64,000 nucleotides of DNA from Myxococcota bacterium (GCA_041687695.1 JAWLBL010000002.1:294761-358760), one strand, 5' to 3'; shown: positions 1-64,000, numbered from the stretch's first letter. Notes: generated by a model from the sequence alone, not told the origin. Numbers and translations are program-made.

Positions 1-2
1 CG

Positions 3-1523
3 CTCGACGCCGCGGGCGGCGCCCTCGAGGCGACCGGGACGGCGCTGCTCGACATGGCGGGCAAGGGGCCGGTCCGGGTCGGCGACACCCTGTACTACCC
101 GGTGCAGACCAGCGCCACCAGCTTCGCCTTGCGGGCCTACCAGGGCACGACGACCCCGACCGAGCTGTTCAAGGGCTCGGTCGAGCTGCGCTTCATGCAG
201 CTCGACGCGGCCACGGGCAACCCGTGGTACTGCGTGAAGCCGAACGCGTCCGCCAGCCTCCAACTGGTGATGGTGAACGGCAAGACCACGGCCAAGCAGC
301 GCACCTTCAGCGGGCCGAGCTGCGCCAAGATCTCGGTGGCGAAGATGAGCCCCAAGGGCAACTGGTGGCTGGTCTACCAGGGCCTGCAGGCGGGTGACAC
401 CCATCGCATCGAGCGCTGGGACCCGGTCGCCAACACCTCGCTGGCGGTCAACGGGAAGGAGCCCATCACGGTCCACTTCGCGGGCGAGGCCACCTACCTC
501 GAGGCCGACTGTGGGACGAACTGCTTCTCGATCCGTTGGTACGATCCGGCCTCGGGGACCCTCGAGGTGGCGGTCCCGTCGGGTCTGAAGACCTATTACA
601 ACCGCCAGATCCGGACCAGCGTCGACGGCCGCCTGGTCGTCATCGGGCGCGACGCGGCGCCGGGCAACCTGGCGAACCTGTTGGCCCTGCGCGTCGAGGG
701 GAACAAGCTCAGTGAGGACGAGCTGGGGGCCTTCGGCAACGTGTTCCTGCAGGAGGCCTGGTTCGGGCCCAAGGGGCACCTGTGGGCGCGCATCTCGAAC
801 GGCGGCACCGTCGAGATGGTCAGCTTGCACGAGGGCTCCGGTGGCCCGGTCAGCACGCTCCAGTTCAAGACCTCGGGCGGCGGGCACGTGACCTACTACG
901 GCGATCGCGCCCTGGTCGGCGTCGACGGGACCGACAAGGGGCTGTACGTGGCCGAGGTCGTCGACGGCCTGCTCACCGTCGACAAGCTCGATGTCGAGGC
1001 CGCGGCTCCCCACAGCCACTTCCTGCCGACGCCCGACGGCTCCTACGCCAAGATCCCCTGGATCCGCTGGCCGCTCAGCAGCGGCAAGTGGGGGCTCGGC
1101 CGCTGGGTCGACGGCACCCTCGAGGTCGTCGCCGACGACCTGACCGGGCCGCCCATCCACATCCACACCCAGGCCGGCACCGGCCAGCCGTGGTTCGCGC
1201 TCCAGCGCGCCGGCGGGTTCGACTACGTGACGCTCGAGGACGGCGAGCTCGTGACCTGGCAGAGCGGACAGTTCGCCGTGCATCCGCTCTTCATCGGCGA
1301 CTCCAACCTCCTGTGGGGCCTCGCCACGCAGGCGACCGCCGCGGCCGACCGAGAGGTCTGCAAGCTGCCGCCGGCCAAGGAGTGCTGGAAGGTCCCGACG
1401 ACCGAAGGCGCCTTCCCGCTCTGGGGTCCCTTCGTGACGCCCGAAGGGAACGTCTTCGCCCTCCTGTACGACGAGGGCAGCGGCGCGGCCGCGCTGTGGC
1501 GCAACGTCGCGTCGCCGGAGTGA
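3..1523 (+). CDS. Hypothetical protein, 5'-truncated by the window; beta-strand-rich, possibly a beta-propeller
   Basis: The frame is open from position 3 to the TGA at 1523 with GC3-biased codons. Repeating W/G-rich short strands; no family motif recognised. Confidence 0.65.
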   Translation, partial: LDAAGGALEATGTALLDMAGKGPVRVGDTLYYPVQTSATSFALRAYQGTTTPTELFKGSVELRFMQLDAATGNPWYCVKPNASASLQLVMVNGKTTAKQRTFSGPSCAKISVAKMSPKGNWWLVYQGLQAGDTHRIERWDPVANTSLAVNGKEPITVHFAGEATYLEADCGTNCFSIRWYDPASGTLEVAVPSGLKTYYNRQIRTSVDGRLVVIGRDAAPGNLANLLALRVEGNKLSEDELGAFGNVFLQEAWFGPKGHLWARISNGGTVEMVSLHEGSGGPVSTLQFKTSGGGHVTYYGDRALVGVDGTDKGLYVAEVVDGLLTVDKLDVEAAAPHSHFLPTPDGSYAKIPWIRWPLSSGKWGLGRWVDGTLEVVADDLTGPPIHIHTQAGTGQPWFALQRAGGFDYVTLEDGELVTWQSGQFAVHPLFIGDSNLLWGLATQATAAADREVCKLPPAKECWKVPTTEGAFPLWGPFVTPEGNVFALLYDEGSGAAALWRNVASPE

Positions 1524-1663
1524 TGCACGCCAGCGCCGGCGCCGCTCGGGGCTTCACCGTGGGCGTCCCCGCTGGCATCGACGGGGCGCCGCGGAGCCGG
1601 CGCGCGCGACGGCTTCTCTGGTGCGCGTGACGGTCCTATCGTCCTGAGACAGGAGGCACTCCC

Positions 1664-2107
1664 ATGCAGGACAAGGTATCCCTCGCGGGCGGCGTCGCCG
1701 TCGCCCTGCTCGCGCTGCTCACCGCCGCGTGCGCCGCCCCCGGCCCCGCCGTGACCCCGCTCACCGACCCCGCCCAGGCGACCGCCCCCTCGGGCCCGAC
1801 GCTGCTCCTCGTCACCGACGGCTACGAGCTGCACTACCGCGAAGGCCGCGTGTATCAGGTCGTCACGCGCCCCGATCGCCTGCCGAGCGAGCTGCGCGAG
1901 ATCACGAGCTACGACGAGTTCCGCGATCTCTACGAGGTGCGCGAAGGCGCCGATCTCCCCGCCGAGCTGCCCTCCGAGGGCGTGCCGGTCAACGGCTGGC
2001 GCGATCAAGACTGCGTCCGCGCCGGCCACGCCTGCGGGCGCGCGCCCGAGGTGACGCCCAACACCATGATCCAGCTGCGCCTGCGCTTCCCTACCGGACG
2101 CCTGTGA
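1664..2107 (+). CDS. Hypothetical lipoprotein
   Basis: AGGAGG precedes the ATG; hydrophobic signal ending in lipobox-like TAAC. Confidence 0.7.
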   Translation: MQDKVSLAGGVAVALLALLTAACAAPGPAVTPLTDPAQATAPSGPTLLLVTDGYELHYREGRVYQVVTRPDRLPSELREITSYDEFRDLYEVREGADLPAELPSEGVPVNGWRDQDCVRAGHACGRAPEVTPNTMIQLRLRFPTGRL

Positions 2108-2179
2108 CCCCGCCGGGCAGGCGCTCGCGCGGCCACTGACCGGGCGGTCACCGGCCACCGATCGGCCACTGGCCAGCGA

Positions 2180-3304
2180 GTGACCGGGCGCGATTTGCGC
2201 GCCGCGGGGGCGGGGTGGCATCCTAGGGCGTCTGTCACCCCGGAGCCCGCGCTGAGACGTCCCCTCGCCATCGCCGCCTTCGCGCTGGCGCTGCTCGGCT
2301 GCGGCGAGGCCGTCGACGAGGGCGTCCTGGCCGGCGGTCCGCCGCCCGCGCCGGAGCCCCCGGCCGATCAGGCGCTGGCGCTCGCGCCCGAAGAGCGGCC
2401 CCCGGACCGCGCCACGCTGCGCTTCGGGGTCACGCCCGCGGCGGCCGGCGTGACCTACACCCACGAGCTCTTCGACCCGGTCGTGCGCTACCTCGGCCGC
2501 ACCCTCCAGACCCCGGTCGAGCTGGTGGTCGCCCCCGATTACCAGGCGCTCATCGACGGCGTCGTCGGCGGCGACGTGGACTTTGCCCACATGCCGCCGC
2601 TGGCCTACGTCCTGGCGCGGCGCCAGCGGCCCGAGCTTCAGCTCCTGGCGTCCCAGATCGCCTACGGCGCGACGAGCTACTCGGCCTACATCGTCGTCCG
2701 CGCCGACGACCCGGCGGCGTCGCTGGCGGATCTGCAGGGCCGGCGCGTCGCCTTCGTCGACCCGCGATCCACGTCGGGCTACCTGTTCGCCTACGCCGCG
2801 CTCATCGAGCACGGGCTGGCGCCCGAGCGGACCTTCTCCGAGGTCCGCTTCGCGGGCTCGCACATGGCGGCCATCACCGCGCTCCGCGAGGGGCACGTCG
2901 ACGCCGCCGCGACCGCCTCGGGCATGCTGGGCATCGCCGCGCGCGACCTCCCGCGGCCCGCTCCGGGCGCCAGCGACGCGACCGAGCTTCGAATCCTCTT
3001 CAAGGCGGGTCGCATCCCCTACGACGCCCTGGTCGCCAGCCCTACCGTCCCGGCCAGCGGCGCCGAGAAGATCAGGTGGGCCTTCGTCCGCCTGAGCACG
3101 CGCACCGCCGAGGGGCGGACGGTCCTGGGCCCAAGCGACGGCACCAGCGGGTGGGCGCCGGCCGAGGATCGCAGCTACGACGACGTGCGGCAGGTCCTGG
3201 CGCGCGTCGAGGCCCAGCGGGGCCACCGGCTGGACGCGCCGCGTCCCGACCGCGCCGCGCCCGCGGCGCCCACAGAGGAGGCGACCGGTGTCCTTGGCCC
3301 CTGA
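2180..3304 (+). CDS. PhnD/PtxB-like phosphate/phosphite/phosphonate-type substrate-binding lipoprotein (start uncertain)
   Basis: Lipobox LLGC; family motifs DYQALIDGVVGGDVDFA, DLQGRRVAFVDPRSTSGYL, FAGSH, GHVDAAA, IPYD. Confidence 0.85.
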   Translation: MTGRDLRAAGAGWHPRASVTPEPALRRPLAIAAFALALLGCGEAVDEGVLAGGPPPAPEPPADQALALAPEERPPDRATLRFGVTPAAAGVTYTHELFDPVVRYLGRTLQTPVELVVAPDYQALIDGVVGGDVDFAHMPPLAYVLARRQRPELQLLASQIAYGATSYSAYIVVRADDPAASLADLQGRRVAFVDPRSTSGYLFAYAALIEHGLAPERTFSEVRFAGSHMAAITALREGHVDAAATASGMLGIAARDLPRPAPGASDATELRILFKAGRIPYDALVASPTVPASGAEKIRWAFVRLSTRTAEGRTVLGPSDGTSGWAPAEDRSYDDVRQVLARVEAQRGHRLDAPRPDRAAPAAPTEEATGVLGP

Positions 3305-4742
3305 CACCGTCGATCGCATGCTGCGTCGCCGGCGGCGCCACCGGGGCCTGGGCATCCGTGGGCGCCTGGTGCTGTTCGCGACCTGCGCGGTGCTGGGCGC
3401 GATGGGCGCGGCCGGCGGGCTGCTGCTCGGGGCGCAGGCCGACGTCGCCTTCGACGAGGGCCGCGACCGCGCCGCCGCCCTGCTCGAGAGCCTGGCCGTG
3501 CCCAGCGCCATGGCCGTCGCCCAGGGCGCCATCGAGCGGCTCGACGACCAGCTGACCGAGGTGGCGCGCGCCGCGGGGCCGCGCATGGGGCTGTCGTTCG
3601 TCGCGATGCTCGACGTCCGCGGCCGCGTGGTCGCCCACTCGGGCGCGGCGCTCTTCCAGGGGGCGGCCGACGCCCGGATCGGCGGCGGGCACGACCTGGA
3701 TCCCGCCTTCGTCGCGCGCGCGCTCGCGTCGCAGCGGCCCCTGTGGCGTCGCGATCGCGCCGCCAGCGACGCCGGTGTCCTGGATCTGGCGATGCCGGCG
3801 GTCTCCGGGCTGCGCTGGGGCACGCTGGTCGCGCGCTTCGACCTGGCGCCGGTCGCCCGCTCGGCGGCGCGCACCCGGCTGGTGCTCATCTTCGCGGCGG
3901 TCCTGCTGACGGTCGCCATGATCGTGGGCCTGTCCATTGGCATCTCGCGCATCGTGGTGAGGCCGATTCAGATCCTGGCCGACACCGCCGGGGCCCTGCA
4001 GAGCGGTGACCTCGAGGCCCGCGCGCGCGTGCGCACCCGCGACGAGCTGGGCCAGCTGGCGCGCGGCTTCAACGCGATGGCCGAGGAGCTGCAGTCCTAC
4101 ACCTCGAGCCTCGAGCGCCGCGTGCAGGAGCGCAGCCGCGAGGTCGAGCTGAAGAACGAGCAGCTCGAGGCGGTCAACGCGCGCCTGCAGGACGCCGTGT
4201 CCGAGCTGGAGCGTCTGGCGCGCCTCGACGGGCTGACGCAGGTCTACAACCGCCGCTACTTCGCCGAGGTCCTGGACTTCGAGGTGCGCCGCAGCGCGCG
4301 GGCCGAGCACAGGCTGACCCTGATCATGCTGGACGTGGACCACTTCAAGCGGCTCAACGACACCTTCGGCCACCCGGCCGGCGACGCGGTCCTGCGCGAG
4401 CTGGCGCAGATCCTGACCGCCTCGCTGCGCTCCACCGACATCGTCGCGCGCTACGGGGGCGAGGAGTTCGTCGTCCTGATGCTGGACACCCCGCGGGCCT
4501 TCGGCCTCGAGCTGGCCGAGCGCCTGCGGGCGGCCGTGGCCCGGCACGACTTCACCGCGGCCGCGGGCGAGGCGGTCGGCTCGGTGACCGTCAGCGTCGG
4601 CGTGGCCGCCTACCCGGACGACGCGACGGACGGCGACCGGCTGGTGTCGCGCGCCGACCAGGCCCTGTACGCCGCCAAGGCCGCCGGGCGAAACGCCGTG
4701 GTCGTCTGGGACCCCGGGATCGCGCCCGCCGGCGCCTGCTGA
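3288..4742 (+). CDS. Membrane diguanylate cyclase (2 TM, periplasmic sensor, HAMP, GGDEF)
   Basis: GAGGAGG before GTG; two TM segments; HAMP (RDELGQLARGFNAM); DGLT..NRR, DVDHFK..ND.FGH..GD, RSTD I-site, RYGGEEF. Confidence 0.93.
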   Translation: MSLAPDTVDRMLRRRRRHRGLGIRGRLVLFATCAVLGAMGAAGGLLLGAQADVAFDEGRDRAAALLESLAVPSAMAVAQGAIERLDDQLTEVARAAGPRMGLSFVAMLDVRGRVVAHSGAALFQGAADARIGGGHDLDPAFVARALASQRPLWRRDRAASDAGVLDLAMPAVSGLRWGTLVARFDLAPVARSAARTRLVLIFAAVLLTVAMIVGLSIGISRIVVRPIQILADTAGALQSGDLEARARVRTRDELGQLARGFNAMAEELQSYTSSLERRVQERSREVELKNEQLEAVNARLQDAVSELERLARLDGLTQVYNRRYFAEVLDFEVRRSARAEHRLTLIMLDVDHFKRLNDTFGHPAGDAVLRELAQILTASLRSTDIVARYGGEEFVVLMLDTPRAFGLELAERLRAAVARHDFTAAAGEAVGSVTVSVGVAAYPDDATDGDRLVSRADQALYAAKAAGRNAVVVWDPGIAPAGAC

Positions 4743-4755
4743 CGCGCGGCGGCCT

Positions 4756-5343
4756 TCACGGAGGCGGGGGCTTGCGGACCTCGACGGCGGGCAGCGGGAC
4801 CGCGGCTAGCGCCTGCAGCAGCGGGCCGATCTCGGCGTGCGCCTGCATCAGCCCGCGGTGGGCCGGCCGGATGAAGCCCTCGGCCGACGCCTGGCTGAGG
4901 AAGGCCAGCAGGTGGTCGTAGTAGCCGTGGGCGTTCAGCAGCCCGACCGGCTTGGTGTGCAGCTGCAGCTGGGTCCAGGTGGTGACCTCGAAGATCTCCT
5001 CGAGCGTGCCCCAGCCGCCCGGCAGCGCGATGAAGGCCCCCGACAGGTGCGCCATCACCGTCTTGCGCGCGTGCATGCTCTCGACCACGATGAGCTCGGT
5101 CAGCCCGCGGTGCGCCAGCTCGCGCTCCTCGAGCTTGTGCGGGATGACGCCGACGACTTCGCCGCCGGCCGCCAGCGCCCCGTCGGCGACGGCGCCCATC
5201 AGCCCGACCCGGCCGCCGCCGTAGACGACGCCGACGCCGCGACGCGCCAGCTCGTGTCCGACCGCGCGCGCCACGTGGAAGTAGCGCTCGGGCACGTCGT
5301 CGCTGCTGCCGCAGTAGACGCAGACTCGCTTGAACTGTCGCAT
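4756..5343 (-). CDS. LOG family nucleotide 5'-monophosphate phosphoribohydrolase (TIGR00730-like)
   Basis: VCVYCGSS, YGGGRVGLMG, SMHARK, PGGWGTLEE (PGGxGTxxE). Confidence 0.93.
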   Translation of the reverse strand: MRQFKRVCVYCGSSDDVPERYFHVARAVGHELARRGVGVVYGGGRVGLMGAVADGALAAGGEVVGVIPHKLEERELAHRGLTELIVVESMHARKTVMAHLSGAFIALPGGWGTLEEIFEVTTWTQLQLHTKPVGLLNAHGYYDHLLAFLSQASAEGFIRPAHRGLMQAHAEIGPLLQALAAVPLPAVEVRKPPPP

Positions 5344-5434
5344 CGGGGCTCCCCAAGGGCGGACGGGTTCGACGGCTCGCGAGCCTACGACCCCGTAGCC
5401 CTCCGGGCCAGCCTCATGTCCCCAGGGCGCCCGC

Positions 5435-5776
5435 TCAGACGTGCATGTCGACGAGGACCCGGCGGGTGCCCCGCGCGAGGCCCCGCTGGCGCGAGCCCAC
5501 CGTGCGCCTGAGCAGCGTGCGCGTGTTGTCGAGCGCGCCCGAGATGGCGGCGGCCAGCGTCTCCGAGGTCTCCTCGGCGTAGAACTGCCCGCCCGCGTCC
5601 ATGTCCAGGGTGATCCGACAGATCTTCGACTGCGCGTTGCGCGCGTCGACGACCCGCACGGTCGCCCGCCGGATGTGCCCCGAGAAGCGCTCGAGCGCCC
5701 CCTGGACGCGACCCTGCACCTGCGCGCGCAGCTCGGGGTTGAGCTCGACGTGTCGTCCGCGAACCTCGACGTTCAT
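5435..5776 (-). CDS. hpf: HPF/RaiA family ribosome-associated protein (short form)
   Basis: MNVEVRGRHVELNPELRAQV N-terminus and the S30AE fold pattern; SD GAAGGAGG upstream; 113 aa. Confidence 0.8.
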   Translation of the reverse strand: MNVEVRGRHVELNPELRAQVQGRVQGALERFSGHIRRATVRVVDARNAQSKICRITLDMDAGGQFYAEETSETLAAAISGALDNTRTLLRRTVGSRQRGLARGTRRVLVDMHV

Positions 5777-6038
5777 GACGGCCCTCCTTCGAGGCGACTC
5801 GCCCGCGAGCGCCCACCGCGTGGGTCCCGCCGGCGTCCCGTGTCGCCTCCTTCGGGTGGTACGAGGCACCACCGTGGGACGACTGGATAGGCGACACAAC
5901 CCTCCGCCAGCCAACCCCCCTAAGTGCACGAAATCGCATGCGTGGCGACGCCCGGCGCCCCACCCGCCACCGCGCGCCCCGCGATCGTGCGCGCCGTGTT
6001 ATGCTCCGCCCGCACCTCCCACCGACCAAGGCCACACC

Positions 6039-6311
6039 ATGCTCGCCATCGAGTCGCAGGACGGAACCGTCTACACCTTCGGCCCCGGCGCCCGCTTCAG
6101 CATCCAGCCGCTGGGACCGCGCCCGAACGGCGAAGGCCCCGATCTCCAGCTCTTCGGCCTGGTCGGCCACGAGGGCCAGCAGGGCTTCATCCTCGTCCAG
6201 GGCGAGCACCCCTCCGTCGAGGCCGCCATGCGCACCTTCAAGCGCCTCCTGGCCGCGGGCCCGATCCGCTTCATCGGCCACGACGAGCTGGTCACGGCCA
6301 AGCAGGCCTGA
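6039..6311 (+). CDS. Small hypothetical protein (90 aa)
   Basis: GC3-biased frame MLAIESQDGTVYTFG...; TATGCT -10-like hexamer at about 6000. Confidence 0.6.
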   Translation: MLAIESQDGTVYTFGPGARFSIQPLGPRPNGEGPDLQLFGLVGHEGQQGFILVQGEHPSVEAAMRTFKRLLAAGPIRFIGHDELVTAKQA

Positions 6312-6341
6312 ACCCGGCCGCGCCGCGCTGGGCCGACGCGA

Positions 6342-8639
6342 TCACCAGAGCCAGCGCCAGCCCACGGCCAGCGTGAGCTCCAGCGGCAGGCCCAGGAGAT
6401 CGGCGCGTCGTGAGATGTCGACCAGCGCGGGGTGGCGGTAAGCGTCATCGACGTGCTCGAAGGCCCAGGCCAGGTCGACCTGCGCGAACAGGCGCTGCCA
6501 CAGCGACAGCGTGCCGCTCAGCTCGGGGCCGTGCGACCACGAGACGCCGCGCAGGCCGTCGTCGATGGCGCGGCGTGTGGTCAGGCGCCAGCCGAGGCCG
6601 GCGCTGGCCTGGAACAGCGAGCCCTGCACCAGCTCGCGCGCCCACCCGGCGGCCAGGCCGAAGTCGAGGGTGAACGGGCAGTTGTCGAGCCCGCCCGGCG
6701 CCTCGAAGTCGCAGACGCCGCCCGCGAATCCGGCCGCGCGGACCTGGGCGAGGTCGGCCAGCTGGTGCTCGCGGGGACGCTCGACGCGGGCGCGCACGAA
6801 CAGCTGGTGGGGCGAGTAGCCGAAGCCCTGGAGGTAGGTCAGGTCGACGCCGCCCGAGAGGTTGGCCGCGAGCCCGATTGCGCGGCGGGGCGGTCGATAG
6901 AGGAAGGCGTTGGCGAGGCTGCCGCCGGCCAGGTCGACCGCGGTGGCGTCCAGGGCGCCGCCAGCGTGTTGCTGCAGGCGGGCGACGACCCGCTCGAGCA
7001 CGCCTCGGACGGCGCGGCGGACGGCGATGGGCTCGGCGGAGACGGGCGCGCCGTCCAGGCGCAGGTCGCGGTAGGCATACCCGTGGGCGTGCAGCGCCTC
7101 GAGGAAGCGCGTCGAGGCGTCGACCTCGCGGGCGTCGGCGCTGGCCATCAGGCGCGCTCGGACGTCGAGCAGAGCGGCCAGGAGCTTGACCAGGTTGGCG
7201 TCGTCGGGCCGTGCGGCGAGGCCGCGGCAGGCGGGAACGGCGGCGGGGTCGGGCGGCTCGGGCCCGAGCAGGGCGTGGCGGTAGCAGTCGAAGGCCAGCG
7301 AGCGGAAGGGGGAAGGCGCGGACACGCCGTCTCCGAAGCCGAAGCCGGCGGCGTGCAGGTAGCGCCAGGCGTCGACCATGCCCAGGTAGAAGTCGGCGCG
7401 TCGGAAGTCGCGCTCGAGGAAGCCCGAGAAGGTGTTGAAGTGCTCGCTGGCGAGCGGCATGCGCCGCACCGGCGCGACGAGGTTGGCGCGGCCCTCGAGC
7501 GCCTCGAGGAACTCGGTCACGCCGGTGTTGCGGACGTGGCGCAAAAAGTGCGGCGTGAAGTCGGTCACGAGATCGAGCACCCCCTCGATGTCGAGGTCCG
7601 GCGGGTCGTTGGGCTCCCAGGGGACCAGCTTCGCGCTGAGGAACAGGAACCGCGCGTCCCCGTCTTGCGCGGAGGCGGGGCGCCAGGCGGCCAGCTGCTC
7701 GGCGAAGCGCAGCGGCATGTTGTCCAGCATGCCGCCGTCGAACACCAACGTCTCGGCGATGGGGCCGAGCCGACCGTCGGCGAGGCGCTCGCGGTAGGCG
7801 AGGGCGACGGGTGAGAAGATGAGCGGCAGCGCGACGCCGCCCCGCAGCGCCTGGTAGACGTGGGGGCGCGGCACCGGGGCGTCCACCGTGGCGACGTCGC
7901 CCAGCACGACGAGGACCCGCGGGTCGCGCACCGCCTCGAGATCGGCCAACGTCAGGTTGTGGAACGAGGGCGCCTCGCCGGGCCCGGCCCGCACCTCTAG
8001 GACGAGCTTCTCGATGAGCCGGTCGACGTAGGCCTCGCCGTCCGCGTCCTGCCAGCGCGTCGCGCCGTCCGCGTCCGGTGGGTCCCGGCCGGTCACCAAC
8101 GGCATCGGCCGCCCCGCCAGCCGCGTCAAGGTGAAGCCGATGCGCGCCCGGCAGCCCGACGGGCGCCATCGCCTGCCCTCGGTCCACAGCGCCTCGAGCC
8201 GCGCGATGGCCGCGTCGATGGGCTGCCACGACAGGGCGCCGGGCAGTCCGTTCGGGTCGTTCGGCGCCAACAGGCCCTCGATGCCCACCGGGATCCAGGC
8301 GTCCCAGAACACCGACCGCTCGGGCTCGTCCTCGTCCTGCAAGCACGCGCTGAGCGCCGCCAACACCACGTTGACCGACCCGGCCGACGCCCCCGTCATG
8401 ACCGGCGGCGCGCCCGCCCCATGCGCGTCCTCACCCACCAGCGCGCGCATCGTCACGTACAGGAACCCCGCCTGATAGGCGCCCATGCTGGTCCCACCCC
8501 CGGCCGTGATGGCGGTCGGCCTGCGCCCACCGGCGCGCACCTCGGGCTGGGCTTGCGCCGCCGCCGGCGCCGCCGCGAGCAGCGCGACCGACAACGCCGC
8601 CGCGACGCACCACGCGGATTGGCCGTGAGGGGGTGACAT
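6342..8639 (-). CDS. Secreted patatin-like phospholipase with a C-terminal beta-strand-rich (possible OM barrel) domain
   Basis: Signal peptide; GGGTSMG oxyanion motif, GASAG nucleophile, DGG catalytic Asp; amphipathic strands ending ...LAVGWRWLW. Confidence 0.85.
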   Translation of the reverse strand: MSPPHGQSAWCVAAALSVALLAAAPAAAQAQPEVRAGGRRPTAITAGGGTSMGAYQAGFLYVTMRALVGEDAHGAGAPPVMTGASAGSVNVVLAALSACLQDEDEPERSVFWDAWIPVGIEGLLAPNDPNGLPGALSWQPIDAAIARLEALWTEGRRWRPSGCRARIGFTLTRLAGRPMPLVTGRDPPDADGATRWQDADGEAYVDRLIEKLVLEVRAGPGEAPSFHNLTLADLEAVRDPRVLVVLGDVATVDAPVPRPHVYQALRGGVALPLIFSPVALAYRERLADGRLGPIAETLVFDGGMLDNMPLRFAEQLAAWRPASAQDGDARFLFLSAKLVPWEPNDPPDLDIEGVLDLVTDFTPHFLRHVRNTGVTEFLEALEGRANLVAPVRRMPLASEHFNTFSGFLERDFRRADFYLGMVDAWRYLHAAGFGFGDGVSAPSPFRSLAFDCYRHALLGPEPPDPAAVPACRGLAARPDDANLVKLLAALLDVRARLMASADAREVDASTRFLEALHAHGYAYRDLRLDGAPVSAEPIAVRRAVRGVLERVVARLQQHAGGALDATAVDLAGGSLANAFLYRPPRRAIGLAANLSGGVDLTYLQGFGYSPHQLFVRARVERPREHQLADLAQVRAAGFAGGVCDFEAPGGLDNCPFTLDFGLAAGWARELVQGSLFQASAGLGWRLTTRRAIDDGLRGVSWSHGPELSGTLSLWQRLFAQVDLAWAFEHVDDAYRHPALVDISRRADLLGLPLELTLAVGWRWLW

Positions 8640-8793
8640 CGAGACCTGACGAGTGGGAGGAGGGCCCACCTTACCGCCTGTTCCGCGCGCCCGGATGCAA
8701 GTGGCGCTTGGAGGGCGGCCCGCGGTTCGGGGAAAACCGCCCCGGCCCGCTGTGTTACCTTCTCGCGCCGACCCAACCGACGAGGTCCCGACC

Positions 8794-9510
8794 GTGTCCC
8801 TCCGCCGCATCACCGACGCCCTCAACGCCGAGCTGGCCGGCCTGACCTTCGCGCCGCCGGTGGCCTACGTCTACAACCCCCTGGTCTACGCCCGCGCGGC
8901 CTGGGACGCCTACTGCGACCGCTTCGGCGCCGGCCCGCGCGAGGTCCTCTTCCTGGGCATGAACCCGGGGCCGTTCGGCATGGCCCAGTGCGGGGTGCCC
9001 TTCGGCGAGGTGAGCCTGGTCCGCGACTGGCTGGGCATTCACGCGCCGGTCGGCAAGCCGCCCAAGGAGCACCCCAAGCGCCCCGTGCAGGGCTTCGACT
9101 GCCCCCGCAGCGAGGTCAGCGGCGCCCGCATGTGGGGCTGGGCCCGCGACACCTTCGGCACCCCCGAGGCCTTCTTCGCCCGCTTCTTCGTCGCCAACTA
9201 CTGCCCGCTGGTCTTCATGGAGGACTCGGGCCGCAACCGCGTCCCCGAGAAGCTCCCCAAGGCCGAGCGCGAGGCCCTCTTCGCGGCCTGTGACCGCGCC
9301 CTGCGCGCCACCATCGAGCACCTGCAGCCCCGCTGGATCATCGGCATCGGCAAGTTCGCCGAGGCCAAGGCCCGCGACATCGCCAGCGACCTGGACCTCT
9401 CCATCGGCAGCGTCCCCCACCCGAGCCCCGCCAGCCCGCTGGCCAACCGCGGCTGGGCGCCCCTGATGACCGCCTCCCTGGCCGAGTTGGGCGTTCTGAC
9501 TGCGCCCTGA
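8794..9510 (+). CDS. SMUG1-family single-strand-selective uracil-DNA glycosylase
   Basis: YVYNP, GMNPGPFGM, GVPFG, SEVSG, NYCP, HPSP are SMUG1 hallmarks. Confidence 0.92.
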   Translation: MSLRRITDALNAELAGLTFAPPVAYVYNPLVYARAAWDAYCDRFGAGPREVLFLGMNPGPFGMAQCGVPFGEVSLVRDWLGIHAPVGKPPKEHPKRPVQGFDCPRSEVSGARMWGWARDTFGTPEAFFARFFVANYCPLVFMEDSGRNRVPEKLPKAEREALFAACDRALRATIEHLQPRWIIGIGKFAEAKARDIASDLDLSIGSVPHPSPASPLANRGWAPLMTASLAELGVLTAP

Positions 9511-9599
9511 TCGGACGCATGGGCGGCTGGCTTGACGCCAGGGTCGCTTCAGGGGTGGGATGCCGGCGGAGCGGACCCCCGCAGACTTCGGAGCGAGCC

Positions 9600-10301
9600 A
9601 TGTCCACGACGCCACAGATCTCCAAGGCCTTCGACACGGCGCATGCCGAGGTCTACGACCGGCAGTTCGAAGCGATCCGCGCGGTGAAGGACGCGCTGCA
9701 TCTGCTGCTGCGCGTGCAGCTGTCTGCGCTGCCGGCCGAGGCGAGGATCCTGGTGGCGGGGGCGGGGACGGGGGCCGAGGTGCGGTTCCTGGCGCCGCTG
9801 TTTCCCGGGTGGAGGTTCACGCTGGTCGATCCGGCCGCGGCCATGCTGGAGGTGGCGCGGAGGCACGCCGAGGCCGAAGGGTTCGCCGAGCGGTGCGAGT
9901 TCCACGTCGGGTTCGTCTCGTCGCTGGACGAGGCCGGCTTCGACGCGGCCAGCAGCGTGCTGGTGTCGCAGTTCCTGGCCGACCCGGCGCAGCGGCTGGC
10001 GTACTTCCAGGACATCGCCGCTCGACTGAGGCCCGGGGGGCTGCTGTTCAACGCCGATCTGGCGGCCGACCGGGACGATCCCGGGTTCGGGGTGGCGATG
10101 GAGCTGTGGCTCGGGCTGCTCGGGCTGTCCGGGATGATGACCGAGGAGAGGAAGCCGCAGTATCGCGCGATGTTCGGCCGCGACGTGGCCGCGCAGGGGC
10201 CCGCCGAGGTCGAGGCCCTCATCCGCGAGGCCGGCTTCACCGCGCCGGTCGCCTGCTACCAGGCCGGGCTCATCCACGGCTGGGTGGCGAGCCGGGCCTA
10301 G
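9600..10301 (+). CDS. Class I SAM-dependent methyltransferase
   Basis: ILVAGAGTGAE motif I, LVDP..AML, RLRPGG. Confidence 0.88.
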   Translation: MSTTPQISKAFDTAHAEVYDRQFEAIRAVKDALHLLLRVQLSALPAEARILVAGAGTGAEVRFLAPLFPGWRFTLVDPAAAMLEVARRHAEAEGFAERCEFHVGFVSSLDEAGFDAASSVLVSQFLADPAQRLAYFQDIAARLRPGGLLFNADLAADRDDPGFGVAMELWLGLLGLSGMMTEERKPQYRAMFGRDVAAQGPAEVEALIREAGFTAPVACYQAGLIHGWVASRA

Positions 10302-10317
10302 CGGGGCGGGGGTCGGG

Positions 10318-11766
10318 TCAGTCGCCCTCGCCGGGCTTGGGGTCGGGGTGGAGCTGGCGCGAGGCGGTCGCGACGGCGTTGGCGCCGCCCAGGGGCAGGC
10401 CGCCGCCGGGGGCGGGGGGGCCGTCCTCGGGGCCGCCGGGCGGGGTGTCGAGGGGCTCGTGCTGCTCGACCATCACGTCGATGGTGACGCGCAGGCGGAT
10501 GATGAGCCACAGGCCGGGCAGGGCGAGCAGGGTCGTGATGAAGAAGAACCACGACCAGCCGACGCCCTCGACGACGAAGCCCGAGAAGGGGCCGAAGAGC
10601 ATGAGGCCGATGCGGGTGACCGACGAGAGCAGGGCGTACTGGGTCGCCGTGTAGCGGTGGTCGCACAGGGCCATCAGCAGGGCGACCGAGGCCGCGGTGC
10701 CCATGCCGCCGGCGAGGTTCTCGAGGGTGATGGTGGCGACCAGCAGGTCGTAGTGCTCGGCGGCGAAGGCCTGCCCGACGGAGGCCCAGAGCCACGGGGG
10801 CATGTCTTCGAAGGTCAGCGGGTAGGTCGAGGCCGCCTCGGCGAGCAGCAGGAAGGCGAGGTTGGTCAGCGCCTGCAGGACGCCGAAGATGAGCAGGGCC
10901 CGAAAGAGCGAGATGCGGGCCATGATGAGGCCGCCGAGGAAGGCGCCGCCGAGGTTGGCGGCGAGGCCGACGCCCTTGTTGACGACGCCGACGGTGGTCG
11001 GAGAGAAGCCGACCTCCTGCATCAGGAAGGGGATGGTCAGCACGCCCGCGAAGGCGTCGCCGAGGCGATAGAAGATGATGAGCAGCAGGAAGAGGATGGC
11101 GCCCTTCCGGCTGAAGTACTCGCGCAGGGGCTCCCAGACGGCGGCGCCGAGGGACTTGGGGGCCTTGGCCGGGACCTCGGGCTCGGGGGAGAGCAGGGTC
11201 GTGAGCAGGCCGATGCCCATCGCGCCGGCCATGACGAGGTAGGCGCCGCGGAAGCCCAGCCAGTCCGCGAAGATGAGGGCCAGGCCGCCCGAGGTGAGCA
11301 TGCCGACGCGGTAGCCGGCGACCGACAGCGCCGCGCCGGTGCCGCGCTCGGCGGCGCGCAGGACGTCGGTCCGGTAGGCGTCGAAGGCGATGTCCTGCGA
11401 GGCCGACAGGAAGGCGATGACGGTCGCGATGATGGCGATGACCGCCGGGTCGCCGGTGGGGTCGCCGAAGGCCATGGCCGCGATGGCCAGGACCAGGGCC
11501 GCCTGGGTCAGCAGCATCCAGCCCCGCCGGCGCCCCAGGATGGGCGGCACGAAGCGGTCCATCAGGGGCGACCAGAGGAACTTCCAGGTGTACGGCATCA
11601 TGACCAGCGAGAAGATGCCGATGGTCTTGATGTCGACGCCTTCGGTGCTGAGCCAGGCCTGCAGCAGGGCGCCCGAGAGGGCGAGCGGCAGACCGGACGC
11701 GAACCCGAGGAAGAGCATGACCGCCAGGCGGCGGTTCAGCAGGGCGCGGAGGGTTCCTGAGGGCAC
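10318..11766 (-). CDS. ampG: AmpG family muropeptide MFS permease
   Basis: LGFASGLP, PYTWKFLWSP..D, GRRRGW, SASQDIAFDAY, ATQYALLSS; multiple TM segments. Confidence 0.92.
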   Translation of the reverse strand: MPSGTLRALLNRRLAVMLFLGFASGLPLALSGALLQAWLSTEGVDIKTIGIFSLVMMPYTWKFLWSPLMDRFVPPILGRRRGWMLLTQAALVLAIAAMAFGDPTGDPAVIAIIATVIAFLSASQDIAFDAYRTDVLRAAERGTGAALSVAGYRVGMLTSGGLALIFADWLGFRGAYLVMAGAMGIGLLTTLLSPEPEVPAKAPKSLGAAVWEPLREYFSRKGAILFLLLIIFYRLGDAFAGVLTIPFLMQEVGFSPTTVGVVNKGVGLAANLGGAFLGGLIMARISLFRALLIFGVLQALTNLAFLLLAEAASTYPLTFEDMPPWLWASVGQAFAAEHYDLLVATITLENLAGGMGTAASVALLMALCDHRYTATQYALLSSVTRIGLMLFGPFSGFVVEGVGWSWFFFITTLLALPGLWLIIRLRVTIDVMVEQHEPLDTPPGGPEDGPPAPGGGLPLGGANAVATASRQLHPDPKPGEGD

Positions 11767-11866
11767 GGCCGATCTCGGGGAAGCCGTTGGAGGGGCGGGC
11801 GGCGGCGGGGCGCGTGGGCAGAGGGGATCGTATCGCAGCGCAGGAGGCGCCGCCATTTCGCGGCCG

Positions 11867-12667
11867 TCAGGGAGGGGGGGCGTCGTCGCGGGGGAACGGG
11901 GCGGCGCCGGCGGCGAGGCGCGCGAAGAAGGCGCGGGTGGCCGGGAAGAGGGGGCGCAGGGCGAGGGCCTCGGTCGGGGTGCACCAGACGGCGGCGTCGA
12001 CCTCGGCGGGATCGAGGGTGGGCGGGGTGTCGTCCGGGTCGACGAGCGCGGCGTCGAACCAGGTGAGGGCGTAGTCGCCGTCCGCGGTGGTGCCGCGGCC
12101 GAGCTCGCGGCCGATTCGGACGCGCAGGCCGACCTCTTCGCGGACCTCGCGGGCGGCGGCGGCGGCGAGCGACTCTCCGGCCATGGGGCGTCCGGTGATC
12201 GGGGCCCAGAAGCCGCCGCCGGGGCGGGGCGCGGCGCGGCGGATCAGCAGGTAGCGGCCGTCGGCGCGGCGCACGACGGCGAGGGCGGCCTGGGCGCGGG
12301 GGGGAGCGCGCGGGACGTCGGGGGCGCCGGGGCGGGCGAGGCCGCTCAGGAGGAGGGTGACGAGCGTGGCCGGGGCGAGCGGGGGGGCGGGCCCGGAGGC
12401 GGTGAGGGTCGCGAGGCCGTGCAGGGCGCTCCAGAGGGTGAGGGCGAGCGGGCGCGGGTCGCCGGCGCGCAGGTGGCCGTCGGTCTGGCCGTGGGCGACC
12501 AGCTCGAGGAAGACGGGCCGCAGGGCGTCGCGGTCGGACGTGAGCGCCTCGGCGTCGGCGAGGTAGGCGTCGGCGGCGGCCTGGAGGCGGTCCTCGAAGC
12601 CGGTGGGGCGGTCGACGATGGCCTGCAGGCGGTCGACGAGGGGCGGACGTGGGGCGGCGCTCGGCAC
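11867..12667 (-). CDS. NUDIX hydrolase fused to an N-terminal TetR-C (WHG-like) domain
   Basis: Complete Nudix box G-RPMAG-E-SLAAAAA-RE-V-R-EE-V-G-L; upstream GHLRAGDP..LALTLWSALHGLATL; no HTH. Confidence 0.8.
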   Translation of the reverse strand: MPSAAPRPPLVDRLQAIVDRPTGFEDRLQAAADAYLADAEALTSDRDALRPVFLELVAHGQTDGHLRAGDPRPLALTLWSALHGLATLTASGPAPPLAPATLVTLLLSGLARPGAPDVPRAPPRAQAALAVVRRADGRYLLIRRAAPRPGGGFWAPITGRPMAGESLAAAAAREVREEVGLRVRIGRELGRGTTADGDYALTWFDAALVDPDDTPPTLDPAEVDAAVWCTPTEALALRPLFPATRAFFARLAAGAAPFPRDDAPPP

Positions 12668-12944
12668 GGGAGGGCAGGGTAACACGGGGCGCGGCGGGAG
12701 ACCGGCGGCGGGTGGCCGGGGGCGGTGGCCGAGGCCGGTGCGGGCCCGTGAGCCGTGGTCGTCGTCGGGGCGCAGCGACTGGACTGCACGAGCTGGTTCG
12801 TGCTCGTGGGTCGCGCAGCTTGCTGCGCGTTGGGTCGAGCGCTGACCGAGTAGGTCTGGTGGCCGGAGGGGACCCCTTTGCGCATCCGGGCGGGTTGGGC
12901 TAGGTTGCGGGGCTCGAAGGCATCACCCACACAGGAGGATTACG

Positions 12945-13451
12945 ATGCGTTTGCTGCTTACCCTCGCCATCGCCATGGTCCTGGCCACCGGCTGCGCCAA
13001 AAAAGACGGCGAAGGCGCCGCGGGCGGCGAGGCCGCGCAGGTCGACACGAGCACGCCCGAGGGGCTGGGCAAGGCGATCTTCGCCGAGTACAAGGCCGGC
13101 ACCGAGCAGATGATGGCGATCCTGAAGGACCACCCGGACGCTGCGACGGTCAAGCCGAAGGTCGAGGAGCTCGAGAAGAAGACCATCGAGAAGATGGTCG
13201 AGCTCGGCAAGAAGCGCCAGGCCCTGCCGGAGGGCGACCGCGGCAAGGTCGACATGACGCTGTTCGACCAGATGGGCCAGCTGGACCCGAACTGGATGAG
13301 CGTCGCCAACGCCGCGTCGGCCCACTACGCGGGCACGGACGCGGATCTCGGCGCGAAGATCAGCGGCTTCAACGTCATCACCCAGTACGCCTCGTTCGAG
13401 CTGCTCAAGAAGCAGAAGCCCGAAGAGGCCAAGCGCCTGGGCATCGAGTAG
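12945..13451 (+). CDS. Hypothetical helical lipoprotein
   Basis: AGGAGG SD; lipobox ATGC; Lys/Glu-rich, biased codons. Confidence 0.8.
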   Translation: MRLLLTLAIAMVLATGCAKKDGEGAAGGEAAQVDTSTPEGLGKAIFAEYKAGTEQMMAILKDHPDAATVKPKVEELEKKTIEKMVELGKKRQALPEGDRGKVDMTLFDQMGQLDPNWMSVANAASAHYAGTDADLGAKISGFNVITQYASFELLKKQKPEEAKRLGIE

Positions 13452-13473
13452 CCGCGGACCAGGAGCCCCCGCG

Positions 13474-14700
13474 ATGAGCGCCACGGACGCACCGTCCGCG
13501 GACAGGTGGCACCGGCTCGACGCGCTCTGCGCGCGCGCCGAGCCGGCGGCCATCAAGGTGCGCCGCCACCTGCACCGCTACCCCGAGCTGAGCTGGCAGG
13601 AGACGCGCACCCAGGCCTTCCTCGAGGCCTGGCTGGCCGAGCGGGGCCTGACGCCGGTGCAGGTCGCCAAGACCGGCCTGTACGTCGACATCGGTGAGGG
13701 GGACGCACCGGTCGTCTACCGCGCCGACATCGACGCGCTGCCGGTGCAGGACGCCAAGCAGCCTGGCATGGCCGCCTGCATCAGCGAGGTGCCGGGGGTC
13801 TCGCACGCCTGCGGCCACGATCTGCACTCGGCCGTCGCCGCCGGCCTGGCCGACGTTCTTCAGTCCATGCGCGACGAGCTGCCCGGCCGCGTGCGGATCG
13901 TCTTCCAGCCGGCCGAAGAGACGCTGCCCTCGGGCGGCGAGGCCATCCTGAAGTCGGGCGCCCTCGACGGCCTCCGCGCCGCCTTGGCGCTGCACGCCGA
14001 CCCGACGCGCGACGCCGGCACGGTGGGGCTGTTCGTGGGGCCGCTGACCGCGACCGCCGACGCCTTCACCATCGAGGTCATGGGCCGGGCCGGCCACTCG
14101 GCGCGCCCGCACCTGGCCCGGGACGCGCTGCTGGCTGCGGCCGACGTCGTCCGGGCCCTGCACAGCATCGTCGGGCAGCGGGTCGACCCGCTCGAGACGG
14201 CGGTCCTCAACGTGGGCACCCTGACCGCCGGCGAGGCCCACAACGTCATCGCCGGCCGCGCTCGCCTGGCTGGCATCATCCGCACCCTGCAGCCCGACAT
14301 CCGCGAGCTGGTCCACCGCGAGCTGCGCGAGGTCGCCGAGGCCGCCGCCCGCGTCCACGGCTGCTCGGTCGACGTGCACCTGACCCTGGGCTCGCCGCCC
14401 ATCGTCAACGACGCGCGCCTGCACGAGGTGGTCCGCCGCGCCGCCGGCGACGTCGTCGGCGCCTCGGGCGCCCAGCTGATGAAGAAGCCCAGCACCGGCA
14501 GCGAGGACTTCGGCCAGTACGGCCGCCACGCCCCCGTCTACATGGTGCGCCTGGGCGTCCGCTCCCCGGGTGGGCCGACGTTGCACCTGCACACCCCGGG
14601 CTTCGACGTGGACGAGCGCGCCATCGGCGTCGCCATCCGGCTGATGGCGCGGTCGGTCATCGACGCGTTCGCGCACCTGGACGCGCCCGGCGGCGAGTAG
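13474..14700 (+). CDS. M20 family amidohydrolase (hippurate hydrolase/aminoacylase-like)
   Basis: RRHLHRYPELS, RADIDALP, HACGHD, FQPAEE, GHSA, SEDF. Confidence 0.93.
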   Translation: MSATDAPSADRWHRLDALCARAEPAAIKVRRHLHRYPELSWQETRTQAFLEAWLAERGLTPVQVAKTGLYVDIGEGDAPVVYRADIDALPVQDAKQPGMAACISEVPGVSHACGHDLHSAVAAGLADVLQSMRDELPGRVRIVFQPAEETLPSGGEAILKSGALDGLRAALALHADPTRDAGTVGLFVGPLTATADAFTIEVMGRAGHSARPHLARDALLAAADVVRALHSIVGQRVDPLETAVLNVGTLTAGEAHNVIAGRARLAGIIRTLQPDIRELVHRELREVAEAAARVHGCSVDVHLTLGSPPIVNDARLHEVVRRAAGDVVGASGAQLMKKPSTGSEDFGQYGRHAPVYMVRLGVRSPGGPTLHLHTPGFDVDERAIGVAIRLMARSVIDAFAHLDAPGGE

Positions 14701-17916
<3,216 letters not shown>

Positions 17917-18001
17917 CGGCCCCCTCCTCCCGTGAGTGCCGCGCATCATACAGGGATCGGGACCTCGCATGAAAGGGGGCGCGCTCCGACCGTGACACGG
18001 C

Positions 18002-18021
18002 GCGTCATCGCGGCGTCATCG
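18002..18021. promoter_or_regulatory. Direct repeat with 11-bp period (OmpR/PhoB-type box-like)
   Basis: GCGTCATCG at 18002 and 18013, in the intergenic region between divergent genes. Confidence 0.35.
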
Positions 18022-18188
18022 GCGATCACCGTCCGCCCGGGCCGTGGGGGGCCGTTCGCGCTTCGCTCCTTGCCGGCCGGCGGGCGAGCCGTTAGCGTGC
18101 CGACATCCCTCCTGGCTTTTTCCGAACGCCCCGCGAGACCGGCCCCCGCACCGGGTGGGCCCGTCGTCTCCAGCCCCGGAGCCGCCCC

Positions 18189-18533
18189 ATGCCCCGACCC
18201 CTCGGTCCGTCCGTCCGCGTCGTCGCCGCGGCGCTGAGCGCGTGCGCCCTGCTCGCCTGCCAGTCGCCCGCCGAGAAGACGGCCCAGATGTGCAATGACA
18301 TGAAGCAGGTGGTCGACGCCAACCGCGACGACTGCGAGAAGATGGCCACCGAGCTGCGCGCCTGGTTCGACAAGTACAAGGACGAGCGCGCCTTCGGCTC
18401 GCCCGACGCCGAGGAGATGGCCAAGGCGCAGCAGCCCTGCAACGAAGCGGCGACGACCCTGGCCGCGTCGTGCGCGGGCAATCAGAACGTCATGAACGTC
18501 CTCAAGGACATGCAGACGCACGCGCAGCAGTAG
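18189..18533 (+). CDS. Small Cys-containing lipoprotein
   Basis: Lipobox LLAC; helical Lys/Glu-rich body with four further Cys. Confidence 0.75.
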   Translation: MPRPLGPSVRVVAAALSACALLACQSPAEKTAQMCNDMKQVVDANRDDCEKMATELRAWFDKYKDERAFGSPDAEEMAKAQQPCNEAATTLAASCAGNQNVMNVLKDMQTHAQQ

Positions 18534-18556
18534 CCGCCCCACGACCCGGGGCCCGA

Positions 18557-18575
18557 GGCCGCGGCGCCCGCGGCC
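18557..18575. terminator. GC hairpin between convergent genes (possible terminator; no U-tract)
   Basis: GGCCGCGG-CGC-CCGCGGCC perfect 8-bp stem. Confidence 0.3.
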
Positions 18576-18588
18576 CCGCGCCGGCGGC

Positions 18589-19944
18589 TCACACGCGCTC
18601 GAGGACCGCCGCCGCGCCCAGCCCGCCGGCCGCGCAGATCCCCAGCAGGGCCGTCGCCTTGCCGGTCCGGTGCAGCTCGTTGGCCATCGTCGTCACCATC
18701 CGCGCGCCGGTGGCCCCGAAGGGGTGCCCCAGGGCGACCGAGCCCCCGTGCACGTTCAGGCGCGCCGGGTCGATCTCGCCCACGGCGCGATCGCGGCCCA
18801 GGCGCTCTCGCGCGAAGGCGTCGCTGGCCAGCATCTTGAGCACGCTCAGCACCTGCGCGGCGAAGGCCTCGTGCATGTCGACGAGATCGATGTCGGCCAG
18901 GGTCATCCCGGCGCGGTCGAGCGCCATGGGCATCGCGATGGCCGGCGCCATCAGCAGCTGGTCGGCGGGGTCCACGCCGGCGTAGGCCCAGCTGCGGAAC
19001 GCCGCGAGCGGCGTCAGCCCCAGCTCGCGCGCCTTGTCCTCGCTCATCAGCAGCACGGCCGCCGCGCCGTCGGTCAGCGGGCTGGAGTTGCCCGCCGTCA
19101 ACGTGCCGTCCTTGGCGAAGACCGGGCGCAGCTTCGCCAGTTTGTCGACGCTGGTCCCGCCGCGGACCAGCCCGTCGCCGTGCACCCAGCGGCCGCTGGG
19201 CGTGCGCACCGGCGTCACCTCGTCGGACAGCCGCCCCGATGCGATGGCCGCCGCCGCCCGGTGGTGCGAGCGGGCCGCGAACTCGTCCTGCTCGTGCCGC
19301 GTCACGCCGTTGCGCCGGGCCATGTGCTCGGCGGCCTCGCCCATCACCTGCCCCGTGGTGCGCTCGGCGATCTTGGGGCGCTTGGGCAGGATCTCGGTGA
19401 TCGGCATCAGCTGGCTGGCCACCTGGACGTAGTCGGCGAAGCCGGGCTTTTTGCCGAGCGCCAGCGGCGCCAGGGCGTGCACGACCTTCTGGGGCAGCTT
19501 GAGCTCGGCGTTGCTGGTCGAGTCGGCGCCCCCGGCGATGACGACGTCCGCCTCGCCGCGCTCGATGGCGGCGGCGGCCAGCGTCACGGCCTGCAGCCCC
19601 GAGGCGCAGGCGCGCGTGACGGTCATCGCCTCGACCGAGGGCGGCAGCTTCAGATCCAGCGCGATCTCGCGTCCGACGTTGGGCGCCGCGCTGGGCAGGA
19701 TGACGCCACCCCAGACGACGCTGTCGATGGCCTCGCGCGGGACGCCGGTGCGCTCGATGAGCGCCGTGACCGCCACGTCGCCCAGAGCGATGGCGTCCAG
19801 CTCCATCAGGTCCCCGAACGCCTTGACGAACGGCGTCCGGACGCCGCCGACGATCACCGCGCGGCGGCCTTGCGGGGCCGGCGCGGCCGGGGCCTTCTTG
19901 CTTTTGGAGGGGCTCGGGGTCTTCTTGCTGTCGCTCGCTGCCAT
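18589..19944 (-). CDS. Acetyl-CoA C-acyltransferase (FadI/FadA2-type thiolase)
   Basis: GVRTPF, RACASG nucleophile, GNSSPLTDGA, HEAF, GHPFGATG, CAAGG. Confidence 0.93.
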   Translation of the reverse strand: MAASDSKKTPSPSKSKKAPAAPAPQGRRAVIVGGVRTPFVKAFGDLMELDAIALGDVAVTALIERTGVPREAIDSVVWGGVILPSAAPNVGREIALDLKLPPSVEAMTVTRACASGLQAVTLAAAAIERGEADVVIAGGADSTSNAELKLPQKVVHALAPLALGKKPGFADYVQVASQLMPITEILPKRPKIAERTTGQVMGEAAEHMARRNGVTRHEQDEFAARSHHRAAAAIASGRLSDEVTPVRTPSGRWVHGDGLVRGGTSVDKLAKLRPVFAKDGTLTAGNSSPLTDGAAAVLLMSEDKARELGLTPLAAFRSWAYAGVDPADQLLMAPAIAMPMALDRAGMTLADIDLVDMHEAFAAQVLSVLKMLASDAFARERLGRDRAVGEIDPARLNVHGGSVALGHPFGATGARMVTTMANELHRTGKATALLGICAAGGLGAAAVLERV

Positions 19945-19952
19945 GTTGGGCC

Positions 19953-21389
19953 TCAGGCTCCGACCAGGTTGCCGCCGCACACGCGCAGGACGCCACCGGT
20001 CACTCCGATGGCCCCCGGCGTCGCGAGGAAGGTGATGACCTCGGCGACGTCGCGCGGGACGCCGCCCTGGGACAGGTTGTTCAGGCGCCGGGCGACCTCG
20101 CGCACGACGACCGGCATCGCGTCGGTCAGGCGCGTCTCGATGAAGCCGGGGGCGACCGCGTTGACGGTGATGCCGCGCGGCGCCAGGGTGGGGGCCAGCG
20201 CCCGCACGTAGCCGATGACGCCCGCCTTGGAGGCGGCGTAGTTGGTCTGCCCGAAGTTGCCGGCGATGCCCGCGATGGACGACAGGCAGATGATGCGTCC
20301 GCCGTCGCGCAGCACGCCGGCCGTCAGCCGCGAGGTGATGCGCGTGACGGCGGTCAGGTTCACCTCGACCGCCTGCTCCCACCAGTCGGGCTTCATGCGC
20401 GCCAGCGTCTTGTCGCGGGTGACGCCGGCGTTGTGCACGACGACGTCCAGCCCGCCGAAGTCGGCCTCGATGGCCTCGCACAGGGTGCGCGGCGCCTCGG
20501 GGTCGGTGACGTCGACGAGGTGCAGCGATCCGCCGATCTCCCGCGCGACGGCGCTGGCCGGGCCGTCGTCGGCCGGGCGGTCCAGGCAGATGACGTGCGC
20601 GCCCTCGGCGGCCATCAGGCGCGCCGTCTCGGCCCCGATGCCGCGGGCCGCGCCGGTGACCAGGGCCACCTTGCCGTCCAGCGGGCGCGTGCGCCGGTCG
20701 ACCAGCTCGCCCTGGGCCAGGGTGGTCACGCGCAGCGGCTGCCCCGAGACGAAGGCCGAGCGGGGCGACAGCAAGAAGCGCACGACCGGGCCGGCGCGGT
20801 CCTCGGCGCCGGGCTCGATCGTCACGAGCTGGGCCGTGGCGCCCCGCTTGCCGATCTCCTTGGCCGCGCTGCGCACGAAGCCGTCGAGGGCCGCGGCGGC
20901 GGCGGCGGCCTCGGCGTCGGCCTGCGCCTCGGGCGGGCGGCCGAGCACGACGATGCGGCCCGAGCGACCCAGCGCGCGCATCCACGGGTGGAAGAAATCG
21001 TAGACGGCGCGCAGGTCGCCCGGCGCGGTGAGGCCGGTGGCGTCGAAGACCAGCCCGTCGACGCGGGCGTGCTCGGGGATCTCACCGGGCTTCAGCGCGA
21101 CCGCGGGGCGGCCGTAGGCCTCGCCCGGGGCGCTGTAGTGGGTCGTGGCCGCCTCGTCGCCGACCACCCAGGGCGTCGCGCCGGCGGGCGCCAGGGTGCG
21201 GGCGAGGACCGGGTGCAGCGCCGCGCCCGGGGCCGCGCCGACGACGACGACGCGGTCGTGCAGCGGCCGGTCCTCCCAGGGGTGGGGGGCGCGGCGGAGC
21301 TTCTCGGGCAGCGGGATGGGCAGGCCGAGCGACTGGATGAGCTTGCGGGCCTGCGGGTTGGAGGCGATCTGGACGAGGTAGTCGCTCAT
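19953..21389 (-). CDS. High-molecular-weight FabG (FabG4-like) 3-oxoacyl reductase
   Basis: Extra N-terminal domain (VFDATG..YDFFHP) plus SDR core TGAARGIG, HNAG, YAASK; 478 aa. Confidence 0.92.
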   Translation of the reverse strand: MSDYLVQIASNPQARKLIQSLGLPIPLPEKLRRAPHPWEDRPLHDRVVVVGAAPGAALHPVLARTLAPAGATPWVVGDEAATTHYSAPGEAYGRPAVALKPGEIPEHARVDGLVFDATGLTAPGDLRAVYDFFHPWMRALGRSGRIVVLGRPPEAQADAEAAAAAAALDGFVRSAAKEIGKRGATAQLVTIEPGAEDRAGPVVRFLLSPRSAFVSGQPLRVTTLAQGELVDRRTRPLDGKVALVTGAARGIGAETARLMAAEGAHVICLDRPADDGPASAVAREIGGSLHLVDVTDPEAPRTLCEAIEADFGGLDVVVHNAGVTRDKTLARMKPDWWEQAVEVNLTAVTRITSRLTAGVLRDGGRIICLSSIAGIAGNFGQTNYAASKAGVIGYVRALAPTLAPRGITVNAVAPGFIETRLTDAMPVVVREVARRLNNLSQGGVPRDVAEVITFLATPGAIGVTGGVLRVCGGNLVGA

Positions 21390-21414
21390 GGGCGGATCTC
21401 CGGTCGGGGCGAGC

Positions 21415-22326
21415 TCAGGCGTCGCGGGTCTCGAAGCTGCCGGTGAGGTAGGCGGGGCCGGAGGGGGCGTCGCCGACGTAGACGCCCTGGGCGTCGTCGA
21501 CGTACAGGCCGACACGCGCCGGCAGGACCAGCGGGCGCGTGAACTTGCACTCGAAGACGCGCAAGGGGCGGACGTCGCCGGACCACAGGGTGCGGTTGAG
21601 GCCCTCGATGGCGCGGGCCATGGTGGCGAAGCCGTGCAGGATGGTGCTCTTGAAGCCCGAGGCGCGCGCGTAGGCCGGGATCCAGTGGACCGGGTTGAAG
21701 TCGCCGGTCAGCAGCGCGAAGTCGAGCCCCTCGCGGGCGCCGAGCTTCCAGTAGGCCAGCTCTCGGGCGCCGGCGGGCACGCGCGCGCGCGGGCGGGGCT
21801 TTCGGTCGGCCTTGGGCGCGTCCTTGCCGCCGCCGAGGGGGACGATGGCGTTGAGGTAGGCGACCAGGGCGTCGGGCGTGTCGGCGGTGCCGGTCACGAT
21901 GCGCTGGCGCAGGACGGCGCGGCGGCCGTTGTCGTCGATGTCCTCGAGGCGGGCGCTGACGTGCAGGGGCACGTCGGCGGGCAGCGGGGCGTTGATCTCG
22001 AGGCGGCAGCCGCCGTTGAGCATGCGGGCGAGCGGGTAGTGGACGCCGCGCAGGGTGCGCGCGGCGAGCGGGAAGCCCCACTGCGGGAACAGGTGCGGCG
22101 GCAGGACGCCCTTGTAGGCGCCGGGGTCGCCGCCGACCTTGCGGACGTAGTCGCGGACGAGGTCGCGCGGGCGCGGCGGGACGACCGCGGAGATCTCGGG
22201 CCCGGGGGTGAGGACGGGCCGGGGCGCGGCGTGGCCGAGGTGCTGCTTGAGCGCGAGGAGCGCGGTCTGGCCGAGGGCGGCGAGGACCGGCCCCTGCTGC
22301 AGGACGTGCTTGGTCGGGACGCCCAT
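21415..22326 (-). CDS. MaoC-like (HtdX-like) double hot-dog acyl dehydratase
   Basis: Hydratase-2 motif FALLTGDFNPVH..ILHG, FTRPLVLP. Confidence 0.88.
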   Translation of the reverse strand: MGVPTKHVLQQGPVLAALGQTALLALKQHLGHAAPRPVLTPGPEISAVVPPRPRDLVRDYVRKVGGDPGAYKGVLPPHLFPQWGFPLAARTLRGVHYPLARMLNGGCRLEINAPLPADVPLHVSARLEDIDDNGRRAVLRQRIVTGTADTPDALVAYLNAIVPLGGGKDAPKADRKPRPRARVPAGARELAYWKLGAREGLDFALLTGDFNPVHWIPAYARASGFKSTILHGFATMARAIEGLNRTLWSGDVRPLRVFECKFTRPLVLPARVGLYVDDAQGVYVGDAPSGPAYLTGSFETRDA

Positions 22327-22391
22327 GGCGGTCGACTCCTGGAGTGTGGGGTCTCGGGAGGCGCGGAGGATAGCCTAACGGGCGGCCGGCC

Positions 22392-24527
22392 CTAAGCGTT
22401 TTCCCTTTGCGGCGCGGGAGGCCGGGCGCGCGGGGCGGCGGGCGCGGCGAGGGCGCGCAGGCGGGCGACGAGGGCGCGGCGCCGGACGGGCTTGGAGAGG
22501 TAGCCCGCGAAGGGGGCGCCGAGGAGCTCGGCAGCGCGCGGGGCGTCGGGGAGCGGGACCAGGCCGAGCCACGGGCGCCCGGCGAGCGCGGGGTGGGTGG
22601 CCAGGGCGGCGCGGGTCTCGGAGGAGGCGGCGCCGGGGCCGGCGGCGTCGACGACGATCACGTCGGGGCGGATCGGCGGGTGACCGATGCCGGCCCAGGG
22701 GGCGGCGACGGCGCCGAGGTCGGTGAGCAGGCGCACGAGGGCGCGGCGCAGGTCGGGCTGCTCGGTCACGACCAGGGCCGACAGGCCGATGAGCGAGGGC
22801 GCGGGCATGGGGGTGAGGACGGCCAGCTCCCGCGGGAGCGGGACCTCGAGCCAGAACACGCTGCCGCCGTCCTCGCCGGCGTCGACGCCGACCGCGCCGC
22901 CCATGCGCAGGGCCAGCTCGTAGCAGATGGACAGGCCGAGGCCGGCGCCGCCGTGGCGGCGGCTCATCGAGCCGTCGAGCTGCTGGAAGGGCTTGAAGAT
23001 GAGCTCGCGCGCCTCCTCGGGGACGCCGGGGCCCGTGTCGCGGACCTCGACGCGCACGCGCTCGGGGCCGGCTTCGGTCAAGTTCACGACCACCTGGCCC
23101 TCGGTCGTGAACTTGACCGCGTTGTCGACCAGGATGAGCAGCATCTGGCGCAGGCGGCCCGCGTCGCCGACCAACGGCCCGTCGAGGGCCGCGGGCACGT
23201 CGCCGACCAGGGCAAGGCCCTTGGCGGCGGCGCGCGGGGCCAGCAGATCCAGGACCTCCTCGACGATGGGGCGCAGCTCGAGGCGGGCGAGGTGCAGGTC
23301 GACGCGGCCGGACTCGATGCGCGCGAAGTCCAGCAGATCGCCGATGAGCACCAGCAGCGCGTCGCCCGACTCGCGGATGGTCTCGACGTACTCGCGCTGC
23401 TCGGGCGTCAGCTCGGTCTCGACCAGCAGCGACGTCATGCCGATGACGCCGTTCATGGGGGTGCGGATCTCGTGGCTCATGTTGGCGAGGAACTGAGACT
23501 TCAGGCGCGACGCGGCGAGGGCCTCGTCGCGGGCGGCGGCCAGCTGCTCCTCGATGCGGCGGTGCTCGGTGATGTCCCTCAGGAAGAGCTTGAAGGAGAC
23601 CGCATCGTCCACGCGGATCGGCGCGAGCAGGGCCTCGACCTGCAGCACGGTGCCGTCCTTGCGCAGGGACTGGGTCTCGACCCGCTGGCCCATGCCGCGG
23701 CTGCGTCCGGCCGCGAGGAAGCGCGCGAGCTGGCGCTCGAGCCGCGGCCGCAAGGCGTCGGGGCAGATGAGGTCGAGGACGTGCTGGCCGAGGGCCTCGG
23801 GCGGCGTGAAGCCCAGGATGGCCGTGGCCTGGGGGTTCCAGCTGGTGACGAGCCCCTGCGCGTCGAAGCCGACGATGCCGTCCAGGGCGGCGTCGATGAC
23901 CTGGCGGTGGAGGGTCTCGGCGGCCACGGAGGCCCGAGCGCGTGCGTCGGCGCGGGCGCGATCGCGGTGGCGGAGCCAGCGGTAGCCCAGGGCCAGGGCG
24001 GTGATCTGCGCGAGCAGGGTGAGGGTGAGCACGATGGCGGTGGTGCCGACCGGCTCACCGCGCATGAGCCCGTAGGTGGCGGCCCCGAGCGCGGCCGCGG
24101 CGCACCAGAGGAGGTCGCGCACCCGCAGCAGCACCGCCGACCCGATGATGGCCAGGGCGCCGTGAGCCGCGAGGGCGACGCGCTCGGCGGGGTCGGGGTT
24201 GACCGAAGCGGCGGCCGCGACGAGCGCCAGGATGCCCGTGGCGAGCAGGGGCGGCGCGAGCAGGTGCAGGCGCGTTCGGCTGAGGGCCCAGCAGGCGACC
24301 AGGAAGGCCGTGACCATCGCGGCCAGGGTGTGATGGCTGCCCCAGCCGGGCCGCTCGATGGCGAGCAGCGTCCAGGTGACGACCAGCGCGGGGGCCGAGA
24401 TGGCGAGCATGACGGCGCTGACCAGGCGGGCGCGGGTGGCCTGTGCGGGGTCGGTGAGGGTGGCCGAAGGGCGGGTCAACCGCTCGCCCAGCCGAGTGAG
24501 CCCGCGCGTCCAGGAGGTGTTGGCCAT
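22392..24527 (-). CDS. Membrane PAS-domain hybrid sensor histidine kinase (degenerate C-terminal receiver)
   Basis: About 6 TM; PAS (WNPQA..ILGF..EALG; RKDG); H-box [35 protein letters not shown]-like tail ending YLSKPV. Confidence 0.92.
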
Positions 24528-24637
24528 CGTACCCTTGCGTCGAGGGGGTGGCGCCCCGGGTCCCCCCAGGGCCGCGGCATCCTAGCCGAAAGGGTGGCCA
24601 TCGGGCGACCCGGCGAGCGCGTGAGGCCGTTCGGATC

Positions 24638-24823
24638 TCAGGTCGGGGGCGGGGGCGCGGTCGGCGCGCCGTCCGACTGTGCGGCGCCCTGGTTCGGCTG
24701 GGGCCGCGGCGCGGGGGCGGGAGGGCCGAGCGGCTGGGTCACCTGGTCGATGCGGCGGCGCGTGCGGGGCCGGGGCGTCGGCTCGAGGACCATGAGGCGA
24801 GGCGATGGCGCGGTCTGGTTCAT
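24638..24823 (-). CDS. Small Pro-rich protein (61 aa), putatively sigma54-driven
   Basis: SD GGAGAGGAG just upstream of the ATG; correctly spaced sigma54 motif about 45 bp upstream. Confidence 0.5.
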   Translation of the reverse strand: MNQTAPSPRLMVLEPTPRPRTRRRIDQVTQPLGPPAPAPRPQPNQGAAQSDGAPTAPPPPT

Positions 24824-24868
24824 GGCGGTCTCCTCTCCGGCGAAGGGCCGGGAACGGAGCGGCCAATT

Positions 24869-24885
24869 TGCAAACCGCTTGCCAA
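24869..24885 (-). promoter_or_regulatory. Sigma54 (-24/-12) promoter
   Basis: The minus strand reads TTGGCAAGCGGTTTGCA: GG-N10-GC with TGGCA and TTGCA half-sites. Confidence 0.75.
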
Positions 24886-24964
24886 AGCGCGAGGGGCCGC
24901 CGCGGCGCGGCCGTACGGGGCCGGGGCTGCCGCGGGCGGGGCCTGTGGACCCCAGCGGGTGGGG

Positions 24965-26230
24965 TCAGAGGTGCGCGCCCAGCTGCCGGAGCGTCGCGTG
25001 GAAGCTGGGGAAGCTGGTCGCGATGGTCTCGGCGCCGTCGATGACGGTGCCCGGCGGCGCGACGAGCGACAGGAGCGTCGCGCACATGGCGATGCGGTGA
25101 TCGCCGTGGGCATCGATGCGGCCCGGGCGCAGCGGGCGGTCGGGATCGCCGTGGACGGTCAGGCCGTCGGGGCGCTCGTCGACCGGGACGCCGAACGAGC
25201 GCAGCATCTCGGCGGTCTTGGCGACCCGGTCCGACTCCTTGACCCGCAGCTCCTCGGCGTCGCGGATGTGGGTCGGCCCCGGGGCGCGCGAGGCGAGGGT
25301 CGCGACCAGCGGCAGCTCGTCGATGGCGCGCACCGCGAGGTCGCCGCCGATGTCGACCGGGCCGAGGTCGGTGGACCTCACCGTGAGATCGGCGATGGGC
25401 TCGCCGTTGACCTCGCGCGCGTGGGTGCGGGTGACCGGCGCCCCCATGGCCTCGAGGACGTCGAGCAGGCCGGTGCGCGTCGGGTTGACGCCGATGCCGG
25501 TCAGGGTCACCTCGCTGCCCGGGACCAGCAGCGCGGCGCCCAGGGCGAAGGCCGCGCTGGAGAGATCGCCGGGCACCACCAGGGGCTTGGCGTGCGGGGG
25601 ACGACCCAGGTAGGCCAGCATGCGCTCGGTGTGGTCGCGGCTGGGGCCGGGCTCGGTGACGCGCACCGGGCCGTCGGCCCACAGGCCCGCCAGCAGGATG
25701 GCGCTCTTGACCTGGGCGCTGGCCATCGGGGCGGCGTAGTCGATGGCCTTGAGCGGCCGGCGCCCGCGGACCCGCAGCGGGGCGAAGTCGCCGTCGCGGG
25801 CCTCGAGCACCTGCAGCCCCATCGCGGCCAGCGGCCCGAGGACCCGCCGCATCGGGCGGCGCGACAGGCTGGCGTCGCCGACCAGGGTCGCCTCGAAGGG
25901 CTGCCCGGCCAGCACTCCCAGCATCAGGCGCATCGTGGTGCCCGAGTTGCCGCAGTCGAGCGGCCCGTCCGGCGGCCGCAGCCCGTCGAGCCCCACGCCG
26001 TGGACCAGCGCACGGGTGCCGTCCTGCTCGATCTCGACCCCCATCGCCCGCAGGATCCGGGCCGTCGAGCGGTTGTCCTCGCCCGCTCCGAGCCCGGTGA
26101 TCTCGACCGGGCCGTCACACAGCGCGCCGATCATCAGCGCGCGGTGGCCGATGCTCTTGTCGCCCGGGACCGTGGCGGTCCCACGCAGCGGGCCCTGCGC
26201 CGGGGCGCCTCCGGTCCGGTCGGCGGCCAT
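24965..26230 (-). CDS. aroA: 3-phosphoshikimate 1-carboxyvinyltransferase (class II EPSP synthase)
   Basis: PGDKSI.HR, DCGNSGTT.RL, RRPM.R, SAQVKSA, SRDHTE, NPTR, IDELP, RVKESDR, DHRIAM; TGATG overlap with hisC. Confidence 0.95.
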   Translation of the reverse strand: MAADRTGGAPAQGPLRGTATVPGDKSIGHRALMIGALCDGPVEITGLGAGEDNRSTARILRAMGVEIEQDGTRALVHGVGLDGLRPPDGPLDCGNSGTTMRLMLGVLAGQPFEATLVGDASLSRRPMRRVLGPLAAMGLQVLEARDGDFAPLRVRGRRPLKAIDYAAPMASAQVKSAILLAGLWADGPVRVTEPGPSRDHTERMLAYLGRPPHAKPLVVPGDLSSAAFALGAALLVPGSEVTLTGIGVNPTRTGLLDVLEAMGAPVTRTHAREVNGEPIADLTVRSTDLGPVDIGGDLAVRAIDELPLVATLASRAPGPTHIRDAEELRVKESDRVAKTAEMLRSFGVPVDERPDGLTVHGDPDRPLRPGRIDAHGDHRIAMCATLLSLVAPPGTVIDGAETIATSFPSFHATLRQLGAHL

Positions 26231-27345
26231 CAGGCGACCGCGCAGGCGTCGAGCGCCTCGAGGAAGCGCTGGTTCTGCTCGGGCGTGCCGACCGTGACGC
26301 GCAGCGTCGTCGGCAGGCCGTAGCTGGCCATCGGCCGCACGATGACGCCCTGGCGCATGAGCGCCTGGTACAGCGGGCCGGTGTCGCGCCCGAAGTCGGC
26401 CAGCAGGAAGTTGGCCTGGCTGGGGACGACCGTCACCCCGCGCCGCTCCAGCTCGCGCGTCACCAGGGCCATGCCCTCGCGGTTGAGGCGGACCACCTCG
26501 GCCAGGTACTCGCGGTCCTCGAGGGCGGCGACGCCGGCGACGAGCGCCAGGTTGCTGACGTTGAAGGGCTGGCGGACGCGGTTGACGTAGTCGACGATGT
26601 CGGCGGACGCGAAGCCGTAGCCCAGGCGGACGCCGGCGAGGCCGTAGGCCTTGGAGAAGGTGCGGAGGACCACCGTGCGCGGGCGCGTGCGCACCCAGGT
26701 CACCCCCTCGGGGTAGTCGGGGGCGTCGACGTACTCGTAGTAGGCCTCGTCGAGCACGAGGATCGGCGGGTCGTCGCCGCAGCGCGCGTCCATGCCGGCG
26801 ACGAAGCGCTCGAGGGCGTCCGCCGTCACATAGGTGCCGGTGGGGTTGTTGGGGTTGGCGATGAAGACGAGGCGCGTGTTGGAGTCGATGCGCTCGAGCA
26901 TCGCGTCGAGATCGTAGCCGCGGTCGGGACCGAGGGGCGCCTCGCGCAGCTCGCGGCCGCAGGCCTGCATGATGAGCTTGTAGACGATGAAGGTCGACGC
27001 GCTGGTGACCGCGTTGAGGCCCGGCGGGCTCATGAAGGTGCGGATGAGCAGCTCGATGAGCTCGTTGGAGCCGTTGCCGAGCAAAATCTCGGAGCGGCTG
27101 AAGCCGAAGCGCTCGCCCAGGGCCCCCTTCAGGTAGTAGCCGCCGCCGTCGGGGTACAGGTTGAGCCCGTCCATGGCCCGCTTCATCGCCTCGACCGCGC
27201 GCGGCGAGGGCCCGAGCGGGTTCTCGTTCGACGCGAGCTTGATGCAATCGGCGACGCCCAGCTCCCGCTGCACCTCTTCGATGGGCTTGCCGGGCGGGTA
27301 GGGCGCGAGGCTCGCGATGTGGTCGGCGACGAGCGGACGGGTCAT
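26230..27345 (-). CDS. hisC: Histidinol-phosphate aminotransferase
   Basis: KLASNENPLG, GNGSNE, NPNNPTG, DEAY, RTFSKAYGLAG.RLGY (PLP Lys). Confidence 0.95.
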   Translation of the reverse strand: MTRPLVADHIASLAPYPPGKPIEEVQRELGVADCIKLASNENPLGPSPRAVEAMKRAMDGLNLYPDGGGYYLKGALGERFGFSRSEILLGNGSNELIELLIRTFMSPPGLNAVTSASTFIVYKLIMQACGRELREAPLGPDRGYDLDAMLERIDSNTRLVFIANPNNPTGTYVTADALERFVAGMDARCGDDPPILVLDEAYYEYVDAPDYPEGVTWVRTRPRTVVLRTFSKAYGLAGVRLGYGFASADIVDYVNRVRQPFNVSNLALVAGVAALEDREYLAEVVRLNREGMALVTRELERRGVTVVPSQANFLLADFGRDTGPLYQALMRQGVIVRPMASYGLPTTLRVTVGTPEQNQRFLEALDACAVA

Positions 27346-27451
27346 GACGGGGTCTCCGAGGCGGACGCAACTGCGCGGCGGGCGTCGCGACGGGCGCCGC
27401 GGGCCGTTACCTACAAGGCATCGCCGCGGCGCGCAAGGTCCCGCCGGCGGC

Positions 27452-28618
27452 TCAGGAGCAGGTGCCGCAGCCGAAGCTCACGACCTCGTCGCCGCACAGG
27501 CCGTCCCAGGCCGTGCAGCAGTAGTCGTCGCCCGCGCACACGCAGGCGCGAATCGCGCTGTCGCTGCACGTCACCTCGCCGCAGCAGTCGCCGCCGGGCG
27601 GACCGCCGCATGGGCCGCAGTCGAAGCTGCACGTCTCGCAGTCCTCGTCCCAGGCGCAGGTCCCGTCGCCGCAGCCCCCGCCGCAGGGGCCGCAGTCGGT
27701 CGGACAGGTCTCGCAGTCCTCGGTCCAGTCGCAGGTCCCGTCGCCGCAGCCGGGGCACGTGCCGCAGTCGGCCGGGCAGCTGCCGCAGGTCTCGCCGCCG
27801 GTGCACTGGAAGTCGCCGCAGGTGGGGCCGCACGGGCCGCAGTCGTTCGCGCAGGACGAGCAGGTCTCGCCGCCGTTGCACTGCCCGTCGCCGCAGGTGG
27901 GGCCGCAGGCGCCGCAGTCGCTCGGGCACGACGCGCACGTCTCGCCGCCGACGCACTCTCCGTCGCCGCACACCGGGCTGCACGCCCCGCAGTCGTTCGG
28001 GCACGACGCGCACGTCTCGCCGCCGACGCACTCTCCGTCGCCGCACACCGGGCTGCACGCCCCGCAGTCGTTCGGGCAGCTCTGGCACGTCTCGCCGAAG
28101 GCGCACTCTCCGTCGCCGCACCCGGGCGGGCACGCGCCGCAGTCGGCCGGGCAGCTCGCGCAGCTCTCGGCGCCGGCGCACTCGCCGTCGCCGCACGCGT
28201 CGGCCCCGCAGCCCGCGATGGGCGTCCCGGCGCACAGCCCCGCGACGCACTGGTCGTCCTGCGTGCACGGCTGCCCGTCGTCGCAGGCGGCGCCCGTGTC
28301 CGACGGGGTGACGACGCACTCGCCCGCGACCGGGTCGCACGCCACCGAGCGACAGGCGCCGACGAACGCGACGCAGTCGTCGTCCTGCTCGCACGCGACG
28401 GGTGTGATCGCCTGATCGCCCGCCTGAGTCGCGTCCGTGCCCTGCTTGACGTCGCCGGTCTCGACGTCCTGCAGCCAGTACCCGCCGCCGCCCCCGCTGC
28501 CGGGGGAGCCGCAGGCCGCCATCGCCAGGGCGAGGGCGCCAGCGAAGGCGAGGGTGCCAGCAAGGGTGCGCGCCTGGACGCGCGAGCGCGCAAAGACCGC
28601 GCGACGCCGGACCTTCAT
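27452..28618 (-). CDS. Cys-rich repeat lipoprotein (myxobacterial CGDGxC..ETC..CPxDC repeats)
   Basis: AGGAGA SD; lipobox MAAC; about 8 tandem 24-25 aa units. Confidence 0.85.
   Translation of the reverse strand: MKVRRRAVFARSRVQARTLAGTLAFAGALALAMAACGSPGSGGGGGYWLQDVETGDVKQGTDATQAGDQAITPVACEQDDDCVAFVGACRSVACDPVAGECVVTPSDTGAACDDGQPCTQDDQCVAGLCAGTPIAGCGADACGDGECAGAESCASCPADCGACPPGCGDGECAFGETCQSCPNDCGACSPVCGDGECVGGETCASCPNDCGACSPVCGDGECVGGETCASCPSDCGACGPTCGDGQCNGGETCSSCANDCGPCGPTCGDFQCTGGETCGSCPADCGTCPGCGDGTCDWTEDCETCPTDCGPCGGGCGDGTCAWDEDCETCSFDCGPCGGPPGGDCCGEVTCSDSAIRACVCAGDDYCCTAWDGLCGDEVVSFGCGTCS
27922..28078. repeat. Exact 75-bp in-frame tandem duplication
   Basis: The sequence from 27922 is repeated identically at 27997 (25-codon unit CGDGECVGGETCASCPNDCGACSPV). 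Confidence 0.85.
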
Positions 28619-28862
28619 GGGCTTGTCTCCTTGGGCGAAACACCCTGCGTGTGGGCCGGCCGGGGCGGTTGCCCTCGGGCCGAAGGCGCGAGATGCTGCA
28701 GGCGCGATCCGCCCGAGTCAACCCTCGATGCGGATTTCGCTTGATTCGAACGGGCGCGCCGCGTAAAGGGCGCCCCTTCGATTCCATCCACCCGATGCCA
28801 TAGCCGCGCGCCGCGCGCCGTCGTCGACGGCCACCGAGGGCGCACGGGCGAGGTCGTTCTCC

Positions 28863-31800
28863 ATGTCCCTGGTCTTCAAGGCAGATAGGTTCCCATTCGC
28901 CGGCGGCGCCACCGCGCTCGCCCTGACCCTCGCCCTGACCGCCGGCGCCTGCGGCGACGACGCGCAGACCGTCGACGGCGAGGTCTTCCCCGACGCGCAG
29001 TTCGTCGACACCGTCGCCGACACCGCCGGGCCCGACGCGCCGGGCCCCGACGCCGACGACGACGCCAAGACGGCCGACGTCGCCGAGCCGCCCGACGCGA
29101 CGCCCGACACCGGCGGCCCCGACGCCGTGGGGCCGCTCTGCAAGACCAACACCGACTGCCAGGACGCCTTCGACGCGATCCCCACCTGCCAGATCGCCAG
29201 CTGCAACGTCGGCACCGGCACGTGCCAGTTGGTCGCCGCCGAGGCGGGGACCTCCTGCGACGACGGCGACCCCTGCACGACCGGCGACGTCTGCGCCGCG
29301 GGCAGCTGCGCGGGCGAGGCCAAGGTGTGCGACGACGACAACCCCTGCACGGACGACGCCTGCGAGGCGGGCGCCGGCAAGTGCGTGTTCACGCCCAACA
29401 CCCAGCCGTGCAACGACGGCAGCCCGTGCACGACGGGCGACGTCTGCGCCGACGGCGTCTGCACCGGCGCGCCGAACCCCGCCTGCCAGTGCGAGGAGAA
29501 CGCCGACTGCGCCCAGTTCGAGGACGCCGACCTGTGCAACGGCACGCTGATCTGCGTGGCCAACGAGTGCGTCGTCGACCCGGCGACCGTCGTGACGTGC
29601 GACGCGGAGCTGGCCGGCGAGTGCCAGGTCGTCGCCTGCGACCCCGAGACCGGCACCTGTGAGGCGGGGCCGGCGGCCGAGGGGTCGGCCTGCAGCGACA
29701 ACAGCGCCTGCACCAAGCAGGACAAGTGCGTGGCGGGCGTCTGCAAGGGCCAGACGGTCGTGTGCGACGACGACAACGCCTGCACCGACGACACCTGCGC
29801 GCCGGCGACCGGGTGCGTGTTCACGCCGAACACGGCGCCGTGCGACGACGGGGACCCGTGCACCAAGGACGACACCTGCGCGGGCGGCGCCTGCATGGGC
29901 GAGGTGAACGAAGCCTGCGAGTGCCTGGTCGACGCGGACTGCGCGGCCAACGAGGACGGCGACCTGTGCAACGGCACGCTGGTCTGCCAGGACGGGCAGT
30001 GCGTGGTCGACGCCGCGACCGTGGTGACCTGCACGGGCTCCGCGGGCGCGTGCAACGAGCTGCGCTGCGAGAAGACGACCGGGCAGTGCGTGACCAAGCC
30101 GGTGCTCGACGGGGCCAGCTGCGACGACGGCAGCGCCTGCACGAAGAACGACCACTGCGAGAGCGGGGCGTGCGTCGGGGCGGCGGTGGCGTGCTCGGAC
30201 GAGGACCCCTGCACCGATGACGACTGCGACCCGGCCAGCGGGTGCGTGTACGCCCCGGCGACGGGCGCGCCGTGCGACGACGGCAACGCCTGCACCAGCG
30301 GCGACCAGTGCGTCGCGGGCGTCTGCCAGGGCGAGCTCGAGGTGGGCTGCGGCTGCGAGACGACCGAGGACTGCGCGCCGCTCGAGGACGGCGACGCGTG
30401 CAACGGGACGCTGGCGTGCGTGGACGGCGAGTGCGTCGTGGCGCCGGGGTCGGTCGTGACCTGCTCGCAGACGGGGCTGGGCCCGTGCTTGGTCAACACC
30501 TGCGACCCGGACACGGGCGCGTGCAACAAGATCCCGCGTCCGAACGGCGAGAGCTGCGACGACGGCAGCGTCTGCACCACCGACGACGTGTGCGCGGCCG
30601 GCGTGTGCAAGGGCAAGGACAAGAGCTGCGACGACGGCAACCTGTGCACGACCGACAGCTGCGACGCCGCGGTCGGGTGCAAGCACGCGTTCAACTCCGT
30701 GGCCTGTGACGACGGCAACGACTGCACGTCGGGCGACGTGTGCAAGCAGGGCACCTGCGGCGGCACGCCCATCCCCGAGTGCGTCTGCGCGACGACCGCG
30801 GACTGCGCGCAGTTCGAGGACGGCAACGCGTGCAACGGCACGCTGGTCTGCAGCGCCGGCAAGTGCGTGGTCGACCCGGCGACGGTCGTGACCTGCGCGC
30901 CGGCGGCGGACGCCTGCAGCGCCAACACCTGCGACCCGGCGACGGGGCAGTGCGGGCTGGTCCCGGCGACCGACGGCAAGCCCTGCGACGACGGGGACGC
31001 CTGCACGACCGGCGACGCGTGCAGCGCGGGCGCCTGCACGTCGACGGGGACGCTGGCCTGCGACGACGGCAACCCCTGCACGACCGACAGCTGCAAGGCC
31101 GACTTCGGCTGCGTGACCGCGCCGAACGACGCGGCCTGCGACGACGGCGACCCGTGCACGGGCGGCGACACCTGCGCCGAGGGCGTCTGCCAGCCGGGCA
31201 ACGAGAGCCTGTGCGCCAGCGGCTGCCAGGCCCAGTGGACGCTGACCTGCGGCAGCAGCGACAGCTGGAACACCGGCTACTTCGACGCCACCGACGAGCT
31301 GACCAGCTACGGCTGCAACTCCTTCGAGTACCCGGGCGGCGAGTACACCTACCTGTTCAACGCGCCCTACGACGGCACCTTCAAGGTCACCCTCAGCAAC
31401 GAGGAGACCTTCACCGACGTCATGATCCTCGCCGGCGGCGACGAGGGCTGCCAGCCCGACGCGTGCGTCAACTACGGCTTCTCGTCGGCCACCGAGGCGA
31501 TGGAGCAGGGCGAGGTGTTCTACCTGGTGGTCGACGGCTACCTGGACGAAGACGGCGGCTACACCATCAAGGTCGACTGCACGCCGGCCACCGAGTCGGT
31601 CTGCGACGACGGCAAGGACGACGACGCCGACGGGCTGACCGACTGCGCCGACTCCGACTGCGCCGAGGCCGCGGCCTGCCAGGAGCCGCAGTGCGAGCCC
31701 GCCTGGGTGCTGTCCTGCGGCAGCACCGACAGCTGGAGCAACTACGGCTTCGGCTCGACCGACGTGCTGGAGACCTACTCGTGCAGCGGGTGGCCGTACC

Positions 31801-32534
31801 CGGGCCCCGAGTACACCTACAGCTTCGTCTCCAGCGTCACCGGCGACGTGACGATCTCCCTGACGGGCGAGTCGGCGTCGACCGACGTGATGGTCCTGCA
31901 GGGCGGCTCCGGCTGCTTCGCGTCGGCCTGTCTGGCCTACGGGTTCTCGTCGGTGACCTTCTCGGCCGTCGAGGGCGAGACGTACTTCGTCGTGGTCGAC
32001 GGCTACAACGGCGCCGAGGGCACCTACACCATCAGCGTGGCGTGCCCGGCCGCGGCCGAGGCGGTCTGCGACGACGGCCTCGACGACGACGAGGACGGCC
32101 TCGTGGACTGCGAGGACCCGGACTGCTTCGGGGCGTCGGCCGCTTGCCAGCCGGCCTGCGTGCCGGACACCGATCTCGCCGCGGCGATGACCTGCCCCAG
32201 CGACGTCGACTCCTGGTCGAACGACGGCGCCGGCTCGACCAACGTGGTCGACGGCTACGGCTGCAACAGCTTCGCCTACACCGGCCCCGAGTACGTCTAC
32301 ACCTACGTCGCGACGACCGACACCTCGGTCACCGTGACCCTCAGCGACGAGTCGGCCGAGACGGACGTCCTGGTCCTCGAGGACAAGGGCCTGGGCTGCA
32401 ACCCGGCCAGCTGCCTGACCGACGGCCTGAGCTCGGCGACCTTCCAGGCGACGGCCGGCAAGACCTACTACATCGTCGTCGACGGGTACGAGGGCGCCAG
32501 CGGCGACTACGTCCTGGACTTCACCTGCGAGTAG
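28863..32534 (+). CDS. Giant Cys-rich surface lipoprotein with CDDGNPCTxDxC repeats and three C-terminal beta-sandwich (PPC-like) modules
   Basis: Lipobox AGAC; many CDDG(N/D)xCT repeats; three copies of GPEYxY...YxVVDGY..G.Y. Confidence 0.88.
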   Translation: MSLVFKADRFPFAGGATALALTLALTAGACGDDAQTVDGEVFPDAQFVDTVADTAGPDAPGPDADDDAKTADVAEPPDATPDTGGPDAVGPLCKTNTDCQDAFDAIPTCQIASCNVGTGTCQLVAAEAGTSCDDGDPCTTGDVCAAGSCAGEAKVCDDDNPCTDDACEAGAGKCVFTPNTQPCNDGSPCTTGDVCADGVCTGAPNPACQCEENADCAQFEDADLCNGTLICVANECVVDPATVVTCDAELAGECQVVACDPETGTCEAGPAAEGSACSDNSACTKQDKCVAGVCKGQTVVCDDDNACTDDTCAPATGCVFTPNTAPCDDGDPCTKDDTCAGGACMGEVNEACECLVDADCAANEDGDLCNGTLVCQDGQCVVDAATVVTCTGSAGACNELRCEKTTGQCVTKPVLDGASCDDGSACTKNDHCESGACVGAAVACSDEDPCTDDDCDPASGCVYAPATGAPCDDGNACTSGDQCVAGVCQGELEVGCGCETTEDCAPLEDGDACNGTLACVDGECVVAPGSVVTCSQTGLGPCLVNTCDPDTGACNKIPRPNGESCDDGSVCTTDDVCAAGVCKGKDKSCDDGNLCTTDSCDAAVGCKHAFNSVACDDGNDCTSGDVCKQGTCGGTPIPECVCATTADCAQFEDGNACNGTLVCSAGKCVVDPATVVTCAPAADACSANTCDPATGQCGLVPATDGKPCDDGDACTTGDACSAGACTSTGTLACDDGNPCTTDSCKADFGCVTAPNDAACDDGDPCTGGDTCAEGVCQPGNESLCASGCQAQWTLTCGSSDSWNTGYFDATDELTSYGCNSFEYPGGEYTYLFNAPYDGTFKVTLSNEETFTDVMILAGGDEGCQPDACVNYGFSSATEAMEQGEVFYLVVDGYLDEDGGYTIKVDCTPATESVCDDGKDDDADGLTDCADSDCAEAAACQEPQCEPAWVLSCGSTDSWSNYGFGSTDVLETYSCSGWPYPGPEYTYSFVSSVTGDVTISLTGESASTDVMVLQGGSGCFASACLAYGFSSVTFSAVEGETYFVVVDGYNGAEGTYTISVACPAAAEAVCDDGLDDDEDGLVDCEDPDCFGASAACQPACVPDTDLAAAMTCPSDVDSWSNDGAGSTNVVDGYGCNSFAYTGPEYVYTYVATTDTSVTVTLSDESAETDVLVLEDKGLGCNPASCLTDGLSSATFQATAGKTYYIVVDGYEGASGDYVLDFTCE

Positions 32535-32621
32535 GCCGATGACCCGCGGCGCGGGGCGCTCGATTGTCCGAGCGCTCCGCGCCTGCCATCATCCCCGGAG
32601 GCAAGCTCCAGGAGGTGGCGC

Positions 32622-33626
32622 GTGGGTGCGACGAGGTGGGCGCTGGCGGCGGGCGTGATGGCGGGCCTGACCGCCTGCGGCGGGACCGGGCTGAACCCCG
32701 ATCAGGCCATCTTCGAGGCGATCGCCATCGCCAAGCGGGCCAAGCAGGGGCGAGCGGCCAGCGCGCCGGTCGCGGGGCCGGCCGAGCTGCGCGCGCCCGA
32801 GGAGGCGACGTGCCCGCTCGGGCTGGTGGTGACCGCCGACGCGCCGGACGTGGTGTGCCAGTGCCCCGGGCAGCACGCGACCCAGGTGGTCTTCGAGAAG
32901 GGGCGGTGCGAGGCGCTCGAGGCCCTCGAGGGCCGGCTGCCGTGCCCCGAGGGCGCGCGGGCCGTGGCCGATCCGGAGCGGGTCAGCCTGTGGTGCGAGC
33001 GCGCGGACGGCACGCTGGACGGGCCGACCGTGCAGTACTGGCCGTACGGGCCGCCGCGCCTGGCCGGGTACTACTTCGGCGGGCGGCGCGAGGGCACGAC
33101 GGTCGGGTGGCACGCCAACGGGCGGCGGCACTGGGTCGGCGAGCTGGTCGACGGGGCGCCGGACGGGGGCTGGGATTGGTTCGACGCCGAGGGGCGGCCG
33201 GTCGGGTCGGTCGAGCTGGTCGGCGGCTCGGGGGCCTGGGTCGAGTGGGGGCCCGGGGGCGAGAAGCTGATGGAGGGCGCCTACCTGGACGGCAAGCGCC
33301 ACGGGCAGTGGCAGGTGTGGGGGCGCGACGGGCGGGTCGTCGGGACCAACACGCTCGAGCGAGGCACCGGGACGTGGCGGCAGTGGGACGAGGCCGGTCG
33401 GCTGGTCAGCGAGGCGACGCTGGTCGGGGACGTGCACGACGGGCCGTTCAAGGCCTGGGACGCGGACGGCTCGCTCGAGGGGATCTTCGCCCAGGGGGTG
33501 CGGGTCGGCCGGTGGCTGCAGCGCGACCCGGGCGGCGCGCTGTTGGCGGGGGCCTGCTATCGGGCGGGGCAGCAAGTGTGGCTGGCCGAGGGGGCCGACG
33601 AGGCGACGACGCGGCCCTGCCCGTGA
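32622..33626 (+). CDS. Lipoprotein with MORN-variant (YwqK-like) repeats
   Basis: GGAGG SD; lipobox LTAC; repeated G.Y.DGKRHG.W..W / GTW..WDE.G units. Confidence 0.8.
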   Translation: MGATRWALAAGVMAGLTACGGTGLNPDQAIFEAIAIAKRAKQGRAASAPVAGPAELRAPEEATCPLGLVVTADAPDVVCQCPGQHATQVVFEKGRCEALEALEGRLPCPEGARAVADPERVSLWCERADGTLDGPTVQYWPYGPPRLAGYYFGGRREGTTVGWHANGRRHWVGELVDGAPDGGWDWFDAEGRPVGSVELVGGSGAWVEWGPGGEKLMEGAYLDGKRHGQWQVWGRDGRVVGTNTLERGTGTWRQWDEAGRLVSEATLVGDVHDGPFKAWDADGSLEGIFAQGVRVGRWLQRDPGGALLAGACYRAGQQVWLAEGADEATTRPCP

Positions 33627-33629
33627 GGC

Positions 33630-34127
33630 TCAGGCGGCCGGCTCGCTGGCCGCGGCGGCGATGCGAGGGTCCTGCGGGCCGGCGACGGGGACGACCTCGA
33701 CGCCGTGGTCGATGAGGTACTGGCAGCCGTTGGCGCCCGCGTAGCCGCCGTCGACGACGAGGACGCGGCTGATGCCGGCGTGGTGCAGGATCTTGGCGCA
33801 CATCAGGCACGGCTCGCCGGTGACGATGAGCCAGGCGCCGCGGGTGGGCACGCCGTTGGCGGCGGCGTTGCAGATGACGTTCATCTCGGCGTGGTGGCAG
33901 CCGATCTCGATGCGGGTCCCCGAGGGGATGTGCATCGTGTCGCGCAGGCACACGTCGCCGCCGCAAAGGGCGCCGCCGCCGCGGGGGCCGCCGTTGTAGC
34001 CGTCCATCAGGATGACGTTGCGGGCCGGGTCGATGAGCAGGGCGCCGAAGGTGCGGCGGGGGCAGTTGGAGGCCTTGGCGAGCGCGAGGCACTGCTCGAT
34101 GCGGATGCGGATGTGCTTTTCCTTCAC
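33630..34127 (-). CDS. dCMP deaminase family protein
   Basis: S.C.RR..GA, GYNG.P.G, HAE.N, PCLMC zinc motifs. Confidence 0.9.
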   Translation of the reverse strand: MKEKHIRIRIEQCLALAKASNCPRRTFGALLIDPARNVILMDGYNGGPRGGGALCGGDVCLRDTMHIPSGTRIEIGCHHAEMNVICNAAANGVPTRGAWLIVTGEPCLMCAKILHHAGISRVLVVDGGYAGANGCQYLIDHGVEVVPVAGPQDPRIAAAASEPAA

Positions 34128-34250
34128 GGTCCCAGCTCTCGGGTCGGGGGCGCGGCCGCGTCGCCAGGGGGCGGCGGCGCCGGGAGGCCGGCGCAGAGTA
34201 CGACAGGCGCCGGCCGAGACAAACCGGCGCGTGACGCGTACGATGCCGGC

Positions 34251-34592
34251 ATGCGTTACTTCGCCGTCATCATGAGGGACGGGCCGGGTGCCTTGAGCAG
34301 CGTCGTGGTCGAGGCCGAGCGGCACGCCGAGGTGGGCGCGGCGCACCTGTTCCACAAGGACGACCGGCTGGTGTACCGCTGTCCGGCGGCGTTCGTGGCG
34401 GACGTGGTCGGGCACGGGACGCGCGGCGAGGCCGAGCGGGCGGTGCGCGCCCACCGCGAGCGGCTCGCGGGGGCCGCGACCATCCACGTGCACGAGGCGG
34501 CGTCGCCGACCGGGCGGCGGCGGCGGCGCTCGGGGGACGGGACGGCGAACTTCGCCGAGGGCATCCGGATCGTGGTCGACGAGGGCCGCTGA
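34251..34592 (+). CDS. Hypothetical protein (113 aa)
   Basis: GC3-biased frame; TACGAT 6 nt before the ATG. Confidence 0.65.
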   Translation: MRYFAVIMRDGPGALSSVVVEAERHAEVGAAHLFHKDDRLVYRCPAAFVADVVGHGTRGEAERAVRAHRERLAGAATIHVHEAASPTGRRRRRSGDGTANFAEGIRIVVDEGR

Positions 34593-34609
34593 GCGGCGGG
34601 GAGGGACGG

Positions 34610-35212
34610 GTGGGCGAGCGCTACGACGAGATCCTGGAGTTCTGGTTCGGGCCGCTGCAGGACGAGGCCACCCTGGACACCAGCCGGATGCAGATGTGGT
34701 TCCAGGGCGGGCCCGAGCTGGACCAGCGGATCCGCGAGCGCTTCGGCGCGCTGCACGACGAGGCGGCGCGCGGCGAGCACGACGCCTGGGCCGCGACGCC
34801 CTTCGGGCGCCTCGGGCTGGTCGTCGTGCTGGACCAGTTCTCACGCCACCTCCACCGCGACTCGGGGCAGGCGTTCGAGCAGGACCCCAAGGCGCTCCAG
34901 CTGGTGCTCGAGGGGCTCGACCTGGGGCACGACCGGCTGGTCTGGCCCATCCACCGGGCCTTCTTCTACCTGCCGCTCGAGCACAGCGAGGACCCCGAGA
35001 TGCAGGCCCTGTCCGTCGCCCTGTACGAGCAGCTGGCCCAGGACGCGCCCGCCTCGCTGAGCGAGCTGTTCGCCGGGTTCCTGGACTACGCCCGGCGGCA
35101 CAAGGTCGTCGTCGATCGCTTCGGCCGCTTCCCGCACCGCAACGCCGCCCTGGGCCGCGCCTCGACCGCCGAGGAGGAGGCGTTCCTGGCCAGCCCGCAG
35201 GCGCCGTTCTGA
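34610..35212 (+). CDS. DUF924 family protein
   Basis: ILEFWF, LDQFSR, FFYLPLEHSE, RFGRFPHRN..LGR.ST.EE. Confidence 0.92.
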   Translation: MGERYDEILEFWFGPLQDEATLDTSRMQMWFQGGPELDQRIRERFGALHDEAARGEHDAWAATPFGRLGLVVVLDQFSRHLHRDSGQAFEQDPKALQLVLEGLDLGHDRLVWPIHRAFFYLPLEHSEDPEMQALSVALYEQLAQDAPASLSELFAGFLDYARRHKVVVDRFGRFPHRNAALGRASTAEEEAFLASPQAPF

Positions 35213-35262
35213 GCGGGTAGCTGGCGCGGAGGACGGGGCGGCGGCTGAAGCTGAGGCTGGGG

Positions 35263-35586
35263 GACCGTGGCCATGGCCGGGGAGCCGTGGGCCCGTGATC
35301 CGAGGCTGTGGTCGTGGCCGTGGCCAAGGCCGTGGGCCGTGGCCGAGGCCGTGTGTCCGTGGCCGAGGCCGTGTGTCCGTGGCCGAGGCCGTGGTCCGTG
35401 GCCGAGGCCGTGGTCCGAGGCCGTGGTCCGTGGTCCGTAATCCGTGGCCGAGGCCGTGATCCGAGGCCGTGGCCGTGGCCGAGGCCGTGGGCCGTGGCCG
35501 TGTGTCCGAGGCCGTGGTCCGTGCCGTGACCGAGGCCTGGGGCCGTGTGTCCAAGGCCGTGGTCCGTGGCCGTGGTCCGAGGCCGA
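35263..35586. repeat. Degenerate tandem array of CCGTGG/CCGAGG-based units
   Basis: Includes tandem GGCCGAGGCCGTGTGTCCGT copies from 35341; no unique spacers; intergenic. Confidence 0.9.
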
Positions 35587-35621
35587 AGACGAGGGCGGGA
35601 TCCGAAATCGAACGTCGGCGC

Positions 35622-35704
35622 TTGACGCGACTTCGGGCAGGGAGTAGTGATGAGACCAGGTGGTCTGAGAGTGCGGTATGTGTCTTCGGTTCAACCGTCC
35701 GGTT
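35622..35704 (+). promoter_or_regulatory. Sigma70-like promoter with two TetR-type operator palindromes
   Basis: TTGACG-N17-TAGTGA; AGACCA-GG-TGGTCT (35653-35666) and AACCG-TC-CGGTT (35693-35704) upstream of the TetR gene. Confidence 0.6.
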
Positions 35705-35724
35705 CAGGCCCTGGGAGTGTTGAG

Positions 35725-36405
35725 TTGCCTCGTCCTCGCTTCGAGAACCTCGAGCCCGAAAAGCGCAAGGCGATCATCGACGCCGCCGCGCGGGAGATCG
35801 CCACGCACGGCTACGACGGCGCGTCGCTCAACGCGATCCTGGTGTCCGCCGGGCTCAGCAAGGGCGCGTTCTATTACTACTTCGACGACAAGGCCGACCT
35901 GTTCGTGACGGTCATGGCGGAGATCGAACGCGAGATGATGGAGGGGCTGCGGGACTTCCAGCCGCCCACCGGCGACGGGTTCTGGAGCATGCTCCACCGC
36001 AAGCTGGACTTCGTGATGGCCGAGGTCGACGCGCGGCCCTGGCTGCTGACCATCGGGTCGGTGGTGTTCCGGCTGTCGGACGACGCCAAGAAGCACCCGG
36101 CGCTGGCCACGCTGGCGGACCGGTTCCAGGGGCAGATGGAGGCCTTCATCGCCGCGGGTCAGGCGGTGGGCGCCATCCGAGACGACGTGCCGCAGAGCGC
36201 GCTGCTGGCGCTGCTGACGGCGATGGACCGCGCGATGAGCGAGTGGCTGGCCGACCACCACGGCGCGCTGAGCCGGTCCGAGCTGCGGCGGTTCCTCGAC
36301 ACGATGACCGAGATGTTCGAGCGCTTCGCGTCCCCGCCCGGACCGCCGCCCGAGGGGGCGGCCGGGGGCGCGGCGGAAGTCGACGACAGGGAGGAGACGA
36401 GATGA
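35725..36405 (+). CDS. TetR/AcrR family transcriptional regulator
   Basis: HTH GYDGASLNAIL..AGLSKGAFYYYFDDKADLF; TTG start after GGGAG. Confidence 0.92.
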   Translation: MPRPRFENLEPEKRKAIIDAAAREIATHGYDGASLNAILVSAGLSKGAFYYYFDDKADLFVTVMAEIEREMMEGLRDFQPPTGDGFWSMLHRKLDFVMAEVDARPWLLTIGSVVFRLSDDAKKHPALATLADRFQGQMEAFIAAGQAVGAIRDDVPQSALLALLTAMDRAMSEWLADHHGALSRSELRRFLDTMTEMFERFASPPGPPPEGAAGGAAEVDDREETR

Positions 36406-37181
36406 AGCTGTCGATGGGAGTCATGGGCCTCGTGGCGTTGGCCGCGGTGGCCTCGATCACCACGGGCGCGATCGCCGCCGAGCCGCTGCCGACCGTCGCG
36501 GACGTGTCGCGGCACCTCGACCAGATGTACCGCTCGAGGTCGTCCCACGGGACGATGACGATGAAGGTCGTCACCGAGCGCTTCACGCGCGAGATGAAGC
36601 TCGAGCAGTGGTCGCGGGGCGAGGAGCAGGGCCTGGTGGTCATCCGCGCCCCGGCGCGCGAGGCCGGCAACGCCAGCCTGCGCACCGAGGAGGGGCTGTG
36701 GAGCTACGCCGCGCGGGCCGACCGGCTGGTGCGCATCCCCTCGGGGCTGCTGAGCGAGAGCTGGATGGGCAGCCACTTCACCAACGACGACCTGATGCGC
36801 GAGAGCAGCTACGAGAAGGACTTCGAGAGCGTCGTCGAGCGGGTCGAGGAGGACGGGCGGTCGCTGCTGCGCATCCGGATGACGCCCCGCAAGGGGACGC
36901 CGATCGTCTGGACGCGGCTGGACTTCCTGGTGACCGACGAGCCCGGCGCGTGGCTGCCCGTGCGCATCGACTTCTTCGACGGCGACCGGGTGGCGCGGGT
37001 CATGCGCTACGAGGCCGTCAAGGAGATCGGCGGGCGGCGCATCCCGACGCGGCTCGTGCTGGCGCCCACCGACAAGCCCAAGGAGTCGACGACCGTGGTC
37101 TATGAGGCCATGACCTTCGACGCCAAGGTCGACGCCGACGTCTTCACGCCGCGCGGGCTGCGGCGGGCGGCGCAGCGATGA
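36402..37181 (+). CDS. LolA-like outer-membrane lipoprotein-sorting protein
   Basis: Signal peptide; APAREAG...L, LWSY, SWMGSHFTNDDL, FT.R.L; ATGA overlap with tetR. Confidence 0.85.
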   Translation: MKLSMGVMGLVALAAVASITTGAIAAEPLPTVADVSRHLDQMYRSRSSHGTMTMKVVTERFTREMKLEQWSRGEEQGLVVIRAPAREAGNASLRTEEGLWSYAARADRLVRIPSGLLSESWMGSHFTNDDLMRESSYEKDFESVVERVEEDGRSLLRIRMTPRKGTPIVWTRLDFLVTDEPGAWLPVRIDFFDGDRVARVMRYEAVKEIGGRRIPTRLVLAPTDKPKESTTVVYEAMTFDAKVDADVFTPRGLRRAAQR

Positions 37182-38449
37182 ACCTGCGGCTCGCGCTTCG
37201 CAGCGTCCTGAAGAACCGCTGGCGCAGCGCCTTGACGGCCGGCGGCATCGCGGTGGGCGTCGCGCTCATCGTGTGGCTGAGCGGCATCTCCGAGGCGATG
37301 CTCGACGTCATGGTGCGCGGCGCGACCAGCGCGCAGCTGGGGCAGGTGCAGGTCCACGACGTGGCCTACGCCGAAAAGCCCGGGCTGCACGACACGCTGG
37401 CCGACGACGACGCGGCGCTGGCGGCCCTGCGCGGGCTGCCGGGCGTCGAGGGCGCGGCGCGCCGCGTGCACGGCTATGGGCTCATCGGGCACGAGACGCG
37501 CTCGCAGGTGGCGCGCATCGTCGGGGTCGAGGCCGCGCACGAGCCGCGGGTGACCACGGTGGTCAAGGGGCTGGTGGCCGGCGATTGGCTGTCCGAGGCG
37601 CCGCCCGCGCCGCCCGCCCCGCGCGAGGTCGTGCTGGGCGACGGGCTGGCGCGGCTGCTGGACGTCGCGGTGGGCGACGAGCTGGTCGTCCTGCTGCAGG
37701 GGGCCGACGGCTCGCTGGGCAACGACCTGCTGACGGTGCGCGGCGTCATCAAGACCGGCAACGAGGGGCTCGACCGGTCGGCGGCGTGGATGCACAAGGC
37801 CGACGCGCAGTTCGTGATGGCGCTCGAGGGGCGCGTGCACGAGGTGGCCCTGCAGGTGACGCGGGACGCCAGCCCCGAGGCGGTGCGCGACGCGGCCCGC
37901 CGCGCGCTGTCGGGCGGCGCGCCGCTGAGCGAGGCGGGGGTCGCGGTGCGCACCTGGAAGGAGATCGTCCCGGAGCTGCACCAGGTCGTCGAGCTCTCGC
38001 GGCAGGGCGGGGCGGTCATGTACCTGTTCGTGTTCGTCATCGCGGCGCTGGGCATCCTGAACGCGCAGCGGATGAGCGCCCTCGAGCGGCGCCGCGAGTT
38101 CGGGGTGCTCATCGCCATCGGCACCGAGCCCAGGCGCCTGTTCGCGCAGGTCGTGCTGGAGGCCGTGGCCCTGAGCCTGCTGGGCGGGCTCGCGGGCGCG
38201 GGCTTCGGCGTCGCGCTGACGGCGTGGCACGGGTCGGCGGGCTTCGACATGGCGTCCTTCAGCCAGCAGCAGGGCGGGTTCTCGTACATGGGCGTGTCGT
38301 TCGCCGAGCGGCTGTACCCGGTCCTGGACTGGGCCGCGGTCGTCCCGCCCGTGGTCGCGGTCGCGGTCGTGGGCGTCCTGTGCGGGCTGTGGCCGGCGCT
38401 CGACAGCGCGCGCCTCGACGCGGTGCGCGCCATCTCGGGGAGGTCCTGA
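37178..38449 (+). CDS. ABC transporter permease (LolC/E-MacB/FtsX family)
   Basis: ALRSVLKN..RS.LT, large periplasmic loop, ERRREFGVL.AIG, P....RL..V.AI. Confidence 0.9.
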   Translation: MNLRLALRSVLKNRWRSALTAGGIAVGVALIVWLSGISEAMLDVMVRGATSAQLGQVQVHDVAYAEKPGLHDTLADDDAALAALRGLPGVEGAARRVHGYGLIGHETRSQVARIVGVEAAHEPRVTTVVKGLVAGDWLSEAPPAPPAPREVVLGDGLARLLDVAVGDELVVLLQGADGSLGNDLLTVRGVIKTGNEGLDRSAAWMHKADAQFVMALEGRVHEVALQVTRDASPEAVRDAARRALSGGAPLSEAGVAVRTWKEIVPELHQVVELSRQGGAVMYLFVFVIAALGILNAQRMSALERRREFGVLIAIGTEPRRLFAQVVLEAVALSLLGGLAGAGFGVALTAWHGSAGFDMASFSQQQGGFSYMGVSFAERLYPVLDWAAVVPPVVAVAVVGVLCGLWPALDSARLDAVRAISGRS

Positions 38450-38450
38450 C

Positions 38451-39692
38451 ATGTGGCGGCTCGCCTGGCGCAACCTGCTGCGCAACCGGACGCGGACCTT
38501 CATCACCGTCACGGCCATCGCCCTGAGCTACGGGCTGTTCCTGGTGTCGGCCGGCATCAACGCGGGCATGTACGCCAAGATGCTGAGGTCGGCGGCCCGG
38601 ACCGCCGGGGGCGACGTCCTCGTCCACGGCAAGGGCTATTGGGAGACGCGCGCCAGCGACGTCGTGCTGACGGACCCGGCGTCGGCGGTCGCCGCCCTCG
38701 AGCAGGTCGAGGGGGTCACCGCGGTCATCCCGCGGGTCGTGGCGAGCGGGCTCCTGTCGTCGCCGCGGGGCAACGCGGGCGTGCAGCTCAGCGGCATCGA
38801 CGTCGAGCGCGAGGCCGCCTTGCGCGACATGCGGCGCCATGCGACCCGGGGCGTGTTCTTCGGAGTCGAGCACGACGACCCCATCGTGCTCGGCACGCGG
38901 CTGGCGAGCGACCTGGGCGTCGACGTGGGCGATCGGGTCGTCCTGACCGGGACGGACCCGGCCGGAGAGATGGCGCGCCAGCTGTTCTACGTGACCGATC
39001 TGGTCGAGACCGGCAGCGCCATGGCCGACGGGGCCCTGGCCTACACCACCCTCGAGGCTGCCCAGCGCGCCCTCGGCCTGGGGACGGCCGTGACGCAGAT
39101 CGGGATCCTGACCGGCGACGGGCTGGCCCTCGAGGCGGTGCGCGACCGGGCCGCCCGCGCGCTGGGCGCCAGGGCCGAGGCCCTCGAGATCATGACCTGG
39201 AAGGAGGCCATGCCCGAGATGGTCGGCTTCATCGAGATGGACAAGTCCATGAACGTGGTCTTCTCGCTGGTCATCTTCCTCATCGTCGCCTTCGGCATCG
39301 CCAACACCTTTATGATGGCGGTGATGGAGCGCGTCCGTGAGCTGGGCCTGCTCAGCGCCATCGGCGTCGGGCCGTGGCGCATCGGCGGGCTGGTGCTGCG
39401 CGAGACCGTCCTGATGTGCCTCGTCGCCCTCGCGGCCGGGCTCGGGGTCGGGCTCGCGGGGCACGGCTACCTGGCGACCGAGGGGCTCGATCTCGCCGCC
39501 CTGATGGGCGGCAGCGAGCTGCAGGTCTCGGGCGTCGTGCTCGACGACATGATGATCTTCAGCCAGCTGGACCCGGTGGGCTGGGCCACCGCCGGGGCCG
39601 TCGTGCTCGGCCTCGTCCTGCTCAGCGCCCTCTACCCCGCCGTGCGCGCCACGCGCCTCGAGCCGGCCGCCGCCATGAGGACCTACGAATGA
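38451..39692 (+). CDS. ABC transporter permease (LolC/E-MacB/FtsX family)
   Basis: LAWRNLLRNR.RT, ERVRELGLL.AIG, LYPA.RA.RLEP..AMR. Confidence 0.9.
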   Translation: MWRLAWRNLLRNRTRTFITVTAIALSYGLFLVSAGINAGMYAKMLRSAARTAGGDVLVHGKGYWETRASDVVLTDPASAVAALEQVEGVTAVIPRVVASGLLSSPRGNAGVQLSGIDVEREAALRDMRRHATRGVFFGVEHDDPIVLGTRLASDLGVDVGDRVVLTGTDPAGEMARQLFYVTDLVETGSAMADGALAYTTLEAAQRALGLGTAVTQIGILTGDGLALEAVRDRAARALGARAEALEIMTWKEAMPEMVGFIEMDKSMNVVFSLVIFLIVAFGIANTFMMAVMERVRELGLLSAIGVGPWRIGGLVLRETVLMCLVALAAGLGVGLAGHGYLATEGLDLAALMGGSELQVSGVVLDDMMIFSQLDPVGWATAGAVVLGLVLLSALYPAVRATRLEPAAAMRTYE

Positions 39693-40429
39693 TCGCCACC
39701 GCCTCCGCCGCGACGGGCGCCGCCCCGGCCCCCGCCGCCGGCGCCCCCCTCATCACCGTCACCGACCTCCACCGCACCTACCGCCAGGGCGCCGTCGACA
39801 TCCACGCCCTGCGCGGCGTCGACCTGACCGTCGGCCAGGGCGAGTTCACCGTCCTGACCGGCCCCTCCGGCTCGGGCAAGTCCACGCTGCTCAACGTCAT
39901 CGGCTGCCTCGACAAGCCGACCGCCGGCCGCGTGGTCATCGACGGCACCGACGTGACCCACCTCGGCCGCAACGCGGGCGCCCGCTTCCGCCTGGCGCGG
40001 CTCGGCTTCGTGTTCCAGGCCTACAACCTCGTCCCGGTCCTGACCGCCTACGAGAACGCCGAGTACACGCTGGCCCTGCAGGGCGTGCCCAAGGCGCGCC
40101 GCCGCGCGCTGGTCGAGCCGCTGATGGCGCGCGTCGGCCTGGCCGATCTCATGCACCGCAAGCCCCACGAGCTCAGCGGCGGCCAGCAACAACGCGTCGC
40201 CGTGGTGCGCGCCCTGGCCTCGCGCCCGGCGCTGGTCCTGGCCGACGAGCCCACCGCCAACCTGGACAGCGCGACCTCGACCAGCCTGCTCGACCTCCTG
40301 CTCGAGCTGCAGGCCGAGCACGGCATCACCTTCCTGCTCGCCTCGCACGACGCGCTGCTGGTCGCGCGCGCCCGGCGCGTGGTGCGCCTCCTCGACGGCC
40401 GGGTCGATGCGGACGAGCGCCGTCCTTAG
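39689..40429 (+). CDS. ABC transporter ATP-binding protein (LolD-like)
   Basis: [36 protein letters not shown]. Confidence 0.93.
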
Positions 40430-41648
40430 CCTGGGCGCGGCCGCCCTGCTGCTGGCCGCCGCGCCCGCGACCGCCGCGGTCCCGCTGGCCGAGGGCGAGC
40501 GCTTCGAGCTGACCCTGGGCGGCTACGCGCGCCTGCTCAACGGCCTCCAGCTCCCCGCGCTCGAGGACCCCACCGGCGCCCTCGTCCCCGACGCCATCGG
40601 CCTCGACAGCTCCATCGCCCGCCTCGAGTGGAAGGCCCGCTTCGGCGACGCCGTCACGGTCGAGCTGCACAACCGCTTCGCCTGGCAGCTCTCCAGCAGC
40701 GCCCTGGCCGGCGACGCGCTGGGCCTGGGCGCGACCCGCCCGCCCGACCGCACCGTCGATCTGTCGACCGTGCTGGTCTCCGAGGGCGGCGCCCGCCTCG
40801 AGCACGACCTCGACCGCGCCGTGGTCCGCCTGTTCCTGGGCGACCTCGATCTCGCGCTCGGCCGCCAGGCCATCACCTGGGGCACCTCGAACCTGTTCAC
40901 GGTGGCCGACGTCTGGGCGGCCTTCAGCCCGTTCGAGCTCGACACGTCGCAAAAGCGCGGCATCGACGCGGTGCGCGCCCTGACGACCCTCGGCGACGGG
41001 CTCGAGCTGGACGTGGTGGTGGCCGATCGCGGCCGCCTCGAGGACCTGTCGGCCGGCGCGCGCCTGACCTGGTACGCGGACTTCGGCGACGTGTACGTCG
41101 CGGGCGGAAAGGTCTGGGATCTGGCGCTGCTGATGGGCGGCCTGTCCACCGAGGTCGACGCCTTCAAGCTGCGCGGCGAGGCCTCGCTGCCCTACCGGCT
41201 CGACGCCGACCCCGGCCAGGACTCGGGCCTGCTGGCCCCCCGGGTCACCCTGGGCGCCGACTGGTTCCACGGGGATCTCGTGCTCACCGCCGAAGGCCAC
41301 CTCAACGGCCCCGGCGCCGACGACCCGGCCGACTACGTCGCGACGGCCAGCGACGAGCGGCACCTGCGCGGCGAGGTCTACCTCCTCGGGCGCTGGTACG
41401 CCGGCCTGGCCGCCTCCTACCAGCTGACCGAGCTGCTCACCGCCTCGTCGGCCGTGCTCGCCAACGTCGGCGACCCCAGCGCGCTCGCCACCTGGTCGCT
41501 GCGCTACTCGCTGAGCGAGGAGGCCGAGGTCTCCCTGGGCGGCTTCCACGGCGTCGGCGCCGCGCCGACCCTCGCCCCGCCCACCCTCGACAGCGAGCTG
41601 GGCGCCTACGGGCACCTGGTGTGGCTGCAGATGGCCGCCTTCTTCTGA
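40407..41648 (+). CDS. Probable outer-membrane beta-barrel protein
   Basis: Signal peptide; [12 protein letters not shown], alternating amphipathic strands, C-terminal Phe. Confidence 0.75.
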
Positions 41649-41723
41649 GCCGCGCGCCGAGGGCCTCGCCAACCGACCGGCGCCGCGGCATCATGCGCCG
41701 GCACACCTCGGGAGGCCCCCTTC

Positions 41724-42188
41724 ATGCGTCAAGTCTTGTCCCTCGCGGTCCTGTTGACGGTCGCCTGCCTCGGCGGCGCGGCCCTGGCCGACGTCCCACC
41801 GCCGCCCGGCTACGTCGAGCAGTGCACGGTCGCAAAGCAGCAGAAGCGCGGCGCAGCCTGCGTCAGCTGCGGCGACGCCTACCACGGCGATCGCGACGCG
41901 TGCGAGCGGTCGCTCGCGCCCCAGGGCTACGAGCGCCGCTGCAAGACGCGGGGCGCCTCGGTCTGGACCGAGGTCTGGTGCCGGCCGGCCGCCGCCGCGC
42001 CCACCGAGCCGACCCCCAAGGAAGAGGGCAAGTCCGCGCAGGTCCAGCCCGCCGCCCCGGCCGACGCTCCCGCTCCGGCGCGCTCCTTCTGGGCGTGCGG
42101 TGTGGGCTCGCCCCAGGGGGCGTGGGGCGCCTGGGCGCTGGCGCTGCTGGCCCTCGGCTGGCTGCGACTGCGCCGCCGCCTCGTTTAG
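41724..42188 (+). CDS. Small secreted Cys-rich protein with a MYXO-CTERM-like sorting tail
   Basis: GGAGG SD; signal peptide; 7-Cys domain; Pro/Ala linker; C..G....W.LALLAL...RRR tail. Confidence 0.75.
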   Translation: MRQVLSLAVLLTVACLGGAALADVPPPPGYVEQCTVAKQQKRGAACVSCGDAYHGDRDACERSLAPQGYERRCKTRGASVWTEVWCRPAAAAPTEPTPKEEGKSAQVQPAAPADAPAPARSFWACGVGSPQGAWGAWALALLALGWLRLRRRLV

Positions 42189-42190
42189 GG

Positions 42191-43138
42191 TCAGCGCGGC
42201 GCGCGCGGCTGGGGCTGGGCGCGCGCGGCGGCGTAGGCGGCGTTGGCGCGCAGGCGCGGGTCTGACGGGCGCGCGGCGGCGGCCCGCTCGTACAGGCGGG
42301 CGGCCTCGGGCCAGCGCCCCTCGTCGGCGGCGCGGGCGGCCAGCGCCTCGTCGATGGGGTAGGTCGACCTCAGCACCTCGAGCGCGCGCGCCATCTCGCG
42401 GCGGCGGTCGGGCGTGACGAGCGGGTGCGCGGCCAGCTTCCAGCGCAGCAGGATCTCGCGCTCCTCGGCCGCCAGCAGGGTGTCGGCGGGGACGGTGTCG
42501 CTGACGGCGGCCGCCCAGCGCCACGTGAAAGCGGCGCGCACGACCGGGCCCATGCCCGCCACCACGCGCCCCGTGGCGTCGACCAGGCCCGTGGCGCGCG
42601 CCTCGCTGAGGAAGGTGCCGCCCAGGCGCTCGACCTCGGCGGCGTCGCCGGCCTCGAGCGCGGCCATGAACCGGTCGACGAAGCGCTGGCCCAGCCCCAT
42701 GTACGGCTCGGCGCCGACGTGGTGCAGGAACTCGACGGCGCGCTGCTGGTAGTCGGCGGCGGCGTCGGCGAGGCCGTCGCTCTTGCGCGAGCCCTTGTGG
42801 CGCAGATCCGCCGCGTTGTAGGCCAGGTAGGCCTGCGTCAGGGTCTGGACCTGGGGCCGGTCGTCGGCCGGCGCAGCGGCCAGGCGCGCCCGGGCGACCG
42901 CCTCGAGCGCCGTCAGCTCGCGCGGCGTGGCGCGCCAGTCGGGCACCCGCAGGTCCACGTCGGCCGGGGTCGGGCCGGTCACGTCGACCCGGAACACGCG
43001 CAGCGCGGTCGCGGCGCCGCCGACCAGCAGCAGCAGGGCCAGGACGGCCGCCGTCCCGGGCGGCAGGCGCGGCGGGGCGGGGCGCTCGTCGGCGGGCGCG
43101 GGCGCCGGGGCGGCGTCGGTCCGGGCGGGCTGGGTCAT
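42191..43138 (-). CDS. Hypothetical membrane-anchored protein with a TPR-like C-terminus
   Basis: One TM segment; GRWPEAARLYERAAAARPSD TPR-like unit; ATGA overlap with the upstream gene. Confidence 0.7.
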   Translation of the reverse strand: MTQPARTDAAPAPAPADERPAPPRLPPGTAAVLALLLLVGGAATALRVFRVDVTGPTPADVDLRVPDWRATPRELTALEAVARARLAAAPADDRPQVQTLTQAYLAYNAADLRHKGSRKSDGLADAAADYQQRAVEFLHHVGAEPYMGLGQRFVDRFMAALEAGDAAEVERLGGTFLSEARATGLVDATGRVVAGMGPVVRAAFTWRWAAAVSDTVPADTLLAAEEREILLRWKLAAHPLVTPDRRREMARALEVLRSTYPIDEALAARAADEGRWPEAARLYERAAAARPSDPRLRANAAYAAARAQPQPRAPR

Positions 43139-43809
43139 CGCGGCTCCGTCAGGCCTTCGAAGTAGGCGAGGATCTGCGGGTCCGTCCAGTCGCGCTCGTT
43201 GACGAAGCGCGCCAGCACGCGCCCGTCGCGGATGACGTAGGTCTCGGGCAGGCGGCGCGTGCCCAGGCGCGTGCGCATCATCTGCGCCTCGTCGGTCGCG
43301 GGGTCCCGGGCGAGGAGCAGCTCGCGCGGCAGGCCGCCCGTGGTCTTGTTGAAGAAGTCGGCGATGGTGGCCCAGTCCTCGTCGTAGCTGACGGCGACCA
43401 TCAGGAACGGACGGCCGGCCATGCGGCGGCGCAGCTCGCGCATCGAGGGCAGCTCGCGGCGGCAGGGCTCGCACCAGGTGGCCCAGAAGTTCAGGAAGAC
43501 CGTGGTGCCCGGCGGGACGTCGGCCAGCCGGAAGGGCACGCCGCCCTGCTGGGGCGCGCCCTCGAGGGTCAGGGCCGCCAGATCGGCCGGCAGCTCGCGG
43601 TCGACCAGCTGCGCGCCGATGGCGGGCATCAGCTCGCGCAGGCGTCCTCCGGGGCCGCGGGCCTGGATGGCGGACCAGGTCTGCAGGAGGATGAACAGGG
43701 CGAGCGCCACCGCCGAGGCGACGACGAAGGCCTTGCGCGCCGGTGGGGTTTGCAGTGTCTTGGGAGTGGCCTCGCCGGAGGCCGCGTTCGGTGCCGATTG
43801 CGCAGACAT
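43135..43809 (-). CDS. TlpA/ResA-like thiol-disulfide oxidoreductase
   Basis: N-terminal [22 protein letters not shown]. Confidence 0.9.
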
Positions 43810-43919
43810 CGGTTTGCGCGTACCACGAGGCGGCTCGGGCGCCAAGTCGATCGCCATCAGGTCACGCCACCATGCCGCGGCCGGGAGCACCCGCCGCGGG
43901 CCGAAGAGGGACTGAGGAC

Positions 43920-44948
43920 ATGCTCATCGTCATGCAACCCGACGCCACGCAGGCCGACATCGACGCGGTCATCGCGCGTGTGCAGAGCCTGGGTTACGAG
44001 GCCAAGCCCCTGCCGGGGGCGCAGCGCACGGCCGTCGCCATCACGGGCAACAAGGGGCCGGTGCCGGCCGACCGCTTCGAGAGCCTGTCGGGCGTGCGCG
44101 AGGTGGTCCGCGTCTCGGCGCCCTACAAGCTGGTCAGCCGCGAGGTCAAGCCGGAGCCGACGATCATCCGCTTCGCGAACGGCGTCGCGCTGGGTGGCGG
44201 CAACTTCCATGTGATGGCGGGCCCCTGTTCGGTCGAGAGCCGCGAGCAGGTCCTCGAGACGGCGCACGCGGTCAAGGCGGCCGGCGCGACGTTCTTGCGC
44301 GGCGGTGCCTACAAACCCCGCACGAGCCCCTACGAATTCCAGGGCCTCAAGGAGGACGGCCTGGCGCTGCTCGCCGAGGCGCGCGAGGCGACGGGCCTGC
44401 TGGTCGTCACCGAGGTCAAGGACACCGAGACGGTCCCCCTGGTCGCCGAGTACGCCGACGTCCTGCAGATCGGCGCCCGCAACATGCAGAACCACTCGCT
44501 CCTCGAGAAGGTCGGCCGCCAGGGCAAGCCCGTCATGCTCAAGCGCGGCCTGTCGGCGACCATCAAGGAGCTGCTGATGAGCGCCGAGTACATCGTCAAC
44601 GCGGGCAACCCCAACGTCATCCTGTGCGAGCGCGGCATCCGCACCTTCGAGACGATGACCCGCAACACCTTCGACGTCGGCGCGCTGCACATGATGCGCC
44701 AGCTCAGCCACCTGCCGGTCATCGCCGACCCCTCCCACGGCATCGGCCTGTGGCACGGCGTCCCGGCCCTGGCCCGCGCCGCCGTGGTCGCCGGCGCCCA
44801 CGGCCTCATCATCGAGGTCCACCCGCGCCCCGCCGACGCCCTGTCCGACGGCCCGCAGTCCCTCAAGCCCAAGCGCTTCGCCAAGCTGATGCGCGAGGTC
44901 GCCGCCCTCCGCGCCGTCATGGAGGCCTCCGAGCGCGACGAGGCCTGA
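43920..44948 (+). CDS. aroF: 3-deoxy-7-phosphoheptulonate (DAHP) synthase, type I-beta with N-terminal regulatory domain
   Basis: [51 protein letters not shown]. Confidence 0.95.
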
Positions 44949-45070
44949 GCCAGGTAATCGGTTCCTGCTCGCCTCGCGCGGGAAAATGGCATCGATTCCG
45001 GCGCACCGAGCTGCGTCGCCTGCCGGGGCGCGTGCGAGATCAGGTTGCTCGCGCGTCGTACGGCCCCTAA

Positions 45071-45150
45071 GCCACGGACCACCGCCCCGGCCCCCGGCTA
45101 CCGCCCCGGCCCCGGCCACCGCCCCGGCCCACGGCCCACGGCTACACCCA
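45071..45150. repeat. Short CCACGG/CCCCGG-rich low-complexity array
   Basis: ACCGCCCCGGCCC three times plus CCACGG units; resembles the reverse complement of the 35.3 kb array. Confidence 0.55.
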
Positions 45151-45342
45151 CCGCCCTCCTACGCCCTAACGGCTCAGCCTCGGCCACTTGGCTCGTGGTC
45201 AGCGCGACCTTGCTCGGCTTGCTCCCTGCCTACCAAGCGCAGCTTGCTGCACGTAGACCGGCGGACAGCGGTACAGTCATGCCCTGAGACCGGCCCGACC
45301 CTTGCCCGGCCAGGTCCGCGGCGCTCCCGAGGTTCGTAGTCG

Positions 45343-45660
45343 ATGGCCTCCAACTCGTGCGTTCATTTCGGTCAGGCGCCAGACGGTGTGTCGAGCTTCG
45401 TGATCCAGTCCCTGGCCGGTGACGCCGTCGCTGCCCATCTGCTTGCAAGGAATGCCCTTCAGCCAAGCATCCTGCAGCGGCAGCCTGTGGCTCTCGACTT
45501 CCGCGGGATCGAGGTGGCCACGCAGAGCTTCCTCCATGCGCTGCTGTTCGAAACGCTTCGGCTCGCCTGGGCGCTTCAGGTCGAGGTGTGGGTCACCAAC
45601 GCCGACCCGGCGGTCGAGAGCGGTCTCAAGCTGGTCGAGAACTACGCGCTGTCGGGCTGA
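45343..45660 (+). CDS. STAS-like (DUF4325-like) domain protein, orphan
   Basis: V.LDFRGIEVATQSFLHALL motif; codon usage less GC3-biased than neighbours. Confidence 0.6.
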   Translation: MASNSCVHFGQAPDGVSSFVIQSLAGDAVAAHLLARNALQPSILQRQPVALDFRGIEVATQSFLHALLFETLRLAWALQVEVWVTNADPAVESGLKLVENYALSG

Positions 45661-45665
45661 CGCGC

Positions 45666-46433
45666 TCAGGCGTCGAGCAGCACGCTCAGGCAGGTGGGGC
45701 CGGCCTCGGCCTTGGCCAGCTCGGACAGATCGACGGTGACCACGTCCAAACCGCGGGCCTCGAGCAGGGCCGCGGTCCGGGGGTGGGCGGCGGGGACGAG
45801 GACGCCCGCGGGGCCGGCGAGGACGTTGGCGGCCCAGGGCTCGGCGGCGGGGACCGGTTCGATCGGCAGGCCGGCGAGTCGGTCGACCTCGATCCAGGCC
45901 GGGTTGACCAGCAGGACCCCGTCGCCGGTGGCCGCGCAGGCGGTCTTGAGGTGCAGGCAGCCGTGGACCCCGACCGGGACGACCTGATAACCCAGCGGCC
46001 GGGCGACGGCGGCCAGGGCGGCGATCCCCGCGTCGTTGGTGCGGGTCGAGCGGCCGACGAACAGGCGCCGGCCGACGCGCAGCACGTCGCCGCCCTCGAG
46101 GGTGGCGGGCGCCTCGAGCACGACCCGCGGGCGGTCGTCGGGCAGCGTCTGGGCCAGGGCGTCGACCTCGGGCCGGCGCGAGGCGGCGCCGGGGCGGGTC
46201 AGGACGAAGACCTCGGGCAGCGCGACCAGGGCGTCCTCGACGAAGACGCTGTCGGGCAGCGCCTCGAGCGGCGGCAGGCAGGTGACCTCGAGGCCCAGCG
46301 CGTCGAGGCCGGCCGCGTAGCCGGCGTGCTGCAGCGCGGCGAGATCCGGGTCGATGGCCACGCGGTCGAGGTAGGTCAGCTCGCAGGCCGCCAGCGAGCG
46401 CGCCGGGCGGCGGATCAGCGCGCGCGCGGCCAT
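45666..46433 (-). CDS. Dimethylarginine dimethylaminohydrolase family protein
   Basis: PDSVFVED, SRRPEV, LEGGD, LHLKT, KAEAG.TCLS. Confidence 0.9.
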   Translation of the reverse strand: MAARALIRRPARSLAACELTYLDRVAIDPDLAALQHAGYAAGLDALGLEVTCLPPLEALPDSVFVEDALVALPEVFVLTRPGAASRRPEVDALAQTLPDDRPRVVLEAPATLEGGDVLRVGRRLFVGRSTRTNDAGIAALAAVARPLGYQVVPVGVHGCLHLKTACAATGDGVLLVNPAWIEVDRLAGLPIEPVPAAEPWAANVLAGPAGVLVPAAHPRTAALLEARGLDVVTVDLSELAKAEAGPTCLSVLLDA

Positions 46434-47314
46434 CGGGCCTCGGCGGCGGGCGTGGGCTCGGCGGGCGCGGTCTCGGCGGGCGGAGCCAGATCGGGCAGGC
46501 CGGCCTGGGCGCGCCAGGTGCGCTCGCTCTCGCCGAGCTCGGCGATACGGTCCTTGATGCGCTCGGCGATGCGGACGTAGGTGCGCTGCTCGGCCGGCTC
46601 GGCGTACAGCTCGGCGAGGTCCATCGGCGCGCCGAAGACGATGGTCACGGGGTCGGCTTGGCCGGTGAAGTTGCCCACGACCTGCCGCGGGAAGTCGTTG
46701 GACAGGCCCAGGATGAAGGCCGGCAGCACGGTGGGGCGGGCGCCGTGGGTCAGGCGGCCGATGCCCGGGTTGGCCGGCAGCAGCGTGTAGGGGTCGGGCG
46801 TCTTGTTGCGCGTGCCCTCGGGGTGGTAGCCGACGACCGCGCCGCGGCGGGTGGCGACCTGGGTCAGCGCGTCCATCGTGTAGCGGTTGAAGGCGCGCTT
46901 GTCGGGGGCGCGCAGGACGGGCGGGTACATGGCCAGGCCCGCCATGACGGCGTTGACGACGACCCCGCCGGCGCCCTCGTAGAAGTAGTTGCTGCGGACG
47001 GGGAAGTACATCTCGCGCACGAAGTCGGTCCGGCGCAGCAGGACCGAGGCGATGACGTACATGTCGAAGAAGCTGCGGTGGTTGGACGCGATGACCAGGC
47101 CGCCCGCGGGATCGAGCGACGTCAGGTGCTCGGCGCCCTGCACGTGCAGGATGTTCTTGGTGCAGTGGTGCACCCAGGCGGCGCCGGCGGTGCGCAGGAA
47201 GGCGTGCGAGGCGCGCTTGAGGCGCGGATCGCGGTTGAAGCGGTCGGCGACCTCGAAGGTCAGGCGTTCCCGCAGGTTCAGGAGGCGGAGCTCGTCGGGG
47301 GTGGGGCGGCGCAT
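46415..47314 (-). CDS. Lysophospholipid acyltransferase (PlsC-like)
   Basis: NHRSFFD (HX4D), HPEGTR, VTIVFGAP. Confidence 0.9.
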   Translation of the reverse strand: MRRPTPDELRLLNLRERLTFEVADRFNRDPRLKRASHAFLRTAGAAWVHHCTKNILHVQGAEHLTSLDPAGGLVIASNHRSFFDMYVIASVLLRRTDFVREMYFPVRSNYFYEGAGGVVVNAVMAGLAMYPPVLRAPDKRAFNRYTMDALTQVATRRGAVVGYHPEGTRNKTPDPYTLLPANPGIGRLTHGARPTVLPAFILGLSNDFPRQVVGNFTGQADPVTIVFGAPMDLAELYAEPAEQRTYVRIAERIKDRIAELGESERTWRAQAGLPDLAPPAETAPAEPTPAAEARWPRAR

Positions 47315-47448
47315 GGCGCCAAGGTGCACCCAAACGGGCGGCGCGTCGAGGGGGTTGCCGACGCGGGCCCGGCGTCCGAGTTCGCGGGGGGCTCGCGGGG
47401 GGCGCGCGGCGCGCGTATGATGCGCGGCCTGTGTGATGGGCGAGCGAC

Positions 47449-49188
47449 GTGGGGTGGGACGTGGGGCGTGGGTTGTGGACACGGCCGTGGCTGGCCGGGC
47501 TCTTGGTGGTGGTCGGGGCCTGCTCGGACCCCGGCGGGGCCGGCCCGGTCGAGGAGGACATCGGCGCGGGCTTCCCGGACGCGTTCCCGACGGCCGACCC
47601 GGGCGGACCGGCGCCCGTGGACGCGGCGCCCGAGACCAAGGAGCCGGGGCCGGACGTCGCGACCGCCGACGTACCGCCGGGAGACGTGGCGGGGCCGGCG
47701 TGCGTCGAGGGGCTGGTGTGCAACGACGGGGACCCGTGCACGGTCAACGACCAGTGCAAGGGCGGCGTGTGCGTGGGGGCACAGCTGGGCTGCGACGACG
47801 GGGTGCCGTGCACGGCCGACAAGTGCATCGGGGGGACCTGTCACAACGACGTCGTCTTCGGCAACTGCCTCATCGGCGGGGTCTGCTACTCCGATCAGCA
47901 GCCGAACCCGCAGAACGGCTGTGAGCGCTGCGTGGCCGCGGCCGCGAGCGGGGCCTGGACCACCGACGCGGCGGCCTGCGACGACGGCGACCCGTGCACG
48001 ACCGACGGCTGCGTGGGCGGCGCCTGCCAGTCGACGCCGGTGAGCTGCCCGGACGACGGCAACCCGTGCACCAGCCACGCCTGCGTGGGCGGCGGGTGCG
48101 TCGCGCAGCCGCTCAACGCGGTGCCCTGCGACGACGGCGACCCGTGCACGGTCGGCGACACCTGCCTGCAGGGTGTGTGTTACGCCGGCGGCGACACGCC
48201 GGCCGAGGTGTGTGGCGACGGCAAGGACAACGACTGCGACGGGCTGACCGACGGGCAGGACGACGACTGCTCGGTGGTGACCCCGCCGGGCGGGTCCTGC
48301 GCCTATCACACCGACTGCTACCCCGAGGGGGTCTGCGCGAAGTGGAAGTCGACCGGCCAGACGGTCTGCAGCGTCCCCTGCGCCGGCGACTCGGACTGCG
48401 CGGCCGGGCACATGTGCTCGAAGGTGCCGGGCAGCGCGCAGGTGGGCTTCTGCGAGGCCGTCCCGACCGGCCTGTCGCCCGCCGGCGTCGCCTGCACGTC
48501 GGGCACGCAGTGCGCCAGCGGCCTGTGCACCGGCGTGTGCGTGTCGGTCTGCATGGACGCTGCGCACTGCCCGGGCGCGACCCTGGCCTGCCAGCCGGCC
48601 GGCGACAAGGCCTCGGACACCCTGGTCACCGTCTGCAGCGCGGTGGTCGGCGGCAGCCAGCCGACTGGCCTCGCCTGCACGGCGGACGGCGTGCAGTTCC
48701 ACAGCGGCCACTGCACGACCAAGCACTGCGATCTGCTGCCCTGGCCGGCCAACGCCTGGTACTGCGCCAACCTGTGCAAGAGCGATCTGGACTGCCCGAC
48801 CCACATGGAGTGCAACATCTTCATGTACGCGGCCTGGCCCAACGCCGCCTCGGTGCCCTACGACCCGCTGTTTTCGGCCAAGACCCACGACACGGTCACC
48901 GGCTGCTACACCTCGGCCAACGCCGGCGGCGCCAAGAAGATCGGCACGCCCTGCGCGCACCCCAGCGAGTGCGCCAGCCAGATGTGCCTGCCGCTGCTCC
49001 CGGGCGACCCGACCCAGTACTGCACGTCCTACTGCGCCTATGACGCCGAGTGCGGCAGCGGCATGGCCTGCAAGCTCGAGGCGACCACCCTGGTCAGCCC
49101 CTGGCTCAACGAGAGCTTCGGGACCCCCGACGATCAGGCCCCGGTCCCCAGCGCCTGGACCCTGGCCCGCCTCTGCAAGTTCGAGTGA
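47449..49188 (+). CDS. Cys-rich surface lipoprotein
   Basis: Lipobox VGAC; CDDGDPCT repeats, one EVCGDGKDNDCDG unit, CxxDxDC modules. Confidence 0.85.
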   Translation: MGWDVGRGLWTRPWLAGLLVVVGACSDPGGAGPVEEDIGAGFPDAFPTADPGGPAPVDAAPETKEPGPDVATADVPPGDVAGPACVEGLVCNDGDPCTVNDQCKGGVCVGAQLGCDDGVPCTADKCIGGTCHNDVVFGNCLIGGVCYSDQQPNPQNGCERCVAAAASGAWTTDAAACDDGDPCTTDGCVGGACQSTPVSCPDDGNPCTSHACVGGGCVAQPLNAVPCDDGDPCTVGDTCLQGVCYAGGDTPAEVCGDGKDNDCDGLTDGQDDDCSVVTPPGGSCAYHTDCYPEGVCAKWKSTGQTVCSVPCAGDSDCAAGHMCSKVPGSAQVGFCEAVPTGLSPAGVACTSGTQCASGLCTGVCVSVCMDAAHCPGATLACQPAGDKASDTLVTVCSAVVGGSQPTGLACTADGVQFHSGHCTTKHCDLLPWPANAWYCANLCKSDLDCPTHMECNIFMYAAWPNAASVPYDPLFSAKTHDTVTGCYTSANAGGAKKIGTPCAHPSECASQMCLPLLPGDPTQYCTSYCAYDAECGSGMACKLEATTLVSPWLNESFGTPDDQAPVPSAWTLARLCKFE

Positions 49189-50540
49189 TGAAGGTCCAGC
49201 GCGTCCTGGAATCGGACTGGTGGGCCGGCCCCGGCGGCCCGGACGTCGCCCCGACGCCCGAGCAGGACGATGCCTTCCGCCAGCACGCCAACGAGGTCAC
49301 CACCCGCAACGGCCGCCTGTGCGCCGTCGGCATCCTGCTGGCGGCCATCCTCTTCTGGCCCACCGACCCGCTGCTCTTCCACGGCGAGCCCGAGATCCTC
49401 TACCACTTCGCCTGGGCGCGCGGCCTGACCGTCGCCTGGGCCCTGCTGACGCTCGCCGCCCTGCACCGCGCCAGCCCCCTGCGCCGCCGCGCGGCCCTGG
49501 TCCTGCTGCTCGGCGCCTGCGGCGGCGCCGCCTCGGGCGCCTGGCACTTCGCCGCCATCACCGACATCCCCGTGGCCCTGTACTACATCATCTACCCGGT
49601 CACCCCGCTGTCGACCATCGTGCTGGTCGGCTTCTGGTGGCGCCTCGCCGGCACCGCCGCCCTCGGGATCGCCTGGACCCTCACCTACCTCGCGCCCAAC
49701 CCCGAGGTCTTCGCCGACCGCTTCTCCTGGTCGATGGTCGCCTTCGAGGCCTTCGTCGTCGTCTTCACGGCCTTCCTTGGCCACACCATCTACGCCCTGA
49801 GCCGCGAGAACTTCCTGCAGCGCCTGCGGCTGGCCACCCAGACCGTCGCCCTCGACGAGGCCCGCGCCCGCTCGGACGAGCTGCTGCTCAACGTCCTGCC
49901 GCCTCCCATCGCCGAGCGCTTGAAGCACGGCGAGCGCCCCATCGCCGACGGCCACGCCGAGGTCACCGTCCTGTTCGCCGACGTCTGCGGCTTCACGCCC
50001 ATGTCCGAGCGTCTCACCCCGGCCGAGCTCGTCCAGCTCCTCAACCGCGTCTTCACCGAGTTCGACCGCCTCGCCGCCCGCCACGGCCTCGAGAAGGTCA
50101 AGACCATCGGCGACGCCTACATGCTGGCCGCCGGCCTGCCCGATCCGCACCCCCACTCCGCCCGCGCCGCCGCCGAGATGGCCCTGGACATGCGCCGCGT
50201 CGCCCGCGCCGTCCGCGGCCCCGACGGGCGCCCGCTGGCGATGCGCATCGGCCTGCACACCGGCCCGGTGGTCGCCGGCGTCATCGGCCTCAAGAAGTTC
50301 GCCTACGACCTGTGGGGCGACACCGTGAACACGGCCAGCCGCATGGAGTCCCACGGGCCGCCCGGGTCCATCCAGGTCAGCGAGGCGACCTACCGACACC
50401 TCGAGGGCGAGTACGTCTTCGAGGCCCGCGGCCTCGTCGAGGTCAAGGGCAAGGGGCGCATGCCGGTCTACCTGCTCCAGGCCCGCCGCGACGCCGCGAC
50501 CCGCCGCGCCGACGAGCTCGCCGACGCCGCCGAGGCTTGA
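49188..50540 (+). CDS. Membrane-bound class III adenylate cyclase
   Basis: About 6 TM; LLLNVLP..IA, FADVCGFT, KTIGDAYM, YDLWGDTVNTASRMES (Lys/Asp ATP specificity); TGATG coupling to the upstream gene. Confidence 0.92.
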   Translation: MKVQRVLESDWWAGPGGPDVAPTPEQDDAFRQHANEVTTRNGRLCAVGILLAAILFWPTDPLLFHGEPEILYHFAWARGLTVAWALLTLAALHRASPLRRRAALVLLLGACGGAASGAWHFAAITDIPVALYYIIYPVTPLSTIVLVGFWWRLAGTAALGIAWTLTYLAPNPEVFADRFSWSMVAFEAFVVVFTAFLGHTIYALSRENFLQRLRLATQTVALDEARARSDELLLNVLPPPIAERLKHGERPIADGHAEVTVLFADVCGFTPMSERLTPAELVQLLNRVFTEFDRLAARHGLEKVKTIGDAYMLAAGLPDPHPHSARAAAEMALDMRRVARAVRGPDGRPLAMRIGLHTGPVVAGVIGLKKFAYDLWGDTVNTASRMESHGPPGSIQVSEATYRHLEGEYVFEARGLVEVKGKGRMPVYLLQARRDAATRRADELADAAEA

Positions 50541-50547
50541 CCCCCGG

Positions 50548-52017
50548 TCACCCGGCGCGCGGCCGCTGGGCGGCGTAGCGGCCGACCAGCTCGACCAGCT
50601 CCTGCACGGCGACCGGCTTCTTCAGGACCCCGGCCAGGCGGCGCGGGTCGGTCTTGCGGGCGATGTTGGGGTCGGCGGTGATGACGGCGACCGGGATCTC
50701 GGCCAGCTGGTCGTTCTGGCGCAGCTCGCTCAGCAGCGCGCCGCCGTCCACCCGGGGCATCCACCAGTCGGTCAGGATGAGGGCCGGCCGCGGCTCTCGG
50801 TACAGCCACGCCAAGGCGGGCGCGCCGTCGTCGACCGCGACCGCGTGGAACCGCTCGTCGGTCAGGACCTCGAGCAGCTGCTGGCGCACGTCGGGATCGT
50901 CCTCGACGATCAGCACGACGTCGCTGCAGGCGCCGCCCAGGGCGTGGCCGATGACGCCGTGGCGCTGCGAGGGCTGGCGCCGGCGCGCCGCGTCGACCCG
51001 GGCCCGGGGGGCCGTCGCGCAGGGGCGAGGCGCGGCGACGGCGAGCCGCGAGCCGCCGAGGTCCCAGGGCGCGGTGGTCTGCAGCGCGCGCGGGCGGGTC
51101 GCGGCCAGGGCTCCGAGCCCGGACGGGCGGGGGCGAGGGTCGGGCGGTGAGATCGCCTCGGGGCGGGCCATCCGGACGAGGCCGCGTCGCACCTCGCGCA
51201 GGGCGCGGGCGTAGCTGCGGGCGCTGCCGGGGCGGGCGTCGGGCTGGGGAGACAGGGCCGCGTGGACCGCTTGCGCGAGGCCGCTGGGCAGCGGGGGCAG
51301 GCCGGGCGGCGGCAGGGGCGCGCTGGGGTGACGCTGGGTGCGCTCGAGCAGCGCGGCCAGGGTGTCGGTGTCGAAGGGGAGGGCGCCGGCGACCAGCTCG
51401 TGGAACAGCAGGGTCGCCGAGTACAGGTCGGAGCGCGCGTCGAGCGGCCCGCCGAAGAGCTGCTCGGGCGAGGCGTAGGCGGGGGTCCCGACGAACGAGC
51501 CGACGCGCGTCAGGCCGGGCCCCTCGTCGTCGATGGCCTTGGCGATGCCGAAGTCGAGCAGCTTGGGGCGTGGCTGGCCGGTCGCCGAGGGCACCAGCAG
51601 GACGTTGCCCGGCTTGAGGTCGCGATGCAGGACCGCCTGCGCGTGGATGGCGTCGAGCCCGTCGAGGATGCCTACCAGGATGTCGAGCGCCTCGGCCCAG
51701 GGCACCGCGCCGGTCGCGGCCAGGCGCTCGTCGAGCAGCTGGCCGTCGACGTGCTCCATCGCGATGCACGGCCGACCGTCGCCCAGCAGCCCGTAGTCCA
51801 GTAGAGCCACGACGTTCGGGTGACGCACCCGCGCCATCAGCTCGGCCTCGCGCTCGAAGCGCGCGGCGGTCTGGGGCCGCACCTGATGGAGGACCTTCAG
51901 CGCGACGCGGTGGCCGAGCCGCGCGTGGCGCGCGCGATAGACCCGGCCCATCCCCCCCTCACCGATGAGCCCTTCGACCTCGTAGCGTCCCAGGACGGTC
52001 TCGCCCGGCTGCAGCAT
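50548..52017 (-). CDS. Hanks-type Ser/Thr kinase fused to a C-terminal receiver domain
   Basis: GEGGMGRVY, VALK, HRDLKPGN, DFG, GTPAYASPEQ; REC VEDD...TDWWMP..DG...ITA...KP. Confidence 0.92.
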   Translation of the reverse strand: MLQPGETVLGRYEVEGLIGEGGMGRVYRARHARLGHRVALKVLHQVRPQTAARFEREAELMARVRHPNVVALLDYGLLGDGRPCIAMEHVDGQLLDERLAATGAVPWAEALDILVGILDGLDAIHAQAVLHRDLKPGNVLLVPSATGQPRPKLLDFGIAKAIDDEGPGLTRVGSFVGTPAYASPEQLFGGPLDARSDLYSATLLFHELVAGALPFDTDTLAALLERTQRHPSAPLPPPGLPPLPSGLAQAVHAALSPQPDARPGSARSYARALREVRRGLVRMARPEAISPPDPRPRPSGLGALAATRPRALQTTAPWDLGGSRLAVAAPRPCATAPRARVDAARRRQPSQRHGVIGHALGGACSDVVLIVEDDPDVRQQLLEVLTDERFHAVAVDDGAPALAWLYREPRPALILTDWWMPRVDGGALLSELRQNDQLAEIPVAVITADPNIARKTDPRRLAGVLKKPVAVQELVELVGRYAAQRPRAG

Positions 52018-52124
52018 GTGTGCCGCCCTCGTCCAAATGCCTGCCTGAATGGAAGCGCCCCGCGCGCTTGGAGGCAGCGCCGCGCGCCGGCCGCCGAAGC
52101 GCTGGGGAACACCGCTCGAAGCGT

Positions 52125-52140
52125 CGTCACGTTCGTGACG
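52125..52140. promoter_or_regulatory. Perfect palindrome upstream of the kinase gene (candidate operator)
   Basis: CGTCACG-TT-CGTGACG. Confidence 0.35.
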
Positions 52141-52242
52141 GGCCGAGCCTCCGACGGTTCGCCCCCGGCGGGCAACGTCCCGGGCGTAACCGTGGCGGAG
52201 GCCCGACGACGTCACCCGCACCCGGGGCGTCGTCCCTGGACG

Positions 52243-53319
52243 TCAGCGCGGCGGCGGCGCTACGACGCCACCGGCCTGCGTGGCCGCCAGGGTGCCGCAG
52301 GCGGCGCCGATCTCCTTGCCACCCGAGTAGCGGCGGGCGACGGGCGCAGGCAGCAGCTCGCGCAGGTGATCGCGGAAGCGGGCCAGCTCCTCCGGGCCCG
52401 GCGGCAGGTAGCGGCCGGTCGGGTCGGTGACGTCGATGAGGTCGAGCTTGATGGGCACGCCCTCGAAGGCGCGGGCGAGGGCCTCGGCGTCGTCGCGGCC
52501 GGTGTTGAAGCCGGCGATGAGGACGTAGGCCAGCATGACCCGCTGGCGGCGCGCGGCGGCGTGCTCGCGGACGGCGTCGACCAGCGTCGGCAGCGGGTGG
52601 GTGCGCTCGACGGGCAGGAGGCGGCCGCGCTTTTCGGGGATCGCCGAGGTCAGCGAGACGACGAGGCGATAGGGCTGCCCCTCGCGCGTGTAGCGGCGCA
52701 TGGCGGGGACCACGCCGACGGTCGACACGCTGATGGCCTTGGCGCCGATGGCGGGGCCGGCGGGGTCGCGCAGGATCTCGGCGGCGCGCATGACCTCGGC
52801 GTAGTTGAGCAGGGGCTCGCCCATGCCCATGAAGACGACGCCGCGGACGGGGATCGGGCTCTCGGCGCGGACCCGCAGCACCTGATCGACGATCTCCCAG
52901 GTGCGCAGGTTCCGCGAGAAGCCCAGGTGACCGGTGGCGCAGAAGTCGCAGCCCATCGCGCAGCCGACCTGCGACGAGACGCAGACGACCGCCTTGTCGC
53001 CCAGGATGGGGATGCGCACCGCCTCGAAGCGGCCGCCCAGGGGCGAGGCGAACAGGTACTTGACGAAGCCGTCGGCGGCGACGCGGCGCTCGACCACCTC
53101 GAGCTCGGGCAGAGTCGAGCGGCGCAGGAGCGCCAGCACGGGCGAGGGGACCTGCGGGGTGGCCAGGACCTCGTCGAGCGTGCGGGCGCCGTGGGCGAAG
53201 ACGCTGGCGAACAGCTTGCGGACGCCGATGGGCGGCGGCGAGAACGGCGCGAGCCGGGCCTCGAGCTCGGCGAAGGAGAGGTCCTTGAGGTTCAGGCCGT
53301 CGGGGTCGGGGGCGTGCAT
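52243..53319 (-). CDS. RlmN/Cfr-family radical SAM RNA methyltransferase (divergent paralog)
   Basis: DG.VKYLF, CVSSQVGCAMGCDFC, MGMGEP, STVG, C-terminal GAACG.L. Confidence 0.88.
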   Translation of the reverse strand: MHAPDPDGLNLKDLSFAELEARLAPFSPPPIGVRKLFASVFAHGARTLDEVLATPQVPSPVLALLRRSTLPELEVVERRVAADGFVKYLFASPLGGRFEAVRIPILGDKAVVCVSSQVGCAMGCDFCATGHLGFSRNLRTWEIVDQVLRVRAESPIPVRGVVFMGMGEPLLNYAEVMRAAEILRDPAGPAIGAKAISVSTVGVVPAMRRYTREGQPYRLVVSLTSAIPEKRGRLLPVERTHPLPTLVDAVREHAAARRQRVMLAYVLIAGFNTGRDDAEALARAFEGVPIKLDLIDVTDPTGRYLPPGPEELARFRDHLRELLPAPVARRYSGGKEIGAACGTLAATQAGGVVAPPPR

Positions 53320-53448
53320 CGGGGCGGACTGTAACCGGGTTGAGCGCCCGCGGGCAGCTGGGATCGTCAGGCCGCCCGATCCGGTGACCGGGCGGGCGGA
53401 CCGCGGTACGGTCGGGGCGAGCATCAACGAGCGGCGTGCGAGGTCGGC

Positions 53449-54423
53449 GTGAGCTGGCGAGACGAGCAGGCGGGCGAGCGGTCGGGCGGGCTGCGCGTCG
53501 GGGTGACCGGGGCGACCGGGGTCATCGGGCGGGCGCTGGTGGCGTTCCTCAAGAGCCACGGGCACCACGTGCAGCGGCTGGTGCGGCGGCCGAGCGCGGG
53601 CGGAACGGAGGACGTGTTCTGGGATCCCGCGCGCGGCGAGATCGACGCGCCGGCGCTCGAGGGGTTCGACGCCTTCGTGCACCTGGCGGGGGCCAACGTC
53701 GGCGAAGGGCGGTGGACCGAGGCGCGCAAGGCCGAGATCCTGGGCAGCCGGCGCGACGGGACGCGGCTGCTGGCGCGGACGCTGGCGGGGCTCGAGCGGC
53801 GGCCGAGGGTGCTGGTGTCGGCGTCCGGGGTCGGCGTGTACGGCGACCGCGGCGACGAGGTGCTCGACGAGGACAGCGCGCCGGGGCGGGGCTTCCTGGC
53901 CGAGGTGTGCAAGGTCTGGGAGGCCGAGACCGAGGCGGCGGCGCAGGCTGGGATACGAGTGGTGCGGACGCGCATGGGGGTGGTGCTGGCGCCCGAGGGC
54001 GGCGCGCTGGCGCGCATGGTGACGCCGGTGAAGCTGGGTGTGGGCGGGCGGCTGGGGTCGGGGCGGCAGTACATGAGCTGGGTCGCGCTGGACGACGTGC
54101 TGGGCGCGATGCTGTTCGCGCTGACCCGCGAGACGCTGAGCGGGCCGGTGAACGTGGTCGCGCCCAACCCGGTGACCAACGCCGCCTTCGTCCGGACGCT
54201 GGCGGGGCTCCTGCATCGGCCGGCGATCCTGCCGGTGCCGGCGGCGGCGCTGAAGCTGGCGGTCGGCCCCGAGATGGCCGAGGAGCTGGTGCTGGCCAGC
54301 CAGCGTGTCGTGCCGCGGCGCCTCGAGGCGGCTGGCTTCCGCTTCGCGCATCCGCACCTCGAGGTCGCGCTGGCGAGGGCGCTCGGGATGCACGCGCCGG
54401 AGCCCGGATCGGCCTGGGCGTGA
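53449..54423 (+). CDS. TIGR01777 (YfcH-like) NAD-dependent epimerase family protein
   Basis: TGATGVIG, HLAG, GFLA.VC..WE, GGRLGSG.Q.MSW, GPVN..AP, LASQRV.P.RL...GF.F. Confidence 0.92.
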   Translation: MSWRDEQAGERSGGLRVGVTGATGVIGRALVAFLKSHGHHVQRLVRRPSAGGTEDVFWDPARGEIDAPALEGFDAFVHLAGANVGEGRWTEARKAEILGSRRDGTRLLARTLAGLERRPRVLVSASGVGVYGDRGDEVLDEDSAPGRGFLAEVCKVWEAETEAAAQAGIRVVRTRMGVVLAPEGGALARMVTPVKLGVGGRLGSGRQYMSWVALDDVLGAMLFALTRETLSGPVNVVAPNPVTNAAFVRTLAGLLHRPAILPVPAAALKLAVGPEMAEELVLASQRVVPRRLEAAGFRFAHPHLEVALARALGMHAPEPGSAWA

Positions 54424-54480
54424 CCCGGGCGTGACGGTCTCGCTTGTCACGGCCGCGCGCGCCTTCTACCGTGCCCGGCC

Positions 54481-56142
54481 ATGAGCAAGCGCACGCTATT
54501 GGTGATGGGGCTGGTCGGCGCGATGGGCGCCGGCTGTGGGGACACGGGCGAGACGCCGCCGGCGGACACCGCCGTGACGGACGTGGCCGACGTCGGCAAG
54601 GGCGACGCTGCGGACGACGCCGAGCCGGACACCGCCGAGCCGGACGCCGCGGGCGACGTGGACGTCACGCCGGCGCCCGCGTTGCAGGCCGTCGAGGGCG
54701 AGCCCAACTTCGCGGTCGCCGCCGCCGGCTGGTACCGCGGCGACTTCCACTACCACACCAACTACAGCGGTGACGCCAAGGAGCAGGGCGGCGACGATCT
54801 GGCGGTGGCCATCGCCATCGCCGACGCCTACCGCGACCCGGTCTTCCTGGCGGCCAACCCGGACAAGGCGGGCAACGGCCTGGACTTCGTCGCCATCACG
54901 GACCACCGCACCGACGCGGCCTTCGCCGACCCGGACTTCACCCACGACCACCTCATCCTGGTCCCCGGCGAGGAGTACGGCGGCGGCGGACACGCCATCA
55001 TCGCCGGCCTCGACCACCACATCCCGCACGACGCGGCGGCCGGTCAGGCCCAGGACGCGCGCCACCTCGAGGCGATGGCCGAGGCGCACGCCCAGGGGGC
55101 CTTCTTCAGCATCAACCACCCGTGCCAGGAGAACATGTGGAACTGGTCGGTGGACCTGGTCGACGCCATCGAGCTCTGGAACGGGCCGTGGGCCTCGTTC
55201 TACACCGGCGCGTCCCCCGAGCACGTCGAGGCCGAGGCGGCCGGCGCCGGCTTCATGAACCCCTTCCTGCCCGACGCGATCGCCAACGGCGGGACGGGTC
55301 ACAACGACAAGGCGATGCGGTACTGGCAGAACATGCTGACCGCCGGCCTGCACGTCGCACCCATCGGCGGCAGCGACCGCCACATGATCGTCCCGGCCGC
55401 CCTGCCGACCACCTACGTGCGCCGCCCGGCGAACCCGGCCTTCGAGGGCCTCGAGGGGCCGGCCCTGGGCTCCGACGGCATCGTCGCGGGGGTGCGTGAG
55501 GGCGGGACGTTCGTGTCGCGCTCGCCCTTCGGGGCGCAGATCGAGCTGACGGCGGTCAGCGCCGACGGGCAGGTCTTCCCGATGGGCGCCGAGCTGCCCG
55601 GCGCCGGCACCTACACGGTGCAGATGCGCGTCGGGCGCGCCGAGGGCGGCCGCCTGCGCCTGCTCAGCGGGCCGCTGAAGGCGCCGGTCGACGGGCACGT
55701 CAGCGCCGACGTGGCCGTGGTCTTCGACGAACCCATCCCCTCCGACCTCGCCAAAGGCGAGTTCACCTGGGAGGTCCCCGCCGAGGGCGCCTGGCTGCAC
55801 GCGGTCGTCCTCGAGGACCTGACGCCCGACCCGCTGCCGGAGGCCGTCCAGGAGGCGCTCGCCCACTTCCAGGTGGCCAGCGAGGGCAACGCCCTGGTGG
55901 TCATGGCCGGCGCCCTGGCGCCCCTGCTCGACATCAACATCCTGCTCGACCCCACCCTGTGCGATCCCGCGGCCTGGGACCCCTGGATGGGCCAGTGCAT
56001 GCCGGTCGATCAAGGCACCCTGGCGACCTTCTACCTGCCCGATCGCATCGAGCGCCTCGTGCAGATCGTCTTCGAGGACGGCGCCGCGACCGACTGGGCC
56101 ATGGGCGCCATCAGCTCGGCCTTCCTGGCGCGTCCCCAGTAG
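54481..56142 (+). CDS. PHP-domain (CehA/McbA-like) metallohydrolase lipoprotein
   Basis: Lipobox GAGC; GDFHYHT, ITDH, NHP, IELWNG, GGSD.H. Confidence 0.85.
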   Translation: MSKRTLLVMGLVGAMGAGCGDTGETPPADTAVTDVADVGKGDAADDAEPDTAEPDAAGDVDVTPAPALQAVEGEPNFAVAAAGWYRGDFHYHTNYSGDAKEQGGDDLAVAIAIADAYRDPVFLAANPDKAGNGLDFVAITDHRTDAAFADPDFTHDHLILVPGEEYGGGGHAIIAGLDHHIPHDAAAGQAQDARHLEAMAEAHAQGAFFSINHPCQENMWNWSVDLVDAIELWNGPWASFYTGASPEHVEAEAAGAGFMNPFLPDAIANGGTGHNDKAMRYWQNMLTAGLHVAPIGGSDRHMIVPAALPTTYVRRPANPAFEGLEGPALGSDGIVAGVREGGTFVSRSPFGAQIELTAVSADGQVFPMGAELPGAGTYTVQMRVGRAEGGRLRLLSGPLKAPVDGHVSADVAVVFDEPIPSDLAKGEFTWEVPAEGAWLHAVVLEDLTPDPLPEAVQEALAHFQVASEGNALVVMAGALAPLLDINILLDPTLCDPAAWDPWMGQCMPVDQGTLATFYLPDRIERLVQIVFEDGAATDWAMGAISSAFLARPQ

Positions 56143-56177
56143 CGGCCAGGCGGGCGGCGCTGGGCTATCCTGACCCC

Positions 56178-58133
56178 ATGCCGCCCGCCGCCCCCGTCCC
56201 CGCGCCGGCCGATCCCGCCGCGCTCCTCGCCGCCCTGGGCTCCCGCCCGCGCGTGGTCCTGGTCGGCGACGTGGGCAGCGGCAAGTCGACCCTCTCCGCC
56301 GCCCTCGCCGACGCCCTGGCCGCCTCCGGCGCCCCGGCGACCGGGATCTGCGCCGACCCCGGCCAGCCCGCCTTCGGCCCGCCCGGCGCCGCCTCCCTCG
56401 CCGCCCGCCGCGGCGGCGCCTGGCACCTCACCGCCCTCGAAGGCCTCGCCACCCTCGACGCCGGCCGCTACCGCCTCCCGCTGATCGAGGCCGTCCGCCG
56501 CCTGGCCGCCGCCACCGACGACCAGCCCCTGGTCCTCGACGCCCCCGGCGTCGCCCGCGGCGCCCCGGCCGCCGAGCTGCTCCCCGCCCTGGTCGGTGCC
56601 GCCGGCGCCACCCACGTCCTCGCCCTCACCCAGGACGACGCCCCGCTCCCGGTCGCCGCCGAGCTCCTCGCCACCCCGGCCACCGTCCTGCACGTCCGCG
56701 CCGCCGCCGCCGCCGCCCCCCGGCCCCCCGCCGACCGCGTCACCTTCCGCACCGCCGCCTGGGACGCCTGGCTCACGGGCGCCCGTCCGCTCGCCCTGCC
56801 GCGCCTCGCCTTCGTCCTCGCCGGCCGCCCCGCCCTCGGCGACCCCGCCGCCTGGCCCGGCCGCCAGGTCGCCCTCCTCGACGCCTCCGGCGCCACGCTG
56901 ACCCTCGCCCAGGTCGTCTCCCTCGCCCCCTCGCACCTCCACCTCCTCTCGCCTCCGGTCGACCCCGCCCGCGTCGCCGTCGTCCTCGTCCGCGACGCCG
57001 GCCGCGCCCCCGACGCCACGCTCGCGACCCGGCCCTGGCCCTCCCCGCGCCCGCCCCGCCCGCCCCCGCCGCGCCCCGGCGCCCGCCCCGACCTGCGCCT
57101 CGACCTCGGCCCGCCCCCCGCCGACCGCGTCACCCGCTTCGCCCCGGCCTTCCTCGGCGGCCTGTGGGACGACCCGACCCTGCACCTGCGCCACGACCTC
57201 GCGCGCCGCGGCGTCCTGTTCGACCTGGGCGATCTGGGCGCCCTGCCGGCCAAGCTGGTCCACCAGCTCTCCGACGTCTTCGTCACCCACGCCCACATGG
57301 ACCACTTCTCGGGCATGCTCGCGCTGCTCCGCCGCCGCCTCGGCGCCACCGCCCCCTGCCGCCTGTACGGCCCTCCCGGCCTCGCCGCCCGCGTCGCCGC
57401 CGCCATCGCCGCCTTCACCTGGGACCGCATCGGCGACGACGGCCCGCGCTTCCACGTCGCCGAGCTGCACGACGCCACCTTGCGCTGGACCGCCCTGCAG
57501 CCCGGCCGGCCCGCGGCCCCGCTCCCCGACACCCCGGCCCCCGCCGGCCAGCTCCTCGCCGACCGCGACCTCACCGTCCGCGCCGCGCCCCTCGACCACG
57601 CCGGCCTGCCCGTCCTCGCCTTCGCCCTGCGCGAGCGCGACCGCCACCTCGTCCGCCCCGACCGCCTCGCCGCCGCCCCGCACGCCCCCGGGCCCTGGGT
57701 CGGCGCCCTGGTGGCCGCCATGGACGCCGGCGCCGCCGACACCCTCATCCGCCTGCCCGACGGCGCCTCCGCCCCGGCCGCCCGCCTCGCCGCCGACCTC
57801 CTCACCCGCGAGCCGGGCCAGACCGTCGCCTACGCCACCGACCTCGGCGACACCCCGAGCAACCGCGCCGCCCTCATCGCCCTCGCCCGCGGCGCCGATC
57901 TGCTGGTCTGCGAGGCGTCCTTCGCCCAGGCCGACGCCCCCCGCGCCGCCCGCACCGGCCACCTGACCGCCCGCGCCTGCGGCGAGATCGCCGCCGCCGC
58001 CGCCGTCCGCCGCCTCGCCCCCTTCCACCCCTCGCACCGCTACGAGGCCGACCCCGCGCCCCTGTACGCCGAGGTGCGCGCCGCCTTCTCCAACGCCCTC
58101 GCTCCGACCGGCCTCGACCTCACCGCGCGCTGA
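56178..58133 (+). CDS. Clp1-type polynucleotide kinase / RNase Z-like metallo-beta-lactamase fusion
   Basis: GDVGSGKST, DPGQ..FGPP, VLDAPG, RVTFR; then FDLG, THAHMDH, LYGP, DH, GPW, YATD, CEASF, GHLT, FHPS.RY. Confidence 0.85.
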   Translation: MPPAAPVPAPADPAALLAALGSRPRVVLVGDVGSGKSTLSAALADALAASGAPATGICADPGQPAFGPPGAASLAARRGGAWHLTALEGLATLDAGRYRLPLIEAVRRLAAATDDQPLVLDAPGVARGAPAAELLPALVGAAGATHVLALTQDDAPLPVAAELLATPATVLHVRAAAAAAPRPPADRVTFRTAAWDAWLTGARPLALPRLAFVLAGRPALGDPAAWPGRQVALLDASGATLTLAQVVSLAPSHLHLLSPPVDPARVAVVLVRDAGRAPDATLATRPWPSPRPPRPPPPRPGARPDLRLDLGPPPADRVTRFAPAFLGGLWDDPTLHLRHDLARRGVLFDLGDLGALPAKLVHQLSDVFVTHAHMDHFSGMLALLRRRLGATAPCRLYGPPGLAARVAAAIAAFTWDRIGDDGPRFHVAELHDATLRWTALQPGRPAAPLPDTPAPAGQLLADRDLTVRAAPLDHAGLPVLAFALRERDRHLVRPDRLAAAPHAPGPWVGALVAAMDAGAADTLIRLPDGASAPAARLAADLLTREPGQTVAYATDLGDTPSNRAALIALARGADLLVCEASFAQADAPRAARTGHLTARACGEIAAAAAVRRLAPFHPSHRYEADPAPLYAEVRAAFSNALAPTGLDLTAR

Positions 58134-59292
58134 CCTCGGGCGCGGCCCGCCAGCGCAGCGTGTCGCCGACCCGCTCCAGCGGCGTCTCGAACCGCGCCCG
58201 CGACCCCTGCGCCAGCGGGTCCAGGATGGCGTCCGCCTCGGCCCCCGTCGCCAGCGCAGGCGCGCCGCCGGGCCGTCGCGTCAGCAGCGGGTGGACCACC
58301 AGCGCCTCGGCCCGCCACCCCGCCGCGCCCGGCGCGCGCGCCAGCGTCAGTTCGAAGGCGGCGCCGCGCCGTCCGTCGATCCGCACCATGTCGAACACCA
58401 GGTTGCCCATGTTGTACAGGATGATCCCGTCGCCCCAGGCCTCGACCGGCTGCAGCACGTGCGCGTGGTGGCCCAGCACGGCCGTCGCCCCTGCGTCCAC
58501 CAGGGCCCGCGCCAGCTGCTGCTGCCTCCGGTTGGGCCACGCCGTGAACTCGCCGCCCCAGTGCAGGGTCACCAGCACGACCTCCGCGCCGCCCTCCCGC
58601 AGCGCCCGCACCCGCGCCGGCAGGACCTCCAGCATCTCGCTCGTCGTCAGGAACGCCACCGGCACCGACTGCCCCGGCTTGGGCGTCCCGCGGTTGCGGC
58701 GCGTCGTGGCCGCCAGCACCGCGACCCGGACGCCGGACACGTCCAGCACCAGCGGCGCCAGCGGATCGCCCCCGACCGACGCCCCTACCGCCCCGACGCC
58801 GGCCCCCTCCAGGGCCAGCAGCGTCTCGGCCAGCCCCGCCTCGCCGCAGTCCTCGGCATGGTTGTTGGCCAGCACGGCCACGTCCACGCCCGCGTCCGCC
58901 AGGGCCCCCGCGTAGCGCGTGGGCGCCCGAAAGCGCAGGTGCCGCAGCGGCAGCTTCCGCGCCCGCACCAGCTCGTCGGGATCCACGTCCGACAGCGGCG
59001 TCTCCAGGTTCACCAGGGCCAGGTCGGCGGCGCGGGTCACCGGCGCGAGCTGCTCGAACGGGCGGTCGCCTCCGCTCGGGACCAGCGTGCGAAAGACGTA
59101 CCGTCCGAACATGACGTCACCGCCGGCCACCACCCGCAGCCGCGCCGCACCCGCCTCGGTCGGGACCCGCTCGCGCCCGCGCTCGACCGCCGGGGGGCGC
59201 CGCATCGGCGTCGGCACCTCGGGGAGGCTGGCGCACGCCGCGGCCATCGAGACCCCCAGCCACGCGATCACGCTCGTCCACGCCGCCCTCAT
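58120..59292 (-). CDS. CapA/PgsA-like metallophosphoesterase lipoprotein
   Basis: Lipobox AAAC; GGDVM.GR, NLETP, ANNH..D.G, LHWG, GHHAHV, YNMGN. Confidence 0.9.
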   Translation of the reverse strand: MRAAWTSVIAWLGVSMAAACASLPEVPTPMRRPPAVERGRERVPTEAGAARLRVVAGGDVMFGRYVFRTLVPSGGDRPFEQLAPVTRAADLALVNLETPLSDVDPDELVRARKLPLRHLRFRAPTRYAGALADAGVDVAVLANNHAEDCGEAGLAETLLALEGAGVGAVGASVGGDPLAPLVLDVSGVRVAVLAATTRRNRGTPKPGQSVPVAFLTTSEMLEVLPARVRALREGGAEVVLVTLHWGGEFTAWPNRRQQQLARALVDAGATAVLGHHAHVLQPVEAWGDGIILYNMGNLVFDMVRIDGRRGAAFELTLARAPGAAGWRAEALVVHPLLTRRPGGAPALATGAEADAILDPLAQGSRARFETPLERVGDTLRWRAAPEVSAR

Positions 59293-59475
59293 GGCGCGCA
59301 GCATAGGGCTGCGGCGCGCGCCGTACAGAAAGCCGCCGTCCCGCGCGCCCGTCGCCGCTTGCGGCCTCAGGATGGGCGGCGCCCCCTCGCGCGTTGAAGC
59401 TGTAACCGCCGTGAGTCGCTCGCGCCGCGTGGCCGGCGAGCCTGGCACTTCGTGTTGCGATGCGGGAGGCCCACC

Positions 59476-59670
59476 GTGAAACATTCCGCGTTGTCCGACC
59501 CCGAGGTGCCTCCTATCCTCGCGCCATTTCGCACAGGCCCCACGGCCGGACGGGCGGCCCTCGGCCGCTCGAGCCCTCGCCTGCCCCTGGCGCCGCCAGC
59601 GCATCGGGGCCCCGGGTCGCCCCCTGACCTCCTCAGTCGACCGCTCGACGGGTCCGCCTATCCCGAATGA
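59476..59670 (+). CDS. Putative small Pro-rich protein (64 aa) coupled to the downstream kinase
   Basis: GGGAGG 6 nt before GTG; the stop overlaps the kinase ATG (ATGA); codon bias is weak. Confidence 0.35.
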   Translation: MKHSALSDPEVPPILAPFRTGPTAGRAALGRSSPRLPLAPPAHRGPGSPPDLLSRPLDGSAYPE

Positions 59671-61904
59671 CGCCTCGTCCCCTCCGCCTGGTGCAGCGCC
59701 TCGCCCCCCGCTTCGCGGCGCTCCTCGTGCTCGTCCTCGGGCTGTCGTCGACGCTCGCCGCCTGGATGTACGTGTCCGAGAACGAACAGGCGCGCGCCAA
59801 CCGCCGCTTCTACGACGCGGTCGAGCAGGTCACCCAGACCATCGAGCACCGCCTGGCCGCCTACATCTCCGTGCTGCTGGCGACCCGCGGGTTCCTCGAC
59901 GCCAGCGAGACCATCACGCGCGACGAGTTCCAGACTTTCATCCAGAGCGTCGAGGTCGGCACGCGCTTCCCCGGCGTGCAGGGGCTGGGGTTCGCGGCCT
60001 GGATCTCCGAGGACGAGCGCCCGGCCTTCGAGGCCCGCCTCCGCGCGCAGGGCCTGCCCGACTACCGGGTCTGGCCCGAAGGCCCCCGTGCGCGCTACGC
60101 GCCCATCGCCTTCATCGAGCCGCAGGACTGGCGCAACCGCCGCGCCATGGGCTTCGACATGTACTCCGACCCGGTGCGACGCGACGCCATGGATCGCGCC
60201 CGCGAGCACGCGCTGCCGGCCGCCACCGCCCAGGTCCGCCTCGTCCAGGAGACCGACGTCGAGCCCCAGGCGGGCTTCCTCATCTACGTGCCGGTCTACA
60301 CCCGCGCGGCGACCGACGTGGGCGAGCCCAGCGACCAGCGGCTGCGCGGGTTCGTCTATGCCCCCTTCCGCACCGGCGATCTCTTCGGGACGCTGCTCGG
60401 CCCCGCGGCCGCCCGCGCCGTCTCGCTGGCCATCTATGACGGGTCCCCGCACGAGGGGCAGCCCCCGCTCTTCATCAACGGCACGCAGCCCGAAACGGGC
60501 TCGCCCGTCCTCACCGCCACGCGGCACCTCGACGTCGCCGGCCGTCGCTGGACCCTGGTCTTCCGCAGCACCGAGCGGCTCACCGATCTGGGCAGCGACC
60601 TCCCCCTCTGGGTCGCCCTGGGCGGCGTCCTCATCAGCTTGCTCCTGTTCGTCATCACCCGCGCGCAGGTGCGCGCCCGCGCCGCCGCCGAGGAGTCCGA
60701 CCGCCGCTCCGCGCTGCTCGCCGAGGTGGCCGGCGTGCTGTCCAGCTCGCTCGACGGCACCGAGATGCTCACCGGCGCCGCCGCCCTCGTCAGCCTGGGG
60801 ACGGACGCCGCCTGCGCCGTCGAGCTGCTCGAACCGGACGGCGCGGTGCGCTCGTTCCTGGCCGTCCCCGGGCCCGATGAGCCGCGGATCGAGACCCGAC
60901 GCCGGCCGGGTCACCCCGAGCACATCGGCCTCGACCGCGCCATCACCGCCGACCGCTCACGGATGCTGGCGCACACCGATCCGGCCCTCGATCGCCTGCT
61001 GCCCGAGGACTTCCTAGCCCTGCTCGGGGCCGCCGCGCGCTCGGCCGTGCTCGTCCCGCTCCGCGCCCGGGGCCGCGCCATCGGCTCACTGAGCCTCGTC
61101 TGGACCGCGCCCCGCCGCCGCCAGCTCCCCGCCGACCTGGCCACCGCCCAGGACCTCGGCCGCCTCATCGCGGCCGCCGCCGACAACGCGCAGCTCTACC
61201 GCGACGCCCAGGACGCCATCCGCGTGCGGGACGAGTTCCTGTCGGTCGCCTCCCACGAGCTCAAGACGCCGCTGACCTCGCTGCAGCTGCAGGTCCAGAG
61301 CATCTTGCGCGCCCTCGAGCGCGGCCGCGCCGCCGCCCTGACCCCCGACGCCCTGCGCGACAAGGCCGGCCTCATCGACAGCAGCGTCCAGCGCATGAGC
61401 AACCTCATCTCGAGCCTGCTCGACATCGCGCGCATCACCTCGGGTCGCCTCGTCCTGTCGCCGGCCGACACCGATCTCAGCGCCCTGGCCCGCGACGTGT
61501 GCGCGCGCTTCTCCGACGAGGCGCGCGCGGCCGACGTGCCGCTGGTCGCGTCCATCGAGGACGGCGTCGTCGGGCGTTGGGACGCGCAGCGCCTGGACCA
61601 GATCGTCTCGAACCTGCTGTCCAACGCCATCAAGTACGGGCCGGGGCAGCCGGTCGACGTCACGCTCGAGCGGCGCGGCGACGTGGCGCGGCTCGAGGTG
61701 CGCGACCGCGGCATCGGCGTGCCCCCCGAGGACCAGGCGCGCATCTTCGACCAGTTCGAGCGCGCCGTCTCGACCCGCAACTACGGCGGCTTCGGCCTGG
61801 GGCTGTGGATCTCGCGGCAGATCGTCGAGGCCCACGGCGGCAGCATCGCCGTCACCAGCGAGCCCGGTCAGGGCGCGACGTTTACGGTGACGCTGCCGCT
61901 GTGA
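59667..61904 (+). CDS. CHASE-GAF sensor histidine kinase
   Basis: TM-CHASE (PGVQGLGF, IEP...RN.RAMGFDM, GFVYAPF)-TM; GAF (VPL.ARG..IG.L); FLSVASHELKTPL, NAIKY, GFGLGL. Confidence 0.93.
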   Translation: MTPRPLRLVQRLAPRFAALLVLVLGLSSTLAAWMYVSENEQARANRRFYDAVEQVTQTIEHRLAAYISVLLATRGFLDASETITRDEFQTFIQSVEVGTRFPGVQGLGFAAWISEDERPAFEARLRAQGLPDYRVWPEGPRARYAPIAFIEPQDWRNRRAMGFDMYSDPVRRDAMDRAREHALPAATAQVRLVQETDVEPQAGFLIYVPVYTRAATDVGEPSDQRLRGFVYAPFRTGDLFGTLLGPAAARAVSLAIYDGSPHEGQPPLFINGTQPETGSPVLTATRHLDVAGRRWTLVFRSTERLTDLGSDLPLWVALGGVLISLLLFVITRAQVRARAAAEESDRRSALLAEVAGVLSSSLDGTEMLTGAAALVSLGTDAACAVELLEPDGAVRSFLAVPGPDEPRIETRRRPGHPEHIGLDRAITADRSRMLAHTDPALDRLLPEDFLALLGAAARSAVLVPLRARGRAIGSLSLVWTAPRRRQLPADLATAQDLGRLIAAAADNAQLYRDAQDAIRVRDEFLSVASHELKTPLTSLQLQVQSILRALERGRAAALTPDALRDKAGLIDSSVQRMSNLISSLLDIARITSGRLVLSPADTDLSALARDVCARFSDEARAADVPLVASIEDGVVGRWDAQRLDQIVSNLLSNAIKYGPGQPVDVTLERRGDVARLEVRDRGIGVPPEDQARIFDQFERAVSTRNYGGFGLGLWISRQIVEAHGGSIAVTSEPGQGATFTVTLPL

Positions 61905-61938
61905 GGCGCGGTGACGCGGCCGACGTGACCCGCTCGCC

Positions 61939-62520
61939 TCAGACGCCCGTGCGGCACAGCAGGAAGTAGTTGTTGGTCTCCTTGCCCTGGCGCACGGCGC
62001 GGCCGATGGTGACGTGGCGCGAGACCTTGCGCATGTAGTCGACCATGCGGGCGAAGACGAAGCGCTGCAGCCCCGACTCGTTCGGCTTGATCGACGGCCA
62101 CCCCTCGGGCAGGCGCGCGTCGGCCGGCGGGACCTGGAAGTAGTCGATGCCGACCTCGCCGCGCTCGGGGAAGAAGCGCGCGACGAAGTAGCCGGGGCCG
62201 ATGAGGGGGCGGGTCGAGCCCTCATTGTAGCCGTACAGGGCGTCGTCGCGGCCCTCGACCCGGCAGAAGCGCTTCTCGAAGACGTTGAAGATGGGCAGCG
62301 AGTTGCGGCCCGCGTGGATGACCTGGGTCGCCGGGGCGACCTCGGGCGGGACGAAGTCGTCGAGGCTGGTCGCGCGCCCCGCGGCCAGATCCCACAGCCG
62401 GGCCTGCAGGCGGGCGCCCATCCCGCGCACCGCGGCCACGCGCGCCTCGTCGGTCATCTGGTCGAGCGTGTCGGCGAGCCGGTCGAGGTCGACGGCGTCC
62501 GGGGTCCAGGTCGTCTCCAT
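61939..62520 (-). CDS. Hypothetical protein
   Basis: GGAGG SD; GC3-biased globular sequence (GRNSLP, FEKRF, GPGYF, DYMR.V); family not recognised. Confidence 0.75.
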   Translation of the reverse strand: METTWTPDAVDLDRLADTLDQMTDEARVAAVRGMGARLQARLWDLAAGRATSLDDFVPPEVAPATQVIHAGRNSLPIFNVFEKRFCRVEGRDDALYGYNEGSTRPLIGPGYFVARFFPERGEVGIDYFQVPPADARLPEGWPSIKPNESGLQRFVFARMVDYMRKVSRHVTIGRAVRQGKETNNYFLLCRTGV

Positions 62521-62598
62521 GGGGTCTGCCTCCGTCAGGGGGCGGCCAGCCTACATCCCGAGCGGCCGCTCTGCCAACCCGCCCGGCTCAGCGCCGGC

Positions 62599-63696
62599 TC
62601 AGAGCTGCAGCCGCAGCGCCACGGTGCCGACCAGGGCCGCCGCGCTCTGCGAGCTCTTGGACGCCTGGTTGTACAGCAGCCCGCCCTGGCCGGGGTCGAA
62701 GCTGCCCGGCGCGTCGCCCAGATCGGCCGAGATCTCGTCCTGGCTCATCACCGCGAGATCCAGCTGCGCGGTCAGCGCGACGGGGCCCATCACCAGATCC
62801 AGCCCGACGTGCGGCCGGATGGTGAAGCGCGCCGGCGGCGTCTCGTAGTGGTTGGTGCGGTCCTCGAACACCACCGGGTCCTGGTCGACCTCCTCGCCGG
62901 CGACCCGGTCGATGGTGGCCGTCGCGCGAAGGCGCGTGCCGCCCGTGACGCTGCCGTCCGCGATGACCAGACCAACGCCGGTGAACGGGCGCAGCGGCCC
63001 CCACTTCCAGGCGACGCGCAGCTCGGGCGTGAAGGCGTACAGGCTCCACGCCATGCGCGGCGCGCCCGAGAACGTGTAGGTCCCCTCGACCGTGCCCTGG
63101 TCGGTCTCGACCGTGTAGGGGCTCTCGAAGCCGGCGCCGACCTCCATGTGGCCGCCGTAGTAGGACCCGCCGACGCCGATGATGAAGGCGGGCAGGGCGC
63201 CCTTGGCCTCGTTGATGCGGAAGCGGAACTGCCCGGCGACCTGCACGAGGCCCACCGAGACGCTGATGTCCTCGCCCGCGATGTCGAGATCGGGCAGGAA
63301 GTGGACGTCCAGGCCCAGCTCGAAGCCGTGGCCGAAGCCGATGCCGGTCGTGATGCCGAACTGCGGCCACGGGAAGTTGCCGGGCAGCGCCTCCTCGAGG
63401 TTGAGCAGATCGGTCCCGCGGCCCACCTGGTTGAACTGGTTCATCAAGCCGACGCGCAGCGGGACCACGCCGAACGAGAAGCCCTGGGTGTCGTCCTGCA
63501 GATCGATGCCGGCGCCCAGGCCCGACTGCGCCATCATCGACGGCAGGTGCTGCGCCAGCCAGATGGGCGTGTTGACCGTCAGGGCCGTCACGTCGTTGGT
63601 CAGCCGATCGAGGATGTCGGCGCTCTGGGCCAGGGCGGGCCCGGTCGGGGCGGCGGCGAGGCCCAGCGTGAGCAGGGCGGCGAGGCGGCTACGCAT
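62599..63696 (-). CDS. Probable outer-membrane beta-barrel protein
   Basis: Signal peptide (ALA); amphipathic strands; terminal strand VALRLQL. Confidence 0.7.
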   Translation of the reverse strand: MRSRLAALLTLGLAAAPTGPALAQSADILDRLTNDVTALTVNTPIWLAQHLPSMMAQSGLGAGIDLQDDTQGFSFGVVPLRVGLMNQFNQVGRGTDLLNLEEALPGNFPWPQFGITTGIGFGHGFELGLDVHFLPDLDIAGEDISVSVGLVQVAGQFRFRINEAKGALPAFIIGVGGSYYGGHMEVGAGFESPYTVETDQGTVEGTYTFSGAPRMAWSLYAFTPELRVAWKWGPLRPFTGVGLVIADGSVTGGTRLRATATIDRVAGEEVDQDPVVFEDRTNHYETPPARFTIRPHVGLDLVMGPVALTAQLDLAVMSQDEISADLGDAPGSFDPGQGGLLYNQASKSSQSAAALVGTVALRLQL

Positions 63697-63762
63697 TCAG
63701 CAGCTCCGAGAGGTCGTTGAGGAACGCAAGACTAGCCGCATGGAGATCCGGATGCCACCCGC

Positions 63763-63999
63763 TCACAGCCGCAGCTCGAGGCCGCCCGTCAGGCTCCAGC
63801 CGCGCCCGACGGCCGCCGCGCCCTCGCGCTCGAAGCCCTCGCGCCACCACAGCGCGCGCGCCAGCAGCCCCAGCGGCCCCAGCGCCGCCGTCAACATCGC
63901 CCGGTGCTCGAGCCGCGACACGTCCCGCGCCCGCTCGCTCAGCACCAGCGCCGCCGGCGCCAGCGCGTAGTCCAGCTCGAAGCGCAGCGCCCCGCCCGA
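63763..63999 (-). CDS. C-terminal part of a probable outer-membrane protein (5'-truncated by the window)
   Basis: The frame is open to the window end; ends GWSLTGGLELRL. Confidence 0.55.
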   Translation of the reverse strand, partial: SGGALRFELDYALAPAALVLSERARDVSRLEHRAMLTAALGPLGLLARALWWREGFEREGAAAVGRGWSLTGGLELRL

Positions 64000-64000
64000 C

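Follow-up and report, generated by a model that had tools for sequence, protein, structure and literature searches.

A bacterial protein family that joins a Clp1-type kinase to an RNase Z-like nuclease: a candidate RNA end-healing enzyme

The stretch of DNA analysed here (the window) comprises 64,000 nucleotides from a Myxococcota bacterium. At 56178..58133 on its plus strand, stop codon included, it carries a gene for a 651-residue protein in which a Clp1-type polynucleotide kinase domain is followed by an RNase Z-like nuclease domain. The original prediction had read this gene as one uninterrupted frame, and its product as a candidate single-chain enzyme for healing both ends of broken RNA. 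Translation gives a single stop-free open reading frame, and GC3 is uniform along it, at 0.98 overall and 0.98–1.00 in all 300-nt blocks but the final one, whose value of 0.82 includes the stop codon and bases beyond. Translation probably begins at the ATG at 56178, because GC3 falls to 0.56 in the stretch immediately upstream (55959–56177); the N-termini of homologues also align to this codon.

A gene for a CehA/McbA-family metallohydrolase (54481..56142, plus strand; NF038032, 116 bits against a cut-off of 80) ends 35 nt upstream of the fusion gene. On the other side, a convergent gene for a PGA_cap protein, which has a CapA-like metallophosphoesterase fold (58120..59604, minus strand; Pfam PGA_cap, E 1e-58), overlaps the 3′ end of the fusion gene by 14 nt. 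The neighbours in the window are a PHP-type hydrolase, the PGA_cap lipoprotein, an RlmN-like enzyme and signalling kinases. Those closest to the fusion have no relation to it and, as had been noted before, the window holds no RNA ligase. A scan of 54200–59800 returned no promoter-like sites, a result that is uninformative in DNA of 74% GC, and a single terminator-like site at 59432, far from the fusion gene.

On profile and predicted fold, the N-half (residues 7–280) is a Clp1-type polynucleotide kinase, for which ATP-dependent 5′-OH kinase activity is predicted. Pfam CLP1_P (PF16575) matches residues 30–198 (56265..56771) with an E-value of 1.7e-11 and 44.7 bits, against a gathering cut-off of 26.6, and exceeds its cut-off at no other place in the genome. 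When the model is compared with known structures by VIA-align, residues 7–280 superpose on residues 83–423 of Caenorhabditis elegans Clp1 (4ohy_A, aligned from model residue 9; Z 26.9, rmsd 2.9 over 264 residues), a part that spans both the kinase and C-terminal domains. Human CLP1 (8hmy_E) likewise gives a Z of 26.9, and Foldseek assigns the Clp1 fold match a probability of 1.00. Residues 201–280 (56778..57017) form a beta domain like the C-terminal domain of Clp1, as judged from the alignment of the model to the C. elegans protein, and R272 and D273 within it are invariant in 55 sequences. The best single-domain matches of the N-half profile to PDB sequences are Grc3 (8e-8) and Clp1 (7e-7), and multi-copy P-loop proteins (RecA concatemers, midasin) rank above them; the identity of the N-half is based on Pfam and fold comparison rather than on this sequence profile.

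The expected kinase motifs are the Walker A sequence GDVGSGKST (residues 30–38, 56265..56291), ADPGQ (residues 59–63, 56352..56366), LDAPG (residues 120–124) and RVTFR (residues 187–191). Among 27 fused sequences, G33, G35, K36, D60, D121, R187, R191 and W195 are invariant; across the 55 sequences, the invariant residues are G30, G33, D60, P61, D121, R187 and R191, with K36 conserved in at least 90%. D60, the putative 5′-OH-activating aspartate, lies 24 residues past the Walker lysine K36. It is presumably the counterpart of Asp151, the Walker B aspartate of the C. elegans and human Clp1 proteins, and the profile aligns positions 6–60 to residues 117–171 of the C. elegans Clp1 chain, covering the ADPGQ stretch. 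R187 and R191 are putative lid arginines, assigned by conservation.

A Pro/Arg-rich linker (residues 284–322, 57027..57143) leads to the C-half. Residues 321–644 (57138..58109), as seen in profiles and in the predicted structure, are a short-form RNase Z with a metallo-beta-lactamase fold and a predicted tRNA-gripping arm. Lactamase_B_2 (PF12706) matches residues 360–617 (E 4.2e-16), and the NCBIfam subfamily model for ribonuclease Z, NF002558, covers residues 321–643 with 262.4 bits, under its cut-off of 315. Two unfused relatives (L029 and L030) exceed that cut-off, with 384 and 447 bits. The equivalog TIGR02651 gives the C-half 94.5 bits against a cut-off of 292.95. By VIA-align, the modelled C-half resembles Bacillus subtilis RNase Z closely (1y44, Z 28.1; 2fk6, Z 28.0; 4gcw, Z 27.9; rmsd 2.1–2.4), and Foldseek gives the RNase Z match an E-value of 2.4e-19, a TM-score of 0.78 on the target and a probability of 1.00. 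PhnP-family phosphodiesterases, which share the RNase Z fold, use small molecules (6b9v, Z 19.3), an observation that counts against a role in healing RNA ends.

The motifs of the nuclease are likewise in place: the metal-binding HAHMDH (residues 371–376, 57288..57305), LDH (472–474), ATD (553–555), CEA (578–580), GHLT (594–597) and FHPSHRY (616–622). H371, H373, D375, H376, H474, D555, E579, H595 and H617 are invariant in the 55 sequences, and the two-metal site is complete. Between the motif III histidine, His474, and the motif IV aspartate, Asp555, lies a flexible arm, the predicted tRNA exosite (about residues 486–545, 57633..57812), with PGPW at residues 504–507 and helix and strand elements at 489–541 in the model. 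Within the arm, P527 is invariant in the same 55 sequences and G505, W507 and L511 are conserved in at least 90% of them, and the arm region of Escherichia coli RNase Z was aligned to this stretch by phmmer. VIA-align pairs 281 of the 307 residues of the tRNA-bound B. subtilis enzyme (2fk6_A) with the model, and 244 residues of the 269-residue 1y44_A. A PxKxRN loop near motif I is presumably a canonical trait of RNase Z; the family consensus upstream of FDLG reads ...FGDPLLHLRLRH..., in which PxKxRN is not apparent by eye, and the GDP...FDLG stretch leading to motif I of the protein likewise shows none.

The reading frame and domain assignments of the original prediction are upheld by these results. 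Every motif that it listed occurs in the translated sequence at the place given, and both halves agree with it in profile, predicted fold and the conservation of catalytic residues or metal ligands.

An AlphaFold2 model of the full protein (mean pLDDT 91.6, pTM 0.62) has two confident halves joined by a linker in which pLDDT drops below 50 at residues 290–302 and whose length and sequence vary among homologues. The pTM value and the low-confidence linker define no fixed geometry between the kinase and nuclease sites, a point that counts against the end-healing reading. The fusion itself is retained in homologues, a point that the original prediction had wanted checked: both PF16575 and PF12706 are carried by 62 of 67 homologue clusters, the order of kinase then nuclease is constant in the fused family, and 38 fused C-halves fall on one side of a branch with an SH-aLRT of 96, apart from 40 unfused ones. 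Clusters and tree identify the fusion as old and confined to a single clade, and not as an assembly artefact. With the N-half alone as query, 52 representative clusters were found at E of 1e-30 or below, and 56 of the best 150 matches were at least 580 residues long.

The related loci used here were found by an alignment-based search of genome contigs; a single-protein query gave no relative. The homologues recovered, a Halomonas orthologue in L013 among them, mark the fusion as a widespread bacterial family. Its gene occurs in 14 of the 400 species sampled from one class and in a few genomes of its own phylum; it is missing from all 40 genomes that share its order or class and from most of the phylum sample. 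A literature search, judged on titles and the openings of abstracts, found no study of a Clp1–RNase Z fusion, and the survey by Saito et al. 2019 (PMC6777427) makes no mention of lactamase, RNase Z or any fusion.

The original prediction also raised predation or toxin resistance as possible roles, and nothing was found in their favour. None of 50,697 phage records matched the fusion; among 72,556 plasmid records, six matched the C-half only and none carried the fusion. The sole match in PADLOC-DB 2.0 was TRIP13, which concerned the P-loop only (E 2e-4, residues 22–49), and the neighbouring genes had no match.

The genes around the fusion offer an RNA-end context that is weak but recurrent. Among 27 distinct fused loci, one (L120) has RtcA on the same strand 35 nt upstream, another (L117) has an NYN RNase directly upstream, and in two (L014, L126) the gene is adjoined by open reading frames of the MJ1316 family, annotated for 'RNA cyclic group end recognition'. 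Most fused loci have unrelated housekeeping neighbours, and the gene is solitary there. The RNA-related neighbours are single cases, and this, like the NCBIfam RNase Z scores below cut-off, tells against end healing. In the unfused sister clade, RtcB and archease accompany the RNase Z-like gene in 4 of 42 loci (L030, L033, L036 and L049), with LigT also present at L033. Separate Clp1 genes occur in two unfused loci: in L143 the Clp1 gene lies 80 nt upstream of the RNase Z-like gene, in the same order as in the fusion, and in L032 the two are convergent. Such pairing of the two activities, independent of the fusion, counts in favour of end healing. RtcB within the locus is found in 0 of 27 fused versus 4 of 29 unfused loci, a difference that is not significant (Fisher p = 0.11), and 13 additional unfused loci also have no RtcB.

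Two neighbours in the window were considered as partners and rejected. For the CehA/McbA hydrolase, tblastn finds no counterpart in loci L013–L055. A PGA_cap subfamily does recur beside both fused and unfused relatives, and several of these neighbours carry export signals; the PGA_cap protein of the window is only 29% identical to that subfamily and, with its lipoprotein-like N-terminal signal, looks exported. Its gene may or may not be functionally linked to the fusion.

Elsewhere in the source genome, contigs C23 and C39 carry the RtcB genes, separate from the contig of the window (C2). The genome also has RtcA, and a profile search found no ATP-dependent RNA ligase of family PF09414 in it. 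In one set of five fusion-bearing genomes, PF09414 is above its cut-off in one and RtcA occurs in two; in a different set of five, RtcB is present in three. The co-occurrence with ligases, which the original prediction had proposed as a check, is partial, at 3/5 for RtcB and 1/5 for PF09414 in two different sets, and the fusion has no obligate partner among the sampled genomes.

The reading that we prefer, to which we give a probability of about one half, is that the fusion acts as a cytoplasmic, bifunctional RNA end-healing enzyme on tRNA-shaped RNA. The C-half would bind tRNA or tRNA-like RNA through its arm, probably as an RNase Z-like dimer, and would leave a clean 3′-OH, whether by clipping an aberrant tail from the 3′ end or by taking off a 2′,3′-cyclic phosphate, in the manner of ELAC1 and rice TMS5. 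With ATP, the N-half would convert a 5′-OH end to a 5′-phosphate. The net effect would be to turn the 5′-OH and cyclic-phosphate ends made by metal-independent RNases and ribotoxins into 5′-phosphate and 3′-OH ends. Healed RNAs might then receive a new CCA, be sealed by an ATP-dependent ligase where one is present, or enter decay. Because catalytic and arm residues are invariant or at least 90% conserved, both active sites and the arm are probably under selection.

Precedents exist for both predicted activities. The short RNase Z enzymes TMS5 and ELAC1 strip the 2′,3′-cyclic phosphate from CCA-less tRNAs (PMC11897441), and single-stranded RNA is phosphorylated by a Clp1 of the bacterium Thermus scotoductus (PMC6777427). 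The proposal that such a fusion could fix both 'dirty' ends stays plausible, fitting the rare cyclic-phosphate neighbours, the RtcB–archease context of the sister clade and the tRNA cyclic-phosphatase precedent. The part of the original prediction that likened the enzyme to Pnkp, with healing followed by sealing, is weakened, because the genome has RtcB but no PF09414 ligase, and RtcB depends on the very 5′-OH that the kinase would take away; in addition, none of the 27 fused loci is near RtcB.

A narrower version of the preferred reading, which we consider unlikely, is that the fusion is dedicated to repair of the tRNA acceptor stem and represents a branch of the PRK02126-type clade that has left RtcB–archease for an RtcB-independent route. 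The nuclease would trim or de-cyclise the 3′ end so that CCA can be added again, while re-phosphorylation of the 5′-OH would fall to the Clp1 domain. Since the acceptor stem brings the 5′ and 3′ ends of tRNA next to each other, an RNase Z dimer that grips the elbow could offer both to the tethered sites. The addition of the kinase would mark the departure from the RtcB–archease pathway, which requires a 5′-OH.

RtcB requires a 5′-OH, which a 5′ kinase would remove, and the chemistry of the preferred reading could serve decay instead of repair. On such an account, the fusion would make the fragments left by toxins or ribozymes degradable and block their re-joining by RtcB, with the products passing to 5′-monophosphate-sensing RNases and 3′ exonucleases. 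The destruction of the 5′-OH, the 0 of 27 versus 4 of 29 loci with RtcB, a source genome with RtcB and RtcA and without a PF09414 ligase, and the solitary position of the gene in most loci all fit this account. However, the RtcB contrast is the non-significant one given above, diluted further by the 13 RtcB-less unfused loci, the conserved tRNA-binding-type arm favours a specific, structured substrate over bulk fragments, and the operon partner in L120 is RtcA, which makes ligatable cyclic ends. We regard it as rather unlikely. Alternatively, the C-half might simply be the cell's tRNA 3′-trailer endonuclease, with the kinase attached in an accessory or regulatory capacity. In four of five fusion-bearing genomes no RNase Z-like match is better than the fusion, an RNase Z above the TIGR02651 cut-off is found in only one of five, and 27 of 60 predicted tRNA genes of the source genome have no encoded CCA by a crude test, so that some 3′ endo- or exonuclease route and CCA addition are needed. 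We nevertheless hold this housekeeping role to be quite unlikely, because an essential maturation enzyme should not be as patchy as a gene missing from 40 of 40 genomes in its own order or class and from most of the phylum sample. The genome also has other RNase Z-like metallo-beta-lactamase genes (on C5 and C6), and the invariant catalytic residues of the kinase suggest that selection maintains the N-half as an enzyme.

Nuclease–kinase coupling is an established design in the processing of eukaryotic ITS2, and the N-half matches Grc3 of the Las1–Grc3 complex (8puw_B, Z 22.8; 6of2_B, Z 20.6; VIA-align), which raises the idea that the nuclease cleaves a precursor and the kinase phosphorylates the new 5′ end to pass it to a 5′–3′ exonuclease. 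Metallo-beta-lactamase RNases, RNase Z included, yield 5′-phosphate and 3′-OH products, though, and because the product already carries a 5′-phosphate it needs no kinase. Las1, moreover, is a HEPN nuclease unrelated to the C-half, and we judge a cut-then-phosphorylate role very improbable. Least credible is an enzyme that does not act on RNA at all, pairing a PhnP-like or cyclic-nucleotide phosphodiesterase with a small-molecule kinase, perhaps together with a PGA_cap phosphoesterase. Weak NCBIfam matches to PhnP and to a phosphodiesterase that degrades cyclic nucleotides (50 bits), the resemblance of the model to a diphosphatase of the PhnP family (Z 19.3) and to PDE1 of yeast (Z 19.5), and the recurrent PGA_cap subfamily all point this way. 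Yet the RNase Z matches are far stronger (Z 28) and include an arm that small-molecule enzymes lack, the sister clade sits in RtcB–archease–LigT operons, and the PGA_cap neighbours with export signals may not share a compartment with the fusion protein. To our knowledge, all characterised Clp1-family kinases act on polynucleotides, which also argues against such an enzyme.

If two-ended healing is the true role of the fusion, it would add to a field of bacterial RNA repair so far understood mainly through RtcB/RtcA and Pnkp/Hen1, with a single Clp1–RNase Z chain as a third end-healing design built from different folds. It would also carry over to bacteria a role, that of tRNA cyclic phosphatase, known for short RNase Z enzymes from eukaryotes. 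Lastly, it would assign a physiological role to prokaryotic Clp1 kinases, for which the abstract and one section of results of the survey (PMC6777427) name none.

Comparison with known enzymes shows what each half shares with them and what sets the combination apart. The N-half belongs to the same CLP1_P family as the Clp1, Grc3 and Nol9 kinases, with the same fold of kinase and C-terminal domains (Grc3, Z 22.8), the same Walker A motif, aspartate and second aspartate motif; it also has two putative lid arginines. The N-terminal domain of eukaryotic Clp1 is missing from it, the alignment beginning at Clp1 residue 81–87. Unlike the fusion, stand-alone Clp1 proteins, Ts-Clp1 of Thermus scotoductus among them, have no nuclease attached, and the bacterial ones encoded beside unfused RNase Z-like genes are 28–33% identical to the fusion over 51–108 residues. 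Similarly, the C-half shares its fold with short-form RNase Z enzymes (B. subtilis RNase Z, E. coli RNase BN/ZiPD, ELAC1 and TMS5/RNase ZS1; further matches are 2cbn, Z 26.6; 3zwf, Z 23.8; and 7xgt, Z 20.7). It also shares their HxHxDH, His, Asp and His ligands, the C-terminal HxSxRY-type motif, and, between motifs III and IV, a flexible arm that contains Gly-Pro. These enzymes have no N-terminal Clp1 kinase, whereas the fusion has one; it also scores well beneath the cut-offs of the curated RNase Z models and, in the tree, forms a separate fused clade on a PRK02126-like side branch of RNase Z.

In its predicted logic, a single chain that heals both a 5′-OH and a blocked 3′ end, the fusion resembles bacterial Pnkp (with Hen1) and T4 Pnkp. 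Pnkp combines a T4-type P-loop kinase with a calcineurin-type or DxD phosphatase, whereas the fusion joins a Clp1-type kinase to a metallo-beta-lactamase nuclease as its 3′ module, so that the folds differ throughout. The fusion lacks a ligase domain, its locus holds no Hen1 partner, and TIGR04075 (bacterial Pnkp) is not among the best 25 of the 30 NCBIfam families that match it at E of 1 or below. Las1–Grc3 likewise couples a Clp1-family kinase to an RNA endonuclease (matches to 8puw, 6of2 and 7y18). Its nuclease is a HEPN enzyme that leaves a 5′-OH, while the metallo-beta-lactamase nuclease of the fusion would be expected to leave a 5′-phosphate. The coupling in Las1–Grc3 is achieved by complex formation and is eukaryotic; in the fusion it is written into one gene and is bacterial.

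The fusion gene occupies window positions 56178–58133 on the forward strand as one open frame of 651 codons. Translation confirmed the original prediction on this point: the frame is uninterrupted, the junction between the Clp1-type N-half and the RNase Z-like C-half lies inside it, on a contig of ~383 kb, and all the motifs listed for the two halves are in place. The window has a GC content of 74%, and the best coding signal in it is third-position GC (GC3). This is 0.98–1.00 in all 300-nt blocks of the gene except the last (0.82), which includes the stop codon and bases beyond. The open frame extends upstream as far as a GTG at 55959, and GC3 drops to 0.56 over the 219 nt 5' of the ATG at 56178, which is where homologue N-termini align. 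The GC content of the gene (81%) is above that of the genome (73%), and there is therefore no sign of recent arrival.

Clp1-family enzymes transfer the gamma-phosphate of ATP to 5'-OH polynucleotides. PMC6777427 describes the assay of one bacterial Clp1 enzyme for this phosphorylation, and makes no mention of the fusion architecture. Pfam places CLP1_P on residues 30–198 (44.7 bits, cut-off 26.6). The AlphaFold2 model, for which 55 homologues were used, reaches a mean pLDDT of 91.6 and a pTM of 0.62, with low confidence limited to residues 1–3 and 290–302. The top Foldseek matches of the N-half include human CLP1 in the TSEN complex, C. elegans Clp1, and Grc3, and VIA-align matched residues 7–280 of the model to C. 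elegans Clp1 81–423 and human CLP1 87–422 (Z 26.9). Pfam, the modelled fold, and the motifs all place the N-half in the Clp1 family, as had been proposed.

RNase Z dimers grip tRNA via a flexible arm, cleave after the discriminator, and leave a 3'-OH. The C-half of the fusion protein carries Lactamase_B_2 on residues 360–617 (Pfam), and its top Foldseek match is B. subtilis RNase Z with tRNA (2fk6, E 2.4e-19), with E. coli ZiPD and ELAC1 also matched. Residues 321–644 match B. subtilis RNase Z 1–297 with Z 28 and an rmsd of 2.1–2.4 over up to 281 of 307 residues (VIA-align), while phmmer against PDB sequences matched the E. coli (2cbn, 1.2e-11) and B. subtilis enzymes. The best NCBIfam model, NF002558, a ‘ribonuclease Z’ subfamily, covers residues 321–643 with 262 bits but does not reach its curated cut-off of 315, and the general RNase Z equivalog TIGR02651 scores 94.5 bits against a cut-off of 292.95. 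Consequently, we refer to the C-half as RNase Z-like and not as an equivalog of RNase Z. Fold and motifs nevertheless bear out the proposed RNase Z type, and the C-half is predicted to work like RNase Z, within a PRK02126-like side branch. According to PMC11897441, the short RNase Z enzymes ELAC1 and TMS5 also strip tRNA that lacks CCA of its 2',3'-cyclic phosphate, allowing CCA re-addition; 10.1101/2021.08.05.455008 and 10.64898/2026.10.07.757187 describe the same cyclic-phosphate removal.

As modelled, the whole protein is a full prokaryotic-type Clp1 kinase joined by a variable Pro/Arg linker to a full, arm-bearing short RNase Z. Both predicted catalytic sites are intact and conserved. Among 55 homologues (40–51% identical), invariant residues comprise G30, G33, D60, P61, D121, P123, R187, R191, and W195 in the N-half, and H371, H373, D375, H376, H474, D555, E579, H595, H617, S619, and R621 in the C-half. 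Conservation of at least 90% is seen at K36 and at three arm residues (G505, W507, and L511); in a 27-sequence alignment of the N-half, the kinase invariants recur and K36 joins them. Selection therefore acts on the tRNA-binding arm as well as on the two active sites.

The fusion is kept in homologues across genomes, with PF16575 and PF12706 occurring together in 62 of 67 homologue clusters (E <= 0.001). Source annotations of the clusters include ‘MBL fold metallo-hydrolase’, ‘Clp1/GlmU family protein’, and ‘ribonuclease Z/BN’, and the ESM Atlas holds several two-domain clusters of 50–83 members each. With the N-half alone as query, 1.84 billion representatives yielded 354 matches at 1e-3, 137 at 1e-10, and 52 at 1e-30. 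Among the best 150, 56 are at least 580 aa long; several shorter ones end within the linker or early C-half and look like fragments, and weaker matches of ~280–320 aa look like stand-alone Clp1 proteins.

The distribution of the fusion gene is patchy. In the class containing Halomonas, 35 of 400 sampled species match at 1e-20. We read 14 of these as full-length fusions and another 14 as unfused relatives of the C-half; the other seven comprise contig-end pieces, weaker matches to ~300-aa frames, and the genome G341, which supports no count. Full-length matches occur in 3 of 300 sampled species of the window's phylum (G636, G682, and G522), and a fourth, G670, matches residues 25–487 within a 775-aa frame; no same-class or same-order species are among the matches of this sample. 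Forty closer relatives (17 in the window's own order and 23 in its class) gave at most a weak partial match. No phage record matches the fusion and no plasmid record carries it. Two fused copies are apparently present in the genome of locus L020 (C347:1258–2175 and C21:31011–31931), with a TAG inside the match of one.

A quick maximum-likelihood search (LG+G4) was made with 82 C-half sequences: 38 fused (every second row of alignment A1 plus 10 loci), 40 unfused, and four distant MBL outgroups on long branches. Every fused C-half falls on one side of a branch with SH-aLRT 96, and the tree thus needs only one change between the fused and unfused states. The copy from the window groups at the base, with poor resolution, alongside P0038, P0046, P0065, and a ‘delta proteobacterium’ MAG (7.5-Mb).

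In the window, a CehA/McbA-type metallohydrolase gene ends 35 nt upstream of the fusion, and a PGA_cap gene with a lipoprotein-like signal is convergent with it (58120–59604, reverse strand). Other neighbours are a CHASE histidine kinase gene, a gene fusing a Ser/Thr protein kinase to a C-terminal response-regulator receiver domain (50548–52221, reverse), and an RlmN-like radical SAM RNA methyltransferase gene (52243–54450, reverse; NF011040, 489 bits against 441). RNA-repair genes are absent from among these neighbours. The NF011040 match covers only residues 388–728 of the 735-aa RlmN-like frame, and the N-terminal 387 codons overlap a forward-strand ORF (53344–54423) whose GC3 is higher (0.94, compared with 0.88); the extended N-terminus may therefore reflect a wrongly called start.

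Neighbours were compared across 27 distinct fused loci (the window plus 14 plus 13; L119 duplicates L016) and 29 unfused loci (L018 being cut by a contig end), with 13 unfused loci added later; gene calls in the loci are our own ORF selections, and the loci counted differ in length (2–22 kb). RtcB occurs at none of the 27 fused loci and at four of the 29 unfused (L030, L033, L036, and L049; none of the further 13), a suggestive contrast that falls short of significance (Fisher p = 0.11). Archease accompanies it at all four, by tblastn at L030, L036, and L049 and by Pfam at L033, where LigT is directly upstream (1/29, against 0/27 fused). RtcA lies 35 nt upstream on the same strand at one fused locus (L120) and occurs at two unfused loci (L031 and L137). 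A NYN RNase gene directly upstream on the same strand (L117, 1/27) and an adjacent ORF for MJ1316 ‘RNA cyclic group end recognition’ (L014 and L126, 2/27) were seen at fused loci only, with 0/29 and none in the further 13 for each. A separate Clp1 gene, a category not applicable to fused loci, occurs at two unfused loci. At L143, the Clp1 and RNase Z-like genes share a strand in the order of the fusion, with 80 nt between the end of the former (312 aa; CLP1_P, E 1e-31) and the start of the latter (351 aa); at L032, they converge. The Clp1 proteins of these loci resemble the fused N-half only distantly; the pairings are therefore independent and are not recent splits. The majority of the remaining neighbours are unrelated housekeeping genes.

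Several other families recur at these loci. A PGA_cap subfamily (CapA-like, metallophosphoesterase-fold; 50–68% identical to the L029 copy) recurs in distant lineages, near or adjoining fused genes (L020:4909–6132, L023:7825–9063, and L114:820–1938) and unfused genes (L029:11020–12168, L031:11111–12316, L051:8742–9713, and L042:3–422). At L029 and L031 it is downstream on the same strand, with a gap of 12–91 nt; the L020 and L023 copies have Tat-like signals and the L029 and L031 copies have none. The window's PGA_cap protein, with its lipoprotein-like signal, is only 29% identical to this subfamily, and PGA_cap occurs in three places only in its genome. A ~100-aa DUF6763 protein, which has no PADLOC match, adjoins fused genes at three distinct loci (L016:3346–3654, the same as L119; L014:4879–5259; L122:2193–2486) and lies within a few kb of unfused genes at three (L036:7207–7437, L137:1308–1604, and L140:8307–8603). 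An AmmeMemoRadiSam-system radical SAM enzyme (TIGR04337, 346 bits in L017) is near one fused gene (L017:6238–7257) and three unfused genes (L032:7978–9159, L033:5647–6738, and L144:3912–4823). Lastly, a protein that combines an N-part weakly resembling APH-type kinases with an AAA_33 P-loop kinase C-part lies 0.3–2 kb from unfused genes at four loci (L030:12634–14277, L047:3640–5238, L035:13113–14180, and L036:8564–9655); Pfam gives no match for the shorter forms at L035 and L036, and RtcB is also at two of the four loci.

We infer that the fusion protein may convert the ends of tRNA-like RNA, a reading to which we assign a probability of about 0.5. The N-half would turn a 5'-OH into a 5'-phosphate, and the C-half would turn a cyclic-phosphate or ragged end into a 3'-OH. 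The original prediction proposed such healing of both ends; end conversion is retained, while the version in which healing prepares RNA for ligation is weakened in the window's genome. RtcB requires a 5'-OH end. The genome has RtcB at three places, with RtcA beside one of them (contig C39), but the kinase would remove the end that RtcB needs, and no PF09414 RNA ligase and no second CLP1_P gene were found there. RtcB is present in three of five fusion-bearing genomes. A further set of five, overlapping the first, holds a PF09414 ligase over the cut-off in one genome, RtcA in two, and canonical RNase Z in one. A complete Halomonas genome carries the fusion without RtcB. The fusion therefore has no obligate ligase partner.

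Among other readings, licensing of decay is possible but clearly less likely than end conversion. The absence of the fusion gene from all 40 close relatives makes it doubtful that the protein is a housekeeping RNase Z with an accessory kinase, a role that would fit the lack of canonical RNase Z in the window's genome, where no gene exceeds the TIGR02651 cut-off and the fusion is the best RNase Z-like match (95 bits; others are at C5:309491–309934 and C6:249389–250030). The same role would fit the tRNA genes predicted there by aragorn, 27 of 60 of which show no encoded CCA in a crude test of the tail; some predictions of odd length may be false. A Las1–Grc3-like machine that cuts and then phosphorylates is improbable, and a phosphodiesterase acting on non-RNA substrates is the least probable of these readings.

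No paper on the Clp1–RNase Z architecture was found among titles and abstract openings, a scope outside which the likeliest prior description (Burroughs and Aravind 2016) falls. The fusion is a real and testable finding. Compared with known systems, the N-half shares the kinase and C-terminal domain of eukaryotic Clp1 but lacks its N-terminal domain. The likeness to Las1–Grc3 is limited to the coupling of a Clp1 kinase to a nuclease, and relative to the Pnkp end-healing enzymes, the fusion protein would be an analogue rather than a homologue.
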